A stretch of 64,000 bases of DNA from an uncultured Gemmatimonadales bacterium (GCA_963695555.1 CAVOGR010000007.1:320001-384000); one strand, 5' to 3'. Numbered from the stretch's first letter, positions 1 through 64,000 are shown. Translations and numbers: made by a program. The notes: generated by a model not told the origin, from the letters alone.

Positions 1-1127
1 TGGGCCGGCTTGGTGTCGCCGAACCCCTGGGCGGTGATCCGGCCCGCGTCGATGCCGAAATCCGTAACCAGCGCGTCCTTGACAGCCGCCGCTCGGGCTT
101 CGCTCAGCGTCAGGTTGCTCGCGGCGTTGCCAACGTTGTCGGTGTGGCCTTCGATCAGGACCTTGAGGTCGTCGTGATCCTTCAGCGTGGACGCGATCTC
201 CTTGAGGACCGGCCGCGACTCGGGCTTGAGGTCGGACTTGCCGGTCTCGAACAGAATGCCCTGGGTTGACCAGCGCCCCTTGGCGGCGAGGGCGTCGTAG
301 AGGACGTCCGTCTCGCTTTCGGCGACCCGTATCTGCGCCAGGTACACGGCGTTCTGCTCGTCTTCGCGACCGCCCAGGTACACATGGATGACGGAGTCAC
401 GCTTGAAGGCGAGTTCCGGAATGTTGTAGAGCCGTCGCTCGTTGGTGTAAAGCTTGAAGTAGGCCCCGTCCATGAGCACACGGACGTGGGATAACTTCCC
501 CAGCAGCTGCCCTTGCATCGCGTCCGGAATCTTCACGGTGCTGTTCCCGAAATTCTGTCCGCTGCCACTTAGGGACATACTTTGGTGGTGCCAGAAGACC
601 GCCACGTTCGGCTCGCTATGGCCGCTTCCCTGGCCTCCATCGAACCGCAATTCCTCGCCCGCGCAGCAGTTCGAGTTGCGGGCGACGAAATCGAACTCCA
701 AGGTGAAGCGCTGTGGCAGCGTGCCGCCCAGCGGTATCAGGAATTCAGCGTTACCGGCGGCGCGTAGCATGCGGACGCCATCCCGCTCGACCACGTCCAT
801 GGGTCCGCTCACGTACTTGAGCCGTCGCGCGAAGTTCCCGACCTTGTCCTCGCTGAAGTCGGTGTAGAACAGCACCTTGTTGCCTGGGACGAAGTCGTAG
901 TTGTCCCAGACCTTGGGATCCGTACGAGCCGCGCCTTTGGACTCGTCCGCTGGCGCTTGGGATTCCGCCGGCTCGGCGGGCGGTGGCTGGACCTTGGTTT
1001 GGACCGCCTTCTTGGCCGCGTCCTTGAGTTTCCTGGGGATCTGACCGTCGAGGTGCGGGGGAGCGAGGGTGGCGAGGGCGGCGAGGCAGACGAGGAGCAG
1101 AGCAGTACAGGGGAATCGGGTCTGCAT
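1..1127 (-). CDS. OmpA/MotB-family peptidoglycan-binding exported protein (3' end runs off the window)
   Basis: Hand translation from ATG 1127 (SD GGAGGT upstream): signal peptide MQTRFPCTALLLVCLAALATLA, then DFVPGNKVLFYTDF, and C-terminal OmpA motifs GILFETGKSDLKPES, IEGHTDNVG, NLTLSEARAAAV. Missing from the ORF track because the stop is outside the window. Confidence 0.88.
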   Translation of the reverse strand, partial: MQTRFPCTALLLVCLAALATLAPPHLDGQIPRKLKDAAKKAVQTKVQPPPAEPAESQAPADESKGAARTDPKVWDNYDFVPGNKVLFYTDFSEDKVGNFARRLKYVSGPMDVVERDGVRMLRAAGNAEFLIPLGGTLPQRFTLEFDFVARNSNCCAGEELRFDGGQGSGHSEPNVAVFWHHQSMSLSGSGQNFGNSTVKIPDAMQGQLLGKLSHVRVLMDGAYFKLYTNERRLYNIPELAFKRDSVIHVYLGGREDEQNAVYLAQIRVAESETDVLYDALAAKGRWSTQGILFETGKSDLKPESRPVLKEIASTLKDHDDLKVLIEGHTDNVGNAASNLTLSEARAAAVKDALVTDFGIDAGRITAQGFGDTKPA

Positions 1128-1421
1128 GGTACCTCCGGGGCGGTCGATACGACCTGAAACGCAACGCCCCCGGCCTCGACCGCATGGAGTGGCGGCTTTG
1201 AACCGGGGGTAAAGTCCGCCCCTTCGGATCCGAGGGCGGTCTTCGGCGAATATCGGGGCGCGGCCACCGGGCCGCAAGCGGGTCGGATAGGTTTCTTTCG
1301 GGGAACGAAGGCTCGTGACCGATTGGAGGCGCTAAGTCGAGTCCACACCCGAAAAACCCAACCCAAGGATGGCCTTCAGGAAAGGGTGTTAGCTCGTTGA
1401 CGCCTAATTGGACGTGACGGC

Positions 1422-1553
1422 CTCAAGGACCTGTGCCACCTGGGCGGGTGGAAGGAGTCGCAGACCATCCTCAAGTGCTACCAGCAGGTCGACGAAGTCA
1501 CCATGCGTCAGGCGCTCGAGGGGCGGAAGCGGATCGCAGTGCTCGGCAGCTAG
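1422..1553 (+). pseudogene. C-terminal remnant of a tyrosine recombinase/integrase
   Basis: Reads LKDLCHLGGWKESQTILKCYQQVDEVTMRQALEGRKRIAVLGS*, resembling integrase box II (LGGW..., catalytic Tyr). In-frame TGA at 1398-1400 and no start codon. It points toward the tRNA 3' end. Confidence 0.72.
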
Positions 1554-1558
1554 CCCGC

Positions 1559-1581
1559 CAATCGACACAGCAATCGACACA
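1559..1581. repeat. 11-bp direct repeat CAATCGACACA x2, putative integrase arm-type sites
   Basis: Exact copies at 1559-1569 and 1571-1581, between the integrase remnant and the tRNA. Confidence 0.6.
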
Positions 1582-1599
1582 CCCCGGCCCAGCTCCGGG

Positions 1600-1636
1600 A
1601 AAACGAAACCCCGTCAGCCGTTCAGGCCAACGGGGT
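1600..1636 (-). terminator. Intrinsic terminator downstream of tRNA-Ile
   Basis: Minus strand ACCCCGTTGGCC-TGAAC-GGCTGACGGGGT (12-bp stem, 2 G-U pairs) followed by TTCGTTTT. Confidence 0.7.
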
Positions 1637-1671
1637 AAACCGTTCCCTTCTCACTCCTCACTGGTGTTGAG

Positions 1672-1746
<75 letters not shown>

Positions 1747-1823
1747 AACATCGACAGCCGCTACACCGGGCGGCCGTGGGACGGGCACGATAGCCAGCCA
1801 CCTGGCCGATGGCAACCCGCGCC

Positions 1824-1844
1824 ACTCCCTACTCCCTACTCCCT
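1824..1844. repeat. Heptamer tandem repeat (ACTCCCT)x3
   Basis: Exact copies at 1824-1830, 1831-1837 and 1838-1844. Confidence 0.8.
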
Positions 1845-1847
1845 GCT

Positions 1848-2114
1848 TCACTGATCCCAATCTTCGCGCTCGCGCCCGCGGCGCCGCGGCACGAAGCTCT
1901 CTTCCTCCTCCTCGTCTTCGTACTCCTCGTACTCGCTCTCCCACTCGTCGTCCTCATCCTCGAGATCGTCGTCGTCATCCAGCTCGTCCAGCTCGTCCTC
2001 GTCCTCATCCTCGTCTTCATCCTCGTCCAACACATCCAGCTCATCCACGTCCTCATCATCATCAGGTTTCCGACGGAGTCGGACAAGCTCCATCGACGTC
2101 TCCCAGGACAACAT
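1848..2114 (-). CDS. Small hyper-acidic, low-complexity hypothetical protein (~88 aa)
   Basis: ATG 2114 with strong SD GGAGGAG. Long D/E run flanked by RLRRK and RRRGRER. Codons are GC3-rich like neighbouring genes. Confidence 0.7.
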   Translation of the reverse strand: MLSWETSMELVRLRRKPDDDEDVDELDVLDEDEDEDEDEDELDELDDDDDLEDEDDEWESEYEEYEDEEEEESFVPRRRGREREDWDQ

Positions 2115-2165
2115 GGTCTCCTCCGGTGAAGTGGCACAATCTGGGACACCAACAAGCATGAGAGC

Positions 2166-4022
2166 CTACCCTCCAACCGCCCGGGTATCCCGGGCGGCCC
2201 TGCGCCGGTCATTGGCGCGCAACAACCGCTTGCGTAACCGAATGGACTTCGGGGTGATCTCGATCAACTCGTCTTCCTCGATATACTCGAGCGCATACTC
2301 CAGCGTGATCAGCCGCGGCGGCTCGAGCACGACCTGCTCGTCGGACGCGGTGGTCCGCATGTTGGTCAACTTCTTTTCCTTGGACGGGTTGACCTCCATG
2401 TCGTCGACCCGTGAGTTCTCCCCCACGATCATCCCCTCATAGAACCGGTCGCCCGGTGTGACGAACAGGGTGGCCCGTTCCTGGAGATTGCCCAAGGCAA
2501 ATGCAACTACCGTGCCCTCGCGATCGGCCACGAGGACCCCGCGCGACCGCCCGGCGAGCGGACCCGCCCATGGGCCGTACTCGAAGAAGCGGTGATGCAG
2601 GGTGCCCAAGCCGCGCGTGTCGGTCAGGAACTCGGACCGATAGCCGAACAGCCCGCGGGCCGGAAGTGTGAAACGCAGCCGCACCATGCCGGAGCCGGAG
2701 TTCTTCATGTCCACCAGCTCGCACCGCCTCGGCCCGAGGTGTTCCATCACCACGCCCATATACTGCTCGGCCACATCGACCGTCAACTCCTCGTAGGGCT
2801 CCATCAGCCGCCCGTTGGCATCTTCCCTGGTGATGACCCGGGGACGCGACACCTGGAACTCATACCCTTCCCGGCGCATGGTCTCCATCAGGATCGCGAG
2901 GTGGAGCTCGCCGCGGCCGGATACTTTGAAGGAATCGGGGCTGTCGGTCTCCTCGACCCGAAGCGCCACATTCCGTTCCGCTTCCCTGAACAACCGCTCC
3001 CGAAGCTGCCGGCTGGTGATGTACTTCCCGTCGCGGCCGGCGAAGGGGCTCTGGTTGACCACGAAGTCGACCGAGATAGTGGGCTCCTCCACCGCGATGC
3101 CCTCGAGTCGCTCGGGATGCTCGACCGCGGTGAGGGTCGTGCCGATCTCCAAGTCGTCGAACCCGGCGAGCACGATGATGTCTCCGGCCGACGCGTCCTC
3201 GACCTCGACCCGGTGCAACCCATCGAAGGTGTAGAGCCTGGTGATGCGATCCCGCTCCCCCTCTTCATCGGTCACCATCCCGGGAGCGCCGAGCGGCAAC
3301 AGCAGCACCTCGTCGCCCACGGCGAGGCGGCCGCGTTCGATGCGGCCGATGCCGAGTCGTCCGAGGAACGAGGAGAAGTCGAGGGTCGAAATCAGCATCT
3401 GGAACGGGCCCTCGGGGTCGCCGCTGGGCGGGGGCACGTGGCGCAGGATGGTCTCGAACAGGGGCACCAGGTCGGTGCCCGGCTGCCGCAGATCGGTGGT
3501 GGCGGTGCCGTCGCGGCTCACCGTGTACAGGAACGGCGCGTCGAGCTGCTCCGGCGAGGCGTCGAGATCCAGGAACAGCTGGAGCACTTCATCATGGACC
3601 CGGAGCGGCTCCGCATCGGACCGGTCGATCTTGTTGACGCAGACGATGGGGTGGAGCCCCAGGTCCAGCGCCTTCCGGGTCACGAACCGGGTCTGCGGCA
3701 TGGGCCCTTCGGCCGCGTCCACCAACAGGAGGACGCCGTTGACCATGCGGAGGATCCGCTCGACCTCGCCACCGAAGTCGGCATGGCCGGGCGTGTCCAC
3801 GATGTTGATCTTGGTGTCGTTCCACCGGACGGCCGTGTTCTTGGACAGAATGGTGATCCCGCGCTCACGCTCAAGCGGGTTCGAGTCCATCACCCGTTCC
3901 TGTACCGCCTGGTTGGCCCGGAAGGCACCTGCTTGGCGAAGCATCTTGTCGACCAAGGTGGTCTTCCCATGGTCGACGTGCGCGATGATCGCGAGGTTCC
4001 TGGTGTTGTGAGTTCCTACCAC
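2166..4022 (-). CDS. typA: Translational GTPase TypA/BipA
   Basis: AHVDHGKTTLVD, ERGITILSKNT, DTPGHADFGGEVER, C-terminal KKLTNMR and EITPKSIRLRK. Confidence 0.97.
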   Translation of the reverse strand: MVGTHNTRNLAIIAHVDHGKTTLVDKMLRQAGAFRANQAVQERVMDSNPLERERGITILSKNTAVRWNDTKINIVDTPGHADFGGEVERILRMVNGVLLLVDAAEGPMPQTRFVTRKALDLGLHPIVCVNKIDRSDAEPLRVHDEVLQLFLDLDASPEQLDAPFLYTVSRDGTATTDLRQPGTDLVPLFETILRHVPPPSGDPEGPFQMLISTLDFSSFLGRLGIGRIERGRLAVGDEVLLLPLGAPGMVTDEEGERDRITRLYTFDGLHRVEVEDASAGDIIVLAGFDDLEIGTTLTAVEHPERLEGIAVEEPTISVDFVVNQSPFAGRDGKYITSRQLRERLFREAERNVALRVEETDSPDSFKVSGRGELHLAILMETMRREGYEFQVSRPRVITREDANGRLMEPYEELTVDVAEQYMGVVMEHLGPRRCELVDMKNSGSGMVRLRFTLPARGLFGYRSEFLTDTRGLGTLHHRFFEYGPWAGPLAGRSRGVLVADREGTVVAFALGNLQERATLFVTPGDRFYEGMIVGENSRVDDMEVNPSKEKKLTNMRTTASDEQVVLEPPRLITLEYALEYIEEDELIEITPKSIRLRKRLLRANDRRRAARDTRAVGG

Positions 4023-4116
4023 AGCTCCCTACGCATCTCTCGTTGCCTGCCCTCGAGGCGTGCGACGAATGCCGCGCACGACCTCGTTCCCGCCCGGCAG
4101 GGCGGGCCGAGCGGCA

Positions 4117-4145
4117 TATATAGTCAGGCGGGGAATCCGGGGCAA
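4117..4145 (-). promoter_or_regulatory. sigma70-type promoter of typA
   Basis: Minus strand TTGCCC-N17-TATATA, followed by a leader hairpin CCCGCCC/GGGCGGG at 4089-4106. Confidence 0.55.
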
Positions 4146-4150
4146 GACTG

Positions 4151-5140
4151 TCAGTGCCCGATTCTGCCCGCCTCGGCTCGAGCCGCCGGCGGCTCATCCA
4201 CACACGGGTCCACCTCGAGTTGGATCGTGACGTGGCCGATGCCCAATCCGTTCATCTCCGCGCGGACTTGGTCGAGCACCCCCGGGTGGGTGTCGAGGTC
4301 CGGTACGATCACGTGGCCACTCATCGCCACCATGCCGCTGGTGACGGTCCAGACGTGGAGGTCGTGCACGGCCCGCACACCGTCCACCGCCAGCATGCGG
4401 CGCTGGACCTCGGCCATGGAGACGTGACGCGGCACCGCCTCGAGCAACACGTCGGTACTTTCGCTCACCAGCCGCCAGGCGCCGACCAGGATCAAGAGCG
4501 ACAGCGCGATGGAGACGAGCGGATCGGCCAGGGTCCAGCCCGTGAGCAGGATGATGACCGCAGCGGTGAGCGCGCCGACCGACCCCAGCGCGTCGCCGAG
4601 GATGTGGAGATAGGCGCCCCGGGTGTTGAGGCTGCCGTGCCGCCGGTCGTGGAGCAGGGCCAGGGCCCAGAGGTTGATGAGCAGTCCGGCCGCGGCCACG
4701 GCCAGGAACAGCCCGGCCTTGATCTCGGGCGGCTCGCGGAACCGTCCAATCGCCTCGATGACTACCCACACAGTGATGCCAACCAGCACGGTTCCATTGA
4801 TGAACGCGGCCAGGATTTCCCAGCGGTGGTAGCCGTAGGTCTTGGTGTCGTCCGCGGGGCGCCGGGCGATCCAGGCGGTGAGGAGCGTCAGGCCGAGCGC
4901 TCCAGTATCGACCAGCATGTGGCCCGCGTCGGCGAGCAGGGCGAGCGACCCGCTCAGCCATCCACCGACCGCCTCCACCACCATGAAGGTGGCGGTCAGG
5001 ACGAACACGAACCGGAGGCGGCGCATGGTATTAGGGTCGGCCAGGGCGCGCGGCGAAACGTGGGCGCACGCCTGGAGGACGGGTGGATGGTCCGACGGCG
5101 GCACCCGGTCCGGGGCCGCGCGAGCGGGCGGAATCTTCAT
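4151..5140 (-). CDS. Cation diffusion facilitator (CzcD/ZitB-like Zn/Co/Cd efflux); start uncertain
   Basis: SLALLADAGHMLVD, KTYGYHRWEILAA, GAYLHILGD, HDLHVWTV, HVTIQLE. Confidence 0.92.
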   Translation of the reverse strand: MKIPPARAAPDRVPPSDHPPVLQACAHVSPRALADPNTMRRLRFVFVLTATFMVVEAVGGWLSGSLALLADAGHMLVDTGALGLTLLTAWIARRPADDTKTYGYHRWEILAAFINGTVLVGITVWVVIEAIGRFREPPEIKAGLFLAVAAAGLLINLWALALLHDRRHGSLNTRGAYLHILGDALGSVGALTAAVIILLTGWTLADPLVSIALSLLILVGAWRLVSESTDVLLEAVPRHVSMAEVQRRMLAVDGVRAVHDLHVWTVTSGMVAMSGHVIVPDLDTHPGVLDQVRAEMNGLGIGHVTIQLEVDPCVDEPPAARAEAGRIGH

Positions 5141-5214
5141 GGGACTCCCAGCAGGACTATCGGTCGGGGGCGTACCCTCCCCCTCACCGCCTAATGTGGC
5201 TAGTCTTCCCTCGT

Positions 5215-6543
5215 ATGGAAGACCCACCAACTATACCGATCGCGCTGGGCCTAGCCTCCGTCATCGTCCTGGTTCTCGCTAACGCGTACTTCGTGGCCGC
5301 GGAGTTCGCGCTGGTCGGGTCCCGCAAGACCCGCATCGAGGAGATGATCCGGCGGGGGAACAAGAAGGCGGTCCTGGCCAAGCGCGCCATCACGTCGCTC
5401 GACAAGTACATCTCGGCCACCCAACTCGGCATTACGATCTCATCGATCGGACTCGGCTGGATCGGTGAGCCGGCCCTAGCCGGCGGAATCGAGTGGATCT
5501 TCAGCTGGTTACCGGAGGCCGCCGCGTCCTTTGTTTCCCACACCGTCGCGGTGGCGATTGCCTTCGCCATCATCAGCGCGCTCCACATCATCCTGGGCGA
5601 GCTGGTCCCCAAGGCACTGGCCCTGCTATTCCCGGAGACGATCAGCCTCTGGATCTCCGGACCGCTCATTGTGTTCGCCTGGATCATGTACGTCCCTATT
5701 GCCGTGCTGAACGGGACGGCGAACTGGATCCTTCGCATCTTCAATATCGAGGCCCCGCACGAGGCCGAGCGGCTCCACTCACCGGAAGAGATCCGGATGC
5801 TGGTCGAGCAGAGCCAGGTCGGCGGGAGCATGGAACGCACCGATGCCCGGCTGCTCGAGGGCGTCTTCGAGTTCAGCGAGAAATCGGCCGAGGACGTGAT
5901 GACGCCGCGGACCCAGGTCGTGGCATTGTCCACTGAGCAGTCGCTGCTGGAGGCCGCGGACGAAGTGGCGCGCACCCGGCGCTCGCGCTATCCGGTATAC
6001 ACGACAACCCTCGACGAGGTGGTGGGAGTCGTCCACGCCAAGGACATTCTCACGGCTCTGCGGTCGACACCGGAGGCAACCGTCGGCACCATCATGCGGC
6101 CGCCGATCTTCGTGCCCGGCACCCGCGAGGTCGAGGACGTCCTTGCCGACATGAAGCGAGTCAAGAGCCATCTCGCCATCGTGCTGGACGAGTACGGTGG
6201 TACCGCCGGCCTGGTGACGATGGAGGATCTCCTCGAGGAGATCGTGGGCCCTATCTACGACGAGCACGACCGACAGGTCAAGGTCGTCGCCCCCTCCGCC
6301 GGCGGCGCCCCGCTGGTCGACGGCAGCATGCCCATCAATGAGTTCAACGCGGCCTACCACACCGACTTCGAGGACACGGACTACACCACGGTCGGCGGGC
6401 TCTTGTTCGGACAGCTCGGCCGGCTGCCCGAGCCCGGCGACCGGGTCAGCGTCAAGAAATACGTCTTCGAAATCGAGGAGATGGATGGACGGCGGGTGAA
6501 ATCGGTGCGCGTGTTCGGCATCGCCGGGGCCAAGTCCGGCTAG
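5215..6543 (+). CDS. Hemolysin-family/CNNM (HlyC/CorC) protein with CBS pair
   Basis: NAYFVAAEFALV, ATQLGIT, GELVPKALA, VLDEYGGTAGLVTMEDLLEEIVG, C-terminal CorC domain. Confidence 0.93.
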   Translation: MEDPPTIPIALGLASVIVLVLANAYFVAAEFALVGSRKTRIEEMIRRGNKKAVLAKRAITSLDKYISATQLGITISSIGLGWIGEPALAGGIEWIFSWLPEAAASFVSHTVAVAIAFAIISALHIILGELVPKALALLFPETISLWISGPLIVFAWIMYVPIAVLNGTANWILRIFNIEAPHEAERLHSPEEIRMLVEQSQVGGSMERTDARLLEGVFEFSEKSAEDVMTPRTQVVALSTEQSLLEAADEVARTRRSRYPVYTTTLDEVVGVVHAKDILTALRSTPEATVGTIMRPPIFVPGTREVEDVLADMKRVKSHLAIVLDEYGGTAGLVTMEDLLEEIVGPIYDEHDRQVKVVAPSAGGAPLVDGSMPINEFNAAYHTDFEDTDYTTVGGLLFGQLGRLPEPGDRVSVKKYVFEIEEMDGRRVKSVRVFGIAGAKSG

Positions 6544-7454
6544 CCTGCGCGGGCCCCCGCCCGGGTCGCCAGCCGGATGGCCAGTTGAATTGCCGCCAGC
6601 ATGCTCGCTGCATCCGCCGTACCCGTGCCGGCGATGTCGAACGCGGTCCCATGATCCGGCGCGGTGCGCGGAAAGGGCAGGCCCAGCGTCACGTTCACTC
6701 CCCGGCCGAATCCCGCCACCTTGACGGCCGTCATTCCCACGTCGTGATACGGTGTAATGACGGCGTCGAATTCCCCCCGCATGGCTCGGACGAACACCGT
6801 GTCGGCCGGCAGCGGCCCCGCGGCACCGAGTTCGACCGCCGCGGGCCGAAGCACGCGGTCATCCTCATCGCCAAACAGTCCCGATTCCCCGGCATGTGGG
6901 TTGAGGGCGCAGACGGCAAGGCGCGGGCGGTCGATTCCCCACCAATCACTCAGGCCGTCGAGCGTGAGCCTGCCCGTCCGGACGACTTTCTCCGTGGTGA
7001 CCAGGTCGGGGACGTCGCGGAGCGGGACGTGGGTCGTGACCAACACGACGCGTAGCCTGTCGGTGGCGAGCATCATGGCCACGTCCACGCCTGCCAGCTC
7101 GGCCAGCCACTCGGTGTGGCCTGGATAAGGGAACCCGGCGAGGTGGAGGGCGTGCTTGTGCGCCGGTCCGGTGACGATCGCGTCCACGTCTCCCGCCAGC
7201 GCCATCTTCGCCGCCTGCTCGACGGCATGACCCGCGATGCGGCCGGCGCGAACTGCCCTGCCCTGTCCGTCCTCCGAGCCGCCCCCGCTCCAGAGACCGG
7301 TCGAGACGCGGCGCGTGGCCGGCACGCCGGCGATCTGGTCTTCGGCCCCGATGACCACGATCTCCGCGTCCAACGGAGTGCTCAAGGCCCTGGCCGCGAT
7401 CTCGGGACCGATTCCACGCGGATCGCCCAGAGTCACCGCGACCCGTGGCGTCAC
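6540..7454 (-). CDS. pdxA: 4-hydroxythreonine-4-phosphate dehydrogenase
   Basis: TLGDPRGIGPE, GHTEWLA, LNPHAGESG, YHDVG, RTAPDHGTAFDIAG. Confidence 0.93.
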   Translation of the reverse strand: MTPRVAVTLGDPRGIGPEIAARALSTPLDAEIVVIGAEDQIAGVPATRRVSTGLWSGGGSEDGQGRAVRAGRIAGHAVEQAAKMALAGDVDAIVTGPAHKHALHLAGFPYPGHTEWLAELAGVDVAMMLATDRLRVVLVTTHVPLRDVPDLVTTEKVVRTGRLTLDGLSDWWGIDRPRLAVCALNPHAGESGLFGDEDDRVLRPAAVELGAAGPLPADTVFVRAMRGEFDAVITPYHDVGMTAVKVAGFGRGVNVTLGLPFPRTAPDHGTAFDIAGTGTADAASMLAAIQLAIRLATRAGARAG

Positions 7455-8779
7455 AGGTCGCGGATCTCCACGTAGGTACCCCGGCGCAGCCGGGTCAGGT
7501 AGCGCTGGATGGCGAGTTCCTCGCCCAGCTGGGTGCGCAGCCGGTCACGCACGTCCTCGAAGCTGATCTCACCCTCGGCCCGCCGGGCGGTGACCTGGAC
7601 GATGAGAAACTGGGTGCGGTTCGGATCGCCCAGCGGCGACGCGAGAGGTGTGACCGGTGTGACGTAGCCCGAATCGGCACTCGCCAACAGCGTGTCGTAG
7701 GGCGGAGTGAGCTGAGTCACCGGCACGTCCGGTGTCGCGTCGAACTGGGTCTTGTCGTGGTGCAGCCGCTGGAGCGAGTCGAAGGACGCACCCGCCACGA
7801 TGGCCGCGCGGACTCTGTCCGCCAGGGCGCGGGCCGCGCTCGCGTCCTCGGCTGTGAGGTCGGGCATGAGCAGGATGTGGCGGGCCTGGATCTCGGCCGG
7901 CTGGGCCCGCTCGACCTGAATGATGTGGTAGCCGAACAGGGTCTCTACCGGATCCGAGACCACTCCGGGCCGCAGCCGGAAGGCCACCGCCTCGAACTCG
8001 GGTTGCATTTGGCCGCGGCGGAACCAGTTGAGCGATCCACCCTGGTCGCGCGATCCCGGGTCCATGGAGAAGCGCCGGGCGGCGGTGGCAAAGTCGGCGC
8101 CCTGGCGGAGCTCGAGAATGATCGAGTCGGCCTTGGCGCGCGCGCGTGCCTTGGCCTCGGCGCTGGGCTTGGGCGAGATGGCGATCTGACGCCACGCAAT
8201 CGTGGCCGGCCGCTTCCCCGCCACCTCTTGTCTCGCCTCGAAGTATTCCCTGAGTTCCTGCTCGGTGGGCGGGATCGGCTCGAGCTGGTCTCTGGCCCGG
8301 AGGTTCTCGATCAACCGGTTCTGCAACAGGCTCCGCCGCTGCTCTTCTCCCAACCATCGCCGATATTCGTCCGGGGTCTGAAAGCCGGACTTCCGGAGTT
8401 CCGAGTTGAACTCGAGTTCCGACGCGATGCTTTGGCGAATCCGCCGGAATTCTTGATCGACCGCCGCCGCGATTTCTTCCGGCGTGACATGGATAGAGGT
8501 GTCGCGCAGGGCCTCCTGCACCAGCAACTCACCGTTGATCAGCTCATCGACGATTTGGAGTTTGCTGCGTCGGAGTTCTGTCTCGTCGGTGGGGAGTTGG
8601 ACACCCTGGGACTGGAGACGAAACAACTCCACATCGAGCTGGGTCATCAGGATGGGCTCATTGCCGACCACGGCGATCACCCGGTCGACCACGACCGGTT
8701 GTTGCTGACTCACGGCGGGGGCCGCAACAGCAGCGGTCCCGATCACCATCAGCGCGAGGCACCTCCAGCCTTGGGTCAT
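7451..8779 (-). CDS. surA: SurA-like periplasmic chaperone/PPIase
   Basis: Signal peptide, VVDRVIAVVGNEPI, two parvulin repeats (FSMDPGS..GGSLNWF, TLFGYHIIQV), directly upstream of pdxA. Confidence 0.82.
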   Translation of the reverse strand: MTQGWRCLALMVIGTAAVAAPAVSQQQPVVVDRVIAVVGNEPILMTQLDVELFRLQSQGVQLPTDETELRRSKLQIVDELINGELLVQEALRDTSIHVTPEEIAAAVDQEFRRIRQSIASELEFNSELRKSGFQTPDEYRRWLGEEQRRSLLQNRLIENLRARDQLEPIPPTEQELREYFEARQEVAGKRPATIAWRQIAISPKPSAEAKARARAKADSIILELRQGADFATAARRFSMDPGSRDQGGSLNWFRRGQMQPEFEAVAFRLRPGVVSDPVETLFGYHIIQVERAQPAEIQARHILLMPDLTAEDASAARALADRVRAAIVAGASFDSLQRLHHDKTQFDATPDVPVTQLTPPYDTLLASADSGYVTPVTPLASPLGDPNRTQFLIVQVTARRAEGEISFEDVRDRLRTQLGEELAIQRYLTRLRRGTYVEIRDL

Positions 8780-10254
8780 GGCTTGGAAGACGGCTCGGCG
8801 GCTGGCGCTCCCGAGGCCCCCGGCACCGGGGGCGGTCCGGCGGCCGGCTCGAGCGTCGGAGTGGGGGCAGGACCTGGCACCGTCGTCGGCGTCTTACTGC
8901 CGGGCGGCGTGCGCGCCTCGTTCGCCAACTCCACGGCACGGGTCAGGCCATTGGGGTGGATTCGATATCCGGCCTGCTCCCGGAGCACGGTACTCAACGA
9001 TGATGGCAGGCGGCGGAGAATGGCCTGCCCCTGGGTGATGCGCGTGAAGAAGTCGTCCACCTTGAGCACGGCCACCTCGGCGCGCTGGTCCGCTGACAGC
9101 GAGGAATCGGTCACATCGCTGGTGAGTCCCAGCGCCTGGCGCAACGTGTCGACGGATGCGCGATAGTATGCGGTAATCGACTGCCACTCCACCGGGCTCA
9201 GCGTGATGCCGGCGGAATCGGCTTGGCGCAGCAGCAGGATGTTGGTCGACAATCGCTCGGCAAACAGCCGGAGCTGCTCGTCCTCGGCGGCAGCGATCTG
9301 TCCCATGGCCGGAGACAGTTCCGGCGTTTGCACCCAGCGCAGAAAGTCCGCAACCGTCAAGCCGCCACCCTCGAACGCGGTCAGCTGCTTTTTCGAGCCC
9401 TTCATGCCCAACGGATCCTTGATGGCTTGCCGCATGACCGCCGGCGCGCCGGACTTCACCTTGAGTGCATGGACCTTGCCGAGTTCGTCGAGATAGAGGC
9501 TGTCGAGTTGGCCTTGGACCTGTTCCTTTTGCCAAGTGAGCAATCGCTCGCGCACCATCTCCACCGGTGGCCGGTAGATGACGTGATAGCCGAATGGTGT
9601 CTCGACGACATCCGACAGCGCCCCGGGACCGAGTTGCCACCCGGCACTGTCAAATGCCGTGACAAAGCCGCCGCGTGCGGTGGGCGGGAGGTAGCCGTTG
9701 TCCCGGCGACTCCCGGGATCATCCGAGAGCCCGCTCGCGAGTTGACCGAAATCCGCCCCACGGCGCACGCGCCCCAGCGCTTGTACCGCCTTCTGTCGGG
9801 CTGCCGCGCGCTCGTTGCTCGGTGCCCCCTGCGCCACGCGGAACAGCATGTGCTGGAAGATCCGAACACTGTCGGCGGCATAGACGCTGTCCGCCAGTTC
9901 CGGCCCCACCGATGCCCGGCGCGCCACCAGGGTGTCGTACCACTGGGTGGCCTTGAGCTCCGCGATATCGGACCACATGACCCGTGCGATGTCAGCGGAA
10001 TCCGACGGGAGAGTGCCGGCCGCGACGGCCTGGGCAAACAAGGTGTAGTCCACCCAGACGTTGGAGATGAACTCGGCCGCTTGTGGCGTGAGCTGGACGC
10101 CCTTGGTGCGTGCCATGAGTTCGCCCACCTGCTGGACCGTCAATTGCCGGTCGCCGGCTTCGGCGGCCACATCGGCGTGGCTCGAGAACATGTCGCGGAT
10201 TTCTCCGCAACCGGTTGTGGCCACGAGGCCTAGCATCACTAACGCCCTACGCAT
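8776..10254 (-). CDS. Parvulin-type peptidyl-prolyl isomerase lipoprotein
   Basis: Lipobox ATTGC, SDDPGSRRDNGYL, ETPFGYHVI. Confidence 0.85.
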   Translation of the reverse strand: MRRALVMLGLVATTGCGEIRDMFSSHADVAAEAGDRQLTVQQVGELMARTKGVQLTPQAAEFISNVWVDYTLFAQAVAAGTLPSDSADIARVMWSDIAELKATQWYDTLVARRASVGPELADSVYAADSVRIFQHMLFRVAQGAPSNERAAARQKAVQALGRVRRGADFGQLASGLSDDPGSRRDNGYLPPTARGGFVTAFDSAGWQLGPGALSDVVETPFGYHVIYRPPVEMVRERLLTWQKEQVQGQLDSLYLDELGKVHALKVKSGAPAVMRQAIKDPLGMKGSKKQLTAFEGGGLTVADFLRWVQTPELSPAMGQIAAAEDEQLRLFAERLSTNILLLRQADSAGITLSPVEWQSITAYYRASVDTLRQALGLTSDVTDSSLSADQRAEVAVLKVDDFFTRITQGQAILRRLPSSLSTVLREQAGYRIHPNGLTRAVELANEARTPPGSKTPTTVPGPAPTPTLEPAAGPPPVPGASGAPAAEPSSKP

Positions 10255-10298
10255 GCGCGCTCCAAGTCCGGGACAGAAGGCTGAAACCAGGCCGGAAT

Positions 10299-13200
10299 CT
10301 AAGCGGATTGTCCGGCCTTCGCCGCCCGGCCCTCGCGCTCGACGGCGCGGAGCGCCCGCACCAGCGTGGGGAGCATGGGCTCACCGCCCAAGCGGTGGAG
10401 CCTAAGCGACAGGGGCACGGTCCGGCGCACATCCGCAGCGAGTTGTACGTGATCGAGCGCCGCGGTCAGGCCGGCCAGCCGGGGTGTCGTGCCAGACCGA
10501 AAGGTGAGCCGCGCCTCGTCCCCCCGTACCAGGACGTGCTGCAGGCCGAGGGTCGCACCGATGACTCTGATCCGAGCGATGTCGAGGAGCGCCCGCACGG
10601 CGGCCGGCAGCGGACCAAACCGCTCCCGGAGTTCTTGCTGCACGTCATCGACCGACTCGGCATCGCGGGCCCGCGCGAGGCGGCGGTACACATCGAGTTT
10701 CGAGTCGTCGTCCGGCACGTACGCGTCGGGCAGATGCGCCGGCGTATCGACCACGGTTTCCGGTGCCACCCCCTGTGCTTCCACCCCCTGCCCCTTCAAC
10801 GCCCGCACCGTTTCCTCGAGCCATCGCATGTAGAGATCGAAGCCAACCGCATGCGCGTGCCCCGACTGTTCGCCGCCGAGCAGGTTGCCGGCGCCGCGCA
10901 GCTCGAGGTCCTTGAGTGCAATACGGTATCCCGATCCGAGGTCCGTGTGGTGCTCCAGGAACTTCAGGCGCTCCTCGGCGTCGGGATCGACGCTGTCGGG
11001 CACGAGCAAATAACAGAAGGCCCGCCGGTGGCTCCGGCCAACCCGTCCTCGCAGCTGGTACAACTGGGCCAGGCCGAAGCGGTGGGCATCGTGTACGATC
11101 ATGGTGTTCGCATTGGGCACGTCCAAGCCCGATTCGACGATCATGGTGGAGACCAGCACGTCGACCTCGCCCGCCACGAATCGGCGCATGACGCCGTCGA
11201 GGGCCTCGGGCCGCAGCTGCCCGTGGGCGACCGCAACCTCCGCGCGAGGGGCCAGAGACTGGATTCGTGCGGCGATGGTGTGAATGGTCTCGATCCGGTT
11301 GTGCACCACGAAGACCTGCCCGCCTCGATCCAACTCTCGCGCCATGGCCTCTTCGAGCAGCCCGTTGTCCCACGGCTCGACGAAGGTCAGGATCGGGGAC
11401 CGGTCGCGTGGCGCGGTTTCGATCATGCTGATGTCCCGCAGCCCGGCCAGGGAAAGATGCAGGGTGCGCGGGATGGGCGTCGCGGTGAGCGTCAAGACAT
11501 CCACGCTGATGCGCATGGCCTTGAGCTGTTCTTTGTGTCGCACGCCGAAGCGGTGCTCCTCGTCGACGATGAGGAGACCCAGATCCTTGAATCGGACGTC
11601 CTTGGAGAGCAGCCGGTGCGTGCCGATCACCACGTCCACCTGACCCGAGTGGAGCCGCGTGAGCACCTCCCGCTGTTCCTTCGGGGTCCGGAACCGGGAT
11701 AACACCTCGACCTGCACTGGGAAATCGGCCAACCGCTCGGTAAAGGTACGGCCGTGCTGTTCGGCGAGAATGGTCGTCGGCACCAACATCGCCGCCTGTT
11801 TGCCGGCCTGCAGAGCCTTGAAGGCGGCCCGCACCCCGACCTCGGTCTTCCCGTACCCGACATCGCCCACCAGGAGCCGGTCCATCGGCATCGGACGCTC
11901 CATGTCGGCTTTGACTTCCTCGGTGGCCTGACGCTGGTCGGGCGTGTCCTCGTAGAGAAAGCTCGATTCGAGCTCACGCTGCCATCGAGTGTCGGGCGGG
12001 AACCCGAAGCCCGTGGTGACGGTGCGCCGAGCGTAGAGATCCAGCAGCTCGGCTGCCATCTGCCGGATCGCTTGGTGAGTGCGCTCGCGGGTCCGTTTCC
12101 ACGTCGTCCCACCCAACTTGTGGATCCGCGGGGCCGCGCCGTCATCTCCGTCTCCGACCCGAAACGGCTCGAGCTGATCGAGCTGGTACAGCGGAACGTT
12201 GAGCCGGTCCCCACCCTGGTACTCCACGATCGCCACATCCAGCGGCGCACCCTCGAACTGGATGGAGTTGATGCCGCGGTACACGCCGACACCATGCTCG
12301 AGATGGACGACGTAGTCGCCCGCCTTGAGCGCCCCCGTGAGCGCCGACGGCGCTGCCTCGCGGTACCGTCGCGCCCGGCGCAGCCGCCGAGCCCGCCGGA
12401 AGACCTCGTGGTCGGTCAGCACCCGGAGCGTCGGCATGACGAATCCGCCGTCGAGCGCCCCGATGGCGAGAGTGGTGGACGGAGGCAACTGCCCGCGGAC
12501 CTCGAGCAGGTCTTCCAAGCGCTCGAGTTGCCCTTCGTTGTCGCACAGGATGACGGTGGGGGGGTCGCCACCGAGGAGGGCCCGGAGACGATTCATGCTG
12601 CGGTCGACCCGCTCCGGGGGAAAGAACCCCATCACCATATCGCTTGGGGCATCCGGCGGCGACAGCACGAGCCGTGGATACGACTCCAGCCGCGCGCGCC
12701 ACTCCGCCGGCTCCACGTAGAGCGACGAGCGTGAGGGAACGAGCTCGCCGAGGCGCCGGGCAACCTCGAGATGATGTTCGGCGTCCTGCCACGCACGCGC
12801 GACTTCAGCCTCGTGGCGTTCCCCACCGTCCACCACCACCAGCGAATCCCCCGGCAAGAGCTCGAACAGACTCTGGCGCGTCGTTTGGGTCTGGCCGGAC
12901 CGCGCTTCGCTGCTCTCCACTCGCGCCACGATGGGAAGCACTGTGATGTCTTCGAGATCACCCAAGGACCGTTGGGTCGTCAGATCGAAGCCCCGGAGCG
13001 ACACCAGATCATCACCCCACCACTCGCAGCGCGCGGGCGTCGCCATGCCGAAGCCGTAGATGTCGACAATGCCGCCCCGAATGCTGTATTGGGTTACCTC
13101 AGTGACTACCGGGACCCGGTGGTACCCCATCCGCTCGAGTTGCTCGCCCACCCGGCTCAGCGAGGTAGCCGAATTCCCCGGGCCTGGACGAAGTCGGAGC

Positions 13201-13616
13201 GTGCTCTGCGACAACACCGCTGGAATTGGCGAACGCTCGGCCGTGGCGCGAACAGGGGTGACCAGGATCCGGAGCTTTCCGCTCAGGAGCGCCTCGAGTG
13301 TCTCCACTCGCTCGCCTGCGATGTCGTAGTGCGGCTCGTCTTCTCCCAGTCCTTCGCGTTGGGGATAGAGCGCGATCGGCAGATCCGTGAGCGATTGGAG
13401 GTCGCTGAGCCATCGGTCGGCTGCGGCCGGCGAGGTGGTGAGCACCGTGATGAACCGCTCAGGGAGCCGGGTGGCGAGCCAGGCTACCAGAACCGCATCA
13501 CTCGAACCCGGGAGACCTCCGACCCGCACCGCGGTCCCGCGAGAGGGCAGCTGCTCGAGCAGGGCCGTCGTGCCACGGGTTTGGTCGAATGCGTCGAGAA
13601 TGAGCCGCACGGTCAT
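10299..13616 (-). CDS. mfd: Transcription-repair coupling factor
   Basis: YVVHLEHGVG, GDVGYGKTEV, DEEHRFGV, TATPIPRTL, QLRGRVGRS, DLELRGAGNLLG. ATG overlaps the upstream stop (ATGA). Confidence 0.97.
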   Translation of the reverse strand: MTVRLILDAFDQTRGTTALLEQLPSRGTAVRVGGLPGSSDAVLVAWLATRLPERFITVLTTSPAAADRWLSDLQSLTDLPIALYPQREGLGEDEPHYDIAGERVETLEALLSGKLRILVTPVRATAERSPIPAVLSQSTLRLRPGPGNSATSLSRVGEQLERMGYHRVPVVTEVTQYSIRGGIVDIYGFGMATPARCEWWGDDLVSLRGFDLTTQRSLGDLEDITVLPIVARVESSEARSGQTQTTRQSLFELLPGDSLVVVDGGERHEAEVARAWQDAEHHLEVARRLGELVPSRSSLYVEPAEWRARLESYPRLVLSPPDAPSDMVMGFFPPERVDRSMNRLRALLGGDPPTVILCDNEGQLERLEDLLEVRGQLPPSTTLAIGALDGGFVMPTLRVLTDHEVFRRARRLRRARRYREAAPSALTGALKAGDYVVHLEHGVGVYRGINSIQFEGAPLDVAIVEYQGGDRLNVPLYQLDQLEPFRVGDGDDGAAPRIHKLGGTTWKRTRERTHQAIRQMAAELLDLYARRTVTTGFGFPPDTRWQRELESSFLYEDTPDQRQATEEVKADMERPMPMDRLLVGDVGYGKTEVGVRAAFKALQAGKQAAMLVPTTILAEQHGRTFTERLADFPVQVEVLSRFRTPKEQREVLTRLHSGQVDVVIGTHRLLSKDVRFKDLGLLIVDEEHRFGVRHKEQLKAMRISVDVLTLTATPIPRTLHLSLAGLRDISMIETAPRDRSPILTFVEPWDNGLLEEAMARELDRGGQVFVVHNRIETIHTIAARIQSLAPRAEVAVAHGQLRPEALDGVMRRFVAGEVDVLVSTMIVESGLDVPNANTMIVHDAHRFGLAQLYQLRGRVGRSHRRAFCYLLVPDSVDPDAEERLKFLEHHTDLGSGYRIALKDLELRGAGNLLGGEQSGHAHAVGFDLYMRWLEETVRALKGQGVEAQGVAPETVVDTPAHLPDAYVPDDDSKLDVYRRLARARDAESVDDVQQELRERFGPLPAAVRALLDIARIRVIGATLGLQHVLVRGDEARLTFRSGTTPRLAGLTAALDHVQLAADVRRTVPLSLRLHRLGGEPMLPTLVRALRAVEREGRAAKAGQSA

Positions 13617-15397
13617 CCCACGCGTCTCCCGGCACTTGCCACCGCCACCTCCGCGAGGCCGAGGAGGAGGGCCAGCCACAGGAGCGCACCCCGAAGGTCG
13701 CTCCGGGCCCCGGCAGTAAACGCGACCTCCTCTACTTCATCGAGCGTGACCAGGCGGGCGGAGCGCCAGAGGCTCCTCACCTGCTGATCGGATGCGCGCG
13801 TCAGCTTCGATTCACGGGGGTCGACGTTGACAGCCAGCGCCCCCACGGTATCTCCCTCGGCCAGCAGATAATAGGCACCGACGGCGGGCGCCCTGAAGGC
13901 GGCTCCTCCTTCGACCCGCCAGGAACGGTCGCCGAGTCTGATCTCGGTCACCCGGTCAGGCAGCTGCACCGCATCACCCGGGGCGGCGGAGAGGAACGCC
14001 AAGCCGCCCTGCGCGACCTGATTCACGAGAAGATCGAGGAATGGCACGAACTCGGCCGTGACTGGCAGGTCGGTCCACTCGGGGTCGAACCGACTCGCCA
14101 CCAACACGACGTCACGGCTCTGAATCATCCACGGCTCGCCATTCACGGTGAGCAAGACGCCGGTACGGCCGCTCGCCGTTGGTTCGAGGCGGAGCCGGCG
14201 GCGCACCACAACGGACCCGAGCATTCCTGCACTGTCCGTCGCCTGCTCGATTGTGATCGCTTCTCCAAAACGCCAATCGATGCCACGCCGGCCCAAGGCG
14301 CGGTTCAACGCGCCGAGTTGTGCTGGATCGGCCGGTGGAAGAACGATCGACGTTCCGTTCCCGAGCATCCCGAGAGTGATCCGGTCACCCCGCGTGACGC
14401 GTCCGGCGGACGCAAGCACTTCGCATGCCGCCGACACGTGGCGGTCGAGCGGATTCCAGGACAGTCGCGCCGGAGGCGCCACCCGAACGGTGGAGACATG
14501 CGTGTCATCGACGCGCAGTTCATCCGGGTCGAGCGTTGCGGTGAGCGGCCACCACCCAGCGGGCAGGCCGGCGACCCGGATCTCGGCGGGAGCACCGACG
14601 GTCACCAGGGCTTGCCGCGGGGGACGGTCACCAGGTCGGATGGCAGCCGATACGGTTCGGCCTGAGTCACCCGCCAGGGCGAGCGTAACCCGTCCTCCAT
14701 CAGGAAGCCATGGCTGCACACCGGGGTCGAGGCCGGCGATGCCGGCGTTCCCGGGCAGGGCTTCGAGCGGGCGGGCAACCACCAGCTGAGCCTCCAGCGC
14801 GGCCTCCGAGATTGCGCTGGCCTGCAGGTCGCTCAGCACGATGATTTCGCCGGGCCGTTGATCAGCCGCGAGGATATCGTCCCCTGCAGCGACGGCAGCC
14901 CCCAAATCCAACCGCTGATCGGAGGGCCGGGTATCAGCCACGATGGCCTCGAGCGCCTCACGGCCCCCTCGTCGAGCAACGCCGTCCGCAAGCAAGAGCC
15001 AGAGAGCGTCATCCGGGGTCGCCTTGGCGAGCACGGCCAGCGCGGCGTCACCGAGGCCGTCAATGACCGGGATGCCGTCCACCACCGCACCACTGCTGGC
15101 GGAATTGTCGAGAACCAGGACCAGAGCGCCCGGAGCGTGCCCGGGTGCGCCGGCCACCGGGACGGATGGCGCCGCGGCGGCCAGGACCAGGGCCATGATG
15201 AGCGCAGTGCGCAGGGACAGGAGCAGCAGGTTTCGGAGTTTGAGCCGCCGGTGATGCTGCCGGGTCGTATCGACCAGGTATTGGATCGCGGGGAAGACGA
15301 CCGTGGGCGGACGGCGCCGCGCGATCAAATGGAGTACGATCGGAACGGCGGCCGCCATTAGGCCCAGGAGCGCCCACGGATACAGAAAGCTGATCAC
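13613..15397 (-). CDS. BatA-domain / vWA membrane protein
   Basis: N-terminus SFLYPWALLGL..PIVLHL..FPAIQYL (BatA), MIDAS-like LDNSASS, C-terminal TM helix. Confidence 0.82.
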   Translation of the reverse strand: MISFLYPWALLGLMAAAVPIVLHLIARRRPPTVVFPAIQYLVDTTRQHHRRLKLRNLLLLSLRTALIMALVLAAAAPSVPVAGAPGHAPGALVLVLDNSASSGAVVDGIPVIDGLGDAALAVLAKATPDDALWLLLADGVARRGGREALEAIVADTRPSDQRLDLGAAVAAGDDILAADQRPGEIIVLSDLQASAISEAALEAQLVVARPLEALPGNAGIAGLDPGVQPWLPDGGRVTLALAGDSGRTVSAAIRPGDRPPRQALVTVGAPAEIRVAGLPAGWWPLTATLDPDELRVDDTHVSTVRVAPPARLSWNPLDRHVSAACEVLASAGRVTRGDRITLGMLGNGTSIVLPPADPAQLGALNRALGRRGIDWRFGEAITIEQATDSAGMLGSVVVRRRLRLEPTASGRTGVLLTVNGEPWMIQSRDVVLVASRFDPEWTDLPVTAEFVPFLDLLVNQVAQGGLAFLSAAPGDAVQLPDRVTEIRLGDRSWRVEGGAAFRAPAVGAYYLLAEGDTVGALAVNVDPRESKLTRASDQQVRSLWRSARLVTLDEVEEVAFTAGARSDLRGALLWLALLLGLAEVAVASAGRRVG

Positions 15398-16290
15398 GCG
15401 AGACCGGCTGGCTCTGCCAGCACCTCCCGAAGCGCAAGACCGAATGGCGTGTCGGTCGTAACGCAGTGGTAGCCGATGCCGATGCTGCGACAGGCGAGTC
15501 GCCAATCCGCAACCGCTTGACGCACCGTCAACTCGTAGACCCGCGCCCAGTCCTTGGGACGCAACGTCACCGAGGCCTCGGTCTCGGGATCTTCGAAACG
15601 CGCTTCGGCCGGGCCACTGAGCGACCGCTCACCCGGGTCCATGATGTGCAGCACCAGCACTTGATGCCCGCGGTGGCGCAGGAAGCGGAGCGCTCGCACG
15701 GCAAGATCCCGATCGAACAAGAGATCCGAAACGAAGACCACCAGTCCGCGCCGCCGGAGCGCCGCCAGTACTCGAGTGAGCGCCTGCTCGGCTGCGGTGC
15801 CTTGCCCGGACTCGAGTCGAGCCAGCGTGGTCAGCAGAAGACGCCAGTGCTTCATGCGCGCCCGTGGCGGGGTGATCGAACGAATCTCGTCGTCGAAGGT
15901 GATGAGCCCGGTCGCATCGTGCTGGCGGATCAGGATGAGGGCCAGCGCGGCCACCAGACGCCGTGCGTAGTCGAGCTTGGTGAGGAGTTCCTCCGGCGAG
16001 CCGGTCCAAGCCATCGAGCGGCTGGTGTCGAACACGATCATGGCGCGGAGGTTGGTCTCCTCCTCGAATTGCTTCACGTAGAGGCGATCCTTGCGTCCCA
16101 GGATCTTCCAGTCGACGTAGCGAAGCTCGTCACCCGGCTGGTACGCGCGATGCTCGGCAAACTCGACGGAAAACCCTCGGCGGGGTGAGCGGTGAAGCCC
16201 GGTCAGGAACCCCTCGACGATCCCGCCGGTCACCAGTTCGAGCCCTCCCAGCCGGGCCGCCTCCACGGGGTCCAACAGATCGATCCGCAT
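15394..16290 (-). CDS. DUF58 family vWA protein
   Basis: GLHRSPRRGFSVEFAEHRAYQPGDELRYVDWK, VKQFEEETN, DTSRSM. Confidence 0.92.
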   Translation of the reverse strand: MRIDLLDPVEAARLGGLELVTGGIVEGFLTGLHRSPRRGFSVEFAEHRAYQPGDELRYVDWKILGRKDRLYVKQFEEETNLRAMIVFDTSRSMAWTGSPEELLTKLDYARRLVAALALILIRQHDATGLITFDDEIRSITPPRARMKHWRLLLTTLARLESGQGTAAEQALTRVLAALRRRGLVVFVSDLLFDRDLAVRALRFLRHRGHQVLVLHIMDPGERSLSGPAEARFEDPETEASVTLRPKDWARVYELTVRQAVADWRLACRSIGIGYHCVTTDTPFGLALREVLAEPAGLA

Positions 16291-16404
16291 TACCGTGGGG
16301 CCGGCGTCGTGGCCCACCGCGGTGGCCCTCCCGCGGTCGGGTGTCCCCGCGGCCGGACATCTCGGCCTAGCCGGATCCCCGGTCCGCCACGGTATCTCGT
16401 TTTC

Positions 16405-16449
16405 TTGTAAGAGGTTACCGTCAAGGAATGGGGTGGCATGCCCCCTGCT
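16405..16449 (+). promoter_or_regulatory. sigma54 (-24/-12) promoter with possible IHF site
   Basis: TGGCATG-CCCC-CTGCT at 16434-16449 has GG-N10-GC spacing. TTGTAAGAGGTTA at 16405-16417 partly matches IHF WATCAANNNNTTR. Confidence 0.55.
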
Positions 16450-16491
16450 GTCTTGGCATGCGGACGTTGGGACACGACGACCGGAGTTACC

Positions 16492-17874
16492 ATGATTATT
16501 TCACTCACCCTCGCGATCGCGACCAGTTTGGGAACCCCACCGGCGGGCGACGCATGGGTTCCGCCATTCGGGCTACAGCCCCGCGTCACGGTCTGGACCA
16601 ACCGGGACGAAGATCCGTATTACCGGGGCGAACGGGTCCAGGTCTATTTCAGTACGGACCGCGATGCCTATGTGACGATCTTCCGGGTCGACACCGATGG
16701 ACGCCTACGGGTGTTGTTCCCGGTGGAGCCTTGGGAAGATAACTTCGCGCGGGGCGACAGGACGTTCGAGGTACTCGGACGCGCCGGCACGCCGGCCTTC
16801 CGTATCGACGATCCCCCCGGCGTCGGGTACATCTTCGCGGTCAGCTCACTCGACCCCTTCGATTACCATGAGATCTCCCTCAGGGACCGCTGGGATTATC
16901 GAGCCGTCTCCGACGGTCAGGTGGCCGGCGACCCGTACGTGGCTCTGACGGACCTGGCCGACCGTATCGCGTATCGGAGCGACTACGACTACGACATTAT
17001 ACCGTACTACGTCGAGCGGCATTACGACTATCCGCGGTTCGTGTGCTACGACTGCCATATACACCCCATGTACTCTCGGTGGGATCCGTACGGGACCTCC
17101 TGCACCAACTTCCGATTGGTGATCTACGACGATCCTTATTACTACCCCTACCGCCGGTATGACGGGCGACGGGTCGTGATCGTGCGGCCCAAGCGGCCGG
17201 GCGCACGGTACGTCTTCAAGGACGCGGACGGCAAGAGCGATTACGTCACCCGGGCGCGGCGTCCCGCCACGACCGATCGGGATCGGCGGGCGGCGGAAGG
17301 TGACAGGTCGGGTAAGGATGTCGGCGGCCGTGGTTCGGTGCCCGCACCGGTCGAGCCGCGCACCCGGAGGCCGACTCCCACCCAGCCGGCTCCGACTACG
17401 GGAGCTCCGGATCGTCGGCGCACCACCGAGCCGGACCGGGCGCGGCCGATGGTGCCGAGCACCCGCCCGGCCCCGGAGGCGGAAAGCGGCCGGCGTGGAG
17501 TGGTCGTCCCGCGGCCGGACGCCGTGAAACCAGATCGCCCGGACGACGATCAGCGGCGCCAGGTGAAGGATCAGCCGACGCGCAGAGCGCTGCCGCCCAA
17601 CGCGGCTCCCGCTCCCGCTCAGTCGAACAAGGAGGTGCAGCGCCGGCCCACTGATTCGGGCAACCGGGCCCGGACTCCGGATCGGTCCACCACCCGCCGC
17701 GCCAATCCGTCGACCCCCACCGCGCAGAAGGAGCCGCGCCGGGCCCCGGCGGTGTCTCGTCCCGCACCCACCCGGGCCAAGACACCCCGGGCGGAGCCCA
17801 AGCGGGCCGCCCCACCGAAGACCACCCCCCGAAAGAGCACTGGTACTCCTGAACTCAAGCGGCGCAAACCCTGA
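16492..17874 (+). CDS. Exported DUF4384-domain protein with CxxCH motif and Arg/Pro-rich tail
   Basis: SD GGAG, hydrophobic N-terminus, YYRGERVQVYFSTDRDAYVTIFRVDTDGRLRVLFP (DUF4384-like), CYDCH, low-complexity basic C-terminus. Confidence 0.8.
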   Translation: MIISLTLAIATSLGTPPAGDAWVPPFGLQPRVTVWTNRDEDPYYRGERVQVYFSTDRDAYVTIFRVDTDGRLRVLFPVEPWEDNFARGDRTFEVLGRAGTPAFRIDDPPGVGYIFAVSSLDPFDYHEISLRDRWDYRAVSDGQVAGDPYVALTDLADRIAYRSDYDYDIIPYYVERHYDYPRFVCYDCHIHPMYSRWDPYGTSCTNFRLVIYDDPYYYPYRRYDGRRVVIVRPKRPGARYVFKDADGKSDYVTRARRPATTDRDRRAAEGDRSGKDVGGRGSVPAPVEPRTRRPTPTQPAPTTGAPDRRRTTEPDRARPMVPSTRPAPEAESGRRGVVVPRPDAVKPDRPDDDQRRQVKDQPTRRALPPNAAPAPAQSNKEVQRRPTDSGNRARTPDRSTTRRANPSTPTAQKEPRRAPAVSRPAPTRAKTPRAEPKRAAPPKTTPRKSTGTPELKRRKP

Positions 17875-17897
17875 AGGACGCTCCTTCACGCGGCCAC

Positions 17898-17932
17898 CGG
17901 CGTCCGTTCGACACTTTTTCGAGCGGGCGCCG
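17898..17932 (+). terminator. Hairpin / possible terminator after the DUF4384 gene
   Basis: CGGCGTCCGTTCGA pairs with TCGAGCGGGCGCCG (14 bp, 2 G-U pairs). U tail is weak. Confidence 0.4.
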
Positions 17933-17989
17933 TTATGATAAGTGCCGTTCGTTCAACCTGACGCGAACCTCCCTCAGTGAGATCTCCGA

Positions 17990-19540
17990 ATGCACGTAGC
18001 CACGAAGTCTCTTGGTCTCCTCGCCGCCGTTGTGGCGGGCACCGCGGCACCACTCTTTTCGCAGATGGCCTCTCCGGCTCCGATCCGCAAGGCTGCGGAG
18101 ACGATTACCGCCGAGGACTTGCATGGCCGGCTCGCCATCATCGCCGACGACTCCATGATGGGTCGGGCCACGCCGAGCCCGGGCCTGGAGATGACGGCGC
18201 AATATGTGGCGGATCAATTCAAGCGATTCGGGCTCACGCCGGGCGGGGAGAACGGCACGTGGTTCCAGCGCTATCCGCTCGAACAGCGCGTGACGGTCGT
18301 CGAGCAATCCCATGTTGGCTTCATGGCCGGCGGCCAGCACGTGCACGCCGACTTCATCAAGGATGCTCGGGTGCTGCGCGGCCCCAGTGCTCCCGGCGAG
18401 GTCAAGGGTGAGGTGTACGTGATCGGCGGTTCGATCGACGCCGGCAAAATCGATGCGGCGATGGCGGCGGGCAAGATCGTCGTGGTGGTCACGGACTATT
18501 CGAAGGGCGTACGGAATGCCAGGGTACAGATGTTCCGGGTGGCCGGCGCACTTCGGAACGCGGCGCCGAAGGGAATCGTCCTCCTGGCAAATCAGGATGC
18601 CGCCGATTTTGCCCGCGAGGCGGCGGAGCAAGCTCGCCCCTCGGTCAGCCTGCCGTCGCCCCGCGGACCCGCCTCCGGATTCCCTGTCGTCGAGGTCCAC
18701 GACCGCGCGGTGGGGTCAATCTTGAAGGCCGCGGGAGTGGATCTCAGCGCCATACGGTCGGCCGACCACACCGTGGCGCGCGTGGTCGCGGGACTGACGG
18801 CTGGCATCGACGTCCAACAGCGATCGGAACCCACCTCCGCCCCGAACACCATCGGCATTCTCGAGGGCACCGATCCCACGCTGAAGCAGGAATACCTGGT
18901 TTACTCGGCGCACATGGACCATACCGGCATCACGCCGGGCGAGGTGGACAGCATCAACAATGGTGCGGATGACGACGGCTCCGGCACCGTGACCGTCGTC
19001 GAGCTGGCCGAAGCGTTCAGCCAGCCCGGTGCGCGGCCCAAGCGGTCGATCGTGTTCATCACGGTGAGCGGCGAAGAGCGGGGGCTCTGGGGCAGCCGGT
19101 ACTTCTCCGAGCATCCCACCGTACCGCTCGACCGGATGGTGGCCAACCTCAATATCGACATGGTCGGCCGCAACTGGACCGACACGGTGGTGGCGATCGG
19201 GAAGGAGCACTCCGATTTGGGGGCGACGCTGGCTCGGGTCAACGCGCGTCATCCCGAGCTCAACATGACCGCCATCGATGATATCTGGCCGGAGGAGAAC
19301 TTCTACAGCCGATCCGATCACTTCAATTTTGCCCGCAAGGGAGTTCCGGTACTCTTCTTCTTCACCGGGGTACACGCGGACTACCACCGGGTCAGTGACG
19401 AGGTCGACAAGATCGACTCGGAGAAGATGGCACGCATCGGCCGGCTCCTGTTCTACCTCGGACAGGACATCGCCAACGCGCCAGAGCGCCCGGTATGGAA
19501 TCCGGAGAGCTACAAGAAGATCGTTCAGACGGACAACTAG
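17990..19540 (+). CDS. M28 family exported metallo-aminopeptidase
   Basis: SAHMDH, NNGADDDGSG, SGEERGLWGS, NIDMVG, RSDHFNF, DYHRVSD. Confidence 0.93.
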   Translation: MHVATKSLGLLAAVVAGTAAPLFSQMASPAPIRKAAETITAEDLHGRLAIIADDSMMGRATPSPGLEMTAQYVADQFKRFGLTPGGENGTWFQRYPLEQRVTVVEQSHVGFMAGGQHVHADFIKDARVLRGPSAPGEVKGEVYVIGGSIDAGKIDAAMAAGKIVVVVTDYSKGVRNARVQMFRVAGALRNAAPKGIVLLANQDAADFAREAAEQARPSVSLPSPRGPASGFPVVEVHDRAVGSILKAAGVDLSAIRSADHTVARVVAGLTAGIDVQQRSEPTSAPNTIGILEGTDPTLKQEYLVYSAHMDHTGITPGEVDSINNGADDDGSGTVTVVELAEAFSQPGARPKRSIVFITVSGEERGLWGSRYFSEHPTVPLDRMVANLNIDMVGRNWTDTVVAIGKEHSDLGATLARVNARHPELNMTAIDDIWPEENFYSRSDHFNFARKGVPVLFFFTGVHADYHRVSDEVDKIDSEKMARIGRLLFYLGQDIANAPERPVWNPESYKKIVQTDN

Positions 19541-19627
19541 CCACGGGTCCGGGGAGGGAGGCGCCGTCAGCGTCCCCTCCCTCGGCCGGTCCGCTCCCGC
19601 CCCCCCGTCACCACTATATTACCGGCC

Positions 19628-21427
19628 ATGCCACCGGCCGGGATTCGTAACTTCTGCATTGTCGCGCACATCGACCACGGGAAATCCACGCTTGCCGACC
19701 GCCTCATCGAGGCCACCGGCGCGGTCGAGAAGCGGCTCATGCGACAGCAGCTCCTCGATACCATGGACCTGGAGCGCGAGCGCGGCATCACCATCAAGCT
19801 GAACGCAGTCCGTATGGAGTACGCCGCGGATGACGGGCAGCGCTACGAACTCAACCTGATCGATACGCCGGGCCATGTCGACTTCACGTACGAGGTCTCC
19901 CGGTCGTTGGCTGCGTGTGAGGGGGCGGTCCTCGTCGTTGACGCGGCCCAAGGCGTGCAGGCACAGACCCTGAGCAACCTGTTTCTTGCGTTGGACGCGG
20001 ATCTCGAGATCATCCCGGTCCTTAACAAGATCGACCTCCCCAGCGCCGAGGTCGAGCTACGCATGGAAGAGCTCAGCGAACTCCTGGGCGTCGCGCCGGA
20101 GGACATCCTGCAGGTGTCGGCCAAAGAAGGCACCGGCATTCACGAGCTGCTGCAGGCTATCGTGGCCCGCGTCCCCGCGCCGCGCGGGGACGCCGAGGCT
20201 CCACTTCGGGCCTTGATCTTCGATTCGTACTTCGATCGGTATCGCGGCGCCATCCCGAGCATCCGCGTAGTGGACGGCGTGCTCCGGAAAGGCCTGCGAA
20301 TCTGCTTCGGCGCCCACCCGGAGGACGTGTACGAAGTGGACGAGGTGGGGTATCTCCAGCTTGGCCAGCACAAGGCGCCCGAGTTGCGCGCCGGCGAGGT
20401 CGGTTATTTCGTCGCCAGCCTTCGCGATGTGCGGGACTCCAGAGTGGGCGATACCGTGTTTGACGCCGACCGCCGCGCGGCGAGCCTGCTCCCCGGCTAT
20501 CGCGACGTGCACTCCATGGTATTCGCCGGGCTGTACCCCACGGAATCCGATCAGTATGAAGCCCTGCGGGACGCCCTCGAGCGGCTAGCGCTCAACGACG
20601 CGAGTCTCCATTACGAGCCGGAAAGCTCCACTGCGCTCGGGTTCGGCTACCGGTGCGGCTTCCTCGGCCTATTGCACATGGAGATCGTCCAGGAACGGCT
20701 GCAACGTGAATTCGATCTGGATCTCATCACGACCGTCCCGACCGTGGAGTACCACGTGTTCCTCTCGAACGGCGAGCAGCTGGTCGTGGAGAACCCCACG
20801 CACCTGCCCGACCCGTCCCACATCGACCGGATCGAAGAGCCCTACGTCAAGGCCAGGATCATGGCCCCGAGCGAATACATCGGCGCGCTGATGCGACTGG
20901 GGCAGGAGCGGCGGGGCATCTACCTGGGTATGCGCTACGTCGATCCCGTGCGAGTGGAGTTCGATTGGGAGTTCCCGCTCGGGGAGATCGTCCTCGATTT
21001 CTATGACAAGCTCAAGTCCATCAGCCGAGGGTATGCGTCCCTGGATTACGAGCTCGCAGACTACCGGCCGGCGGACCTGGTCAAGCTCGACATGCTCATC
21101 AATACCGAGCAAGTCGACGCTTTCAGCATCATCATCCATCGCGAGAAGGCCTACGAGTGGGGTCGCAAGGTGGCCGAGAAGCTCAAGGAGCTCATTCCCC
21201 GGCAGCTGTACGCGGTGGCGATCCAAGCCGCCATCGGCCAGCGCATCATCGCGCGCGAGACGATCTCGGCCCTGCGCAAGGACGTGACGGCCAAGTGTTA
21301 CGGCGGCGACGTGACGCGAAAGCGCAAGCTTCTCGAGAAACAGAAGGAAGGGAAGAAGCGTATGAAGCAGCTCGGCTCGGTCGAGATTCCGCAGGAAGCG
21401 TTCCTCGCCGTGTTGCAGGTCGACTGA
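19628..21427 (+). CDS. lepA: Elongation factor 4
   Basis: [55 protein letters not shown]. Confidence 0.98.
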
Positions 21428-21459
21428 TCCAGGAGACCTCCTCGGCGGCGGACGCGCAG

Positions 21460-22512
21460 GTGTCACCCGCCCGGATTCTGGTCGTCGGCCCTGCCTGGGT
21501 CGGTGACATGGTCATGGCCCAGAGTCTGTTCATGACGCTCAAGACCCGGTTCCCCGGCGTCGCGATCGATGTGCTTGCGCCCCGCTGGTCCTTGCCCGTC
21601 CTGACCCGCATGCCCGAGGTGAGACGATCCGTGGAGATGACCGCTGGGCCGGGCCAGCTCGGACTCATAGCACGCGTTCGACTTGCGCACGCTTTACGCC
21701 GGGAGCGCTACGATCAGGCCATTGTCCTCCCACGCACCGTCAAGGCGGCGCTGACCCCGCTCTTCGCACGCATACCGCGACGCACCGGGTATCGCGGGGA
21801 AATGCGCTACGGACTCCTCAACGATATTCGCACGTTGGATACGAGCGTGTTACCTGGGACCGTGCAGCGGTACGTTGCCTTGGGGCTCCCGGCCGATACG
21901 CCGATGCCACCGGCGATCCCGCTTCCGAAACTGACGGTGCGGTCCGATAACCAGCAGGATCTGATGCAACGGCTCGGACTCGACCTCGAGCGCCCGGTGA
22001 TCCTCTTGACCCCCGGAGCCGAGTTCGGTCCATCCAGACGCTGGCCCATCGAGTATTTCTCGGCTTTGGCGCAACGCCTGATGGCCATAGGTTTTCAAGT
22101 GTGGGTTGACGGATCGCCCAAGGAACAGAGTCTGGGAGAGCACATTCGTCAGACCGCCGACTGCGGCGTGATCAATTTGTGTGGTCGCACGAGCCTCGAG
22201 GACGCGATCGATCTGGCGGCGTTGGCCGCCAAGGTGGTCAGTAACGACTCAGGACTGATGCACATCGCGAGCGCGGTCGGGACGCCGGTCATCGGTTTGT
22301 TTGGCCCCACACCGATAACTCTGGCCCCGCCGCTCACCCCTCATCGGCAGCTGTTTTTCCTTGACTTGCCGTGCAGCCCGTGTCATAAGCGGGAGTGCCC
22401 CCTGGGGCACCACAAGTGCATGCGGGACATTGACGTGGATGCGGTGTTTCGGGCCTGTGCCGATGACGCAGGATTGCGGGCGGTGGCCCGGAGAGAGGAA
22501 ACCGGCGGATGA
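21460..22512 (+). CDS. waaF: Lipopolysaccharide heptosyltransferase II (GT9)
   Basis: ILVVGPAWVGDMVMAQSL, RMPEV, RRTGYRGEMRYGLLND, PGAEFGPSRRWP, SNDSGLMH, CPLGHHKCM. Confidence 0.9.
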   Translation: MSPARILVVGPAWVGDMVMAQSLFMTLKTRFPGVAIDVLAPRWSLPVLTRMPEVRRSVEMTAGPGQLGLIARVRLAHALRRERYDQAIVLPRTVKAALTPLFARIPRRTGYRGEMRYGLLNDIRTLDTSVLPGTVQRYVALGLPADTPMPPAIPLPKLTVRSDNQQDLMQRLGLDLERPVILLTPGAEFGPSRRWPIEYFSALAQRLMAIGFQVWVDGSPKEQSLGEHIRQTADCGVINLCGRTSLEDAIDLAALAAKVVSNDSGLMHIASAVGTPVIGLFGPTPITLAPPLTPHRQLFFLDLPCSPCHKRECPLGHHKCMRDIDVDAVFRACADDAGLRAVARREETGG

Positions 22513-22916
22513 GCAGCGTACAGATACCAGTCGCTGTCGGGGAGTTGATCGACAAGATCACGATCTTGGAAATCAAGGCGGCACGCATCACCGAGCCCGG
22601 GAAGCTCGCGAATGTCAGGCGAGAGCTTGGGCTCCTGCGAGAAGCCTGGCACAGCCAGCCGCAGGCACCCGCCGATCTCGAAGACCTCCGGGACGCGCTC
22701 AAGGCCCTGAATCTGCGCCTGTGGGATATCGAGGACGCGCTGCGTACGAAGGAGCATCGCCGTGAATTCGATGCACAGTTCATTGAGCTGGCGCGCTCGG
22801 TGTATCTCACCAACGATGAGCGCAGCGCGCTCAAGCGGAAGATCAACGCGGTCACCGGCTCGGTCCTCATCGAAGAAAAATCGTACACCGCCTATCAATC
22901 CCCGGCCGCCGACTAA
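22509..22916 (+). CDS. DUF6165-family protein
   Basis: PVAVGELIDKITILEIK, LWDIED, ARSVYLTNDER, IEEKSY. Confidence 0.85.
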   Translation: MSSVQIPVAVGELIDKITILEIKAARITEPGKLANVRRELGLLREAWHSQPQAPADLEDLRDALKALNLRLWDIEDALRTKEHRREFDAQFIELARSVYLTNDERSALKRKINAVTGSVLIEEKSYTAYQSPAAD

Positions 22917-23048
22917 TGCGGCCGGAGCGTGGATCGAAGAGCGGGTTGCGGAATCACCCTGGCGGCCGGTGGAGCGACGGTCCCGGAAATGTTATCGTGG
23001 GAGACCCCACGTGGCCGTTGCAGCAACTCGAAGTGCGGGGAGGATCCG

Positions 23049-24047
23049 GTGCAATACGTCGTAGGCATTGATATCGGCGGCACGAATCTCGTCGTCGGCT
23101 GTGTCGCGGAGGACGGATCGGCGCTGCACGGCCTCAATCGTGAGCCGACTCGATCGGAAGAAGGCCCGGACGCCGTGGTCCACCGCCTCATCGGCCTGGC
23201 CCAACGTGCGATGGAGCAAACGGCGCAGGTCGATTCCACCGTGACATTTGCCGGCCTGGGGGTCGGCTCGCCCGGCCCGCTCGATACCAAGACCGGCACC
23301 GTGCTGTCGACCCCGAACCTCGGCTGGACCGACATGCCGCTCAGGGCGCGCTTGCAACAGGGTCTTGGCCTTCACACCGAGCTCGACAACGACGCCAACT
23401 GCGCGACACTCGGGGAGTGGTGGCAGGGCGCCGCGCAGGGAAGCCGGCACGTGCTCGGCCTCACGATCGGCACCGGCATTGGCGGAGGCATCCTGCTCGA
23501 CGGCGAGATCTACCACGGCGCCGGCGATACCGCCGGCGAGTTCGGCCACGCGAGCATCGAGGCGGACGGACGGCGGTGCAAGTGCGGCAACTACGGATGC
23601 CTCGAGGCATACGCGTCAGGACCGGCCATTGCGCACCGCGCCATCGAAGCCATTGAAGCCGGCGTGGAGAGCACCTTGCCCGAATATGTGAGCAACCATC
23701 TCGGACGGGTCTCCGCCGAGACCGTCTATCAGGCGGCGAAAGACGGCGACGAGCTGGCGCTCGAAGTGGTGCACGAAACCGCTCGCCTGCTCGGGGTTGG
23801 CGTTGCGAACCTGGTCAACATTTTCAATCCGGAAGTCGTCGTGGTGTGCGGCGGAGTGACCTTGGCCGGCGACCGCCTCTTCACCCCCCTCCGGCGAGAG
23901 GTGAATCGCCGGGCCTTCAAGCCGAGCACGCGGATCTGCCGCATCGTCCCGGGCGAGCTGCCTGGCACGGCCGGGGTGTACGGGGCAACCAAAATGTATT
24001 TGCAGCGGCGGCAATCGCATCGTGGCGGAAGCGGAGCACATGCCTAG
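23049..24047 (+). CDS. ROK family sugar kinase (glucokinase-like)
   Basis: GIDIGGT, DNDANC, GTGIGGG, GEFGH, CKCGNYGCLEAYASG. Confidence 0.93.
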   Translation: MQYVVGIDIGGTNLVVGCVAEDGSALHGLNREPTRSEEGPDAVVHRLIGLAQRAMEQTAQVDSTVTFAGLGVGSPGPLDTKTGTVLSTPNLGWTDMPLRARLQQGLGLHTELDNDANCATLGEWWQGAAQGSRHVLGLTIGTGIGGGILLDGEIYHGAGDTAGEFGHASIEADGRRCKCGNYGCLEAYASGPAIAHRAIEAIEAGVESTLPEYVSNHLGRVSAETVYQAAKDGDELALEVVHETARLLGVGVANLVNIFNPEVVVVCGGVTLAGDRLFTPLRREVNRRAFKPSTRICRIVPGELPGTAGVYGATKMYLQRRQSHRGGSGAHA

Positions 24048-25005
24048 GCTCGGGGTGATCGGGTCGCTAGTGTGGGACGTCATCCACGGGCGCGACACCG
24101 CGGCGCCGCCGGTCGAAGAGTGGGGTGGCGTCGCCTATGCCCTGGCCGGATTGGATGCCACGCTGGGGCCCGACTGGGAAATCGTCCCACTGATCAAGGT
24201 CGGTTCCGATGTCCGGGAGGCGGCGGGGAGGTTCCTGCGGAGTCTGCAACGGGTAGCGTCACACAGCCGCTTCATTGAAGTCCCCGTGCCCAACAACCGA
24301 GTCGTGTTGCGCTACGAAAAGGGCGAGCGGCGGTGTGAGCGCATGGCGGGAGGCGTGCCCGCGTGGACGTGGGGCGATCTCGGGCCGATGGTCCGCGACC
24401 TCGATGCACTGTACATCAACTTCATTTCCGGATTCGAACTCTGCCTGGGAACCGCGCAGGCTTTGCGCCACGGGTTTCGGGGTCCGATCTACGCCGATCT
24501 CCACAGCCTCTTCCTCGGCATGGGCCACGATGGCGTGCGCACCCTGCGTCCGCTGCCCGACGCACCGGCATGGTTCGGGTGCTTCGACGTCGTGCAACTG
24601 AACGAGGGGGAGCTGCGCCAACTGTCGTCGGACCCGTTGGCGCTCGCGGCCGAGATGCTCGGCGTCGGCGTGTCGCTGCTGGTGGTGACCCTCGGCCGGG
24701 ACGGGGCCGTCTATGTCGCCGCCCCTGGGTTCCAGAGTTTGGCCTCGCCCGGCTTGACCCGTACCTTAGGTGACACCGTGACCACTGCACGTATCGAGGC
24801 TCCCGCGGTTGACGCGCTCGATCCCACCGGGTGCGGCGACGTCTTTGGTGCCGCCTTGTGCGCGGGACTTCTCCAGGGTGTCGCGGTGGAGGCCGCAATC
24901 GCAGAGGCCAATCGATTGGCGGCCCGGAATGCGGCGTACCGTGGGGCCTCGAACCTATCCACGCACTTGCGTGGTGCGCTCGTGACCGCCCCGGAGACCA
25001 GATAA
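24040..25005 (+). CDS. PfkB-family carbohydrate kinase
   Basis: EEWGGVAYA, VQLNEGE, VTLGRDGA, DPTGCGDVFGA. Confidence 0.87.
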   Translation: MPRLGVIGSLVWDVIHGRDTAAPPVEEWGGVAYALAGLDATLGPDWEIVPLIKVGSDVREAAGRFLRSLQRVASHSRFIEVPVPNNRVVLRYEKGERRCERMAGGVPAWTWGDLGPMVRDLDALYINFISGFELCLGTAQALRHGFRGPIYADLHSLFLGMGHDGVRTLRPLPDAPAWFGCFDVVQLNEGELRQLSSDPLALAAEMLGVGVSLLVVTLGRDGAVYVAAPGFQSLASPGLTRTLGDTVTTARIEAPAVDALDPTGCGDVFGAALCAGLLQGVAVEAAIAEANRLAARNAAYRGASNLSTHLRGALVTAPETR

Positions 25006-25006
25006 C

Positions 25007-25909
25007 ATGACGCGCGTCGTGGAGATTCCCGTCTCCTTCGATGACAAGAGCTTCGACCAATTCGCCCAGGCGCACGGCGCATGGCCGCCGGAGGAGCGCG
25101 TCTTGTTCGACGCGCGCAGCGCGCAGTGGGCTTCGCCCTACGGCCTGATCGGCCTCTTGACCGCGGCCCAAGGCTTGACCGAGGCGGAGCGCGAACGGCC
25201 GCTGCTCACCGTTCCCACCAACACCGATGTGAGCCGCTATTGGGCCCGGGCGGGGTTCTTTGCGCATGCCGGGGATCTGTTCGAACTCCATGGCAAGGTG
25301 CCGCGGGTCAAACCCGCGGCAGAGTCGGACGTGCTGCTGACGGTGACGCCGGTTCGCGCGTCGGAGGACATCCATCACATCGTCGGCCGCATCCAAGAAC
25401 GTGCCTCGCACATCCTCCACGGCGAGCTCGGGATCGAGGCCAAGGCTACCATGGGATTCGCCATGGCCCTGTCGGAGGCCTGTCAGAACATCATCGAGCA
25501 TGCCGGCACGAGCGGCTGGGTGGCGGTGCACGCCTATTCCTGGCGCAAGCGGTTGGGGAAGCGCGTGGTGGTGATCGCGGTGAGTGACGCCGGCGTCGGG
25601 TTCCGTCGCTCGCTCGACGCCAGCCAGGGACGGCGCTACGGCGACCGCTGGGGAGACGGGCGGGCCCTGGAGGCCGCCCTGGTCCAAGGGGTGAGCCGGT
25701 TTCGGGACCCCGGGCGGGGCCAGGGACTCGCCGGCATCAAGCGCTATCTGTCGCGCTGGGACGGCAAGATCTCCATCCGGAGCGGGACGGCCCGGCTGTC
25801 GATTGTCCCGTCCTGGGATGATGACGTCCCCCTCCGCGAGGCATTACCTTATTTTCCTGGTTCCCAGGTGCAAATCGTCATTCCAGCCCAGGACCCCACG
25901 CGGCGATGA
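25007..25909 (+). CDS. GHKL/HATPase_c ATP-binding protein with STAS-like N-terminus (anti-sigma-like kinase)
   Basis: N box SEACQNIIEHAG, G1 box AVSDAGVGF, G2 box GRGQGL. No TM segment and no recognisable HisKA H-box. Confidence 0.75.
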   Translation: MTRVVEIPVSFDDKSFDQFAQAHGAWPPEERVLFDARSAQWASPYGLIGLLTAAQGLTEAERERPLLTVPTNTDVSRYWARAGFFAHAGDLFELHGKVPRVKPAAESDVLLTVTPVRASEDIHHIVGRIQERASHILHGELGIEAKATMGFAMALSEACQNIIEHAGTSGWVAVHAYSWRKRLGKRVVVIAVSDAGVGFRRSLDASQGRRYGDRWGDGRALEAALVQGVSRFRDPGRGQGLAGIKRYLSRWDGKISIRSGTARLSIVPSWDDDVPLREALPYFPGSQVQIVIPAQDPTRR

Positions 25910-26448
25910 TCCAGACCATCCACATGGGCCACGTGCTCCAGGAAGAGATCCGGACGCCGTATTGCGATCTCGTCACCCGGCCCACCGGAGCCGCGGTGCG
26001 TCATCGTATTCGAGCGGCCATGGCCGAGGCCAAGTGCCGCACCGCCCTGTTGGACTTCTCGTCGATCGGCTTGCTCGATTTCAGCTGTGCAGACGAAGTC
26101 GTGGCCAAGCTTCTGCGCGACCCGCCGGCGGACTGGCCCGACTTCGTCGTCTTGCACGGACTGAACGAGGCGCACCGCGACGCGATTCATCATGTGCTGG
26201 AGCATCAGGCGCTCGCGATCCTCGCGGTGATGCGAGTAGGCGGGTGTCCGGCCATCCTCGGACGGGTGGCGCCCGACGCCCGCACTGCGTTCGATCGCGT
26301 GGTCGCTCTGGCCCCGACCACCGCGAGGGCGGTCGCAGCAGCGCTCGCATGGCCGCTGGAGCGAACCCGCGAGGTGCTCGACACCCTTGCCCTGCACCGG
26401 CTGATCCGTGAAGACGCCGGACTGTACAGCCCACCGGGAGCCCCATGA
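25906..26448 (+). CDS. STAS-like (DUF4325-like) protein with putative C-terminal winged helix
   Basis: LVTRPTGAAVR, LLDFSSIGLLDFSCADEVVAKL, C-terminal TTARAVAAALAWPLERTREVLDTLALHRLI. Confidence 0.6.
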   Translation: MIQTIHMGHVLQEEIRTPYCDLVTRPTGAAVRHRIRAAMAEAKCRTALLDFSSIGLLDFSCADEVVAKLLRDPPADWPDFVVLHGLNEAHRDAIHHVLEHQALAILAVMRVGGCPAILGRVAPDARTAFDRVVALAPTTARAVAAALAWPLERTREVLDTLALHRLIREDAGLYSPPGAP

Positions 26449-27599
26449 CCCAACGCCAGCCTGGGCATTCCACCATCGCGATTCATGGCCTGCCGGTCCG
26501 GCGCCCTGACTGGACCCCGGTGGTCGAGCCCTTGATCCAGAGCAGCACCTTCATCAATCCCGTCGGTTCCGATGAAGAAGTGCTGTACAGCCGCTACGGG
26601 AACAATCCCAATCAAGTGCGGCTCGCCGCCAAGTACGCCTTGCTTGAAGGGGCGGAGGATGCCGTGTTCGTCGCGAGCGGCATGGGCGCCACCGCGCTGG
26701 CGCATCTTGCGGTGCTGCGTCCGGGCGATCACCTGATCTCGAGCGAGGTGATCTATGGTGGGACCCGTCAGCTGTTCGACACCGAGCTCAGCCGTTTCGA
26801 CATCAGCGTCACCTATGTGGATCCCACCAACCCCCGGGTCTGGCGCCGGGCGCTCCAGGATCGCACCCGTGCCCTCTTCGTCGAGACCCCGACCAATCCA
26901 CTGATGCGAGTCGTCAACCTCGGGCCGGTCGCCCAGCTGGCGAACGAGCATGGACTGGTGCTGCTAGTGGATTCGACCTTCGCCAGCCCGATCAATTTCC
27001 GCCCGCTCGAGCACGGCGCCGACCTCGTCATCACCAGCGCGACCAAGTATCTCAACGGACATAGCGACGTGATCGGCGGGGCCGTGGCCGGCACGCGGGA
27101 TCTGGTGGAGGAAGTGACCCGGCTCATGCGGCTCTGGGGTCAATCCATCGACCCCCACGCCGCCTGGCTCATCGAGCGCGGCATGCGGACACTGGCGGTT
27201 CGCATGGCCCGCCACAACGAGAACGCCCAGGCGGTGGCGGAATGGGCGGCGCAGCACCCGGGCTTTGCCGCCGTTCATTATCCCGGGCTCTCCACCCACC
27301 CCGATCACGCAATCGCCACGGCATGCCTGGACGGGTTCGGCGGGATGGTGGGACTCGAACTCGCCGATGGCGTGCATGGGGTCGCGCGTTTCCTCCGTCG
27401 GCTCAAGCTGATCACGCACGCGCCGAGCCTGGCAGGCGTCGAGAGCCTGATTTCGGAACCACGGTACACCTCGCACAAGCACGTGGGCGCCGCGGCGCGC
27501 GCTGACATGGGGATCGCCGACGGGTTCCTGCGCGTGAGCTGCGGCATCGAAGACGTCGAGGATATCATCGCCGACCTCGAGCAGGCGCTCGAGCGGTAA
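26445..27599 (+). CDS. Cys/Met metabolism PLP-dependent enzyme (trans-sulfuration family)
   Basis: YSRYGNNP, ASGMGA, ETPTNP, DSTFASP, SATKYLNGHSDV, SLAGVESL. Confidence 0.92.
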   Translation: MTQRQPGHSTIAIHGLPVRRPDWTPVVEPLIQSSTFINPVGSDEEVLYSRYGNNPNQVRLAAKYALLEGAEDAVFVASGMGATALAHLAVLRPGDHLISSEVIYGGTRQLFDTELSRFDISVTYVDPTNPRVWRRALQDRTRALFVETPTNPLMRVVNLGPVAQLANEHGLVLLVDSTFASPINFRPLEHGADLVITSATKYLNGHSDVIGGAVAGTRDLVEEVTRLMRLWGQSIDPHAAWLIERGMRTLAVRMARHNENAQAVAEWAAQHPGFAAVHYPGLSTHPDHAIATACLDGFGGMVGLELADGVHGVARFLRRLKLITHAPSLAGVESLISEPRYTSHKHVGAAARADMGIADGFLRVSCGIEDVEDIIADLEQALER

Positions 27600-27675
27600 C
27601 CTGCGCGCGGGCGGCCCGGCGGCCCGCAGGGCGCCATCTCCCCGCCCGGTGGTGTATCTATCTCCGCATACTCCT

Positions 27676-27705
27676 TTGACTTACCCCGGGGAACTCCCCT
27701 ATCTT
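27676..27705 (+). promoter_or_regulatory. sigma70 promoter of ftsE (likely leaderless)
   Basis: TTGACT-N18-TATCTT, ending 6 nt before GTG 27712. No SD. Confidence 0.55.
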
Positions 27706-27711
27706 CACGCC

Positions 27712-28404
27712 GTGATCAGGTTCAATCACGTCTCGAAGGCTTTTGCGAAGGGGGAGTCGGCCCTCCTCGACGTCTCGTTTCGCGTCGCGAAGGGTGAATT
27801 CGTCTTCCTGACCGGGCATTCCGGGGCAGGCAAGTCCACGATCCTCCGGCTGATCTACGGCGAGTTGAGCCCCACCAACGGCGACATTCACGTCTTGGGG
27901 TTCTCGCTTCCCAACATTACAGCACGAGAGATCCCCCGATTACGCCGGCGATTGGGCATTGTCTTTCAGGATTTCCGGCTCCTCGAGGATCGGACGGCCG
28001 AGGAGAACGTGGCATTTGCACTCGAAGTGACGCGGGCCCGGCCGGACAGCATCGCGTCGCGGACCAGCCGGGTACTGACCCAGGTCGGCTTGGCCGCCAA
28101 AATGCACGCCCTCCCGAATGAGCTCTCGGGAGGAGAGCAGCAACGTGTGGCCATTGCCCGCGCCCTGGTGCTCGACCCGCCCATCCTCCTGGCCGACGAG
28201 CCAACCGGCAACCTCGACGAGCGGGCCATGCGCGGTGTCTTTCAACTTCTGCGAGACATCAACGCCGGAGGAACGGCCGTGGTCATGGCCACCCACAATC
28301 TCGATCTGGTTCGTGGGACCAACAACCGCACCATCGAGCTGCGACGCGGCGAGGTGGTCTATGACAGCGCCGTGGAAACCGGGCAGCGGGAGGGTCTCGC
28401 ATGA
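27712..28404 (+). CDS. ftsE: Cell division ATP-binding protein
   Basis: [37 protein letters not shown], followed by ftsX. Confidence 0.95.
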
Positions 28405-29267
28405 AATTGCTGTTCCGTGAGGCGCTCTTGGCCTTCCGTCGCGCGCCGCTCCTGTCGACTCTGTCCATTACGACGATTGCATTCTCGCTCTTCGCCGTGG
28501 GCCTATTCGGCCTGGTCGCCATCAACATGCGGCAGGCCCTCAGGGGGTTGGAGAGTCGGGTGGAGATCGTCGCATTCATCCTGCACGGGACGCCACTCGA
28601 AACCATCACCCTAGCGGCCGATGACATTTCGAAGTTCCCCGAGGTGGTCTCGGTCGGGTATGTCAACGAGGATTCTGCGTTGGCGCAGGCCCAAGCGGAG
28701 CTCGAGGAATTCAAGGACGCCTATCGGGATCTCGAGATCAATCCCCTCCCTGCGTCATTAGAAATCGGGCTGAAAGAGGGGCATCGTGACGCGGCGTCCG
28801 TCGCCGCGGTCGCCGAACGGCTACAGGGCTTCGGCTTCATCGACGACGTCCGGTTCGGGCGCGAGTGGATCGAGCGATTGGACCGGTTACGCAACGTCGC
28901 CGGCCTGGTTGGCTTGATCATTGGCCTGGCGTTCGCGGCGGTCGCCGTCATCATTATCGGCACGACGATTCGCATGACGGTCCTGCAACGGGCTCGCGAA
29001 ATTGCGATCATGCGCCTGGTCGGGGCCACGAACGGCTTCATCCGCGGTCCGTTTCTGCTCGAGGGAGCCATCAAGGGTCTCTTGGGCGGGCTGTTATCCA
29101 TCGTGTTCATTTACGCCGGGTATATCCTGTTCGGGCGGAACACGCCCATGCTGTCCGGCCTGATCTTCTTCGAGCCGCCCCAGCTCCTGCTCGGCATCCT
29201 GTTCGGGGTGGCCCTCGGTTTGGGCGGAAGCCTCGTCAGCGTAGGGCGGCATCTCCGGAATGTCTGA
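28401..29267 (+). CDS. ftsX: Cell division permease
   Basis: NPLPASLEI, EIAIMRLVGATNGFIRGPFLLEG, four TM segments. Confidence 0.93.
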   Translation: MKLLFREALLAFRRAPLLSTLSITTIAFSLFAVGLFGLVAINMRQALRGLESRVEIVAFILHGTPLETITLAADDISKFPEVVSVGYVNEDSALAQAQAELEEFKDAYRDLEINPLPASLEIGLKEGHRDAASVAAVAERLQGFGFIDDVRFGREWIERLDRLRNVAGLVGLIIGLAFAAVAVIIIGTTIRMTVLQRAREIAIMRLVGATNGFIRGPFLLEGAIKGLLGGLLSIVFIYAGYILFGRNTPMLSGLIFFEPPQLLLGILFGVALGLGGSLVSVGRHLRNV

Positions 29268-30444
29268 GACCGGGCCGCGCGCGCTGGCGCTGATGCTCCT
29301 CGTCGCGCTCGGAGCGGTCTTCCCGCTTGCCGGCCAGGAACCGCGGGTCAACCAGGACCTCCTCGAGAGCCAGCGCCGGCTCGATTCCATTCGAACCGAG
29401 CGCGGACGGCTCCGTATGGAGCAACTGCAACTCGAGGGTCGGGTCAAGGACGTCGGTGCGGAGCTCCGAAACATTGAGCGGCAGCGGGAGTCCACCCATC
29501 GCATCGTAAACGAGATCGACCTGCAGATCGGTGGGCTCAACAACAACCTCGCGCAGGTCAGCGCGGAACTCGTCCTGGCGCAGGACAACCTGGCCCAGAA
29601 GCGTGCGGTCCTGCAGCGGCGTCTGGTGGACATTTACAAACGGGGCCCGCTGTACACCTTTCAGGCGCTGCTGGCCGCCGAATCCTTCGGAGACCTGCTC
29701 AGTCGCTACAAGTACCTCTTTACCACGAGCCAGCAGGATCGCGCGCTCCTCGGCGAGGTCGAGAACCTCCGGGACCGCGTCATCCAACAGCGCAACGACC
29801 TACTGCTCATCAAGACCGACCTCGACCGGAGCAAGACCGAACGCCAAGCGGAGCTGTCGCGGTACTCGCAGCTCATGCGGGAGCGAGAGCGCCAGCTTCG
29901 GCGCTTGCAGCGGACCGGTCGGACGACCGAAGAACGCCTCACAGCGCTCGAACGCGACGAGGCGGCACTCAACAACCTCATTGCGCGGCTCCGCACCTCG
30001 GCAGCGAGCGGCGCGCCCGCGCCAGGCGGCCTCACGACGGCGGACATCGGGAATTTGGATTGGCCGGTCGAGGGACGGATCCTCTACAACTTCGGCCGGG
30101 TGCGCCTGCCGAGTGGGGCCATTGTACGGCGCAATGGCATTGGGATCGGCGCCCAAGTCGGGGAAACGGTGCGTGCCGTCGATGCCGGGCGCGTGCTCGG
30201 GGTCCAGCAGGTGGGCACCTACGGACTGATGGTCCTGATCCAGCACGGCACCGATCACATCTCAACCTACGGACAACTGAGCGCCGCGTCGGTGCGGCCG
30301 GGCGATCGGGTAGTCAAGGGTCAGGTCATCGGCACGGTCGGAGGACAGAACACCAACGAGGGCCCGCATCTGTACTTCGAGATCCGGGGACCGGAGGGCA
30401 TTGCACTCGACCCGACCGGCTGGCTCACGAGGCGGCGGCGCTAG
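29260..30444 (+). CDS. envC: Murein hydrolase activator EnvC family (coiled coil + M23)
   Basis: Signal peptide, long coiled coil, WPVEG, degenerate M23 (RNGIGI, STYGQL, PHLYFEIR), directly after ftsEX. Confidence 0.85.
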   Translation: MSETGPRALALMLLVALGAVFPLAGQEPRVNQDLLESQRRLDSIRTERGRLRMEQLQLEGRVKDVGAELRNIERQRESTHRIVNEIDLQIGGLNNNLAQVSAELVLAQDNLAQKRAVLQRRLVDIYKRGPLYTFQALLAAESFGDLLSRYKYLFTTSQQDRALLGEVENLRDRVIQQRNDLLLIKTDLDRSKTERQAELSRYSQLMRERERQLRRLQRTGRTTEERLTALERDEAALNNLIARLRTSAASGAPAPGGLTTADIGNLDWPVEGRILYNFGRVRLPSGAIVRRNGIGIGAQVGETVRAVDAGRVLGVQQVGTYGLMVLIQHGTDHISTYGQLSAASVRPGDRVVKGQVIGTVGGQNTNEGPHLYFEIRGPEGIALDPTGWLTRRRR

Positions 30445-30529
30445 TGCGCTGCGCACTTCCATGAGCGACGACGGCCATGCGGAAGAACCGCATTTGACCC
30501 GCGTCCGCGCCAGAGTGCATCTTTGGACC

Positions 30530-31126
30530 ATGCGCTGGATCCGCATCGTGCCCGCGATCATGCTCGGCCTGAGCGCACGCGCAGAGGCCCAGACGATCGT
30601 CCATGCTCGCCTGGGTATCACAGGCGCGACCGATTTGGTCACGGACCGCATTACCCGGGAGATCACGGTCCGACAGGATCTGGCACCGACGCTCCTCCTC
30701 GGCGCCTCGGTTGCCGTGTCACCCCGCCTGAACGCGGGAATCGAGGTGAGCGTAGGAACGGGTGGCGTCGACGCGACGGAGGCGGGCGTTACCAGCGACC
30801 TGGGCTCGCTGCGGACGGCGACGATCACCCTCGGCCTGGACGGCCCGTTGGTATGGGAACTCAGGTGGCGAGCCGGCGTCGGCGTGCTCAAGTATTGGCC
30901 GTCAGACGATACAGGAATCTTCGCGCTGGGCGGGCCGACGGACTACCTCCTCGTGGGCGGCGTCGATTACCGGCGCCCGCTGAATCGAGATTGGGCCATC
31001 GTGGCGGGACTCCGGTACGACTACCACCGGTTCACCACGGACGCACTCCAAGCCCGTGGGTTTTCCCAATCGCAGCAAGTCCACCGCCTTGGCATCCTGA
31101 TCGGCATCGCTCGGACACTCTCATGA
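30530..31126 (+). CDS. Putative small outer-membrane beta-barrel protein
   Basis: Signal peptide ending AEA-Q, then alternating amphipathic strands (GGVDYRR, AGLRYDYHRF). Confidence 0.6.
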   Translation: MRWIRIVPAIMLGLSARAEAQTIVHARLGITGATDLVTDRITREITVRQDLAPTLLLGASVAVSPRLNAGIEVSVGTGGVDATEAGVTSDLGSLRTATITLGLDGPLVWELRWRAGVGVLKYWPSDDTGIFALGGPTDYLLVGGVDYRRPLNRDWAIVAGLRYDYHRFTTDALQARGFSQSQQVHRLGILIGIARTLS

Positions 31127-31779
31127 ACCTTCGATTCGTCTCCAGACTGACCGCAGGCATCGTTGTCGTGGCCGCCGCCGCGTGCGCGGAGATCGCCGCC
31201 CCGTCCCGAGGAGATTTCTACGAGTGGCGGCTGGTCGTCGGGACCGACACCTTGACGTATCATTGGGCGCCATCGTCGCTGCCAGTCAAGATTTGGGTCG
31301 AAGATCAATTCGACATGCCATCCCACGTTGCGCGTGGCATCCTCGAATGGGAGTCCGCGTTTCTCTACCACGAGTACGCCGCGGCAGTCGTGGCCGATTC
31401 GGGTAGCGCCGACGTGATCGTCCGCGCCATCGTGGCCCCCCCCAAGCTCGCGCAGACACTGACGCGGCTCTGGAGCGGGCTCCGCCCGGAGTGCGAAGGG
31501 GCCACGGACATCGACACCGTAGCGACCCGCTTTCAGCTGCAGCTGCCGATTCGGATGTACGTCTGGCCCCGGTTCGATCCGACGGCGAACGATCTCACCG
31601 AATGTTTCCAGGTGGTAGCGGCCCACGAATTGGGGCATACGATCGGGCTCTTTCTCCATTCGTTCACGCCCAGCGACCTCATGCACTTCGACCCGACGGC
31701 GACCCGGTTGAGCAACCGCGACGTCAACACGGCGGAGTTGAACGCGCATCTGACAGCCACCATGGTGCCCGTCCGGTAA
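31123..31779 (+). CDS. Matrixin/M10-like zinc metalloprotease lipoprotein
   Basis: Lipobox [16 protein letters not shown], Met-turn SDLMHF. Confidence 0.78.
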
Positions 31780-31885
31780 GCAGCGAACCCGTGCCGGACT
31801 CCTCCGGCCGTCGCTGAGCATTGGGCCGGGGCCCCGTGCGACACCTGATTCACCTCAGCCACGCGCGACACGCGCCAGGATCTCC

Positions 31886-33487
31886 ATGACATTGAAGGTC
31901 ACTACAGCCGATTTTCCGCCCGTGGATCTCACCGCGCACGGCATCCGTGCGGCCCAGGTGCACGCGAACTGGTCTGTTGCCGTCCTCGCAGAGGCCGCCA
32001 TCCGCCGTGGCGAGGGCATGGCTACCAATCGCGGAGCGTTCACCGCCATCACCGCCCCGCACACCGGCCGGTCACCCAAGGACAAGTTCCTCGTGCAGGA
32101 GCCGACGTCAGCGGCCGATATCTGGTGGGAAAGCAACGCGTCCATGTCTCCGGACGCGTTCGACCTGCTCCACGACGACATCAGGGCTCACCTGAACGAC
32201 CAAGAGCTGTTCGTCCAGGATCTCCATGGAGGGGCCGCTCCCGCCTACCAATTGGGCGTGCGCTTCGTCACCCCCAGCGCGTGGCACGCCTTATTCGTCC
32301 GGAACATGTTTATCCGGCCGACGCCCGAGCAACTCGAATCGTTCACGTCCGAGTTCCTCGTCCTTCATGCCCCGCTGTTCCAAGCCGACCCCGCGCGACA
32401 TGGCACCCGGACGGGCACGGTCATCGCCCTGAATTTCGCCAAGCGCATGGTCCTGGTGGCGGGGACCAAGTACGCGGGAGAGCTCAAGAAATCGATCTTC
32501 ACGGTGCTCAACTATCTGCTGCCGGCCCGCGGCGTGCTCCCGATGCACTGCTCCGCAAACGTCGGCGAAGCCGGCGATACCGCCATCTTCTTTGGCCTCT
32601 CCGGCACCGGCAAGACGACCCTGTCCGCCGACCCCACCCGCCACCTCATCGGGGACGACGAACACGGCTGGAGCCCGGACGGCGTGTTCAATTTCGAGGG
32701 CGGGTGCTATGCCAAGGTGATCGATCTCGACCCCGACGGCGAGCCCGAGATCTATGCGGCGACTCAGCGGTTCGGGACGGTGCTCGAGAACGTGACGGTC
32801 GATCCGCTCAACCGCGCCGTCGATTTCAGCAGCGAGGACATCACCGAGAATACCCGGGCTAGTTACCCGATCGAGTTCATTCCCAATCACATGCCGGGTG
32901 GCGTCGGTGGGCACCCGCGCAACGTCGTGTTCCTGACAGCTGACGCGTTTAGCGTGATGCCGCCGATTGCCCGGCTCTCCGCAGCCCAAGCCAAGTATCA
33001 CTTCCTGTCGGGATATACGGCCAAGGTGGCCGGCACCGAGCGAGGTGTCACGGAACCAACCGCGACATTCTCCGCCTGTTTCGGTGCGCCGTTCCTGCCA
33101 CGGCATCCCAACGTCTATGCCAAAATGCTGGGCCAGAAGATCGAGGAACACGGAGCCCGCGTCTGGCTGGTCAACACCGGCTGGACGGGCGGGCCCTACG
33201 GGACGGGCACCCGGATGCGGCTCGCGCATACGCGGGCCATGGTCCGCGCGGCGCTGGCAGGGCGGTTGGACCGGGTCGCCTATCAGACCGATCCGGTGTT
33301 CGGCGTGGAGGTTCCGACCGAGGTCCCGCATGTGCCGGCGGACATTCTCATGCCGCGGGCCACCTGGCAGGATGTCGCCACGTACGACGCCCAGGCCCGC
33401 AAACTGACCCAGATGTTCGCGGACAACTTCCGCCGTTACGCCGATCAGGTCTCGGAGCCCGTTCGCAACGCGGGGCCGACCGGCTAG
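31886..33487 (+). CDS. pckA: Phosphoenolpyruvate carboxykinase (ATP)
   Basis: [52 protein letters not shown]. Confidence 0.97.
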
Positions 33488-33530
33488 CCTGGGCGGACAG
33501 CCGCGCCTCACCCACCCAGCCGAGACATCC

Positions 33531-34823
33531 GTGTCACCGCCACCGACAGGTTTCGAGGTCATTCGCGACCCGCTGTGGGACAACATCCGGCTCGATGAGG
33601 TCGCGATGGCCGTGCTCGACACGGCCTCGGTCCAGCGCCTTCGCTATGTCCGGCAATTGGGCCACGCCTTCTTGGTCTACCCCGGCGCGACGCATTCCCG
33701 CTTCGAACATGCGCTCGGCACCTACCACCTGGCCAAGCGAGCCCTGTCGCTGTTGGACGAACGCGGCGAGCTCGGGCGGGTGCCGGAGGAGGAGCGCTTC
33801 GCGACGCGCCTGGCCGCCTTGCTGCACGACGTCGGGCACTATCCATTCTCACACGCACTCGAGGAAGCGGGTTTTGCGCACCACGAACTCCTTGGTGTAG
33901 CACGTCTCGAGGAGGGCGATTTGGCTCACGTCCTTGCGGCTCACGGAGGTCCGGAGCTCGCCCGGCAGATTGCAGCGCTCATTCAAGGAACCAGTTCGAG
34001 TCCGGTTGCTGGTCTCATCTCGGGCTCGCTCGATCTCGACAAGATCGAGTATCTGAATCGCGACGCCCACATGTGCGGTGTCCCCTATGGCACGATCGAC
34101 GTGGATCGGCTCCTGACCTCGCTCGCCCTCTGCGAGGCCGGACCAGGACGGTGGGAAGTCGGGGTGCACGAGAAGGGTATGAGCGCGCTCGAGTCGCTGC
34201 TCTTCGCCAAGTACCAGATGTACCGGAACGTGTACTGGCACCACGCCGTGCGCGCGGCGACGTGCATGTTCAAGCGCGCCGTCCGCACGGTCGTCGCGGG
34301 CGGCACGCTCACGCCGGAGGACATTGCCCGCGCAACCGACGGGAGTCTCATGGAGCGCTTGCTTGCCGCCGACCCGTCGGGACTCGCCGAGGCCGTCCAC
34401 GGGCGGCGCCTCTTCAAGCGCGCGCTCGACCTGCCTGCGAGCGACGTGCCTCACGACGCCCAGTCGTGGCTGTCCGATGATCCCGACTTGACGGGCCAGG
34501 TGGAGGATGTGCTGGCGGACGCGGTGGGACTCTCGCCCGGGCACTTGCTGCTCGACTTCCCCGCCCGGTCGACGATGCTGGATGTCGACCTGCCGCTCCG
34601 GACCCGCTCGGGAACGGTGGAGCGCCTGACGGCGGCGGGACGTCGAGGCCACTTGGGCTTGACCCGAATCGCGGAGCCACTCTACCAGAGCGCGAGGCGG
34701 CTTAGAGTGTTCGTCGCGGAGGCGCCGGCCAGGCCCCTGCCGGACCTGATGCCCCTGGTGACACTACCGGGTGCGGAAGTGCGGCGGCGATTGGAAGCTG
34801 AGGAGGGGTTGGTCCGGGGTTAA
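33531..34823 (+). CDS. HD-domain phosphohydrolase (dNTPase/YwfO-like)
   Basis: IRDPLW, QRLRYVRQLG, YPGATHSRFEH, LLHDVGHYPFSH, DLDKIEYLNRD, MYRNVYWHH. Confidence 0.9.
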   Translation: MSPPPTGFEVIRDPLWDNIRLDEVAMAVLDTASVQRLRYVRQLGHAFLVYPGATHSRFEHALGTYHLAKRALSLLDERGELGRVPEEERFATRLAALLHDVGHYPFSHALEEAGFAHHELLGVARLEEGDLAHVLAAHGGPELARQIAALIQGTSSSPVAGLISGSLDLDKIEYLNRDAHMCGVPYGTIDVDRLLTSLALCEAGPGRWEVGVHEKGMSALESLLFAKYQMYRNVYWHHAVRAATCMFKRAVRTVVAGGTLTPEDIARATDGSLMERLLAADPSGLAEAVHGRRLFKRALDLPASDVPHDAQSWLSDDPDLTGQVEDVLADAVGLSPGHLLLDFPARSTMLDVDLPLRTRSGTVERLTAAGRRGHLGLTRIAEPLYQSARRLRVFVAEAPARPLPDLMPLVTLPGAEVRRRLEAEEGLVRG

Positions 34824-35602
34824 GCGCCCTGCGATGCCCCTTCGGGCACCGGATACTCGCCCGAGGTACTCTCCGTCGAATCGATCTGCACGATGATTGC
34901 GGTAATGTTGTCGAGCCCGCCCCGGCGGTTGGCCTCGCTAATCATCTCATCGACCCACGACTGCGGTGTGCCCTCACTCTCGAGAATCCGCAAAAGGTCG
35001 GGGTCTTCCAACATCCCGGTGAGGCCGTCGGACCCGAGCAGCAGGAGATCGCCGGTATGGAGATCCCCGAAGTACACGTCGGGGACGACATCGCTGCCGG
35101 CGCCGACGCAGCGGGTGATGACGTTCGAATATGGGTGGACCCGTGCTTGATCCGGCGTCAGCAACCCCGCATCCACCTGTTCCTGCACATACGAGTGATC
35201 CTTGGTAAGCTGCAGCATCCGGCCGTCGCGCAGGAGATAGGCCCGACTGTCTCCGACGTGGCCGATGACATAGCGGCCGCTCATGAGCGCGAGCAGGGTG
35301 GCCGTCGTGCCCATGCCGCGCTTGTCCTGCTCGGTAAGGGTCCGTTCGAAAATGGCGGCGTTGGCCGCGATCATGGCACGGTGCACGCGGCGGGAGATCT
35401 CTTCGTCCGTCGTGCCGCGGAGGTTACCCACTTCCCGCGAGATGATCCCGACGGCCATCTCGCTCGCGACCTCGCCGGCGGCGTGCCCGCCCATGCCGTC
35501 CGCCACGATGAAGATCCCGCGGTCGGCGAGCATGAGGAAATTGTCTTCGTTGTCCGAGCGGACAACGCCGACATCCGAATGGGCAGCACATGAAAAACGC
35601 AT
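34820..35602 (-). CDS. PP2C-type Ser/Thr phosphatase (Stp1/IreP family)
   Basis: RSDNED, VADGMGGHAAGEVAS, HVGDSRAY, SDGLTGM, GGLDNIT. Confidence 0.95.
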   Translation of the reverse strand: MRFSCAAHSDVGVVRSDNEDNFLMLADRGIFIVADGMGGHAAGEVASEMAVGIISREVGNLRGTTDEEISRRVHRAMIAANAAIFERTLTEQDKRGMGTTATLLALMSGRYVIGHVGDSRAYLLRDGRMLQLTKDHSYVQEQVDAGLLTPDQARVHPYSNVITRCVGAGSDVVPDVYFGDLHTGDLLLLGSDGLTGMLEDPDLLRILESEGTPQSWVDEMISEANRRGGLDNITAIIVQIDSTESTSGEYPVPEGASQGA

Positions 35603-35609
35603 GCTCGAC

Positions 35610-37181
35610 CTATCGAAGGAGCTCGAGGAGTTTGTCCAGCAAGCCCAAAAAATAGGCCGCCACCGCCAGTACAACCACCACGGCCACCGTCATCAGCCCG
35701 CCCCACGATCGGCTTGGCTTAGCGGAGGCCGTCACAAACACCGGCATCGGGCGGGCCGACGGCTGCGAAGCCTTGGCCGCGGGCGCCTCATCACCGGGGG
35801 CCGGCACGAATTCCTCGACCGGCGGCTCGGGAGGCGCCGCAGCATCCGGCGCGGGTTCCGCTGCGCGGGCTGGTGGGGGGTCGCCAAACTCTTCATCGAT
35901 GAGCGTGTGCGACACCTCGAAGCGCTCCGGGGCGTGCGACGTGGCCTGCCATCCGGCCACCGCCTCGGGCTCGACACTCTCCGCCTCCTCGGACTCCTCG
36001 ACTTCCGCCGCCCGCACGACCCGAGTGTCTCCGGACTCCAGGTGCGGCACTTCGACATCGGATGGGTCGAACAGCAGTGCCATTTCCCCGAGCCGGATGG
36101 TGGCTCCCGGTGCCACGGCCATCTCCGTCACGACCTCTTCCCCTTCCACCAGGGTGCCGTTGGTCGAGCCCATGTCGCTCAGGAACCAGATGCCCTCGCG
36201 ACACTGCAGCTTGGCATGCGACGCGCTGACGCTCGAGTCGTCGAGCACCACGTCGTTGTGGTCGCCGCGGCCCAGGTGGATCACCGACGCCCGGATGGGC
36301 AGCCGCTCACCGCGCCGAGGGCCTTCGCGTACAAGCAGCGACCCGAATCCTGGTTCCGGACCGGCGGGCGCTGAGTCGTCCCGATCGTCCGGTTCCGAGT
36401 CGATCTCTTCTTGAATGGAGGAAAACGGGATGCCGTGAAGCGTGTCGAACAGCTTTTGGCTGGCTCCGAGCGGAGCGTCAGGCTGGGGTTGGTCTGCCAT
36501 GACTTCCTCGGGTGCTGCAGGGTGCGCAGCCGGGCTCATGGTGGCGTAGAAGCGGAACTCTTCGGTCCCAATTCGGATCACATCGGAGCGAGCCAGGATC
36601 CGGTCGGCGCCAATCCGGAGCCCATTGACGAATGTGCCATTGGTACTGTGATCGGCCAGCACGTACTGATCGTCACGGTAGACGATTTCCGCGTGTTTCC
36701 GCGAGACGTCCTGGCCGGTGACGACCACCTCGGCGCTCGCCTCCCGACCCAGCACGACCGAATCCCCGATGGGATACTCACGGCCGTCCGTCAGGCACAC
36801 TAGCCGCCCCCCTTCGGCGGTCCATTCCGGTGCCGGCGCGCGGGGTGCGGCCGGGTCTCGGAGACTTGCGGCGCTCATGAATTCGGTGTGCCCCGCCCGG
36901 ACGGAATCCACCACGCGCAACTCGACGTCTCCCAGGCGGATCTTGTCGCCGTGAAGCAGCGGGCTCGGGTTCTCTCCCAAGAGCACACCGTTCACCATCA
37001 CCTCGGCGTCGGACGTGGCTTGGCGAATGGCGATCGACCCGTCGGGCATGCCCTGTACCACGGCATGCCGCCAGAGTACGCCTTCCCCGCTCAGCCGAAG
37101 AGCGCTTTCGGAATCGGACCCGATAAGCATCTCGCCGGGCGGGATGGGGTGATGCCGACCGTTGTACTCGAGTTCCATCAT
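35610..37181 (-). CDS. Multi-FHA-domain protein with C-terminal membrane anchor
   Basis: Three FHA repeats (two with GR..SxxH..STNGT), acidic/Pro linkers, C-terminal hydrophobic helix. Confidence 0.88.
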   Translation of the reverse strand: MMELEYNGRHHPIPPGEMLIGSDSESALRLSGEGVLWRHAVVQGMPDGSIAIRQATSDAEVMVNGVLLGENPSPLLHGDKIRLGDVELRVVDSVRAGHTEFMSAASLRDPAAPRAPAPEWTAEGGRLVCLTDGREYPIGDSVVLGREASAEVVVTGQDVSRKHAEIVYRDDQYVLADHSTNGTFVNGLRIGADRILARSDVIRIGTEEFRFYATMSPAAHPAAPEEVMADQPQPDAPLGASQKLFDTLHGIPFSSIQEEIDSEPDDRDDSAPAGPEPGFGSLLVREGPRRGERLPIRASVIHLGRGDHNDVVLDDSSVSASHAKLQCREGIWFLSDMGSTNGTLVEGEEVVTEMAVAPGATIRLGEMALLFDPSDVEVPHLESGDTRVVRAAEVEESEEAESVEPEAVAGWQATSHAPERFEVSHTLIDEEFGDPPPARAAEPAPDAAAPPEPPVEEFVPAPGDEAPAAKASQPSARPMPVFVTASAKPSRSWGGLMTVAVVVVLAVAAYFLGLLDKLLELLR

Positions 37182-37257
37182 GCGGTAGAGGCCGTCCAGG
37201 GGTTTCTCTAATCGTTTAACGTACCCGCCGCCCCGTAACCAGGCAAGCGAGCGGAGC

Positions 37258-39066
37258 TTACGCGCTCTCCGCCAGGCCCTGCCCGCTCAACTGGAGGAGG
37301 TAGAGCCGCTCGTAGGCGCCATGCCGCGCCAGGAGGCGGGCATGCGTCCCGCGCTCGATGATCTCCCCGTGGTGGAGCATGAGAATCTCGTCCGCGTGGA
37401 GGATGGTGCTCAAGCGGTGGGCCACGACGAGGCTGGTTCGTCCGGCCATGAGTTCCGCCAGCGCCTGCTGGATTTGGGACTCCGTCTCCGTATCGACCGA
37501 ACTGGTCGCCTCATCGAGCACCAGAATACGTGGGTCGAGGGCCAAGGCACGGGCGAAGCTGAGCAGCTGGCGCTCCCCAACGCTGAGGCTCCGCCCACGC
37601 TCACCGAGTTGGTGGGAGTATCCCGATGGGAGGCGCCCGATGAAGCGATCGGCGCCCACTCTCGACGCCGCTGCACGCGCGGCCTCGGGCGCAATCGGGG
37701 CGTCCAGGGTGAGGTTGTGCAGGATGTCCCCAGCAAACAGGAACAGGTCCTGCTGCACCAGGCCGATCTGTTCGCGCACTATCGAGGTCGGCAGCTCACG
37801 AATGTCGATCCCGTCCAGCGTGATCCGGCCGCGTTGGGGGTCGTAGAACCGGAGCAACAGATTGATGATGGTCGACTTGCCGGCCCCCGTATGCCCGACC
37901 AGGGCGACGGTCTGACCGGGCGAGGCGCGGAAGCTCACGTCTCGGAGCACCCACGGCCCGGGTTCGGCATAGCGGAACCACACCTGGTCGAACTGGATGT
38001 CGCCGCGGATCGGGGTCGGCAATGCGCGAGGGGCGTCCGGTTCCGCGATGGTGACGGGTTCGTCCAACAGGTGGAAGACCCGTTCGGATGATGCCATGGC
38101 GCTCTGAATGATGTTGTATTTCTCGGACAGGTCCTGCAGCGGGTCGAAGAAGCGCCGGGTGAGTTGGATGAACGCGGCGAGGGTCCCGACCGTGAGTGTG
38201 GCATCGAGCGCCCGCACTCCACCATAGAAGAGGAGGAGCGCCAGCGCGACCGACGTGAGGATCTCGATAATCGGGAAGAAGACCGCGTACAGCCGTATCG
38301 CGCGGATGTGCGCCTCGAGGTGCTCTCGGTTGACGTCGTCGAAGCGGCTCGCTTCCCGAGCCTCACGCCTGAACAGCTGGACCACGCGCATGCCGGACAA
38401 GTGCTCTTGCAGGAAGGCGTTGATTCGCGCGAGCCGCTGGCGGATTTCCAGAAACACCTGCCGCACACGGCGGCGAAACACCGTGGCCGTGATCCACACC
38501 AGCGGAATGACCGCAAATGCGACGAGGGCAAGCCGCCAGTCCATGGCGAGCATCATGATCATGATGGCCGCCAGGGTAAACACGTCACCAAACACTGCCA
38601 CCACGCCCGAGGTGAACAGCTCGTTCAAGGATTCCACGTCCGAGGTCACCCGCGTCATGAGACGTCCAACCGGGCGTCGATCGAAATAGGGAATGCTGAG
38701 ATGCTGCAGCTTGGTGAATAACTCCTGCCGGAGATCGCGCATGACCCGCTGGCCAATGGCGGTCGTGACCAGCACCTCGGCGTAGCCATTGGCGAAGCTG
38801 AGCAGCAACGCGAGCAGGTAGACGGCGGCGAGCGTACCCAGAAGGGCCACGTTCGCCTCCGGAATGGCGACGTCGATGACCTGCTTAGTCAGATACGGTC
38901 CGACGAGCGGAAACACGCCTCCGATCAGGATTTGTGCGGATGCGAGGGCCAAGAGCCTGCGATACGGCCGCAAGTACTTCAACAGCCTGGCGAACAGGGC
39001 CGGGTCGTAGACTTTGCCGAGGGCGTCGTCGGCTTGAGCGTCGATCTCGGCCGTGGCGGCGGTCAT
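37258..39066 (-). CDS. ABC transporter, fused permease/ATP-binding (MdlB/MsbA-like)
   Basis: GRLMTRVTSD, GHTGAGKST, LSVGERQ, LDEATSSVD, AHRLST. Confidence 0.93.
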   Translation of the reverse strand: MTAATAEIDAQADDALGKVYDPALFARLLKYLRPYRRLLALASAQILIGGVFPLVGPYLTKQVIDVAIPEANVALLGTLAAVYLLALLLSFANGYAEVLVTTAIGQRVMRDLRQELFTKLQHLSIPYFDRRPVGRLMTRVTSDVESLNELFTSGVVAVFGDVFTLAAIMIMMLAMDWRLALVAFAVIPLVWITATVFRRRVRQVFLEIRQRLARINAFLQEHLSGMRVVQLFRREAREASRFDDVNREHLEAHIRAIRLYAVFFPIIEILTSVALALLLFYGGVRALDATLTVGTLAAFIQLTRRFFDPLQDLSEKYNIIQSAMASSERVFHLLDEPVTIAEPDAPRALPTPIRGDIQFDQVWFRYAEPGPWVLRDVSFRASPGQTVALVGHTGAGKSTIINLLLRFYDPQRGRITLDGIDIRELPTSIVREQIGLVQQDLFLFAGDILHNLTLDAPIAPEAARAAASRVGADRFIGRLPSGYSHQLGERGRSLSVGERQLLSFARALALDPRILVLDEATSSVDTETESQIQQALAELMAGRTSLVVAHRLSTILHADEILMLHHGEIIERGTHARLLARHGAYERLYLLQLSGQGLAESA

Positions 39067-40151
39067 GCGGGCCCCGGATCCGGTTCCAGCGTGTCCGGGG
39101 CTTCGCCAATGCCACGGAGTCCACGCTGGACCCAGTGCCACAGAACGAAGAACCCGAACGCGATCGTGAAGTAACTCAGAATGAGCCGCCAGATCATGGT
39201 GTAGAGCGGCGTCATGGCAACCGGCACATAGACCGACATGACCACGGCCGAGGTGAGTTCCGCCACACCCGATGCGCCGGGGGTAGGCACGAAGTACAGG
39301 AGAAACGTGATCAGCGTTTGCACCAGCAGCACATCAACAAATTGTGCCTCGATACCGACGGCGCGGAGCGCGACGTATCCGGCCAACAACTTGTTGGCAT
39401 GGGAGGGACCGGAAATAATCGTCGCCCACAGAAGCGCGAGCCACCCGCGCGGGGTATTGAATTTCTCGACGCTCTCGTGCGCGGTATCGATGCCGGCCTG
39501 GAGCTGGGCCAGCTTGTTGGCGACCCGCGTGCTGCGCCGACCGGCGAAGATGGCGAGGCGATGGATCAGATCCCGGACGATCCGCGGGAAGATGATGATG
39601 ATGACCAGCAGCACGCCGAGCCCGGCGAAGATCCCGAGGCTGCCGAGGAAGAGATCGTACAACGACAAGCCCAGCACATTGCCCTTCTCGCCGAGGGACT
39701 TCCCCGCCCCAGAGAGAATGGCGAGCGGGCCGGCAATCGCGAAGAATGCAACCGTGGCGATGAAGGTCATGAGCGTCGCGGCCATCGCGACGGGCACCGG
39801 CACGCCGTAGCGCCGCATGGTGTAGATCATGAGCGGTGCCGCGCCCGATTGCATCGGCGTGACGTAGGCGGCCCACGCACTCATCCCGCCGGCGAGCACC
39901 ATCCCCTTGAACGGCGGATCGGGATGCAGGACCCGTGTTACGACCCACAGCCGAAGCCCGCCTCCCAGCCAATCCATTGACGCGAGACCCAAGCCCACCA
40001 CGATCCACTCCCAGTGGATTCGGGTGAGGCTCTCCAGAAAGGCGGGGATGTTGTTGCCGTAGATGAGGACTGCGATGTACCCGATCAGCGAGATCAGAAC
40101 GAAGATCTGGAATCCCCGGACCAGGAGCTTGGGCGAGAGAACACGTGCCAT
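39063..40151 (-). CDS. Lysylphosphatidylglycerol synthase TM-domain (flippase-like) protein
   Basis: Multiple TM segments, TPMQSGAAP, PTPGASGVAE, WRLILSY. Confidence 0.85.
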   Translation of the reverse strand: MARVLSPKLLVRGFQIFVLISLIGYIAVLIYGNNIPAFLESLTRIHWEWIVVGLGLASMDWLGGGLRLWVVTRVLHPDPPFKGMVLAGGMSAWAAYVTPMQSGAAPLMIYTMRRYGVPVPVAMAATLMTFIATVAFFAIAGPLAILSGAGKSLGEKGNVLGLSLYDLFLGSLGIFAGLGVLLVIIIIFPRIVRDLIHRLAIFAGRRSTRVANKLAQLQAGIDTAHESVEKFNTPRGWLALLWATIISGPSHANKLLAGYVALRAVGIEAQFVDVLLVQTLITFLLYFVPTPGASGVAELTSAVVMSVYVPVAMTPLYTMIWRLILSYFTIAFGFFVLWHWVQRGLRGIGEAPDTLEPDPGPA

Positions 40152-40231
40152 GGGAGGTGGAAACGTATCGGTCCAGGGAGGCTTGCGGTAGGGTAGCTGC
40201 CCGCACCAACCCGCCGTGCTATTGTTCTTCC

Positions 40232-43063
40232 ATGGACGGCTCCGTCATTCGCATCGTGAATGCCACCCAGCACAACCTGAAAGGCATCACCGTCGACCTG
40301 CCGCATCGGCAGCTGATCGTCATTACCGGGCCGTCCGGCTCCGGCAAGAGCAGCCTCGCATTCGACACGCTCTATGCCGAAGGGCAGCGACGATACATCG
40401 AGTCGCTCTCGACCTACGCCAAACAATTCCTGGATCGCATGCCGAAGCCGGCGGTGGACCGGCTGGAGGGGCTGGCGCCCGCCGTCGCGATCGAGCAGCA
40501 CAACCCGACGGTGTCGAGCCGCTCGACCGTCGGGACAGCCACGGAAGTTTACGATTTCCTCCGGCTGCTCTGGGCCCGGATCGGGACGACCTACTGTCGC
40601 CAGTGCGACACCGCGGTGACCCAGGATACGCCCGAGTCGGCCGCCGCGGTCATCCAGGCTCGGGCCACGGGCAAGGTCCAGGTCACCTTTCCACTCCCCC
40701 CGAGCGCCCGGCCCAGTCACCAAGCTATCGTCGAGAACCTGGTGGCCCTGGGCTTCGTGCGTGCGGTCGCGGACGGTACCCCCATCGAGCTCGAGCGGTG
40801 CCCATCGGATCTCGACTTGACGGCAGTCACGGATCTCTTGGTTGTCGTGGACCGCCTCACCGTCGGGACTGCCGCGCGGGCCCGGCTCACCGAATCGATC
40901 GCGACCGCGTTCGCCGAGGGAGAAGGCGTCGCCGTCGTGCTCCACGACGATGCCAGGCTCCGCTTCACCGAGGCCCCGACGTGCAGCCGGTGCGACCTCG
41001 CCGCGAGCCCTATCACCCCGGCGCTCTTTTCCTTCAATAGCCCCCGCGGCGCCTGCGGCACCTGCAATGGATTCGGCGCGGTCCTCGAATACGACGAGAC
41101 CCTGATCGTGCCTGACCGGTCCCGCTCACTAGCCGATGGGGCGATCGACCCGTGGACCAAGCCGCGCTACGGCAGCCGGCGCCGCTTGCTGCTCACGACA
41201 GCCAAACAGCTTGGTGCCGATCCCGACCGTCCGTGGGCTTCGCTCAAGGCCGCCGCCCGCCGCCAGCTGCTCCACGGACGACAGGGACGCTACGTCGGAA
41301 TCTTTCCGTTCCTCAAAGACCTGGAGGTCAAGCGCTACAAGCAGTACATCCGCGTGTTTCTCCGACAGTATCAACTCGCGCGTGAATGTCCCAGCTGCCG
41401 GGGTGCGCGCCTCAACGAGGACGCGCTCGCCGTCAGGATCGGCCGGGACACCATCGCCGACGTGGCTGCCCGGTCCATTGACGGCATCGCCGAATGGCTC
41501 GTGGGCCTGGACCTGACGGACACGGAGCGCCAGGTGGCCCACCTGATCCTGCAGCAACTCGATGAACGGGTGAGCTTCCTGCGCGATGTGGGCCTCGGGT
41601 ATCTGACCCTGTCACGGCAGACGCGCACGCTGTCCGGCGGCGAAGCGCAACGCATCGGCCTCGCCAACGCCCTCGGCGCGCGTTTGGTCGATGCGCTGTA
41701 CGTGCTGGACGAGCCCTCGATCGGCCTCCATGCGCGCGACATCGACCGCCTGCTGGGCCTGTTGCGGCGGCTCAGGGATCACGGCAACACCGTGATCGTG
41801 GTGGAGCACGACCACACTGCCATTCAGCAGGCGGACTTCATGCTCGAGCTCGGTCCCGCCTCGGGCCAGCACGGCGGCGAAGTCGTCTACGCCGGCCCGC
41901 CCAGCGGTGCGACCGAGTCGCTCACCGGGCAATACCTGAGCGGGCGGAAGCGGATCGGAGTGCCGAGTGCCCGGCGGGTCGTCGGACCACAACGGTTGGA
42001 GGCGCGCGGGGCTCGGCTCCACAATCTCGACGGAATCGACGTCGACATTCCACTCGGCACGCTGACCGCAGTCACCGGGGTGTCGGGATCCGGCAAGAGT
42101 ACACTGGTCCACGACGTGTTGTATCGGAATCTCCAGGCCAAGATCCGGGGCGCACACTCGGCAAAGTCGCATCTGGGCGAGCCGGTGGGCGAGGTCGCAT
42201 CGCTCACGGGCTGGCAGCATCTCGACGATGTGCTTCTCATCGACCAATCTCCCATCGGACGCTCGCCCCGGTCCAACCCGATCACCTACATCCGAGCGTT
42301 CCAGGAGATCCGCGAGTTGTTCGCCGAGCAGCCGTTGGCGCGCGAGCGCGGATATTCGGCGTCGACATTCTCCTTCAATCTCCCGGAGGGGCGCTGCCCG
42401 GAGTGTGAAGGCGCGGGACACATCCGGGTGGAGATGGTGTTCCTGGCCGACGTGTTCGTGCCGTGCGACATGTGCGGCGGGGACCGCTTCAAGAAGGAAA
42501 TCCTCGACGTCACTATCCGAGGCTACTCCATTCGGGACGTGCTGCAGTGGACCGTGGACGAGGCCATCCCACGGTTCCATCACCAGCCGAAGCTCGGCGC
42601 GGCGCTCTGGCAGCTCCAACAAGTCGGCTTGGGGTACCTGACCCTGGGGCAGCCGGCGACGACGCTGTCCGGCGGCGAAGCCCAACGCCTCAAGATCGCG
42701 CGTGAGTTATTGCGGGCGAAGAAACAGGGCCGAACGCTCTACATCCTGGACGAACCGACGACGGGGCTCCATCTCGAGGACGTGCGCGTGTTGATCAAGG
42801 TGCTCGACCGACTGGTCGACGCCGGCCACACCGTGGTCGTAATCGAACATCATCTCGACGTCATCAAGCGGGCGGACTGGGTCATCGACCTGGGTCCCGA
42901 GGCCGGGCCGGGGGGCGGCAAGGTCGTGATTCAAGGTACGCCGGAGGATGTGGCCGTGGCGCCGGGCTCGCACACGGGTCGCTACTTGCACGCGGTGCTC
43001 CGCGAGCCCGAGGCTGGCCCGACTTCCGATGCTCCCCAGCGGACCATGTCCTCCGCTCGGTAG
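40232..43063 (+). CDS. uvrA: Excinuclease ABC subunit A
   Basis: GPSGSGKSSLAFDTLYAEGQRRY, two LSGGEAQR signatures, GVSGSGKSTL, zinc fingers. Confidence 0.95.
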   Translation: MDGSVIRIVNATQHNLKGITVDLPHRQLIVITGPSGSGKSSLAFDTLYAEGQRRYIESLSTYAKQFLDRMPKPAVDRLEGLAPAVAIEQHNPTVSSRSTVGTATEVYDFLRLLWARIGTTYCRQCDTAVTQDTPESAAAVIQARATGKVQVTFPLPPSARPSHQAIVENLVALGFVRAVADGTPIELERCPSDLDLTAVTDLLVVVDRLTVGTAARARLTESIATAFAEGEGVAVVLHDDARLRFTEAPTCSRCDLAASPITPALFSFNSPRGACGTCNGFGAVLEYDETLIVPDRSRSLADGAIDPWTKPRYGSRRRLLLTTAKQLGADPDRPWASLKAAARRQLLHGRQGRYVGIFPFLKDLEVKRYKQYIRVFLRQYQLARECPSCRGARLNEDALAVRIGRDTIADVAARSIDGIAEWLVGLDLTDTERQVAHLILQQLDERVSFLRDVGLGYLTLSRQTRTLSGGEAQRIGLANALGARLVDALYVLDEPSIGLHARDIDRLLGLLRRLRDHGNTVIVVEHDHTAIQQADFMLELGPASGQHGGEVVYAGPPSGATESLTGQYLSGRKRIGVPSARRVVGPQRLEARGARLHNLDGIDVDIPLGTLTAVTGVSGSGKSTLVHDVLYRNLQAKIRGAHSAKSHLGEPVGEVASLTGWQHLDDVLLIDQSPIGRSPRSNPITYIRAFQEIRELFAEQPLARERGYSASTFSFNLPEGRCPECEGAGHIRVEMVFLADVFVPCDMCGGDRFKKEILDVTIRGYSIRDVLQWTVDEAIPRFHHQPKLGAALWQLQQVGLGYLTLGQPATTLSGGEAQRLKIARELLRAKKQGRTLYILDEPTTGLHLEDVRVLIKVLDRLVDAGHTVVVIEHHLDVIKRADWVIDLGPEAGPGGGKVVIQGTPEDVAVAPGSHTGRYLHAVLREPEAGPTSDAPQRTMSSAR

Positions 43064-43090
43064 CGGAGACACGGGGTATCGCAGCGTAAC

Positions 43091-43122
43091 AAACGAGGCG
43101 GCCTGACCTGGCCGCCTCGTTT
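43091..43122. terminator. Bidirectional terminator between convergent uvrA and nirS
   Basis: Perfect 13-bp inverted repeat AAACGAGGCGGCC-TGACCT-GGCCGCCTCGTTT. Confidence 0.8.
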
Positions 43123-43156
43123 GACTTCTCCGCCCTCCAGGCAGCAGCGAGACCTG

Positions 43157-45127
43157 CTAGTAGATGTCCTCCGCCGTGTTGTGGACGTTGAACTTCCCGG
43201 TGGGCGTTACCAACCAGTCGCCCTTGATCCGTCGCTTTTCCTTCAGGGTCTTATCGTCATACACCACGATCTCGCCGGCCCGGTCCCAGACGGACACCCA
43301 CACCTCGGTCCCTGCCCGGTTGAATTCGAAGTGGGTCGCGGTGCCGTGATCGGCCACGGACCAGCAACGATCGACCACGCCCTTTTGCTTGGAGTAGACG
43401 CACACCTTGCGGGCGGCTTCGGGATCGTTGTTGAGCGGCATGTCGAACCACACCCACGGTGAGTTCGCGTGGGTCTTGAGGAACAGGCTGCCGGTGCCGT
43501 CAAGCGGAACCTGCCGCACCACCTTCCAGGCGTGCTCCGGGTGATTCGCGGGATCGGCGCCGTACACCGCCAGGAGGCCCTGGCCGATGTGCGTCGTGCC
43601 GTTGACCCAGCCGTACTCCGGATCCTGCCAGTTGGCGCCCCGGCCCGGGTGGGGTTTGATGCCGGTCTCGAAGGTGGTCACCAGCTTCTGCTCCTGGACG
43701 TCGATGACCGCCATCTTGTTTTCCATGTTGGCCGCGACCAGGAAATACCGACCGGTGTGGTCCCAGCCGCCGTCATGGAGGAACCGCTCGGCGGGAATGC
43801 GCGACACCACCGGAAAACCCTGCTTCGAGTAATCGACGATGGCCACGTGCCCCGATTCCTTGAGCGCCACGACCCACACCGGATCGGTATGGGACGCGAT
43901 GATGGCCGCCACCCGGACCTCCGCGAGCGGTTCATCGGTGCGGATCGCGTTCCCTTCGACACCGGTGACGGACAGCGGCTCGAGGGTCAGTCCATCGTAG
44001 ACAACGAATTGAGTCGGCCAATAGCAGCCTTCGATCAAGTACCGGTCCTCGTACCCCTTGTACTTGCTGCCTTCGACGCTCCGCGCATCGATGCACCCCT
44101 GCGCCTGGGCGACCAGCGAGGGCTCCTTGCTCCAGAGATCGATCAGCGTCACACGGCCATCGCGCCCGACCGCATAGAAATACCGGCCGGTGGACGAGGA
44201 GCGCAGGATGTGCACCGCGAAGCCGGTGTTGATCACCGACACCAGTTCGTAGGTGTCGCCGTCGAGGATGGCGACCTTTCCGGCGTCACGCAGGATCACG
44301 CCGAAGAAGTTCTCCCAGTTGCGCTTGGTCTGGGGTGAGGTTGGCCGGTCCTTGACCGGAATGCGCAGCTCCCAACTGTTCCGGATTTCCGACAGCGGCT
44401 TGGCCGGCGGCGCCGGCGGCTCGAGCTGCACGTACTTGGCCATCAGTTCGATTTCTTCGGCCGAGAGCACACCCGACAATCCCCAGGCAGGCATCCCGCC
44501 TGGCGTGCCGCTCGTGAGGATGGCCTTGAGCGCCGAGGTGCCAATCTGAGTGGTGCGCGCAGGCTGGATGTTCGGGCCGGTGGCCCCGGCGCGCAGCGTG
44601 CCGTGGCAGCCGGCGCAGCGGTCGAAGAAGATGCGTTGGCCCTGCTTGAACTCGGCCTCCGACAGCTCGACCGGGCCGGTATCCTCAACCTCACGGCCCT
44701 CAACTTCTCCCATGCTCACGAGCTGGATGTACTCCAGCACCTGACCGATCTCGTCGCGCGACAAATTTGGCGGAGACATCGGGACCTTCCATTCCGCCAA
44801 GAGGGCTTTGCCGATGGAATCGTCTTTCGCCATGCCGAGCGGGTCCTCCATCCAGCGGACCAGCCACTCGCCGGTTCGCCGCTCATGCACGTTCTTCAGG
44901 TCCGGTCCCACCCGAGGTCCTTCACCGATCGAGTGACAGGCGAAGCACGAACGGTCGAAGATGGCCTGGCCCGGGTGGGTCGAGGCGATCTTGCCCTCGG
45001 GGAGGACCAACGCCTGGTCCTGGGCTGCGCGATCCGACTTGCACCCTGACATGGAGACGAGCGCCGCGAGTGCGACGCACACCGAGACCGGCAGGAGCCT
45101 TGGGAAGTACCGTGTTCCAGCGTGCAT
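43157..45127 (-). CDS. nirS: Cytochrome cd1 nitrite reductase with an extra N-terminal cytochrome c domain and lipoprotein signal
   Basis: SD GGAGGT, lipobox MSGC (Cys29), CFACH, NirS-type CAGCHGTLRAGATG and GGMP, d1-domain motifs TGFAVHILR, FLHDGGWD, PHPGRGAN, SLFLKTH, TPTGKFNVHNT. Confidence 0.92.
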   Translation of the reverse strand: MHAGTRYFPRLLPVSVCVALAALVSMSGCKSDRAAQDQALVLPEGKIASTHPGQAIFDRSCFACHSIGEGPRVGPDLKNVHERRTGEWLVRWMEDPLGMAKDDSIGKALLAEWKVPMSPPNLSRDEIGQVLEYIQLVSMGEVEGREVEDTGPVELSEAEFKQGQRIFFDRCAGCHGTLRAGATGPNIQPARTTQIGTSALKAILTSGTPGGMPAWGLSGVLSAEEIELMAKYVQLEPPAPPAKPLSEIRNSWELRIPVKDRPTSPQTKRNWENFFGVILRDAGKVAILDGDTYELVSVINTGFAVHILRSSSTGRYFYAVGRDGRVTLIDLWSKEPSLVAQAQGCIDARSVEGSKYKGYEDRYLIEGCYWPTQFVVYDGLTLEPLSVTGVEGNAIRTDEPLAEVRVAAIIASHTDPVWVVALKESGHVAIVDYSKQGFPVVSRIPAERFLHDGGWDHTGRYFLVAANMENKMAVIDVQEQKLVTTFETGIKPHPGRGANWQDPEYGWVNGTTHIGQGLLAVYGADPANHPEHAWKVVRQVPLDGTGSLFLKTHANSPWVWFDMPLNNDPEAARKVCVYSKQKGVVDRCWSVADHGTATHFEFNRAGTEVWVSVWDRAGEIVVYDDKTLKEKRRIKGDWLVTPTGKFNVHNTAEDIY

Positions 45128-45180
45128 ATGTCGAACCTCCGAGGTGGTTGACCTCCCGCAGGAGGCCTGCGATGCAGTTC

Positions 45181-47337
45181 CTAGAAACCGAACGACCAGG
45201 CAAACGTGATGCTCCGCTTCGGCTCCGGCCGGAAGAACCCAACGTTGGGCGCTTCGGCGTAGAGCGTGTTGGTCAGATTGGTCACCGAGACGGCGAGTTG
45301 CTGACGGCCCAGCGACAACCCTCCATGCAGGCCGTGCACGGTAAATGACGGGATGACATCACCGACCGGGCTGGCTGCTAACTCGACGTCGTCGCGCCGT
45401 CCGTTGTGCCGAACGGCATACTCGACCCAGTATCGCCCATCCGGGCGGGCATAGCGCACCGTCGCGGTGAGTTTGCTCGAGTAGCCGTCGCCCAACGGCA
45501 CGTTCGGGTCGCCGACCGTCCGGGGGGACAAGTGGGAGTAGCCTGTCCCGAGCGTCACACGATCGCCCAATCGCACGGTCGCCGCCAACTCGATGCCGGT
45601 GATGCGCAGCTGGTCGATATTGATGTTCTGGAACTCGGTGACCCCGTTTACTTGATTGCCCGTCGGTGTGATCCGGATGGCGTCGTGCACCGTATTCCGG
45701 AAGACGAATCCCTCCACATACACCGGTCCGGATCGGAACCGCAGTCCGACTTCGGTGTTGAGGCTGGTTTCGGCATCGAGATCGAGGTTTCGTATCCAGA
45801 ACCCTCGGCCTTCCGGTGATGGACCGTTGAAGAAGCGCTCGACCAGATTGGGCGACCGGAAGGCGCGACCCACGGTAGCCACCACGCTCAGCTCAGCCGT
45901 CGCCCGGTAGAGCACGCTCGCCGAGCCCACCACGTTTCGATCGGTGTCGACGAACAGCGGATCGGTCAGACCCGGTGTCGTCCGTGTCGAGGCCCGCACG
46001 TCCTGGTACCGGCCGCCGACGATCAGGTCGGCCCGAGGGCTCAGGCTCACGGCCAGCTGAACGAAACCGCCGAGGCTCCGGAAGGTCGCGTCCGGGAGCC
46101 GCGGCGTGCCGCGGATGGTCGGACTCGGTGGCCCGGTCCCGAGGACCGTGGTGATGGTGGTGTCGGTGTTGCGCGAATTGTCTCGATAGAGATCGACCCC
46201 GTAGGTCACCAGATGGCGGCCGCCGACCAGCTTCTTGAACTCGGCGCGGAATCCGTAGGTCGCGATGTCCGTGAAGTTCCGGCTTTGGATGCTGACGCCG
46301 GCCCCGGCCGGGGCCGGCTGGGGGAAGGGCGAGAACACATTGGTATGGAACTCACGCTCGTTGTCTTGCAGGTATGCCGAGACCTCGAGACCGTCGAACG
46401 GCCCGACCCCAAGGTCGGCGCCTCGGTACCCGGCCGTGTAGCGCTCGAATCGTTGCGACGGGAAGAGCAGCTGAACCGTGGAGAGACCTGCCCCCAAGAC
46501 GCTGGGATCAACCAAGCCGAACCCCGCCTTCTCAGCCCGATAGCGATCGTACTTGGCAAAGACATCGTGTCGGGACGAGAGCCGATAGGCGACGGAGCCG
46601 CTCACGGAATAGTCTTCGACCCCGGTATCCTGGACCCGGGTGTTACCCGCCAGGGCCACGAGGCCGAACCGGCCGCCTGGCGCCTCGTACGGATCCGCCG
46701 TTCGATAGCTGCCGGTAAGGCGGAACGACACCGGGCCCGACCCGCCAAACAGGGTCGCGGCGGGCCGGCTCTGATTGTCGACCGTGCTGTACCGGTAGGA
46801 GACCTTCCCGTGAACCACCGTGCCGCGCGCCGCCAGGGGCGGGCCGCGGGTGATGAGGTTGATCACTCCCCCGATGGCGTCGGACCCATAGAGCACGGAG
46901 GACGCCCCCCGAACGATCTCGATCCGGTCCAGGGTGGATACGTCCACCAGCGCGGGGATCTCACCGGAGTCCTGGCGGCGACGCGAGTTGTTCAGCCTGA
47001 GCCCATCCTCCAACACGAGAATGCGCTGACCTTGGAGCCCGCGAATAATCGGTTGCCGCTGGGTGGTGCCAACACCGTCCAGGTCGAGGCCGGGCACCTC
47101 GAGGAAGAGATCCGCGGCACTATTGGGCTGCCGCTCGCGGAGGAGCGCCGAGTCCAACACCGTGACCGACATCGGCGTGTCGAACCCAAGGCGCGGGTCC
47201 CGGGTCGCCGTCACATTGAGATCGCGAACGCGGTAGGCCTCGTTGATGGTCTGCGCCGGGGCGAAGCCGGGAATTGCCAGAGTCAGCATGGCCAATACCA
47301 GCAACCAGCGTCCCAACGCCACCCGGCTCGGCCGCAT
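45181..47337 (-). CDS. TonB-dependent receptor, heme/hemoglobin-receptor-like; start may be 47388
   Basis: Signal peptide, TonB-box-like DLNVTATR, plug PIIRG and RIEIVRGASSVLYGSDAIGGVIN, FRSP...NLDL, C-terminal Phe. Confidence 0.9.
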   Translation of the reverse strand: MRPSRVALGRWLLVLAMLTLAIPGFAPAQTINEAYRVRDLNVTATRDPRLGFDTPMSVTVLDSALLRERQPNSAADLFLEVPGLDLDGVGTTQRQPIIRGLQGQRILVLEDGLRLNNSRRRQDSGEIPALVDVSTLDRIEIVRGASSVLYGSDAIGGVINLITRGPPLAARGTVVHGKVSYRYSTVDNQSRPAATLFGGSGPVSFRLTGSYRTADPYEAPGGRFGLVALAGNTRVQDTGVEDYSVSGSVAYRLSSRHDVFAKYDRYRAEKAGFGLVDPSVLGAGLSTVQLLFPSQRFERYTAGYRGADLGVGPFDGLEVSAYLQDNEREFHTNVFSPFPQPAPAGAGVSIQSRNFTDIATYGFRAEFKKLVGGRHLVTYGVDLYRDNSRNTDTTITTVLGTGPPSPTIRGTPRLPDATFRSLGGFVQLAVSLSPRADLIVGGRYQDVRASTRTTPGLTDPLFVDTDRNVVGSASVLYRATAELSVVATVGRAFRSPNLVERFFNGPSPEGRGFWIRNLDLDAETSLNTEVGLRFRSGPVYVEGFVFRNTVHDAIRITPTGNQVNGVTEFQNINIDQLRITGIELAATVRLGDRVTLGTGYSHLSPRTVGDPNVPLGDGYSSKLTATVRYARPDGRYWVEYAVRHNGRRDDVELAASPVGDVIPSFTVHGLHGGLSLGRQQLAVSVTNLTNTLYAEAPNVGFFRPEPKRSITFAWSFGF

Positions 47338-47388
47338 CGGAGTCGAGCGAGCCGAACTCGGCCCCGGCAGAGGGAATCCCGTCAACAC

Positions 47389-48582
47389 TCAGAAGGCCGC
47401 GTTCAGCATGATGTAGACCCACGTCATATTCTCGCCCAGCCGGCCGATCTCGCTGAAGGCGTCGGCGGCAAACACGTACGACAGCCCGCCGGTGAACGAC
47501 AGGTTGGGGCTGTAGCGGTAGCTGCTCGTGAGGTCGAGCTCTTCGCCCAGGTGTTTGGTGCTGAAGAGGCCCTGCTTGGCGAGGTGGAAGGAATGCAGGT
47601 CGGCCGCGAGGGTCAGGTCATCGCGTAGCGCGTACGATCCCTTGAGCGCGATGTCCTGCAGGCCGAGGCCGGCCGTGTGGGCCGGAATGTCGAGAAACAG
47701 GTCGGCGAAGCCGTAGAACTTGTGGTTGGTGGCGAACAGGGTGCTGAAGACCTTGGTCTTCCCATCGCCCGGATCGTCGTCGCCCGACAGATAGTCGTAC
47801 CAGGCGGTGACCTGCCCCTTCCCGTCGGCGAAGCGAGTGCCCGCGCGCGCACCCAGCATGAAGGCGGATACATCAACGCCGGCTCGATCGCCGGTTTGAA
47901 CGTAGAGCTCGCCGCGGTAGATGACGCCTGACCTTTCCCCGGCCAGTCGCGCCCCGAGGGTGCCTTGGTTGGTGTTGGCCAGCGTGGCCTCGACGTGGTC
48001 ATAGAGAGCGTAGAGCTCGAGCGTCCCGCCCGCGACGTTCTTGACCTCGCCGATGGCACCGATGAATGCCCCGTCATTCGGCACCGCCGGCGAGGTTGCA
48101 TCGGACAGCTGGTACCCGAATACCGTCACCCCGCCCCACCCGCTGCCGCCATAGAGGCGGACGCCGTCGAACGCGCGGCCCTGCTGGGTCCAATCGACCG
48201 CCCCGATGAGGCGCTGGCCGCCCGCGTTCATCTCTTGCCGCCCGACTCGCACCATGCGGTGCTTGTCTTTGCTGGCGAGCTCGATGAAGCCTTGATGGAG
48301 ATCGAAGTTGTCCGCCTCGAAATCGGCGAGCGTGCTCGACTCTTCGCCCCAGATTCGTACATCTTGCAACTCGACGAACACCCGGACATCGCGCTTCAGC
48401 GTGGCGTCGACGTGCGCGCGAACCCGCATGGACGTAAAGGCGTCGTCGTCACCACCCACTGGCTCTCGATACTCGGTGCGCGGACGTACTTGCGCGCCGA
48501 AGGTGGCCTCTTGAGCGACGGCGACGCTCGTGAGGCACATGGTGCAGGTCAGCGACAGGGCGAGGACGGGCTGGACTCTCAT
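47389..48582 (-). CDS. Alginate-export-family outer-membrane beta-barrel channel
   Basis: SD GAGGA, signal peptide, RPRTEYR, QDVRIWG, VGRQE..RLIG..DW.QQGRAFD, YDYLSGD, ATNHKFYGFADLF, C-terminal Phe. Confidence 0.85.
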   Translation of the reverse strand: MRVQPVLALSLTCTMCLTSVAVAQEATFGAQVRPRTEYREPVGGDDDAFTSMRVRAHVDATLKRDVRVFVELQDVRIWGEESSTLADFEADNFDLHQGFIELASKDKHRMVRVGRQEMNAGGQRLIGAVDWTQQGRAFDGVRLYGGSGWGGVTVFGYQLSDATSPAVPNDGAFIGAIGEVKNVAGGTLELYALYDHVEATLANTNQGTLGARLAGERSGVIYRGELYVQTGDRAGVDVSAFMLGARAGTRFADGKGQVTAWYDYLSGDDDPGDGKTKVFSTLFATNHKFYGFADLFLDIPAHTAGLGLQDIALKGSYALRDDLTLAADLHSFHLAKQGLFSTKHLGEELDLTSSYRYSPNLSFTGGLSYVFAADAFSEIGRLGENMTWVYIMLNAAF

Positions 48583-48617
48583 GGCAATCCTCGAAATGGA
48601 GGCGTCGGCTCCACGGG

Positions 48618-48659
48618 AAAGTACCGCCAAATTCTAAATCGGACAAGTTTGTCATATTT
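48618..48659 (-). promoter_or_regulatory. Promoter and palindromic operator of the porin-TonB-nirS operon
   Basis: Minus strand TTGTCC-N17-TACTTT. Palindrome AAAT-N2-GACAA-N2-TTGTC-N2-ATTT at 48636-48659 overlaps the -35 element. Confidence 0.6.
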
Positions 48660-48761
48660 TGACCGGCCGTGAGTAAATCTTTCGTTAAATGACTAGGAAA
48701 GATCCTTCACGATTGACTCGAATGCCGAGTTGGCTTGTGCTGGACCCTGCGAACCACCGGG

Positions 48762-50801
48762 CTACGTGAGCAGCTGCTTCGCCTCTTCGATGGCGTGCTC
48801 CGCCCCGCTCAAGGCGAGCAGGTCACCCTCGAGGAGCGTCTCGGTGGCCTTGGGGAACACGATCCGGTCCTCGCCCCGGCAGAGCGCCACCACGGTGGCG
48901 CCCGTCATCCCACGGACATTCAACTGGGCCAGTGACTTCCCGGCCGCGGGACTCCCGGCACGGATGGTGAGTGGCGTCAAGCTGCCGAGTTCCGGCGCCA
49001 GCCGGCGTACCTCATCGAGGGCGGACGGACGCTCGCCGCTGACCTGGCGGGCCAGGGCGTGGACCACCATGCCGGCGGTGGCGCGCACGTGACCCTCGAG
49101 GTTCCGGGCCGACTGCCAGAACGCCGCCCCGAACAGCACGAGCGCGACGACCAGGACGGCGAGGCCGCCATAGGTCGGCAAGAAGGGCTGGGTAACCGCG
49201 ACCAGCGGGGCACCGACCAGGAGGATGATGAAGATCTCGAGCGTCACCAAGAGCGCCCGCCGCGGGGCGAGCCCCAGGTCCACCTTCCCTCGCTCCACCA
49301 TGGGGAAGGCGCTCGTGGCCAGAGTATGCGCCAGCGACCGGGACGACCGTACCAATCCGATGAGAAAGGGAAAGGCGAGTGCCAGGGCGGCGGCAACAAC
49401 GACGAGACGACCGATCACGACACCCATGGCAAGTGACCGGGCGAGGATCGGTAGAACGTGCGGCAGCGCCACGGACGTGCCGGCGATAATGCCGGCAATG
49501 ATGGTGGCGTCGATCAAGATGTACCCGGTCAGACGCCGGATGCGGCCCCGAGGCGTGGTGCTCCGGGGGGCATTCCGCAGGGCCTCGACCCACGAGCCGT
49601 ACAGGGTAGCGTAGGTCTGGAGTGGCTTGGGCAGCCGGCGGTCGACATAGGCGCCCGCCCTATCGGAGAAGGCAATCATCCACGGCGAGCCGAACGCGGT
49701 GAGCACCGAGACGGCCACTGCCACCGGATAGAGGAATTCGCTCGTGGCGCCACTCACGGCGCCCACCCCGGCGATGATGAATGAGAACTCGCCGATCTGA
49801 GTCAGTGTCATGCTGGTGCGGACGGAGGTCCTGGTGTCGAACCCGGCGAGGAATGCGCCGACGCTCACGCCGAGGATCTTTCCGGTCATTACTACACCGG
49901 TGAGCAGCACGACCGCGCCCCAGTTCTCGAAGATCAACCGCTGATCGATGAGCATGCCGACGGCAACGAAGAAGATGGCGGCAAACATGTCCCGCACCGG
50001 CCGGATCAATTCTGCCACCGGCCGGGACGAGCCGGACTCGGCGACGAGCGAGCCCGCGAGGAAGGCGCCGAGTGCCACGGAAAATCCAGCCGCACTCGCG
50101 AGGAGCGCGACGGCGAAGCAGAGCCCGACGCTTGCCACCAGCGTGGTTTCCGGTTTTCGAAGTCGCACGATGGCGCGCATCGCGCGTGGCACGACAAGAA
50201 TGCCCACCACCAGGAGTCCCACCAAGAACGCAACCAGGCTGCCGAGGGTGGTGGCAAGCGTGCCGGTCGAGAGCCCCGCCCCGGTCGCGACCGCGGTGAG
50301 AATCGCGATGAGGAGAATCGCCGCCAGATCCTCGACGATCAGAATGCCGAACACCAGGTCCGAATGGGAGCGCGGAACCTCGCGCTCGGCGAATACCTTG
50401 GCGATGATCATGGTACTCGAAATGGCCACGATGGCGCCGGCGAAGATGCTATCGACCGTACCCCAGCCTAGCAGCTGGCCTGCCAAATACCCCAGGGAGA
50501 GCATGAGCCCGACTTCGATCACGCCGACCAAGCCGGCCGTCGGGGCGAGCCGTGCCAACTTGTGGAGGTTGAAGTCGAGCCCGAGCGAGAACATGAGGAG
50601 GATGACCCCGAGCTCCGCCAGGGTCCGGATGCTCTGGGGATCGCCGACCAGCGTGGTGGGCGAATGCGGCCCGATGACTAGACCGGCCAGCAGGTAGCCC
50701 AGGACCACCGGCAGCTTGAGCCGGTGGAACACCACCGTAATGATGGCGGCCACGCCGAGGACTGCGGTGAGATCGCCGAGAAAAGCCGGCAGGTGTTCCA
50801 T
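48762..50801 (-). CDS. CPA2 cation:proton antiporter with C-terminal TrkA-C/RCK_C domain
   Basis: LPVVLGYLLAG, ELGVILLMFSLGL, ISSTMII, LIVED, LGAFLAG, QIGEFSFI, GSPAAGKSL. Confidence 0.92.
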   Translation of the reverse strand: MEHLPAFLGDLTAVLGVAAIITVVFHRLKLPVVLGYLLAGLVIGPHSPTTLVGDPQSIRTLAELGVILLMFSLGLDFNLHKLARLAPTAGLVGVIEVGLMLSLGYLAGQLLGWGTVDSIFAGAIVAISSTMIIAKVFAEREVPRSHSDLVFGILIVEDLAAILLIAILTAVATGAGLSTGTLATTLGSLVAFLVGLLVVGILVVPRAMRAIVRLRKPETTLVASVGLCFAVALLASAAGFSVALGAFLAGSLVAESGSSRPVAELIRPVRDMFAAIFFVAVGMLIDQRLIFENWGAVVLLTGVVMTGKILGVSVGAFLAGFDTRTSVRTSMTLTQIGEFSFIIAGVGAVSGATSEFLYPVAVAVSVLTAFGSPWMIAFSDRAGAYVDRRLPKPLQTYATLYGSWVEALRNAPRSTTPRGRIRRLTGYILIDATIIAGIIAGTSVALPHVLPILARSLAMGVVIGRLVVVAAALALAFPFLIGLVRSSRSLAHTLATSAFPMVERGKVDLGLAPRRALLVTLEIFIILLVGAPLVAVTQPFLPTYGGLAVLVVALVLFGAAFWQSARNLEGHVRATAGMVVHALARQVSGERPSALDEVRRLAPELGSLTPLTIRAGSPAAGKSLAQLNVRGMTGATVVALCRGEDRIVFPKATETLLEGDLLALSGAEHAIEEAKQLLT

Positions 50802-50999
50802 ATGATCCGTGAGCGAGAGAAAGGGGGCGCGTGGCCGACTCACCTGGGATCAAGATACCGGCATGGTTGCCGCGGCCGAAACCCGGTGAGGGCCCACCGT
50901 TCGGCGGTTGAGCGGGTCGGCGGTTCGGCGAAGGGTAGCGTGGTCCTTCTCGCAGCGGAATCACCTTCGTCATCGATCCGCCGAACCGCCCAGCCGCCG

Positions 51000-51929
51000 T
51001 CAGTTCCCCCCGCCGCGAAGGGCCCGGTACGTAATCTCCGACAGCGTCGCAATCAGCTTCGACGACACGGCGTGGTCCTCGATCCCGCGCACCAGGACGA
51101 CCAGCACGTAGGGCGGCCCGCCGTCGGGGTACACGATCGCGGCGTCGTGGTCGATCGCGGTGATCCACCCGGTCTTGTGGGCTACCCGGGTACCTGCGGG
51201 CAGCCCGGCCGGAATCCCCTCGTTGAACTCCTGCTGCTCGAGAATCGCCAGCATGTCGGCGGTGGCTGACTCATCGGCAGCCCGCCCCTCAGCCAGCGCC
51301 GTGAGGATGGCGCCAAGGTCCCGAGCGGTGGTGGTGTTGCTCAGTCCCGCCCGGTAGGCCTTCAGGTCCTCGACCCCGCGCAAGACTTCGATCGAATCGG
51401 CCCCCAATTCGCGCATGGTCGCGGTTACGCGTCGGGCATCGGCAAGCTCGATCAGGATGTTGGTAGCGAGGTTGCTGGACCGCGTGATCATCAGGTCGAT
51501 CAGTTCGCGGGCCGGCACCGCCGATCCGACCTTCAGATACAGGGTCGAGTCGCTGTCGGATGCCGGGTCGATGTCATACAACGATCCGTCGGCGATCGAG
51601 CGGAAGGTCATCCCGATCGGCACGGGTTGGTCGATGTCGAAGCGCCCGGCCTCCGCGTCGCGGAACAGTTGGATCATGACGGGCACCTTCATGGTGCTCG
51701 CGGCATGCATGCGGAGGTCGGCGTTGATGAGGACGGTGGCACCGGTGGCGAGGTGTCGGAAATACACGCCAACCTCCGCGTCGCTCGCGGCGATGGGCTC
51801 CGACAGGGCTTCGGTGAGCGCTGCGGCATCGAAAGACTTGGTGACGGTACACCCCATGACGAGAGAACACAGCACCAGTGACAGTCGCGGACCGATGAGC
51901 CCGCGACATCCGGGCCGCGTCCCGTTCAA
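51000..51929 (-). CDS. Class A beta-lactamase-related serine hydrolase, putative lipoprotein; start inferred
   Basis: SxxK (ASTMK), SxN (RSSN), KTG, lipobox VMGC. TTG start overlaps the upstream stop (TTGA). Confidence 0.85.
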   Translation of the reverse strand: MNGTRPGCRGLIGPRLSLVLCSLVMGCTVTKSFDAAALTEALSEPIAASDAEVGVYFRHLATGATVLINADLRMHAASTMKVPVMIQLFRDAEAGRFDIDQPVPIGMTFRSIADGSLYDIDPASDSDSTLYLKVGSAVPARELIDLMITRSSNLATNILIELADARRVTATMRELGADSIEVLRGVEDLKAYRAGLSNTTTARDLGAILTALAEGRAADESATADMLAILEQQEFNEGIPAGLPAGTRVAHKTGWITAIDHDAAIVYPDGGPPYVLVVLVRGIEDHAVSSKLIATLSEITYRALRGGGN

Positions 51930-53023
51930 TGCCAGATGCCGGGAATGCGCGCGCTGCAACTGGGGCAGAGGCCCTCCGCGGTCACGCGATTGCGGCGCAC
52001 CAAGTAACCGGAGCGCTCGATCAACCGATCGCCGCAGTCGGGGCAGTCGGTGTGCTCCCACGACCCGACGCGCCCGGCGAGGTTCCCGGCGTAGACGTAG
52101 CGCAGGCCGGCCTCCTTGCCGATCTCGCAGGCCTGGAGCAGCGCACCGACCCGGGTCCGACGACAGTCCGCCATCCGGTACTCGCCGTGGAACGCGGTCA
52201 CGTGCCACGGGATATCGGGCGATACCGAGGCGATGAACCGTGCCGCGTCACCAAGTTCCACGGGATCGTCGTTGAACCCCGGAACCACGAGGGTGACGAT
52301 CTCCAGCCAAAACCCCAGTTCGTGCACCATCCGGATGCCGTCCAGCACGGACGAGAGGACGCCCCCCAGCTTCCGGTAGGCGGAATCCGACATCGACTTG
52401 AGATCGATCTTGTAGCAATCGGTAACGGGACGGATGTACTCCAGGGCCTCGCGGGAACAGTTCCCGTTCGAGACGAATGCCGTCTTCAATCCCTGGGCCT
52501 TGGCGCGGCGGAACACCTCGACCGCCCACTCCGCCGTGATCGACGGCTCGTTGTAGGAGGACGTCACCATCGGGGCGCCCGACTGCCGGGCCAGCAGAAC
52601 CAGCTCACGGGCACTCACGATGGTCGGGCTCGTTCCCGCCGACTCGTCCCGGATCGCCTGCGACGTGAGCCAATTCTGACAATAGCCGCAGTGGAAGTCG
52701 CAGCCGAGCATGCCGAACGTGAGGGTGTCGCAACCTGGCAGGACGTGGTAGAACGGCTTCTTTTCGATAGGGTCGGTGTGCAGGCCGGCGATGTAGTTGG
52801 CCGGCGCATACAGCCTGCCGGCGCGGTTGAATCGCACCTGGCAGATGCCGCGTCGGCCAGGGCGGACGAGGCAGCGGTGGGCACACGCGAGGCATCGGAC
52901 TGCCCCGTCCGCCTCCCGGCGAACCAGCTCGGCGGGCCGGACGAAGGAATCGAGCAGCTCGGCGAGCCGAACCGACCGCGGCCGGGTGCGGAAGACGTCT
53001 TCGGAAGGAGCACCACGAGCCAT
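51926..53023 (-). CDS. amrS: AmmeMemoRadiSam system radical SAM enzyme
   Basis: CLACAHRC..GICQVR, DPIEKKPFYH, GCDFHCGYCQNW, SYNEP, YVYAGN..TDCPDC. SD AAGGAGG. Confidence 0.9.
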   Translation of the reverse strand: MARGAPSEDVFRTRPRSVRLAELLDSFVRPAELVRREADGAVRCLACAHRCLVRPGRRGICQVRFNRAGRLYAPANYIAGLHTDPIEKKPFYHVLPGCDTLTFGMLGCDFHCGYCQNWLTSQAIRDESAGTSPTIVSARELVLLARQSGAPMVTSSYNEPSITAEWAVEVFRRAKAQGLKTAFVSNGNCSREALEYIRPVTDCYKIDLKSMSDSAYRKLGGVLSSVLDGIRMVHELGFWLEIVTLVVPGFNDDPVELGDAARFIASVSPDIPWHVTAFHGEYRMADCRRTRVGALLQACEIGKEAGLRYVYAGNLAGRVGSWEHTDCPDCGDRLIERSGYLVRRNRVTAEGLCPSCSARIPGIWH

Positions 53024-53094
53024 GGGCACCTCCTTGGCGGTAAGCCTAGACCAATAATAGCGCGATCCTTGCCCCGAGAGATACCTTCCAAATC

Positions 53095-56000
53095 ATGTCG
53101 CTCTCAGGCTTCCACCCCGCCGTCGCCCGCTGGTTCACCGACGCCATCGGCGAGCCAACCCACGCCCAAGAACGGGGGTGGGAGGCCATCCGCAAGGGGC
53201 AGAACACGCTCATCGCGGCCCCGACCGGCTCCGGGAAGACCTTTGCCGCGTTCCTGAACGCCCTGGATCAGCTGTGCCGGGAAGGCCTGGAGCAGGGCCT
53301 CCCGGACGAGGTCCGGGTGGTCTACGTCTCACCGCTCAAGGCGTTGAGCGCCGATATCCACAAGAACCTGGTCGAGCCGCGCGAGGGCATCGCCGAAACG
53401 GCGCTTCGCATGGGGCTCGAGCCGGTGAAGACTACCGCTGCAGTTCGAACGGGCGACACGACCAGTGCGGCGCGCGCCGCCATGCTCAAGCGCCCGCCGC
53501 ACATTCTGGTGACGACGCCCGAGTCGCTCTACCTGCTGCTCACCGCCAAGCGCAGCCGCGAAATGCTCCGCACAGTGCGGACGGTCATCGTGGACGAGAT
53601 CCACGCCGTGGTCCAGTCGCGCCGCGGCTCGCACTTGGCGCTCAGTCTCGAACGGCTCGAGCACGTTACGGGTGGGTCGCTCCAGCGTATCGGCCTCTCG
53701 GCGACGCAGCATCCGATCGACCAGGTCGCGCGATTCCTGGTCGGCATCCGGCCGGATGGTACAGCACGGGAATGCACCGTGGTCGATGAAGGACACCGCC
53801 GGGCACTCGATCTGGCCCTCGAGTTGCCAGGCTCGCCGCTCGAATCGGTCATGTCGCACGAAGTGTGGGAAGAGGTATTCGACCGGCTCGCCCAGCTCAT
53901 CGAGGAACACCGCGTCACCCTCGTCTTCGTCAACACCCGCCGCCTGGCGGAACGGGTCGCACGCGATCTCGAGAAACGGTTGGGAGGGGACGCGGTCACC
54001 GCGCACCATGGGAGCCTGGCCAAGGAAGCCCGGCTCGATGCGGAACAGCGGCTCAAGGAAGGCCGGCTCAAGGCCCTCGTTGCGACGGCGTCACTCGAAT
54101 TGGGCATCGACATCGGCTATGTCGACCTGGTGTGCCAGCTGGGCTCCCCGCATTGGATCTCGACCCTGCTCCAGCGAGTGGGCCGCTCGGGGCATACCAT
54201 CCGCGGTACACCGAAGGGCCGCCTGTTCCCACTCACCCGCGACGACTTGATCGAATGTACGGCGCTCGTTCGCGCGGTGGGCGAGGGCGAGCTGGACCGG
54301 ATCGTCATTCTCGAGCGGCCCCGCGACGTCTTGGCTCAACAAATCGTGGCCGAAGCAGCCAGCGAGGACTGGAACGAAGCAGCGCTGTTCGACCTGGTGC
54401 GCCGGGCCTATCCCTATCGCGCGCTCGAGCGAAGGGAATTCGACAACATCGTACGCATGGCAGCCGAGGGGTTTACCACCCGCCGGGGCCGCCGGGGGGC
54501 GTTGCTGCACTACGATGGAGTGAACGGAACGATTCGGGGCCGGCGCGGAGCCCGGATGCTGGCGATCACGTCAGGCGGGGCCATCCCCGACAACGCCGAC
54601 TATCGGGTGATCCTCGAGCCGGAAGACACCTTCATCGGCACCCTCAACGAAGACTTCGCCGTCGAGAGCATGGCGGGTGACATCTTTCAGCTGGGGAACA
54701 CGTCCTGGCGCATCCTCCAGATAGGCCCCGGCATCGTCCGAGTAGCGGACGCCAGGGGAGAGCCGCCGAACATTCCATTCTGGTTCGGGGAAGCGCCGGC
54801 GCGGAGCGCTGAATTATCTCAGGCGGTTGCTCGGCTGCGTGCCGACATCGAGCCGCAGCTCCACGATGCGGACGCCGCCGTCGTGTGGCTCGTGGACCGT
54901 GTCGGCATCTCGCAGGCCGCGGCCCATCAAATCGTGCACTACCTGGCGGATGCCAAGCGATTGCTCGGCCTTCTCCCGACCCAGGAAACCCTCATTCTCG
55001 AGCGATTCTTCGATGAATCGGGCGGCATGCAGCTGGTACTGCACGCACCATTCGGCAGCCGAGTGAATCGGGCGTGGGGACTGGCACTGCGGAAGAAGTT
55101 TTGCCGCTCCTTTAACTTCGAATTGCAAGCCGCGGCCACCGAGGAAGGCGTGCTCTTGTCGCTGGGGCCGCAGCATTCCTTCCCGTTGGATGACGTGTTC
55201 CGCTATCTCCATCCGCGCACACTGCGCGACACGCTGATCCAGGCCCTCCTCGACTCGCCGATGTTCCCAACTCGGTGGCGGTGGAACGCCACCATCTCGC
55301 TCGCGGTGCTCCGTCAGCGCGCCGGCCGGCGGACTCCGGCGCCACTCCAGCGAATGGAAGCGGACGACCTCATGGCCGCGGCCTTTCCCGACGCGGCCGC
55401 CTGTCTCGAGAACATCGCCGGGGACCGGGAAATCCCCGACCACCCGCTGGTGCAGCAGACCATCGAGGACTGCCTGACCGAGGCGATGAACCTTCCCGAG
55501 TTGGTCCCGATCATCGAGCGCATTTTTGCGGGCGACATCGCGTGCGTCTCGCGCGACACCCCTGAGCCCTCGGTTCTCTGTCATGAAATCCTGAACGCGC
55601 GTCCGTACGCCTTCCTGGACGACGCCCCGCTGGAGGAACGCCGCACCCAGGCCGTCTATACCCGCCGCGCCACCGAGCCGTCGAGCGCAAGGGACCTGGG
55701 CGCCCTGGATACGGAGGCCATCGGCCGCGTCAAGGACGAAGCGTGGCCGGATCCTCGCGACGCCGATGAGCTGCATGATGCCCTCATGCAATGCGGCTTC
55801 GTCACCGCGCAGGAAGGGAAGGACAGTAGGGACTCGTGGGGGCCGCTGTTCCAAGAGCTGGCAGCAGCGGGTCGCGCGACCGAGGTCACGATTGCCGATG
55901 GAGGCCACCGATCCGCAATTAGGTGGTGGGTCGCAACCGAGCGGGTGCCGGAAGTCCGGGCGATCCATGTCGTACAGCTCGAACCAGCGGTGTCGGTTCC

Positions 56001-57441
56001 GGAGCGCTTCAGGAGGGAGTGGGATCGATCGGAGGTGGCGAAGGAATTCGTTCGGAGCCGGCTCGATGTCGTTGGGCCGACGACCCAAGCCGCGTTGGCA
56101 TCGTCGCTCGCCCTTCCGGAGTCAGATGTCGAGCCGGCGCTCGCCGCGCTCGAAGCGGATGGCGCCGTGCTCCGCGGCAGCTTCACCCCCGGCGCCACAG
56201 GACGGGAGTGGTGCGAGCGACGTCTCCTCGCCCGGATGCATCGCTACACGCTGAACCGGCTCCGGGCGGAGATCGAGCCGGTCGCGCCGGCGGATTTCAT
56301 GCGGTTCCTGTTCGCATGGCAGAAGCTCGACCCCGAATATCGCGTGCGTGGAGCCGACGGCCTGGCCGCAATCGTGGCCCAACTCGACGGCTACGAGTGC
56401 GCCGCCGGTGTCTGGGAGCGCGACGTGCTGCCCTCGCGCATGGACGACTACGATCCCGACATGCTCGATACCCTGTCGTTCACGGGACGGGTGATGTGGA
56501 GCAGGCTGTCGACCCCGGCCCGCTCCCGGGACGAGAGCGGACCGGCCGGTCCCATTCGCAGCACGCCCATCGCTCTCTACTTACGCGAGCATGCCGGGTC
56601 ATGGCTCGCGCTCGTTCGTCCGACCCCTACCCCATCTCTCGGCGCGCATGCCGCCCAAGTGCACGACGCGCTCGAACGGAAGGGGGCGGTCTTCTTCCAG
56701 GAGCTGGTGGACGAGGCAGGGCTCTTGGCAACCCAGGTGGAGCTGGCGCTGGCGGAGTTGGTGGGGTTGGGCCTGGTCACGTCCGATAGCTTCGCCGGGC
56801 TTCGGGCGCTGCTCACCCCGTCCGACCGTCGCAAACCACTCCGCGCGGCGAGTCACACCCGTCGAAGGACGACGGCACCGGTGGGAATCGAATCGGCGGG
56901 GCGCTGGTCGCGGATATGCATGGAGGGGAGCTCAGCGCCCGAGCACGCGAGCGCGGCGGTTGAGGCCCAGGCGTGGGCATTGCTGCGCCGCTACGGCGTG
57001 GCGTTCCGGCGGTTACTGGCCCGCGAGTCGAACCTGGCCCCGTGGCGCGACCTGACGGCGGTGTACCGCCGGCTCGAAGCGCGCGGGGAGATCCGAGGTG
57101 GCCGGTTCGTGTCCGGCATGAGCGGCGAGCAGTTCGCGCTGCCGGAGGCGGTGGGGCAACTACGCAAGATCCGACGTGAGGCCGTCGCCGGACAACTCGT
57201 CGGGATCAGCGCATCTGATCCGCTCAATCTGAGCGGGGTGATAACACCGGGACGCCGGATTCCGGCCGTGGCGACCAATCGTGTGGTGTATCTCGACGGC
57301 GTGCCTATCGCGGCCCAAGAGGCCGGCTCGTTCGTCGCTCTTACAGAGTTCGATGCCTCGCTTCGGCGTGACGTCGATCGGGCACTGGTCAGGGTCCGGA
57401 TGCCGCCCAAGCTACGGGTGTACCTGGGGCGCGCCGGCTAG
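53095..57441 (+). CDS. lhr: Lhr-family DEAD/DEAH helicase (long form)
   Basis: APTGSGKT, SPLKAL, TTPESLYL, DEIH, HHGSL, SLELGIDIG, QRVGRSGH, C-terminal GEIRGGRFV..GEQFALP. Confidence 0.93.
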   Translation: MSLSGFHPAVARWFTDAIGEPTHAQERGWEAIRKGQNTLIAAPTGSGKTFAAFLNALDQLCREGLEQGLPDEVRVVYVSPLKALSADIHKNLVEPREGIAETALRMGLEPVKTTAAVRTGDTTSAARAAMLKRPPHILVTTPESLYLLLTAKRSREMLRTVRTVIVDEIHAVVQSRRGSHLALSLERLEHVTGGSLQRIGLSATQHPIDQVARFLVGIRPDGTARECTVVDEGHRRALDLALELPGSPLESVMSHEVWEEVFDRLAQLIEEHRVTLVFVNTRRLAERVARDLEKRLGGDAVTAHHGSLAKEARLDAEQRLKEGRLKALVATASLELGIDIGYVDLVCQLGSPHWISTLLQRVGRSGHTIRGTPKGRLFPLTRDDLIECTALVRAVGEGELDRIVILERPRDVLAQQIVAEAASEDWNEAALFDLVRRAYPYRALERREFDNIVRMAAEGFTTRRGRRGALLHYDGVNGTIRGRRGARMLAITSGGAIPDNADYRVILEPEDTFIGTLNEDFAVESMAGDIFQLGNTSWRILQIGPGIVRVADARGEPPNIPFWFGEAPARSAELSQAVARLRADIEPQLHDADAAVVWLVDRVGISQAAAHQIVHYLADAKRLLGLLPTQETLILERFFDESGGMQLVLHAPFGSRVNRAWGLALRKKFCRSFNFELQAAATEEGVLLSLGPQHSFPLDDVFRYLHPRTLRDTLIQALLDSPMFPTRWRWNATISLAVLRQRAGRRTPAPLQRMEADDLMAAAFPDAAACLENIAGDREIPDHPLVQQTIEDCLTEAMNLPELVPIIERIFAGDIACVSRDTPEPSVLCHEILNARPYAFLDDAPLEERRTQAVYTRRATEPSSARDLGALDTEAIGRVKDEAWPDPRDADELHDALMQCGFVTAQEGKDSRDSWGPLFQELAAAGRATEVTIADGGHRSAIRWWVATERVPEVRAIHVVQLEPAVSVPERFRREWDRSEVAKEFVRSRLDVVGPTTQAALASSLALPESDVEPALAALEADGAVLRGSFTPGATGREWCERRLLARMHRYTLNRLRAEIEPVAPADFMRFLFAWQKLDPEYRVRGADGLAAIVAQLDGYECAAGVWERDVLPSRMDDYDPDMLDTLSFTGRVMWSRLSTPARSRDESGPAGPIRSTPIALYLREHAGSWLALVRPTPTPSLGAHAAQVHDALERKGAVFFQELVDEAGLLATQVELALAELVGLGLVTSDSFAGLRALLTPSDRRKPLRAASHTRRRTTAPVGIESAGRWSRICMEGSSAPEHASAAVEAQAWALLRRYGVAFRRLLARESNLAPWRDLTAVYRRLEARGEIRGGRFVSGMSGEQFALPEAVGQLRKIRREAVAGQLVGISASDPLNLSGVITPGRRIPAVATNRVVYLDGVPIAAQEAGSFVALTEFDASLRRDVDRALVRVRMPPKLRVYLGRAG

Positions 57442-57457
57442 TCACCCTCGCAGGCTG

Positions 57458-57982
57458 TTACCAACCTTCCCGTTCGCGCAACGACGTGATGTGCGTGATG
57501 TGATGATCCCCATGCCAGGCGTACAGCGCGAGCATGGCGTCCAGGCTGAGAATGCCGATCTCGGGATGGTCGAGCGTGCGTGCCAGGTGCTCGGGCGAGA
57601 GCGACTGGAGCAGTGCGACCCATCTCAGGTGAAGCGCCTCGAGCAGATCGAGGGATGCTTCGATCGGGCCAGTCTTCTCGTCCGGTAGCTCCGCCCAGCG
57701 GTCTTCATGGTAGGTGCAGACGACCGGCTGGTCTTCGGTGAGGGCGCGTTTGAACCGGATGTAGCTGTTCATGTGGCTATCGGGCAGGTGATGCACCACT
57801 TGCCGGACGGTCCAGCCCCCCGGGCGATACTGGGTGTCGAGTTGCCGCGGGCCCAACCCATCGACCGCGCCCCGTAACCGCCGTGGCACGCTGGCAATCC
57901 GGTCGATCGCCGCGCTTCGGCTCGCGGTGTTGTAGGTGTCCGGCTTGACGAAGGGACCGATGGGATAACGAAGGTCGGCCAT
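57458..57982 (-). CDS. YfiT/BstA-family bacillithiol transferase (DinB superfamily)
   Basis: DLRYPIGPF, YRPGGWTVRQVVHHLPDSH, YAWHGDHH. Confidence 0.9.
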   Translation of the reverse strand: MADLRYPIGPFVKPDTYNTASRSAAIDRIASVPRRLRGAVDGLGPRQLDTQYRPGGWTVRQVVHHLPDSHMNSYIRFKRALTEDQPVVCTYHEDRWAELPDEKTGPIEASLDLLEALHLRWVALLQSLSPEHLARTLDHPEIGILSLDAMLALYAWHGDHHITHITSLREREGW

Positions 57983-58001
57983 GATGGAGTCGACTCCGGC
58001 G

Positions 58002-58538
58002 TCAGAGCGAGGGAAGGTACTTCGTTTCCAGGACTTTCCGGTGATGGATTTCGTGACCCCCAATGATATACGGGAGCGACCGAACGGTGAACGCGACATC
58101 ACTGGCAATGCCGCGGCGGGGCCACGCCTCCGGGTCGAAGCCATTAAACATGGCGAGAGTGGCCTGCCGCACGGACGCGAACTCGTCGAGCAGCGAGGCG
58201 AGAGTGCGTCGGTCGAAATGTCCCGCCTCGACCCAATCATCCTGCTCCATGCTCGGGAGCGGAGCTCGGTCTCGGCGAGCAAAGTGGAGTGCGCGCTCGG
58301 CGAACACCCGCTCCACGTCGATCACGTGACCCACGACCTCCTTGACGGACCATTTTCCTGGGGCGTAGCGGAATGCCGCCTGGGCCTCATCGAGCGGTGT
58401 CAGCAGGGCAACGGTGCGGCCGACCTCCTGGGCCAGGAGCTCCAGCACGCTCCCCTCCGGAACCTGGCGGACGTAGAGACCATAGTAGGGCGCGTGCTCG
58501 TCGGCGCCGGGACGCTTCACGCCGGGGTCCTCTGACAT
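58002..58538 (-). CDS. DinB family protein
   Basis: YAPGKWSVKEVVGHVIDVERVF, GHEIHH. Confidence 0.9.
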   Translation of the reverse strand: MSEDPGVKRPGADEHAPYYGLYVRQVPEGSVLELLAQEVGRTVALLTPLDEAQAAFRYAPGKWSVKEVVGHVIDVERVFAERALHFARRDRAPLPSMEQDDWVEAGHFDRRTLASLLDEFASVRQATLAMFNGFDPEAWPRRGIASDVAFTVRSLPYIIGGHEIHHRKVLETKYLPSL

Positions 58539-58544
58539 TTTGGC

Positions 58545-59012
58545 CTACGGAACCCGGACGTAATACCCCGACACGCGCCAGGTTCCATCCGTGTCGCGCA
58601 GCGGCGTGAGGGTCTCGACCAGCTTGGTGTTATCCGCGGCCATCACCTGATATTGGATCACCACGTACTGGCCCTTGGGCGCCCCGGGCAGTTCGGTCAT
58701 GTACTTGGCGCCCAGGAATTGGCGCGCGCCCATGGGTTCAAAGGGACCCCGTGCCTGGAGAACGGCGGCCTCCCATTGCTCCTCGGTGACGGCCGCTTTG
58801 AACATGCTGGCGGCCGCTGCCCAGCTCTTCCCATACTCGGCCGCGTCCACCAATTCGAGCCAGCTCTGGGCTGCCTTCTTGGCGGCCTCGACCGCGGCGG
58901 TCTCCGCACTATCGGGCATCGCCTTCTCCTGGGCGCCGGCCATTGTCGTGCCGACGAGCCCTGCCAGCACGGCCACAACGAAGCTGAGGGCAGTTCGTGA
59001 GTGTCGTTGCAT
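58545..59012 (-). CDS. DUF4019-domain exported protein
   Basis: Signal peptide, AQSWLELVD..YGKSW, LPGAPKGQYVVIQY, DGTWRVSGYY. Confidence 0.85.
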   Translation of the reverse strand: MQRHSRTALSFVVAVLAGLVGTTMAGAQEKAMPDSAETAAVEAAKKAAQSWLELVDAAEYGKSWAAAASMFKAAVTEEQWEAAVLQARGPFEPMGARQFLGAKYMTELPGAPKGQYVVIQYQVMAADNTKLVETLTPLRDTDGTWRVSGYYVRVP

Positions 59013-59166
59013 GTCGCATTCCTCGGTGTTGGGTTCTGCGGTGAGCCGTGCCGTCCAACCGGCGCTTCTTCAATTGAAAGGTAAACATTAGTGGAGTCCC
59101 TGAGCCACCTGATTGGCCCGCGCCAGTTCTCTGGGTTATCCTCCAGGCCTCCCGAACCACGCTCAT

Positions 59167-60777
59167 ATGCAATTCGGCCCACTTCCGCTCGACCAGGCAC
59201 TCGACTCCATCATGGCGCACACTGTGCGCCTGCCCGGTCGTGGGGCGATCAAGAAGGGCCACGTGCTGACAGCCACCGATCTCGCGGCACTGCGCTCGGC
59301 CGGCGTGGCCGAGGTGGTGGTGGCACGGCTCGAAACCGGAGACGTCGGGGAAGACGACGCCGCGGCCCTCACGGCCCGAGCCCTGGCCGGCAGCCAGATC
59401 GAGGTCGGTGATGCCTCCACAGGCCGCGCGAACCTACGATCCGCCACGCACGGATTGATGGTGGTCGATGCGGCGAGAGTCGAGCGGCTCAATCGTATCG
59501 ATGAGTCGCTGACCGTGGCGACGCAGACTCCCAACACCGCCGTCCTTGCCGGGGACCTGGTTGCCACGGTCAAGGTCATACCCTTCGGAGCCCCCGCCTG
59601 GGCCGTCGAGCAATGGGTCGCGCTCTGCCGGGAGGGCGAGGCGGTGCTCGAGGTCGCGCCGTTCGTGACGCATCGCGTGGGACTGATCGCAACCAGCCTG
59701 AGTGATACTTCGAAGTCGGCGCTCGACCGCGCCATCGAGGCGGTCAGCGCCCGCATCGCGCGGCTCGGGAGCCATGTGGACCGAGTGTCCCGGTGCGATC
59801 ACGATCCGGCCCCGGTGGCTGAGGCGATTCTCGATCTGGTTGCCGAGCATGTCGATCTCATCCTCGTGATCGGCGCGTCGGCCACGGTGGACCGGCGCGA
59901 CGTGGTACCGGCCGCAATCGAACGGGCCGGTGGCCGGGTCGATCACTTCGGCATCCCGGTCGATCCCGGCAACCTGCTCCTGCTCGGCCAATGTCGGGAA
60001 ACCAGCGTGATCGGTGTGCCTGGCTGCGCCCGCTCGCTCAAGCCGAGTGGATTCGACCGGATACTGGAGCGACAGCTGGCGAACCTGCCGGTGACCGCGG
60101 AGTCCCTGGCCGGAATGGGGGTAGGGGGACTCATGAAAGAGATTCCGTCGCGTCCCCTGCCCCGTGCCGGCCAACGAAAAGAGCCGGCGCACATGCCAGG
60201 TCCGCGCATTGCCGCAGTGCTCCTTGCCGCAGGCATGTCGCGACGCATGGGCGCCCGCAACAAACTCCTGGCCGAAGTTCGAGGCGTGCCAATGATTGCG
60301 CGCGTTGTGGAGACATTGCGTCGCTCTCGCGTGCAGCCGATCGTGGTCGTGACCGGTCATGACGCTGCGGCGGTAGAGGCTGCCCTGGCCGGATTGCCGG
60401 TCCGGGTCGTTTGCAACCCCGACTATGCCCGAGGGCTGAGCGCTTCGCTTCGCGTGGGGCTCCAGGCACTCGAGCCGGATCGTGACGGCGTGCTCGTCAT
60501 GCTTGGCGATATGCCCTGGGTCGCGAGCGCAACTATCGAAGCGCTGCTCGATGCATTCGAGGCTAACGGCGTGGGGTCGATCTGCGTTCCGACCTACGAT
60601 CGCAAGCGGGGGAATCCAGTCCTCTGGCCCGCGCGCTACGTCGACGAAATGAAAGCACTCACCGGGGACGTGGGTGCGCGGCACCTCCTGGCACAACACG
60701 ATGACGAGGTGTGTGAAGTCGAGGTGGACGATGCCGGGGTGCTGCGCGATGTGGATGTTAGCGACGACCTGCCATAG
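59167..60777 (+). CDS. Molybdopterin-binding / MocA-like nucleotidyltransferase fusion
   Basis: N-terminal TGRANL, VATVKVIP, PVDPGNLL, PGCARS. C-terminal LAAGMSRRMG.NKLL, LGDMP, GNPV, GDVGAR, DVD. Confidence 0.87.
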   Translation: MQFGPLPLDQALDSIMAHTVRLPGRGAIKKGHVLTATDLAALRSAGVAEVVVARLETGDVGEDDAAALTARALAGSQIEVGDASTGRANLRSATHGLMVVDAARVERLNRIDESLTVATQTPNTAVLAGDLVATVKVIPFGAPAWAVEQWVALCREGEAVLEVAPFVTHRVGLIATSLSDTSKSALDRAIEAVSARIARLGSHVDRVSRCDHDPAPVAEAILDLVAEHVDLILVIGASATVDRRDVVPAAIERAGGRVDHFGIPVDPGNLLLLGQCRETSVIGVPGCARSLKPSGFDRILERQLANLPVTAESLAGMGVGGLMKEIPSRPLPRAGQRKEPAHMPGPRIAAVLLAAGMSRRMGARNKLLAEVRGVPMIARVVETLRRSRVQPIVVVTGHDAAAVEAALAGLPVRVVCNPDYARGLSASLRVGLQALEPDRDGVLVMLGDMPWVASATIEALLDAFEANGVGSICVPTYDRKRGNPVLWPARYVDEMKALTGDVGARHLLAQHDDEVCEVEVDDAGVLRDVDVSDDLP

Positions 60778-60804
60778 CGCCCAAGAACACGCGGCCGCGC
60801 TGCC

Positions 60805-61164
60805 CTAGATCCAATCCAACTGCTCGACGGTACGCTCGTTTCTAAGCGTGCCCGTATTGAGCGTCGATGCCGGCTCGAACAGGAGCACGTGCACTTCCTC
60901 ATCCGCCACCGGCTTGTGCTCGATGCCTCGCGGTATGATGACGAATTCGCCAGGGTCGAGCACGATGTCTCGATCCCGGAGCTGGATGACCAGGCGTCCC
61001 TCGATCACCAGGAACAACTCGTCCTCGTTCTCGTGGGCATGCCACACGAACTCCCCCTGGAGCTTCGCCAGCTTGACCTGTTGGCCGTTCAGTTGGCCCA
61101 CGATCCTGGGTCGCCAGTGGTCGGTGAAGCGCGAGAGCTTATCCGACAGATTGATCTTTTCCAT
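60805..61164 (-). CDS. Cupin domain protein
   Basis: GEFVWHAHENEDELFLV, PRGIEHKP, TLNTG. Confidence 0.9.
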   Translation of the reverse strand: MEKINLSDKLSRFTDHWRPRIVGQLNGQQVKLAKLQGEFVWHAHENEDELFLVIEGRLVIQLRDRDIVLDPGEFVIIPRGIEHKPVADEEVHVLLFEPASTLNTGTLRNERTVEQLDWI

Positions 61165-61393
61165 CGCGGAGTTTCCCCCTGCAGGACGTGGGAGGCTACT
61201 GCGGAACGATGGCGGTGGGCCGCGGAAAACGCCAGACGATCATCATGCCCGCCCGCGCCCTGCGACGCGCGCCGTCAGGCTATCGACCCCGGGACGATAT
61301 CCGTATACTATTCCGCCGGCCGTCGTCTTGGCGGCCACACACCACCACCCACTCGCGCGAGCTGCATTCCGCGCACTCAGGGAGACACATCTC

Positions 61394-61822
61394 ATGGATC
61401 GTAAGGCGGAAGCCCGCTGGAGCGGTGATCTGAAGAGTGGCACAGGCACAGTGCACCTCGGGAGCCGTGCGTTCGAGGGCCCCTATTCCTTCATGAGCCG
61501 GTTCGAGAGCGGTTCCGGCACCAACCCCGAGGAGTTGCTCGGCGCGGCCCATGCCGGGTGCTATTCCATGGCGCTGGCGCACGCCCTGGCGATGGGCGGC
61601 CACCCGGCTACCAGCGTCAAGACAACGGCCACCGTACACCTCACCAAGGAGGGGGCCGGCTTTGCCATCACGGGCATCGACCTGGTCACCCACGGCGTTG
61701 TCCCGGGCGTGTCGGCCAAGGACTTCCAGCGGCTCGCGGAGGAGACCAAGACCAACTGCATCGTCTCGAAGGCGCTCTCCGCAGTCCCGATGACACTCAA
61801 GGCCACGTTGGCCACGGCGTAG
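61394..61822 (+). CDS. osmC: OsmC family peroxiredoxin
   Basis: RFE..GTNPEELLGAAHAGCYSMAL, NCIVSKAL. SD GGAG. Confidence 0.92.
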   Translation: MDRKAEARWSGDLKSGTGTVHLGSRAFEGPYSFMSRFESGSGTNPEELLGAAHAGCYSMALAHALAMGGHPATSVKTTATVHLTKEGAGFAITGIDLVTHGVVPGVSAKDFQRLAEETKTNCIVSKALSAVPMTLKATLATA

Positions 61823-61883
61823 CCGCGGCGGCACGCGGCAAGTCGAAGACTTCGGGGTTTGGGCGCGCGTACGCCGTCTAGCA

Positions 61884-63404
61884 ATGAGGCTCGATTCCAT
61901 TCGCATGAGTAGCCGTGGTCTGCGCTTGTGCCTGATCGCCGTGGCAGGCGCCGCCGCCCTGTCCGGGTGCGGCGAGAACCCGCTCGATGTGGGCGAAGTG
62001 CGGGACCTCGTGGTGGCGGAACACCGCTGGGCCGAGCGCGGGTTCGGCGACTACGCCTTCATCACCCGCCAGTCGTGCTTCTGCTCGCCGGAGATGCTGC
62101 TGCGAGTCGAGGTCGAGGTGCGTAGTGGGCAGATCGCGAGCATCAAGGACGTTGCTGCCGACACGCTGCTCGCCGCCAACTTGCATTCAGCGTGGTACAC
62201 GATCGAGGACCTCTTTCAGATCATCCGGCAGGCAGCCGGCAACGATCTCGTCACCGATGTGGCCGTTACCTTCGATCCCACGCTAGGCTATCCGGTCTCC
62301 GCCGCCGTCAGCTACGATCCGAACATCCAGGATGCCGGCAGCACGTATGAGGTAACCGCCGTCAGGCCGCTCGGGGCCGCGCCGACGGGCCTCCAGGAGC
62401 TGATGACAGGATTCTCCTTTCCGGCCTGGCATGCCCAGCAGACGGGCTTCACGCCGGACTCCACCTACTTCGGCGCGTACAGCATGGAAGCCATCGGAGG
62501 GACGCTCTATCTTGGCTTCGGTACCAACCGCCCAACGGCAGTGGACGGAGCGCTCCTCGCAGCGGTTGACCACGCTGGCCTTCGCGTCATCGCGTCGTTG
62601 CCGGAACAAGGCTTCTTAGACATGGCCGCCGCAGGTGAGACGCTGCTGATCCCAGGGGTCGACCCGTGCTGCCCCGACGGCTGGGAGGCGGGGAATTTCT
62701 ATACCTACACGACGCACGCCGGGCTGATCAAGCACCGTACGCTACCCAACGTGATCCACAGTTGGCGGTTGTGGTACGACGTGCCGGAAGATGCCACATA
62801 TGTGACCACCGGCTCCCATCGCGGCGATTTCGCGACCTGGACCGGCGAGATCTGGCGCAGCGCCGATTTTGGCGCGAGCTGGTCCAAGATCGCCGACTCG
62901 GACGACGGCGTCGGCGACTACCGCACCGCCGATGTCGTTCGGTACCAAGGGCGACTCCACGCCGTCAGCGAGGCGTTGGGCCGCATCTGCGAGCTGGTCG
63001 TTCAAGAGAGTGGCGGGGCCCCGTGGTCTTTGGTTCTCCCTGGTGGCCGTCTGGCGTGCCGCCATGAGCTGGTGCTGTTTGGCAACGATCTCCTGGCGCT
63101 GGATGCGTCGCGGAGCCGGCTTCACGCCCTATCTGCACAGGCTACTCGTGAGGTCGACCTGCCGTTCACCGTCGCGGCCGAGGCGTATAACTGGGCCACC
63201 GTGGTGGACGACCACATCTTCGCGATCGCCGACGGTCGGGTGCTTCGGAGTCGGGATGCCATCACGTGGGACACGGTGGCCGAATCGAACCTCGCGTTGA
63301 TCGTGATCCGGCACTGGCCCGACCGCGGCTGGCTGGTGCTCGCGAGCCGCGGTGCCGCCGGATCGGTGTGGCGGCTCCGGCTCTGCGGCACTGACCCGTG
63401 CTGA
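61884..63404 (+). CDS. Lipoprotein with a DUF6174-like N-terminal domain and putative beta-propeller C-terminus; start may be 61905
   Basis: Lipobox LSGC, CFC, TIEDLF, FDPTLGYP (DUF6174-like), BNR-like WRSADFGASW and RSRDAITW. Confidence 0.68.
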   Translation: MRLDSIRMSSRGLRLCLIAVAGAAALSGCGENPLDVGEVRDLVVAEHRWAERGFGDYAFITRQSCFCSPEMLLRVEVEVRSGQIASIKDVAADTLLAANLHSAWYTIEDLFQIIRQAAGNDLVTDVAVTFDPTLGYPVSAAVSYDPNIQDAGSTYEVTAVRPLGAAPTGLQELMTGFSFPAWHAQQTGFTPDSTYFGAYSMEAIGGTLYLGFGTNRPTAVDGALLAAVDHAGLRVIASLPEQGFLDMAAAGETLLIPGVDPCCPDGWEAGNFYTYTTHAGLIKHRTLPNVIHSWRLWYDVPEDATYVTTGSHRGDFATWTGEIWRSADFGASWSKIADSDDGVGDYRTADVVRYQGRLHAVSEALGRICELVVQESGGAPWSLVLPGGRLACRHELVLFGNDLLALDASRSRLHALSAQATREVDLPFTVAAEAYNWATVVDDHIFAIADGRVLRSRDAITWDTVAESNLALIVIRHWPDRGWLVLASRGAAGSVWRLRLCGTDPC

Positions 63405-63463
63405 ATTGGAGACAGCCGGTCCGAATCGCACGCAGAGAAGGGTTGTGCCCGGAGGAGCCTCCC

Positions 63464-63724
63464 ATGAAACAGCCCAAGCGGTCGCGTCCTTCCAGGCCTC
63501 GTCATCCAATGCCTGCCGCTGTGCGCCAGGCCCTGACCCAGTCCGGCCTGATGACCGCGTACCGCGCCCGTCCACCGTATCAGCAAAATGACTATATCGG
63601 GTGGATCGCACGCGCCAAGAAGCCGGAGACGCGCGCGAGGCGCGTGAGCCAGATGCTCGACGAGCTGGCCCAGGGTGACCGGTACATGAAGATGCCCTAC
63701 CGGAGCAACAGGCAGAAACCCTGA
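63464..63724 (+). CDS. YdeI/OmpD-associated family small protein
   Basis: YRARPPYQQNDYIGWIARAKKPETR..QMLDEL..YMKM. SD GGAGGAG. Confidence 0.85.
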   Translation: MKQPKRSRPSRPRHPMPAAVRQALTQSGLMTAYRARPPYQQNDYIGWIARAKKPETRARRVSQMLDELAQGDRYMKMPYRSNRQKP

Positions 63725-63736
63725 GTTGTCGAGGCG

Positions 63737-63763
63737 AGTCGGGAAGTTGGAAAGTCGGGAAGT
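63737..63763. repeat. Degenerate octamer tandem repeat AGT(C/T)GG(G/A)A x3
   Basis: AGTCGGGA-AGTTGGAA-AGTCGGGA-AGT. Confidence 0.65.
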
Positions 63764-63919
63764 GAGTGGGGACGTCGGATGGAGGACGCCGGGGAGCATA
63801 TACTTGCGCATTTCCCGGGCTGGTTGAATAGTGGCCGTGCAGGCTGCGTGGCCGGCAGTGCTGCCAATGTACTTTCCGCGTGTGACTCCCTCATCCTCAC
63901 CACTCAGGAGAGACCCGTC

Positions 63920-64000
63920 ATGGGGAACCTGTTACCGTTGATCATTCAGCTCGTGAGCGGTGCCGTCGGTGGCAACGTCGCGGGTTCGTTGATGAAAAGC
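63920..64000 (+). CDS. Small Gly-rich membrane protein, 5' part only
   Basis: SD AGGAG, MGNLLPLIIQLVSGAVGGNVAGSLMKS, open to the window end. Confidence 0.7.
   Translation, partial: MGNLLPLIIQLVSGAVGGNVAGSLMKS

Follow-up and report, generated by a model that had tools for sequence, protein, structure and literature searches.

Auxotrophs for B12 salvage cobalamin through a BtuB-type receptor, and the copper receptor NosA/OprC serves the N2O reductase. Haem receptors, among them PhuR, ShuA/ChuA, HemR and HasR, consist of a plug and a barrel, with conserved histidines at the apex of the plug and in the stretch separating the FRAP box from the NPNL box. In the classical nir clusters of Pseudomonas and Paracoccus, nirS is accompanied by nirE, nirDLGH, nirJ, nirF, nirC and nirN; NirS is periplasmic, and according to PMC13168839, haem d1 is completed and put into NirS in that compartment.

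The locus described here resembles each of these systems in part. It shares the fold, the motifs and the periplasmic location of NirS with the classical clusters, but lies in a genome without d1 genes, has a receptor and a porin rather than biosynthesis genes as the neighbours of nirS, and encodes a NirS extended at its N terminus by a lipobox and a further cytochrome c domain. The receptor of the locus has the plug and barrel of the haem receptors, with FRSP and NPDL-like boxes where FRAP and NPNL stand in those proteins; it differs from them in scoring below the TIGR01785 and TIGR01786 cut-offs, in its histidine-less, arginine-rich apex, in being encoded with nirS instead of haem-utilisation genes, and in its proposed ligand, haem d1. 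The logic would be that of BtuB salvage, a costly modified tetrapyrrole being taken from the community via a dedicated TonB-dependent receptor, although the receptor belongs to a different family and the cofactor would be used in the periplasm, so that no inner-membrane step is needed. Like NosA/OprC, it would be an outer-membrane TonB-dependent transporter feeding a cofactor to a periplasmic denitrification enzyme, but it reaches only 47 bits against the copper-receptor profile TIGR01778 (cut-off 472), and NirS contains no copper.

The gene module and its cytochrome cd1

The window, by which we mean the whole 64,000-nt stretch of DNA analysed, comes from a Gemmatimonadales metagenome-assembled genome (G000) that is 87% complete. 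Three co-oriented ORFs on its minus strand encode a porin (47389-48585), a TonB-dependent receptor (45181-47388; 735 aa) and a cytochrome cd1 NirS (43157-45127; 656 aa), flanked by uvrA (40145-43063, plus strand) and a CPA2/TrkA-C gene (48762-50843, minus strand). The porin ORF extends to a TTG at 48630 (413 aa), but the ATG at 48585 is the likely start, since it places a signal peptide on the protein. The listed receptor start abuts the porin stop; if translation begins at Met18 (about 47337), as is likely, some 50 nt separate the two, and the gap between receptor and nirS is 53 nt. The arrangement proposed in the first-pass annotation, three closely spaced genes between uvrA and CPA2, is thus as described, and so is its statement that the 64 kb hold no d1 synthesis gene: scanning the 42 other ORFs of the window turned up no tetrapyrrole or N-cycle genes. 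For a relative about 92% identical, contigs from RNA libraries span the porin, receptor and nirS genes, including the two junctions between them, which lends weak support to the reading of the module proposed below.

The same annotation had placed one AT-rich promoter and one terminator around the module. Preceding the porin is an AT-rich intergenic stretch (48586..48761, minus strand), with a short palindrome near 48650 (two 5-bp arms, 2-bp spacer), that is readable directly as a candidate promoter region. Equally readable is a terminator-like GC-rich hairpin after nirS (43091..43122, minus strand), with a 6-nt loop on a 13-bp stem, in the space where nirS and uvrA converge. A consensus scanner found no excess over shuffled sequence (1 promoter-like site against a mean of 1.0; 4 terminator-like sites against 3.4) and made no call at either element; the hairpin fails the scanner's T-run rule.

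NirS is of the true cytochrome cd1 type, in which an eight-bladed d1 propeller is joined to a c-type cytochrome domain, and is under purifying selection (dN/dS of 0.064 against G004 and 0.154 against G017, two relatives). Pfam finds two cytochrome c domains and Cytochrom_D1 (PF02239, 364 bits), and residues 145-656 align over their full length with the solved Pseudomonas aeruginosa cd1 NirS (524 bits). The N-terminal remainder holds a lipoprotein signal, whose lipobox Cys29 is nearly invariant across 20 NirS relatives, and the extra cytochrome c domain. The first haem c motif, CFACH (residues 61-65; 44933..44947, minus strand), belongs to the extra domain, with C61, C64 and H65 invariant; the second, CAGCH (residues 171-175; 44603..44617, minus strand), belongs to the canonical NirS c domain. 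Three further motifs (AVH, LHDGG and PHPGRG), said from the first to be retained, each align with the corresponding stretch of P. aeruginosa NirS and do not vary among the 20 relatives: His306 in AVHIL (44210..44212), opposite the AVHIS segment, His451 in FLHDGGWD (43775..43777) and His493 in PHPGRGAN (43649..43651), all on the minus strand. We take the AVHIS segment to hold the proximal d1 ligand, the counterpart of which would be H306, and H451 and H493 are presumably the distal active-site residues.

The porin belongs to the Alginate_exp (AlgE-like) outer-membrane family, matching PF13372 from position 3 to 381 of the 395 in the profile (120 bits). It starts with a signal peptide, ends in Phe, and is present in single copy in the genome (tblastn). 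The window contains no alginate or polysaccharide export genes; the neighbours of the porin are instead nirS, as for its orthologues in G002, G224, G401 and G297, or nirK, as in G074, G117 and G372. The latter association ties it to nitrite reduction rather than to the cofactor, and is consistent with a nitrite channel; its most likely role would be to let nitrite in or NO out.

Tetrapyrrole synthesis in NirS-bearing Gemmatimonadota

A genome-wide search of G000 recovered no NirJ (best score 50 bits), no NirDLGH-type decarboxylase, no NirF or NirN and no SUMT; PF17805 is absent, and there is a single strong d1-domain gene. ALAD, URO-D and ferrochelatase were not found either. With neither these nor the d1 genes, the host looks, from its gene content, like a total tetrapyrrole auxotroph. 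Its sister G002, 98% complete, also lacks ALAD and SUMT.

The d1 pathway is likewise absent from every other NirS-bearing relative searched, that is, from all 11 such Gemmatimonadota genomes with G000 included (87-98% complete, seven genera). Neither SUMT nor PF17805 occurs in any of the 11, none has a NirJ above cut-off (top score 181 bits), and each has one d1-domain gene. As a control, contigs with a classical NirS were inspected, and beside nirS they show another d1 domain as well as an AhbA/B-like decarboxylase, NirJ (452 and 473 bits) and SUMT (310 bits). Within the phylum sample nirS is patchy (10 of 401 genomes), and eight of these ten lack ALAD. G349 has ALAD, URO-D and ferrochelatase, but no d1 genes.

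The receptor and its linkage to nirS

The receptor has Plug (85 bits) and TonB barrel (138 bits) domains in Pfam, and is a plug plus 22-strand barrel of the PhuR-like family. Its best NCBIfam matches are TIGR01786 and TIGR01785 (228 and 217 bits), under their cut-offs of 323.75 and 316.85. The kinship with haem receptors first suggested for it is borne out by both profile and fold: PhuR (8the) is the top hit of a PDB profile search, at full length (E 5e-40), and of a Foldseek search with its AlphaFold model (pLDDT 84.2; E 5.6e-41, TM 0.76), with the copper transporter OprC as the second-best group. There is no His between the FRSP and NPDL-like (NLDL/NPDL) boxes, nor one in the plug apex, where that of PhuR falls in an insertion missing here. 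The receptor also stays below the cut-offs for OprC/NosA (TIGR01778, 46.8 bits) and BtuB (TIGR01779, 107 bits against a cut-off of 600, with the match limited to the plug region). Of 136 genomes without ALAD, 56 have a member of the family, against 18 of 265 that have ALAD, figures tabulated by hand that overstate the case because kin genomes are not independent. It looks like a family of tetrapyrrole importers.

In nine of the 11 genomes, representing five of the seven genera and four different gene orders, nirS has a member of the family no more than 10 kb away, and one is present in all six metagenome contigs bearing a two-c-domain NirS 71-75% identical to that of the window. A search with the receptor profile gave 80 loci, of which five show the pairing, one of them a repeat. 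All the receptors linked to nirS group in a single clade (SH-aLRT 100, 8 of 51 rows); in a 121-row tree it has a support of 99 and 18 rows, 17 linked receptors and L091, on a contig too short on that side to show nirS, while the other 101 receptors all lie outside it. Whether this clade sits beside nirS where d1 genes are missing was one of the genomic tests named in the first-pass annotation, each of which turned out favourably to it. A full-text literature search found no paper on the pair.

Genomes without ALAD are over-represented among the carriers of the sister clade, which shares most conserved residues with the linked clade, the two differing at six conserved sites, chiefly W531 versus Q. 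Seven genomes (G000, G002, G017, G170, G195, G224 and G401) also keep a general-clade copy, which makes the nirS-linked receptor an extra one; in G349 it is the sole family copy. Two genomes with NirS and no d1 genes, G250 and G297, have neither a clade receptor nor a canonical haem receptor, and on seven contigs of other lineages with a two-c-domain NirS the 6 kb around the gene are free of receptors. A second lineage (L176 and L182, and L178 in part) encodes a receptor 30 nt upstream of the same two-c-domain type of NirS. The L176 and L182 receptors pass the TIGR01785/6 cut-offs (354-384 bits) and have both histidines, the one in the plug and the one in a FRAP-His-NPDL arrangement; canonical haem receptors were found paired with nirS only in these three metagenome loci.

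Possible import of haem d1 and its alternatives

The best reading of this established gene content, pathway absence, exclusive receptor clade, synteny and purifying selection is that the nirS-linked receptor imports haem d1, a proposal we regard as about evenly balanced; from the sequences we infer both the ligand and its hand-over to NirS. The module would then be a self-contained outer-membrane and periplasmic system for nitrite reduction in a cell that makes no tetrapyrroles. NirS would be exported, anchored to lipid and given its two c haems, while its catalytic haem d1 would not be made by the cell: finished d1, shed by other denitrifiers and provided that it persists in free form in estuarine sediment, would be caught by the dedicated receptor, pumped into the periplasm and bound there by apo-NirS. 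Since NirF and NirN are both missing, a precursor would be of no use and the d1 would have to arrive complete. That outer-membrane import alone could suffice for a periplasmic NirS, as originally argued, agrees with the completion and insertion of d1 in the periplasm, as given in PMC13168839. The porin would be a separate part of the module, one that accompanies both kinds of nitrite reductase. The likeness to PhuR, the occurrence of the family in ALAD-less genomes and the canonical haem receptor upstream of NirS in the second lineage also speak for d1 import. Against it count the scores under the haem-receptor cut-offs, the missing histidines, the small number of sites that set the linked clade apart from its sister, the place of OprC in the fold comparison, the receptor-less G250 and G297, the seven contigs without a nearby receptor, and the 87% completeness of G000.

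Several other explanations can be weighed against d1 import. As G000 lacks haem b synthesis, a second importer of haem b or haemoproteins, co-induced with NirS, is a live alternative; d1 would then arrive by another route, or NirS would be only partly loaded. The absence of ALAD, URO-D and ferrochelatase from G000, and of ALAD from most of its NirS-bearing relatives, would suit such an importer, as would the residues shared by the two receptor clades, the enrichment of the family in ALAD-less genomes and the two c haems needed per NirS chain. We nonetheless consider it unlikely, as the linked receptor is an addition to a general-clade copy in seven genomes, its clade is never seen away from nirS, and the source of d1 is left unexplained; G349, which makes haem b without d1 genes and whose sole receptor of this family is the linked one, also argues against a plain haem b role. 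A receptor for a non-tetrapyrrole (a metal complex or siderophore), linked to nirS through joint acquisition as one island, is a still less probable explanation. The unmet haem-receptor cut-offs, the missing histidine ligands and the second place of OprC in the fold comparison are in keeping with it, and the patchiness of nirS is as expected of a transferred island. However, adjacency holds across four gene orders and orientations in five of seven genera, which suggests that selection keeps the genes together and that this is no frozen island; the TonB-copper profile is far from matched; and elsewhere the same NirS type is paired with an unrelated, canonical haem receptor.

It is also conceivable, with similarly low probability, that this NirS clade is d1-independent, with ordinary haem in its propeller, or is an electron carrier or an NO or hydroxylamine enzyme. 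No d1 genes were ever seen near the two-c-domain clade in the contigs annotated, and two genomes have no candidate receptor at all. Against this, the segments holding the d1 ligand, the active-site histidines and the conserved Arg of solved NirS structures are invariant, haem b cannot be made either in eight of the ten genomes, and the dedicated receptor clade would have no explanation. The least probable alternative, and a very improbable one, is that d1 genes are present but missed, in unassembled parts of the genomes or as a pathway of another kind. G000 is incomplete, most of the genomes are metagenome-assembled, and two proteins might be taken for pathway members: a radical SAM/SPASM protein in G017 (181 bits, where genuine NirJ scores 452-473) and a 359-aa YVTN propeller in G000 with weak PF02239 matches. 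The latter was rejected as a NirF; among solved structures it comes closest to a YVTN protein of the S-layer (82 bits), whereas NirF reaches only 34 bits across 78 residues. At least five gene families are missing from 11 of 11 genomes, and with SUMT absent, and ALAD too in most, no known route leads to isobacteriochlorin.

If d1 import is the correct reading, haem d1 may be a traded public good, a nirS guild comprising Gemmatimonadota and at least one other lineage running its cd1 nitrite reduction on d1 from other denitrifiers, imported through dedicated TonB-dependent receptors that arose at least twice; this wider view is tentative, and we place it slightly below an even chance. Many guild members would then be unable to make any tetrapyrrole, and counts of nirS in sediments would include organisms whose activity hangs on their neighbours.

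The porin-receptor-nirS locus

Three minus-strand ORFs lie between uvrA (40145-43063, plus strand; UvrA model score 1100 bits) and, on the far flank, a CPA2/TrkA-C transporter gene (48762-50843, minus strand), an arrangement described in the first-pass annotation and confirmed here from ORF calls and family assignments. They encode an Alginate_exp-family porin (47389-48630; 413 aa, 120 bits), a TonB-dependent receptor (45181-47388; 735 aa; Plug 85 bits, barrel 138 bits), and the cytochrome cd1 nitrite reductase NirS (43157-45127; 656 aa; Cytochrom_D1 364 bits). For the porin, the likeliest start codon is the ATG at 48585, a choice that leaves a signal peptide at its N terminus; its last residue is Phe. 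Receptor and nirS are 53 nt apart. The module had also been credited with one promoter and one terminator. An AT-rich leader 5′ of the porin gene and a hairpin with a 13-bp stem 3′ of nirS (43091-43122) are indeed present, but a consensus scan for promoter- and terminator-like sites gave no excess over shuffled sequences, and none at the expected places. The leader includes a palindrome (5-bp arms, 2-bp spacer, about 48640-48660) that is a possible regulator site; it does not fit the FNR/DNR consensus, and no box of that type was found by eye in the leader. Contigs from estuary RNA libraries, belonging to a relative about 92% identical, cover all three genes and bridge both junctions (44043-45700; 45672-47537; 47591 onward); since these are assembled contigs only and DNA carry-over is possible, they give a weak hint that the three genes are expressed in that relative.

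The NirS protein has two c-type domains (CFACH, CAGCH) and a lipobox with Cys29 (codon at 45041-45043; the +1 residue is Lys). From residue 145 to 656 it aligns end to end with the solved NirS proteins of P. aeruginosa (524 bits) and Paracoccus (514 bits), and the AVH, LHDGG and PHPGRG motifs previously pointed out in it are all there, unchanged across 20 relatives. Its closest relatives are from Gemmatimonadales MAGs (source annotation). With dN/dS values of 0.064 and 0.154 against the NirS proteins of two other genomes (G004 and G017, respectively), NirS is under purifying selection in genomes that lack d1 synthesis. Because the lipobox (LxGC) is common to the whole two-c-domain NirS clade, the window's NirS is probably membrane-anchored. 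A passage in Schwartz et al. (2022; PMC8756737) terms two-cytochrome NirS unique to Chloroflexi.

Two further nirS loci may be described here. In the sister genome G002 (locus L026, on its contig C3), nirS, the receptor gene and uvrA are each broken by frame changes, with synteny kept; this looks like assembly indel error instead of decay, since the housekeeping gene uvrA is also affected. Contig L196 (9257-11800) encodes a NirS of 847 aa that has extra cytochrome c domains, downstream of Rieske and cytochrome b-like genes; the set resembles an electron-supply chain for NirS, fused or operonic.

Haem d1 and tetrapyrrole synthesis

A scan of 42 further ORFs in the window turned up housekeeping genes and no tetrapyrrole or nitrogen-cycle genes, in agreement with the earlier statement that no d1 synthesis gene is recognisable in these 64 kb. 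Nor were such d1 genes found elsewhere in the genome (3.57 Mb in 14 contigs, 87.1% complete, 0.08% contaminated). Its nirS is the sole strong d1-domain gene; there is no NirJ (best score 50 bits; the cut-off is 515), siroheme-decarboxylase domain (PF17805), NirF or NirN, nor any uroporphyrinogen-III methyltransferase (SUMT), which the same search found in 13 of 14 control genomes. One ORF of 359 aa hits PF02239 weakly (contig C1:710688-711767; L002 829-1908) and was rejected as NirF, which it matches at only 34 bits over 78 residues. It is a generic YVTN beta-propeller with an S-layer protein as best solved relative (82 bits); the hydrazine synthase beta subunit is also among its nearest solved relatives, and G002 and G004 have ORFs like it.

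URO-D, ferrochelatase and ALAD were likewise not found in the genome. Judged by four markers (these three and SUMT), the organism can make no tetrapyrrole whatever; ALAD and SUMT are also absent from the sister genome G002 (98% complete, 10 contigs). Despite lacking all four markers, the organism of the window keeps haem-copper oxidases: an aa3-type oxidase and two others, with divergent catalytic subunits (C12:70213-71565 and C2:88925-90286; COX1 312 and 212 bits) that fall in no curated family; neither was assignable to NO reductase, though one of them may be such an enzyme.

Of 401 evenly sampled Gemmatimonadota genomes, ten have the d1 domain (E ≤ 1e-20), in one gene each (in two pieces in G002). 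With G004 added, there are 11 NirS-bearing genomes, 87-98% complete, and none has SUMT, PF17805, or a NirJ above cut-off (best 181 bits, in G017). Metagenome contigs with single-c-domain NirS served as a control: a second d1-domain gene adjoins nirS in eight, and annotation of three showed AhbA/B-type decarboxylase subunits, NirJ (452 and 473 bits) and SUMT (310 bits). The NirS-bearing hosts examined are without any d1 route, and in most cases without any tetrapyrrole route. By their markers, two of them (G349 and G297) can make haem b, with ALAD, URO-D (339 and 409 bits) and ferrochelatase (265 and 353 bits); SUMT, NirJ, the decarboxylase and NirF/N are absent from both. Among the 401 genomes, mostly at least 90% complete, ALAD is absent from 136, which group by genus. 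The portions of the literature consulted contained no mention of widespread tetrapyrrole auxotrophy in Gemmatimonadota.

Receptors and porins beside nitrite reductase genes

Nine of the 11 NirS-bearing genomes have a receptor of the same family no more than 10 kb from nirS. The order is porin-receptor-nirS in the window and in G002, nirS-porin-receptor in G401, and nirS-receptor in G349; a convergent receptor lies beside nirS in G017, G170 and G195, and beside a nirS-porin pair in G224, while in G004 the receptor is near nirS at a contig end. The exceptions are G250 and G297. On all six metagenome contigs (L171-L175, L179) with NirS 71-75% identical to the window's across both c domains, the receptor adjoins nirS; L177 and L203 are too short to judge. 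A receptor-profile scan of species genomes yielded 80 loci, five with nirS (L092, L093, L094, L104, L142), L093 being a repeat of the G170 contig.

The family is not itself rare (74 of 401 genomes at E ≤ 1e-60, mostly without nirS). In an IQ-TREE phylogeny of 51 receptors, the eight linked to nirS form one clade (SH-aLRT 100). A FastTree phylogeny of 121 rows, from which the long-branch sequences of G165, G406, G277 and G178 and hits under 600 aa or with stops were excluded, has a linked clade of 18 rows (support 99): 17 lie beside nirS, and the other comes from the contig L091, whose 3.7 kb carry porin and receptor but run out before any nirS would be reached. The remaining 101 receptors all fall outside this clade, an outcome that favours the first-pass reading. 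Seven NirS-bearing genomes have both a linked-clade and a general-clade copy; in G349 the linked-clade receptor adjoining nirS is the sole family member. Also beside nirS in G349 (L050 11605-15060) are genes for an 1151-aa molybdopterin oxidoreductase-class V aminotransferase fusion and a hemerythrin.

The best curated models for the window receptor are the haem/haemoglobin receptors TIGR01786 and TIGR01785, at 228 and 217 bits (cut-offs 324 and 317). The best solved relative of the linked-clade profile is PhuR, the P. aeruginosa haem receptor, over its full length (E 5e-40); CirA and ShuA match mostly in the plug. For an AlphaFold model from 57 sequences (pLDDT 84.2, pTM 0.85), the top fold match was again PhuR (E 5.6e-41, TM 0.76), followed by OprC copper transporters and then ChuA/ShuA. 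PhuR is therefore the nearest solved relative by both profile and fold, but the receptor lacks haem-ligating His residues: the family has FRSP and NPDL-like boxes with no His between them, and an Arg-rich, His-less plug apex. Only six conserved residue differences separate the linked and general clades, too few to be decisive.

The general-clade copy in this genome (C1:364239-366287; L051 9219-11417, minus strand; 52% identical to the window receptor) belongs to a conserved cassette of a GAF/HisKA_3 histidine kinase, a LuxR-type response regulator, the receptor, and a multi-pass membrane ORF of about 241 aa without a Pfam family; the cassette recurs at 29-31 loci among L091-L170. Because no haem-utilisation genes were seen beside the general-clade receptor, its context does not name the ligand. 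In a table compiled by hand, in which kin genomes are not independent, the receptor family as a whole occurs in 56 of 136 ALAD-less but 18 of 265 ALAD-bearing genomes; by family, the counts are 42/69 and 7/98 (f1), 8/22 and 5/71 (f2), 4/4 and 0/26 (f6), and 2/32 and 4/38 (f7). Four genomes (G121, G083, G201, G176) enter these tallies solely as ALAD-bearing and receptor-less. Kinship notwithstanding, this pattern fits a haem-import family, and the general-clade cassette is a candidate for haem uptake in haem auxotrophs. Environmental haem auxotrophs are described, in part of one study, as often lacking known haem receptors (PMC11139205).

On the metagenome loci L176 and L182 (and partly L178), two-c-domain NirS proteins 62-64% identical to that of the window are preceded, about 30 nt upstream, by an unlike receptor, 22-23% identical to the window receptor. 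It clears both curated haem-receptor cut-offs (354-384 bits) and has the plug His and FRAP-His-NPDL pattern of a textbook haem receptor, whereas the window receptor has neither His. Two dissimilar TonB-dependent receptors are thus each paired with this type of NirS, and one of the two is a textbook haem receptor. Three stand-alone two-c-domain nirS genes of another lineage (L191, L194, L199) adjoin a divergent gene for an Rrf2-family regulator resembling NsrR; in L194, narI- and narH-like genes adjoin this site.

The porin is single-copy in the genome, and its family occurs in 45 of the 401, with close orthologues also in genomes without nirS; a part in cofactor uptake was dropped for this reason. 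At three of eight porin loci fetched from nirS-less genomes (G074, G117, G372), a copper nitrite reductase directly adjoins (NirK, 356, 349 and 377 bits to TIGR02376, cut-off 296); the other five have no nitrogen-cycle genes. The porin thus goes with haem as well as copper nitrite reductases, which suits a channel for substrate or product better than a part in cofactor uptake. Two of these NirK proteins (loci L259 of G372, L260 of G074, L261 of G117) have a C-terminal cytochrome c, and one, of 734 aa, has a long N-terminal extension. In G297 (L049 12021-15481), nirS is followed by the porin gene and then by genes for a molybdopterin oxidoreductase and its Fe-S subunit.

Possible routes to a functional NirS

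A NirS kept by selection, hosts without a d1 route, a receptor clade found only with nirS, and a nearest solved relative that carries haem are the grounds for proposing that the linked receptor imports d1, to which we give about an even chance. The receptor would carry finished d1 through the outer membrane to lipid-anchored apo-NirS. A d1 precursor, the alternative ligand in the first-pass annotation, would not do, since NirF and NirN are absent. Several observations count against d1 import. The receptor has no His ligands and scores below the curated cut-offs, and few residues separate the linked from the general clade. G250 and G297 have NirS with neither a linked-clade nor a canonical haem receptor found, and on seven other contigs the two-c-domain nirS stands alone amid housekeeping genes, three of these being the ones with an Rrf2 regulator gene alongside.

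The closeness of the two clades would also suit a co-regulated second haem b importer. This seems unlikely: G349, which makes haem b by its markers, still keeps the linked receptor beside nirS as its only family member. Import of some unrelated ligand, with OprC copper transporters among the fold matches, is improbable, and we think it equally improbable that NirS does not use d1, in view of its invariant motifs. That the d1 genes are present and were missed is very improbable, even in a genome 87.1% complete, with the same result in all 11 genomes and these genes readily found in the control contigs.

Pold et al. (2024; PMC10999283) state, in a passage of that paper, that the presence of nirBEFJNT partly distinguishes NirS clades, and their Table S3 may already record a two-c-domain clade without these genes. 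Full-text literature searches found no paper proposing d1 uptake or a receptor-nirS pair.

The nirS gene is a standard denitrifier marker, with d1 synthesis treated as belonging to the trait. If NirS runs on borrowed d1 in these organisms, gene surveys would misjudge which cells reduce nitrite unaided, part of NO and N2O output would hinge on community make-up, and d1 would be a further tetrapyrrole, after B12 and haem, that cells exchange. The locus also draws attention to a porin found with either kind of nitrite reductase, and its receptor is a concrete candidate for the haem receptors that environmental haem auxotrophs, as part of one study describes them, appear to lack (PMC11139205).
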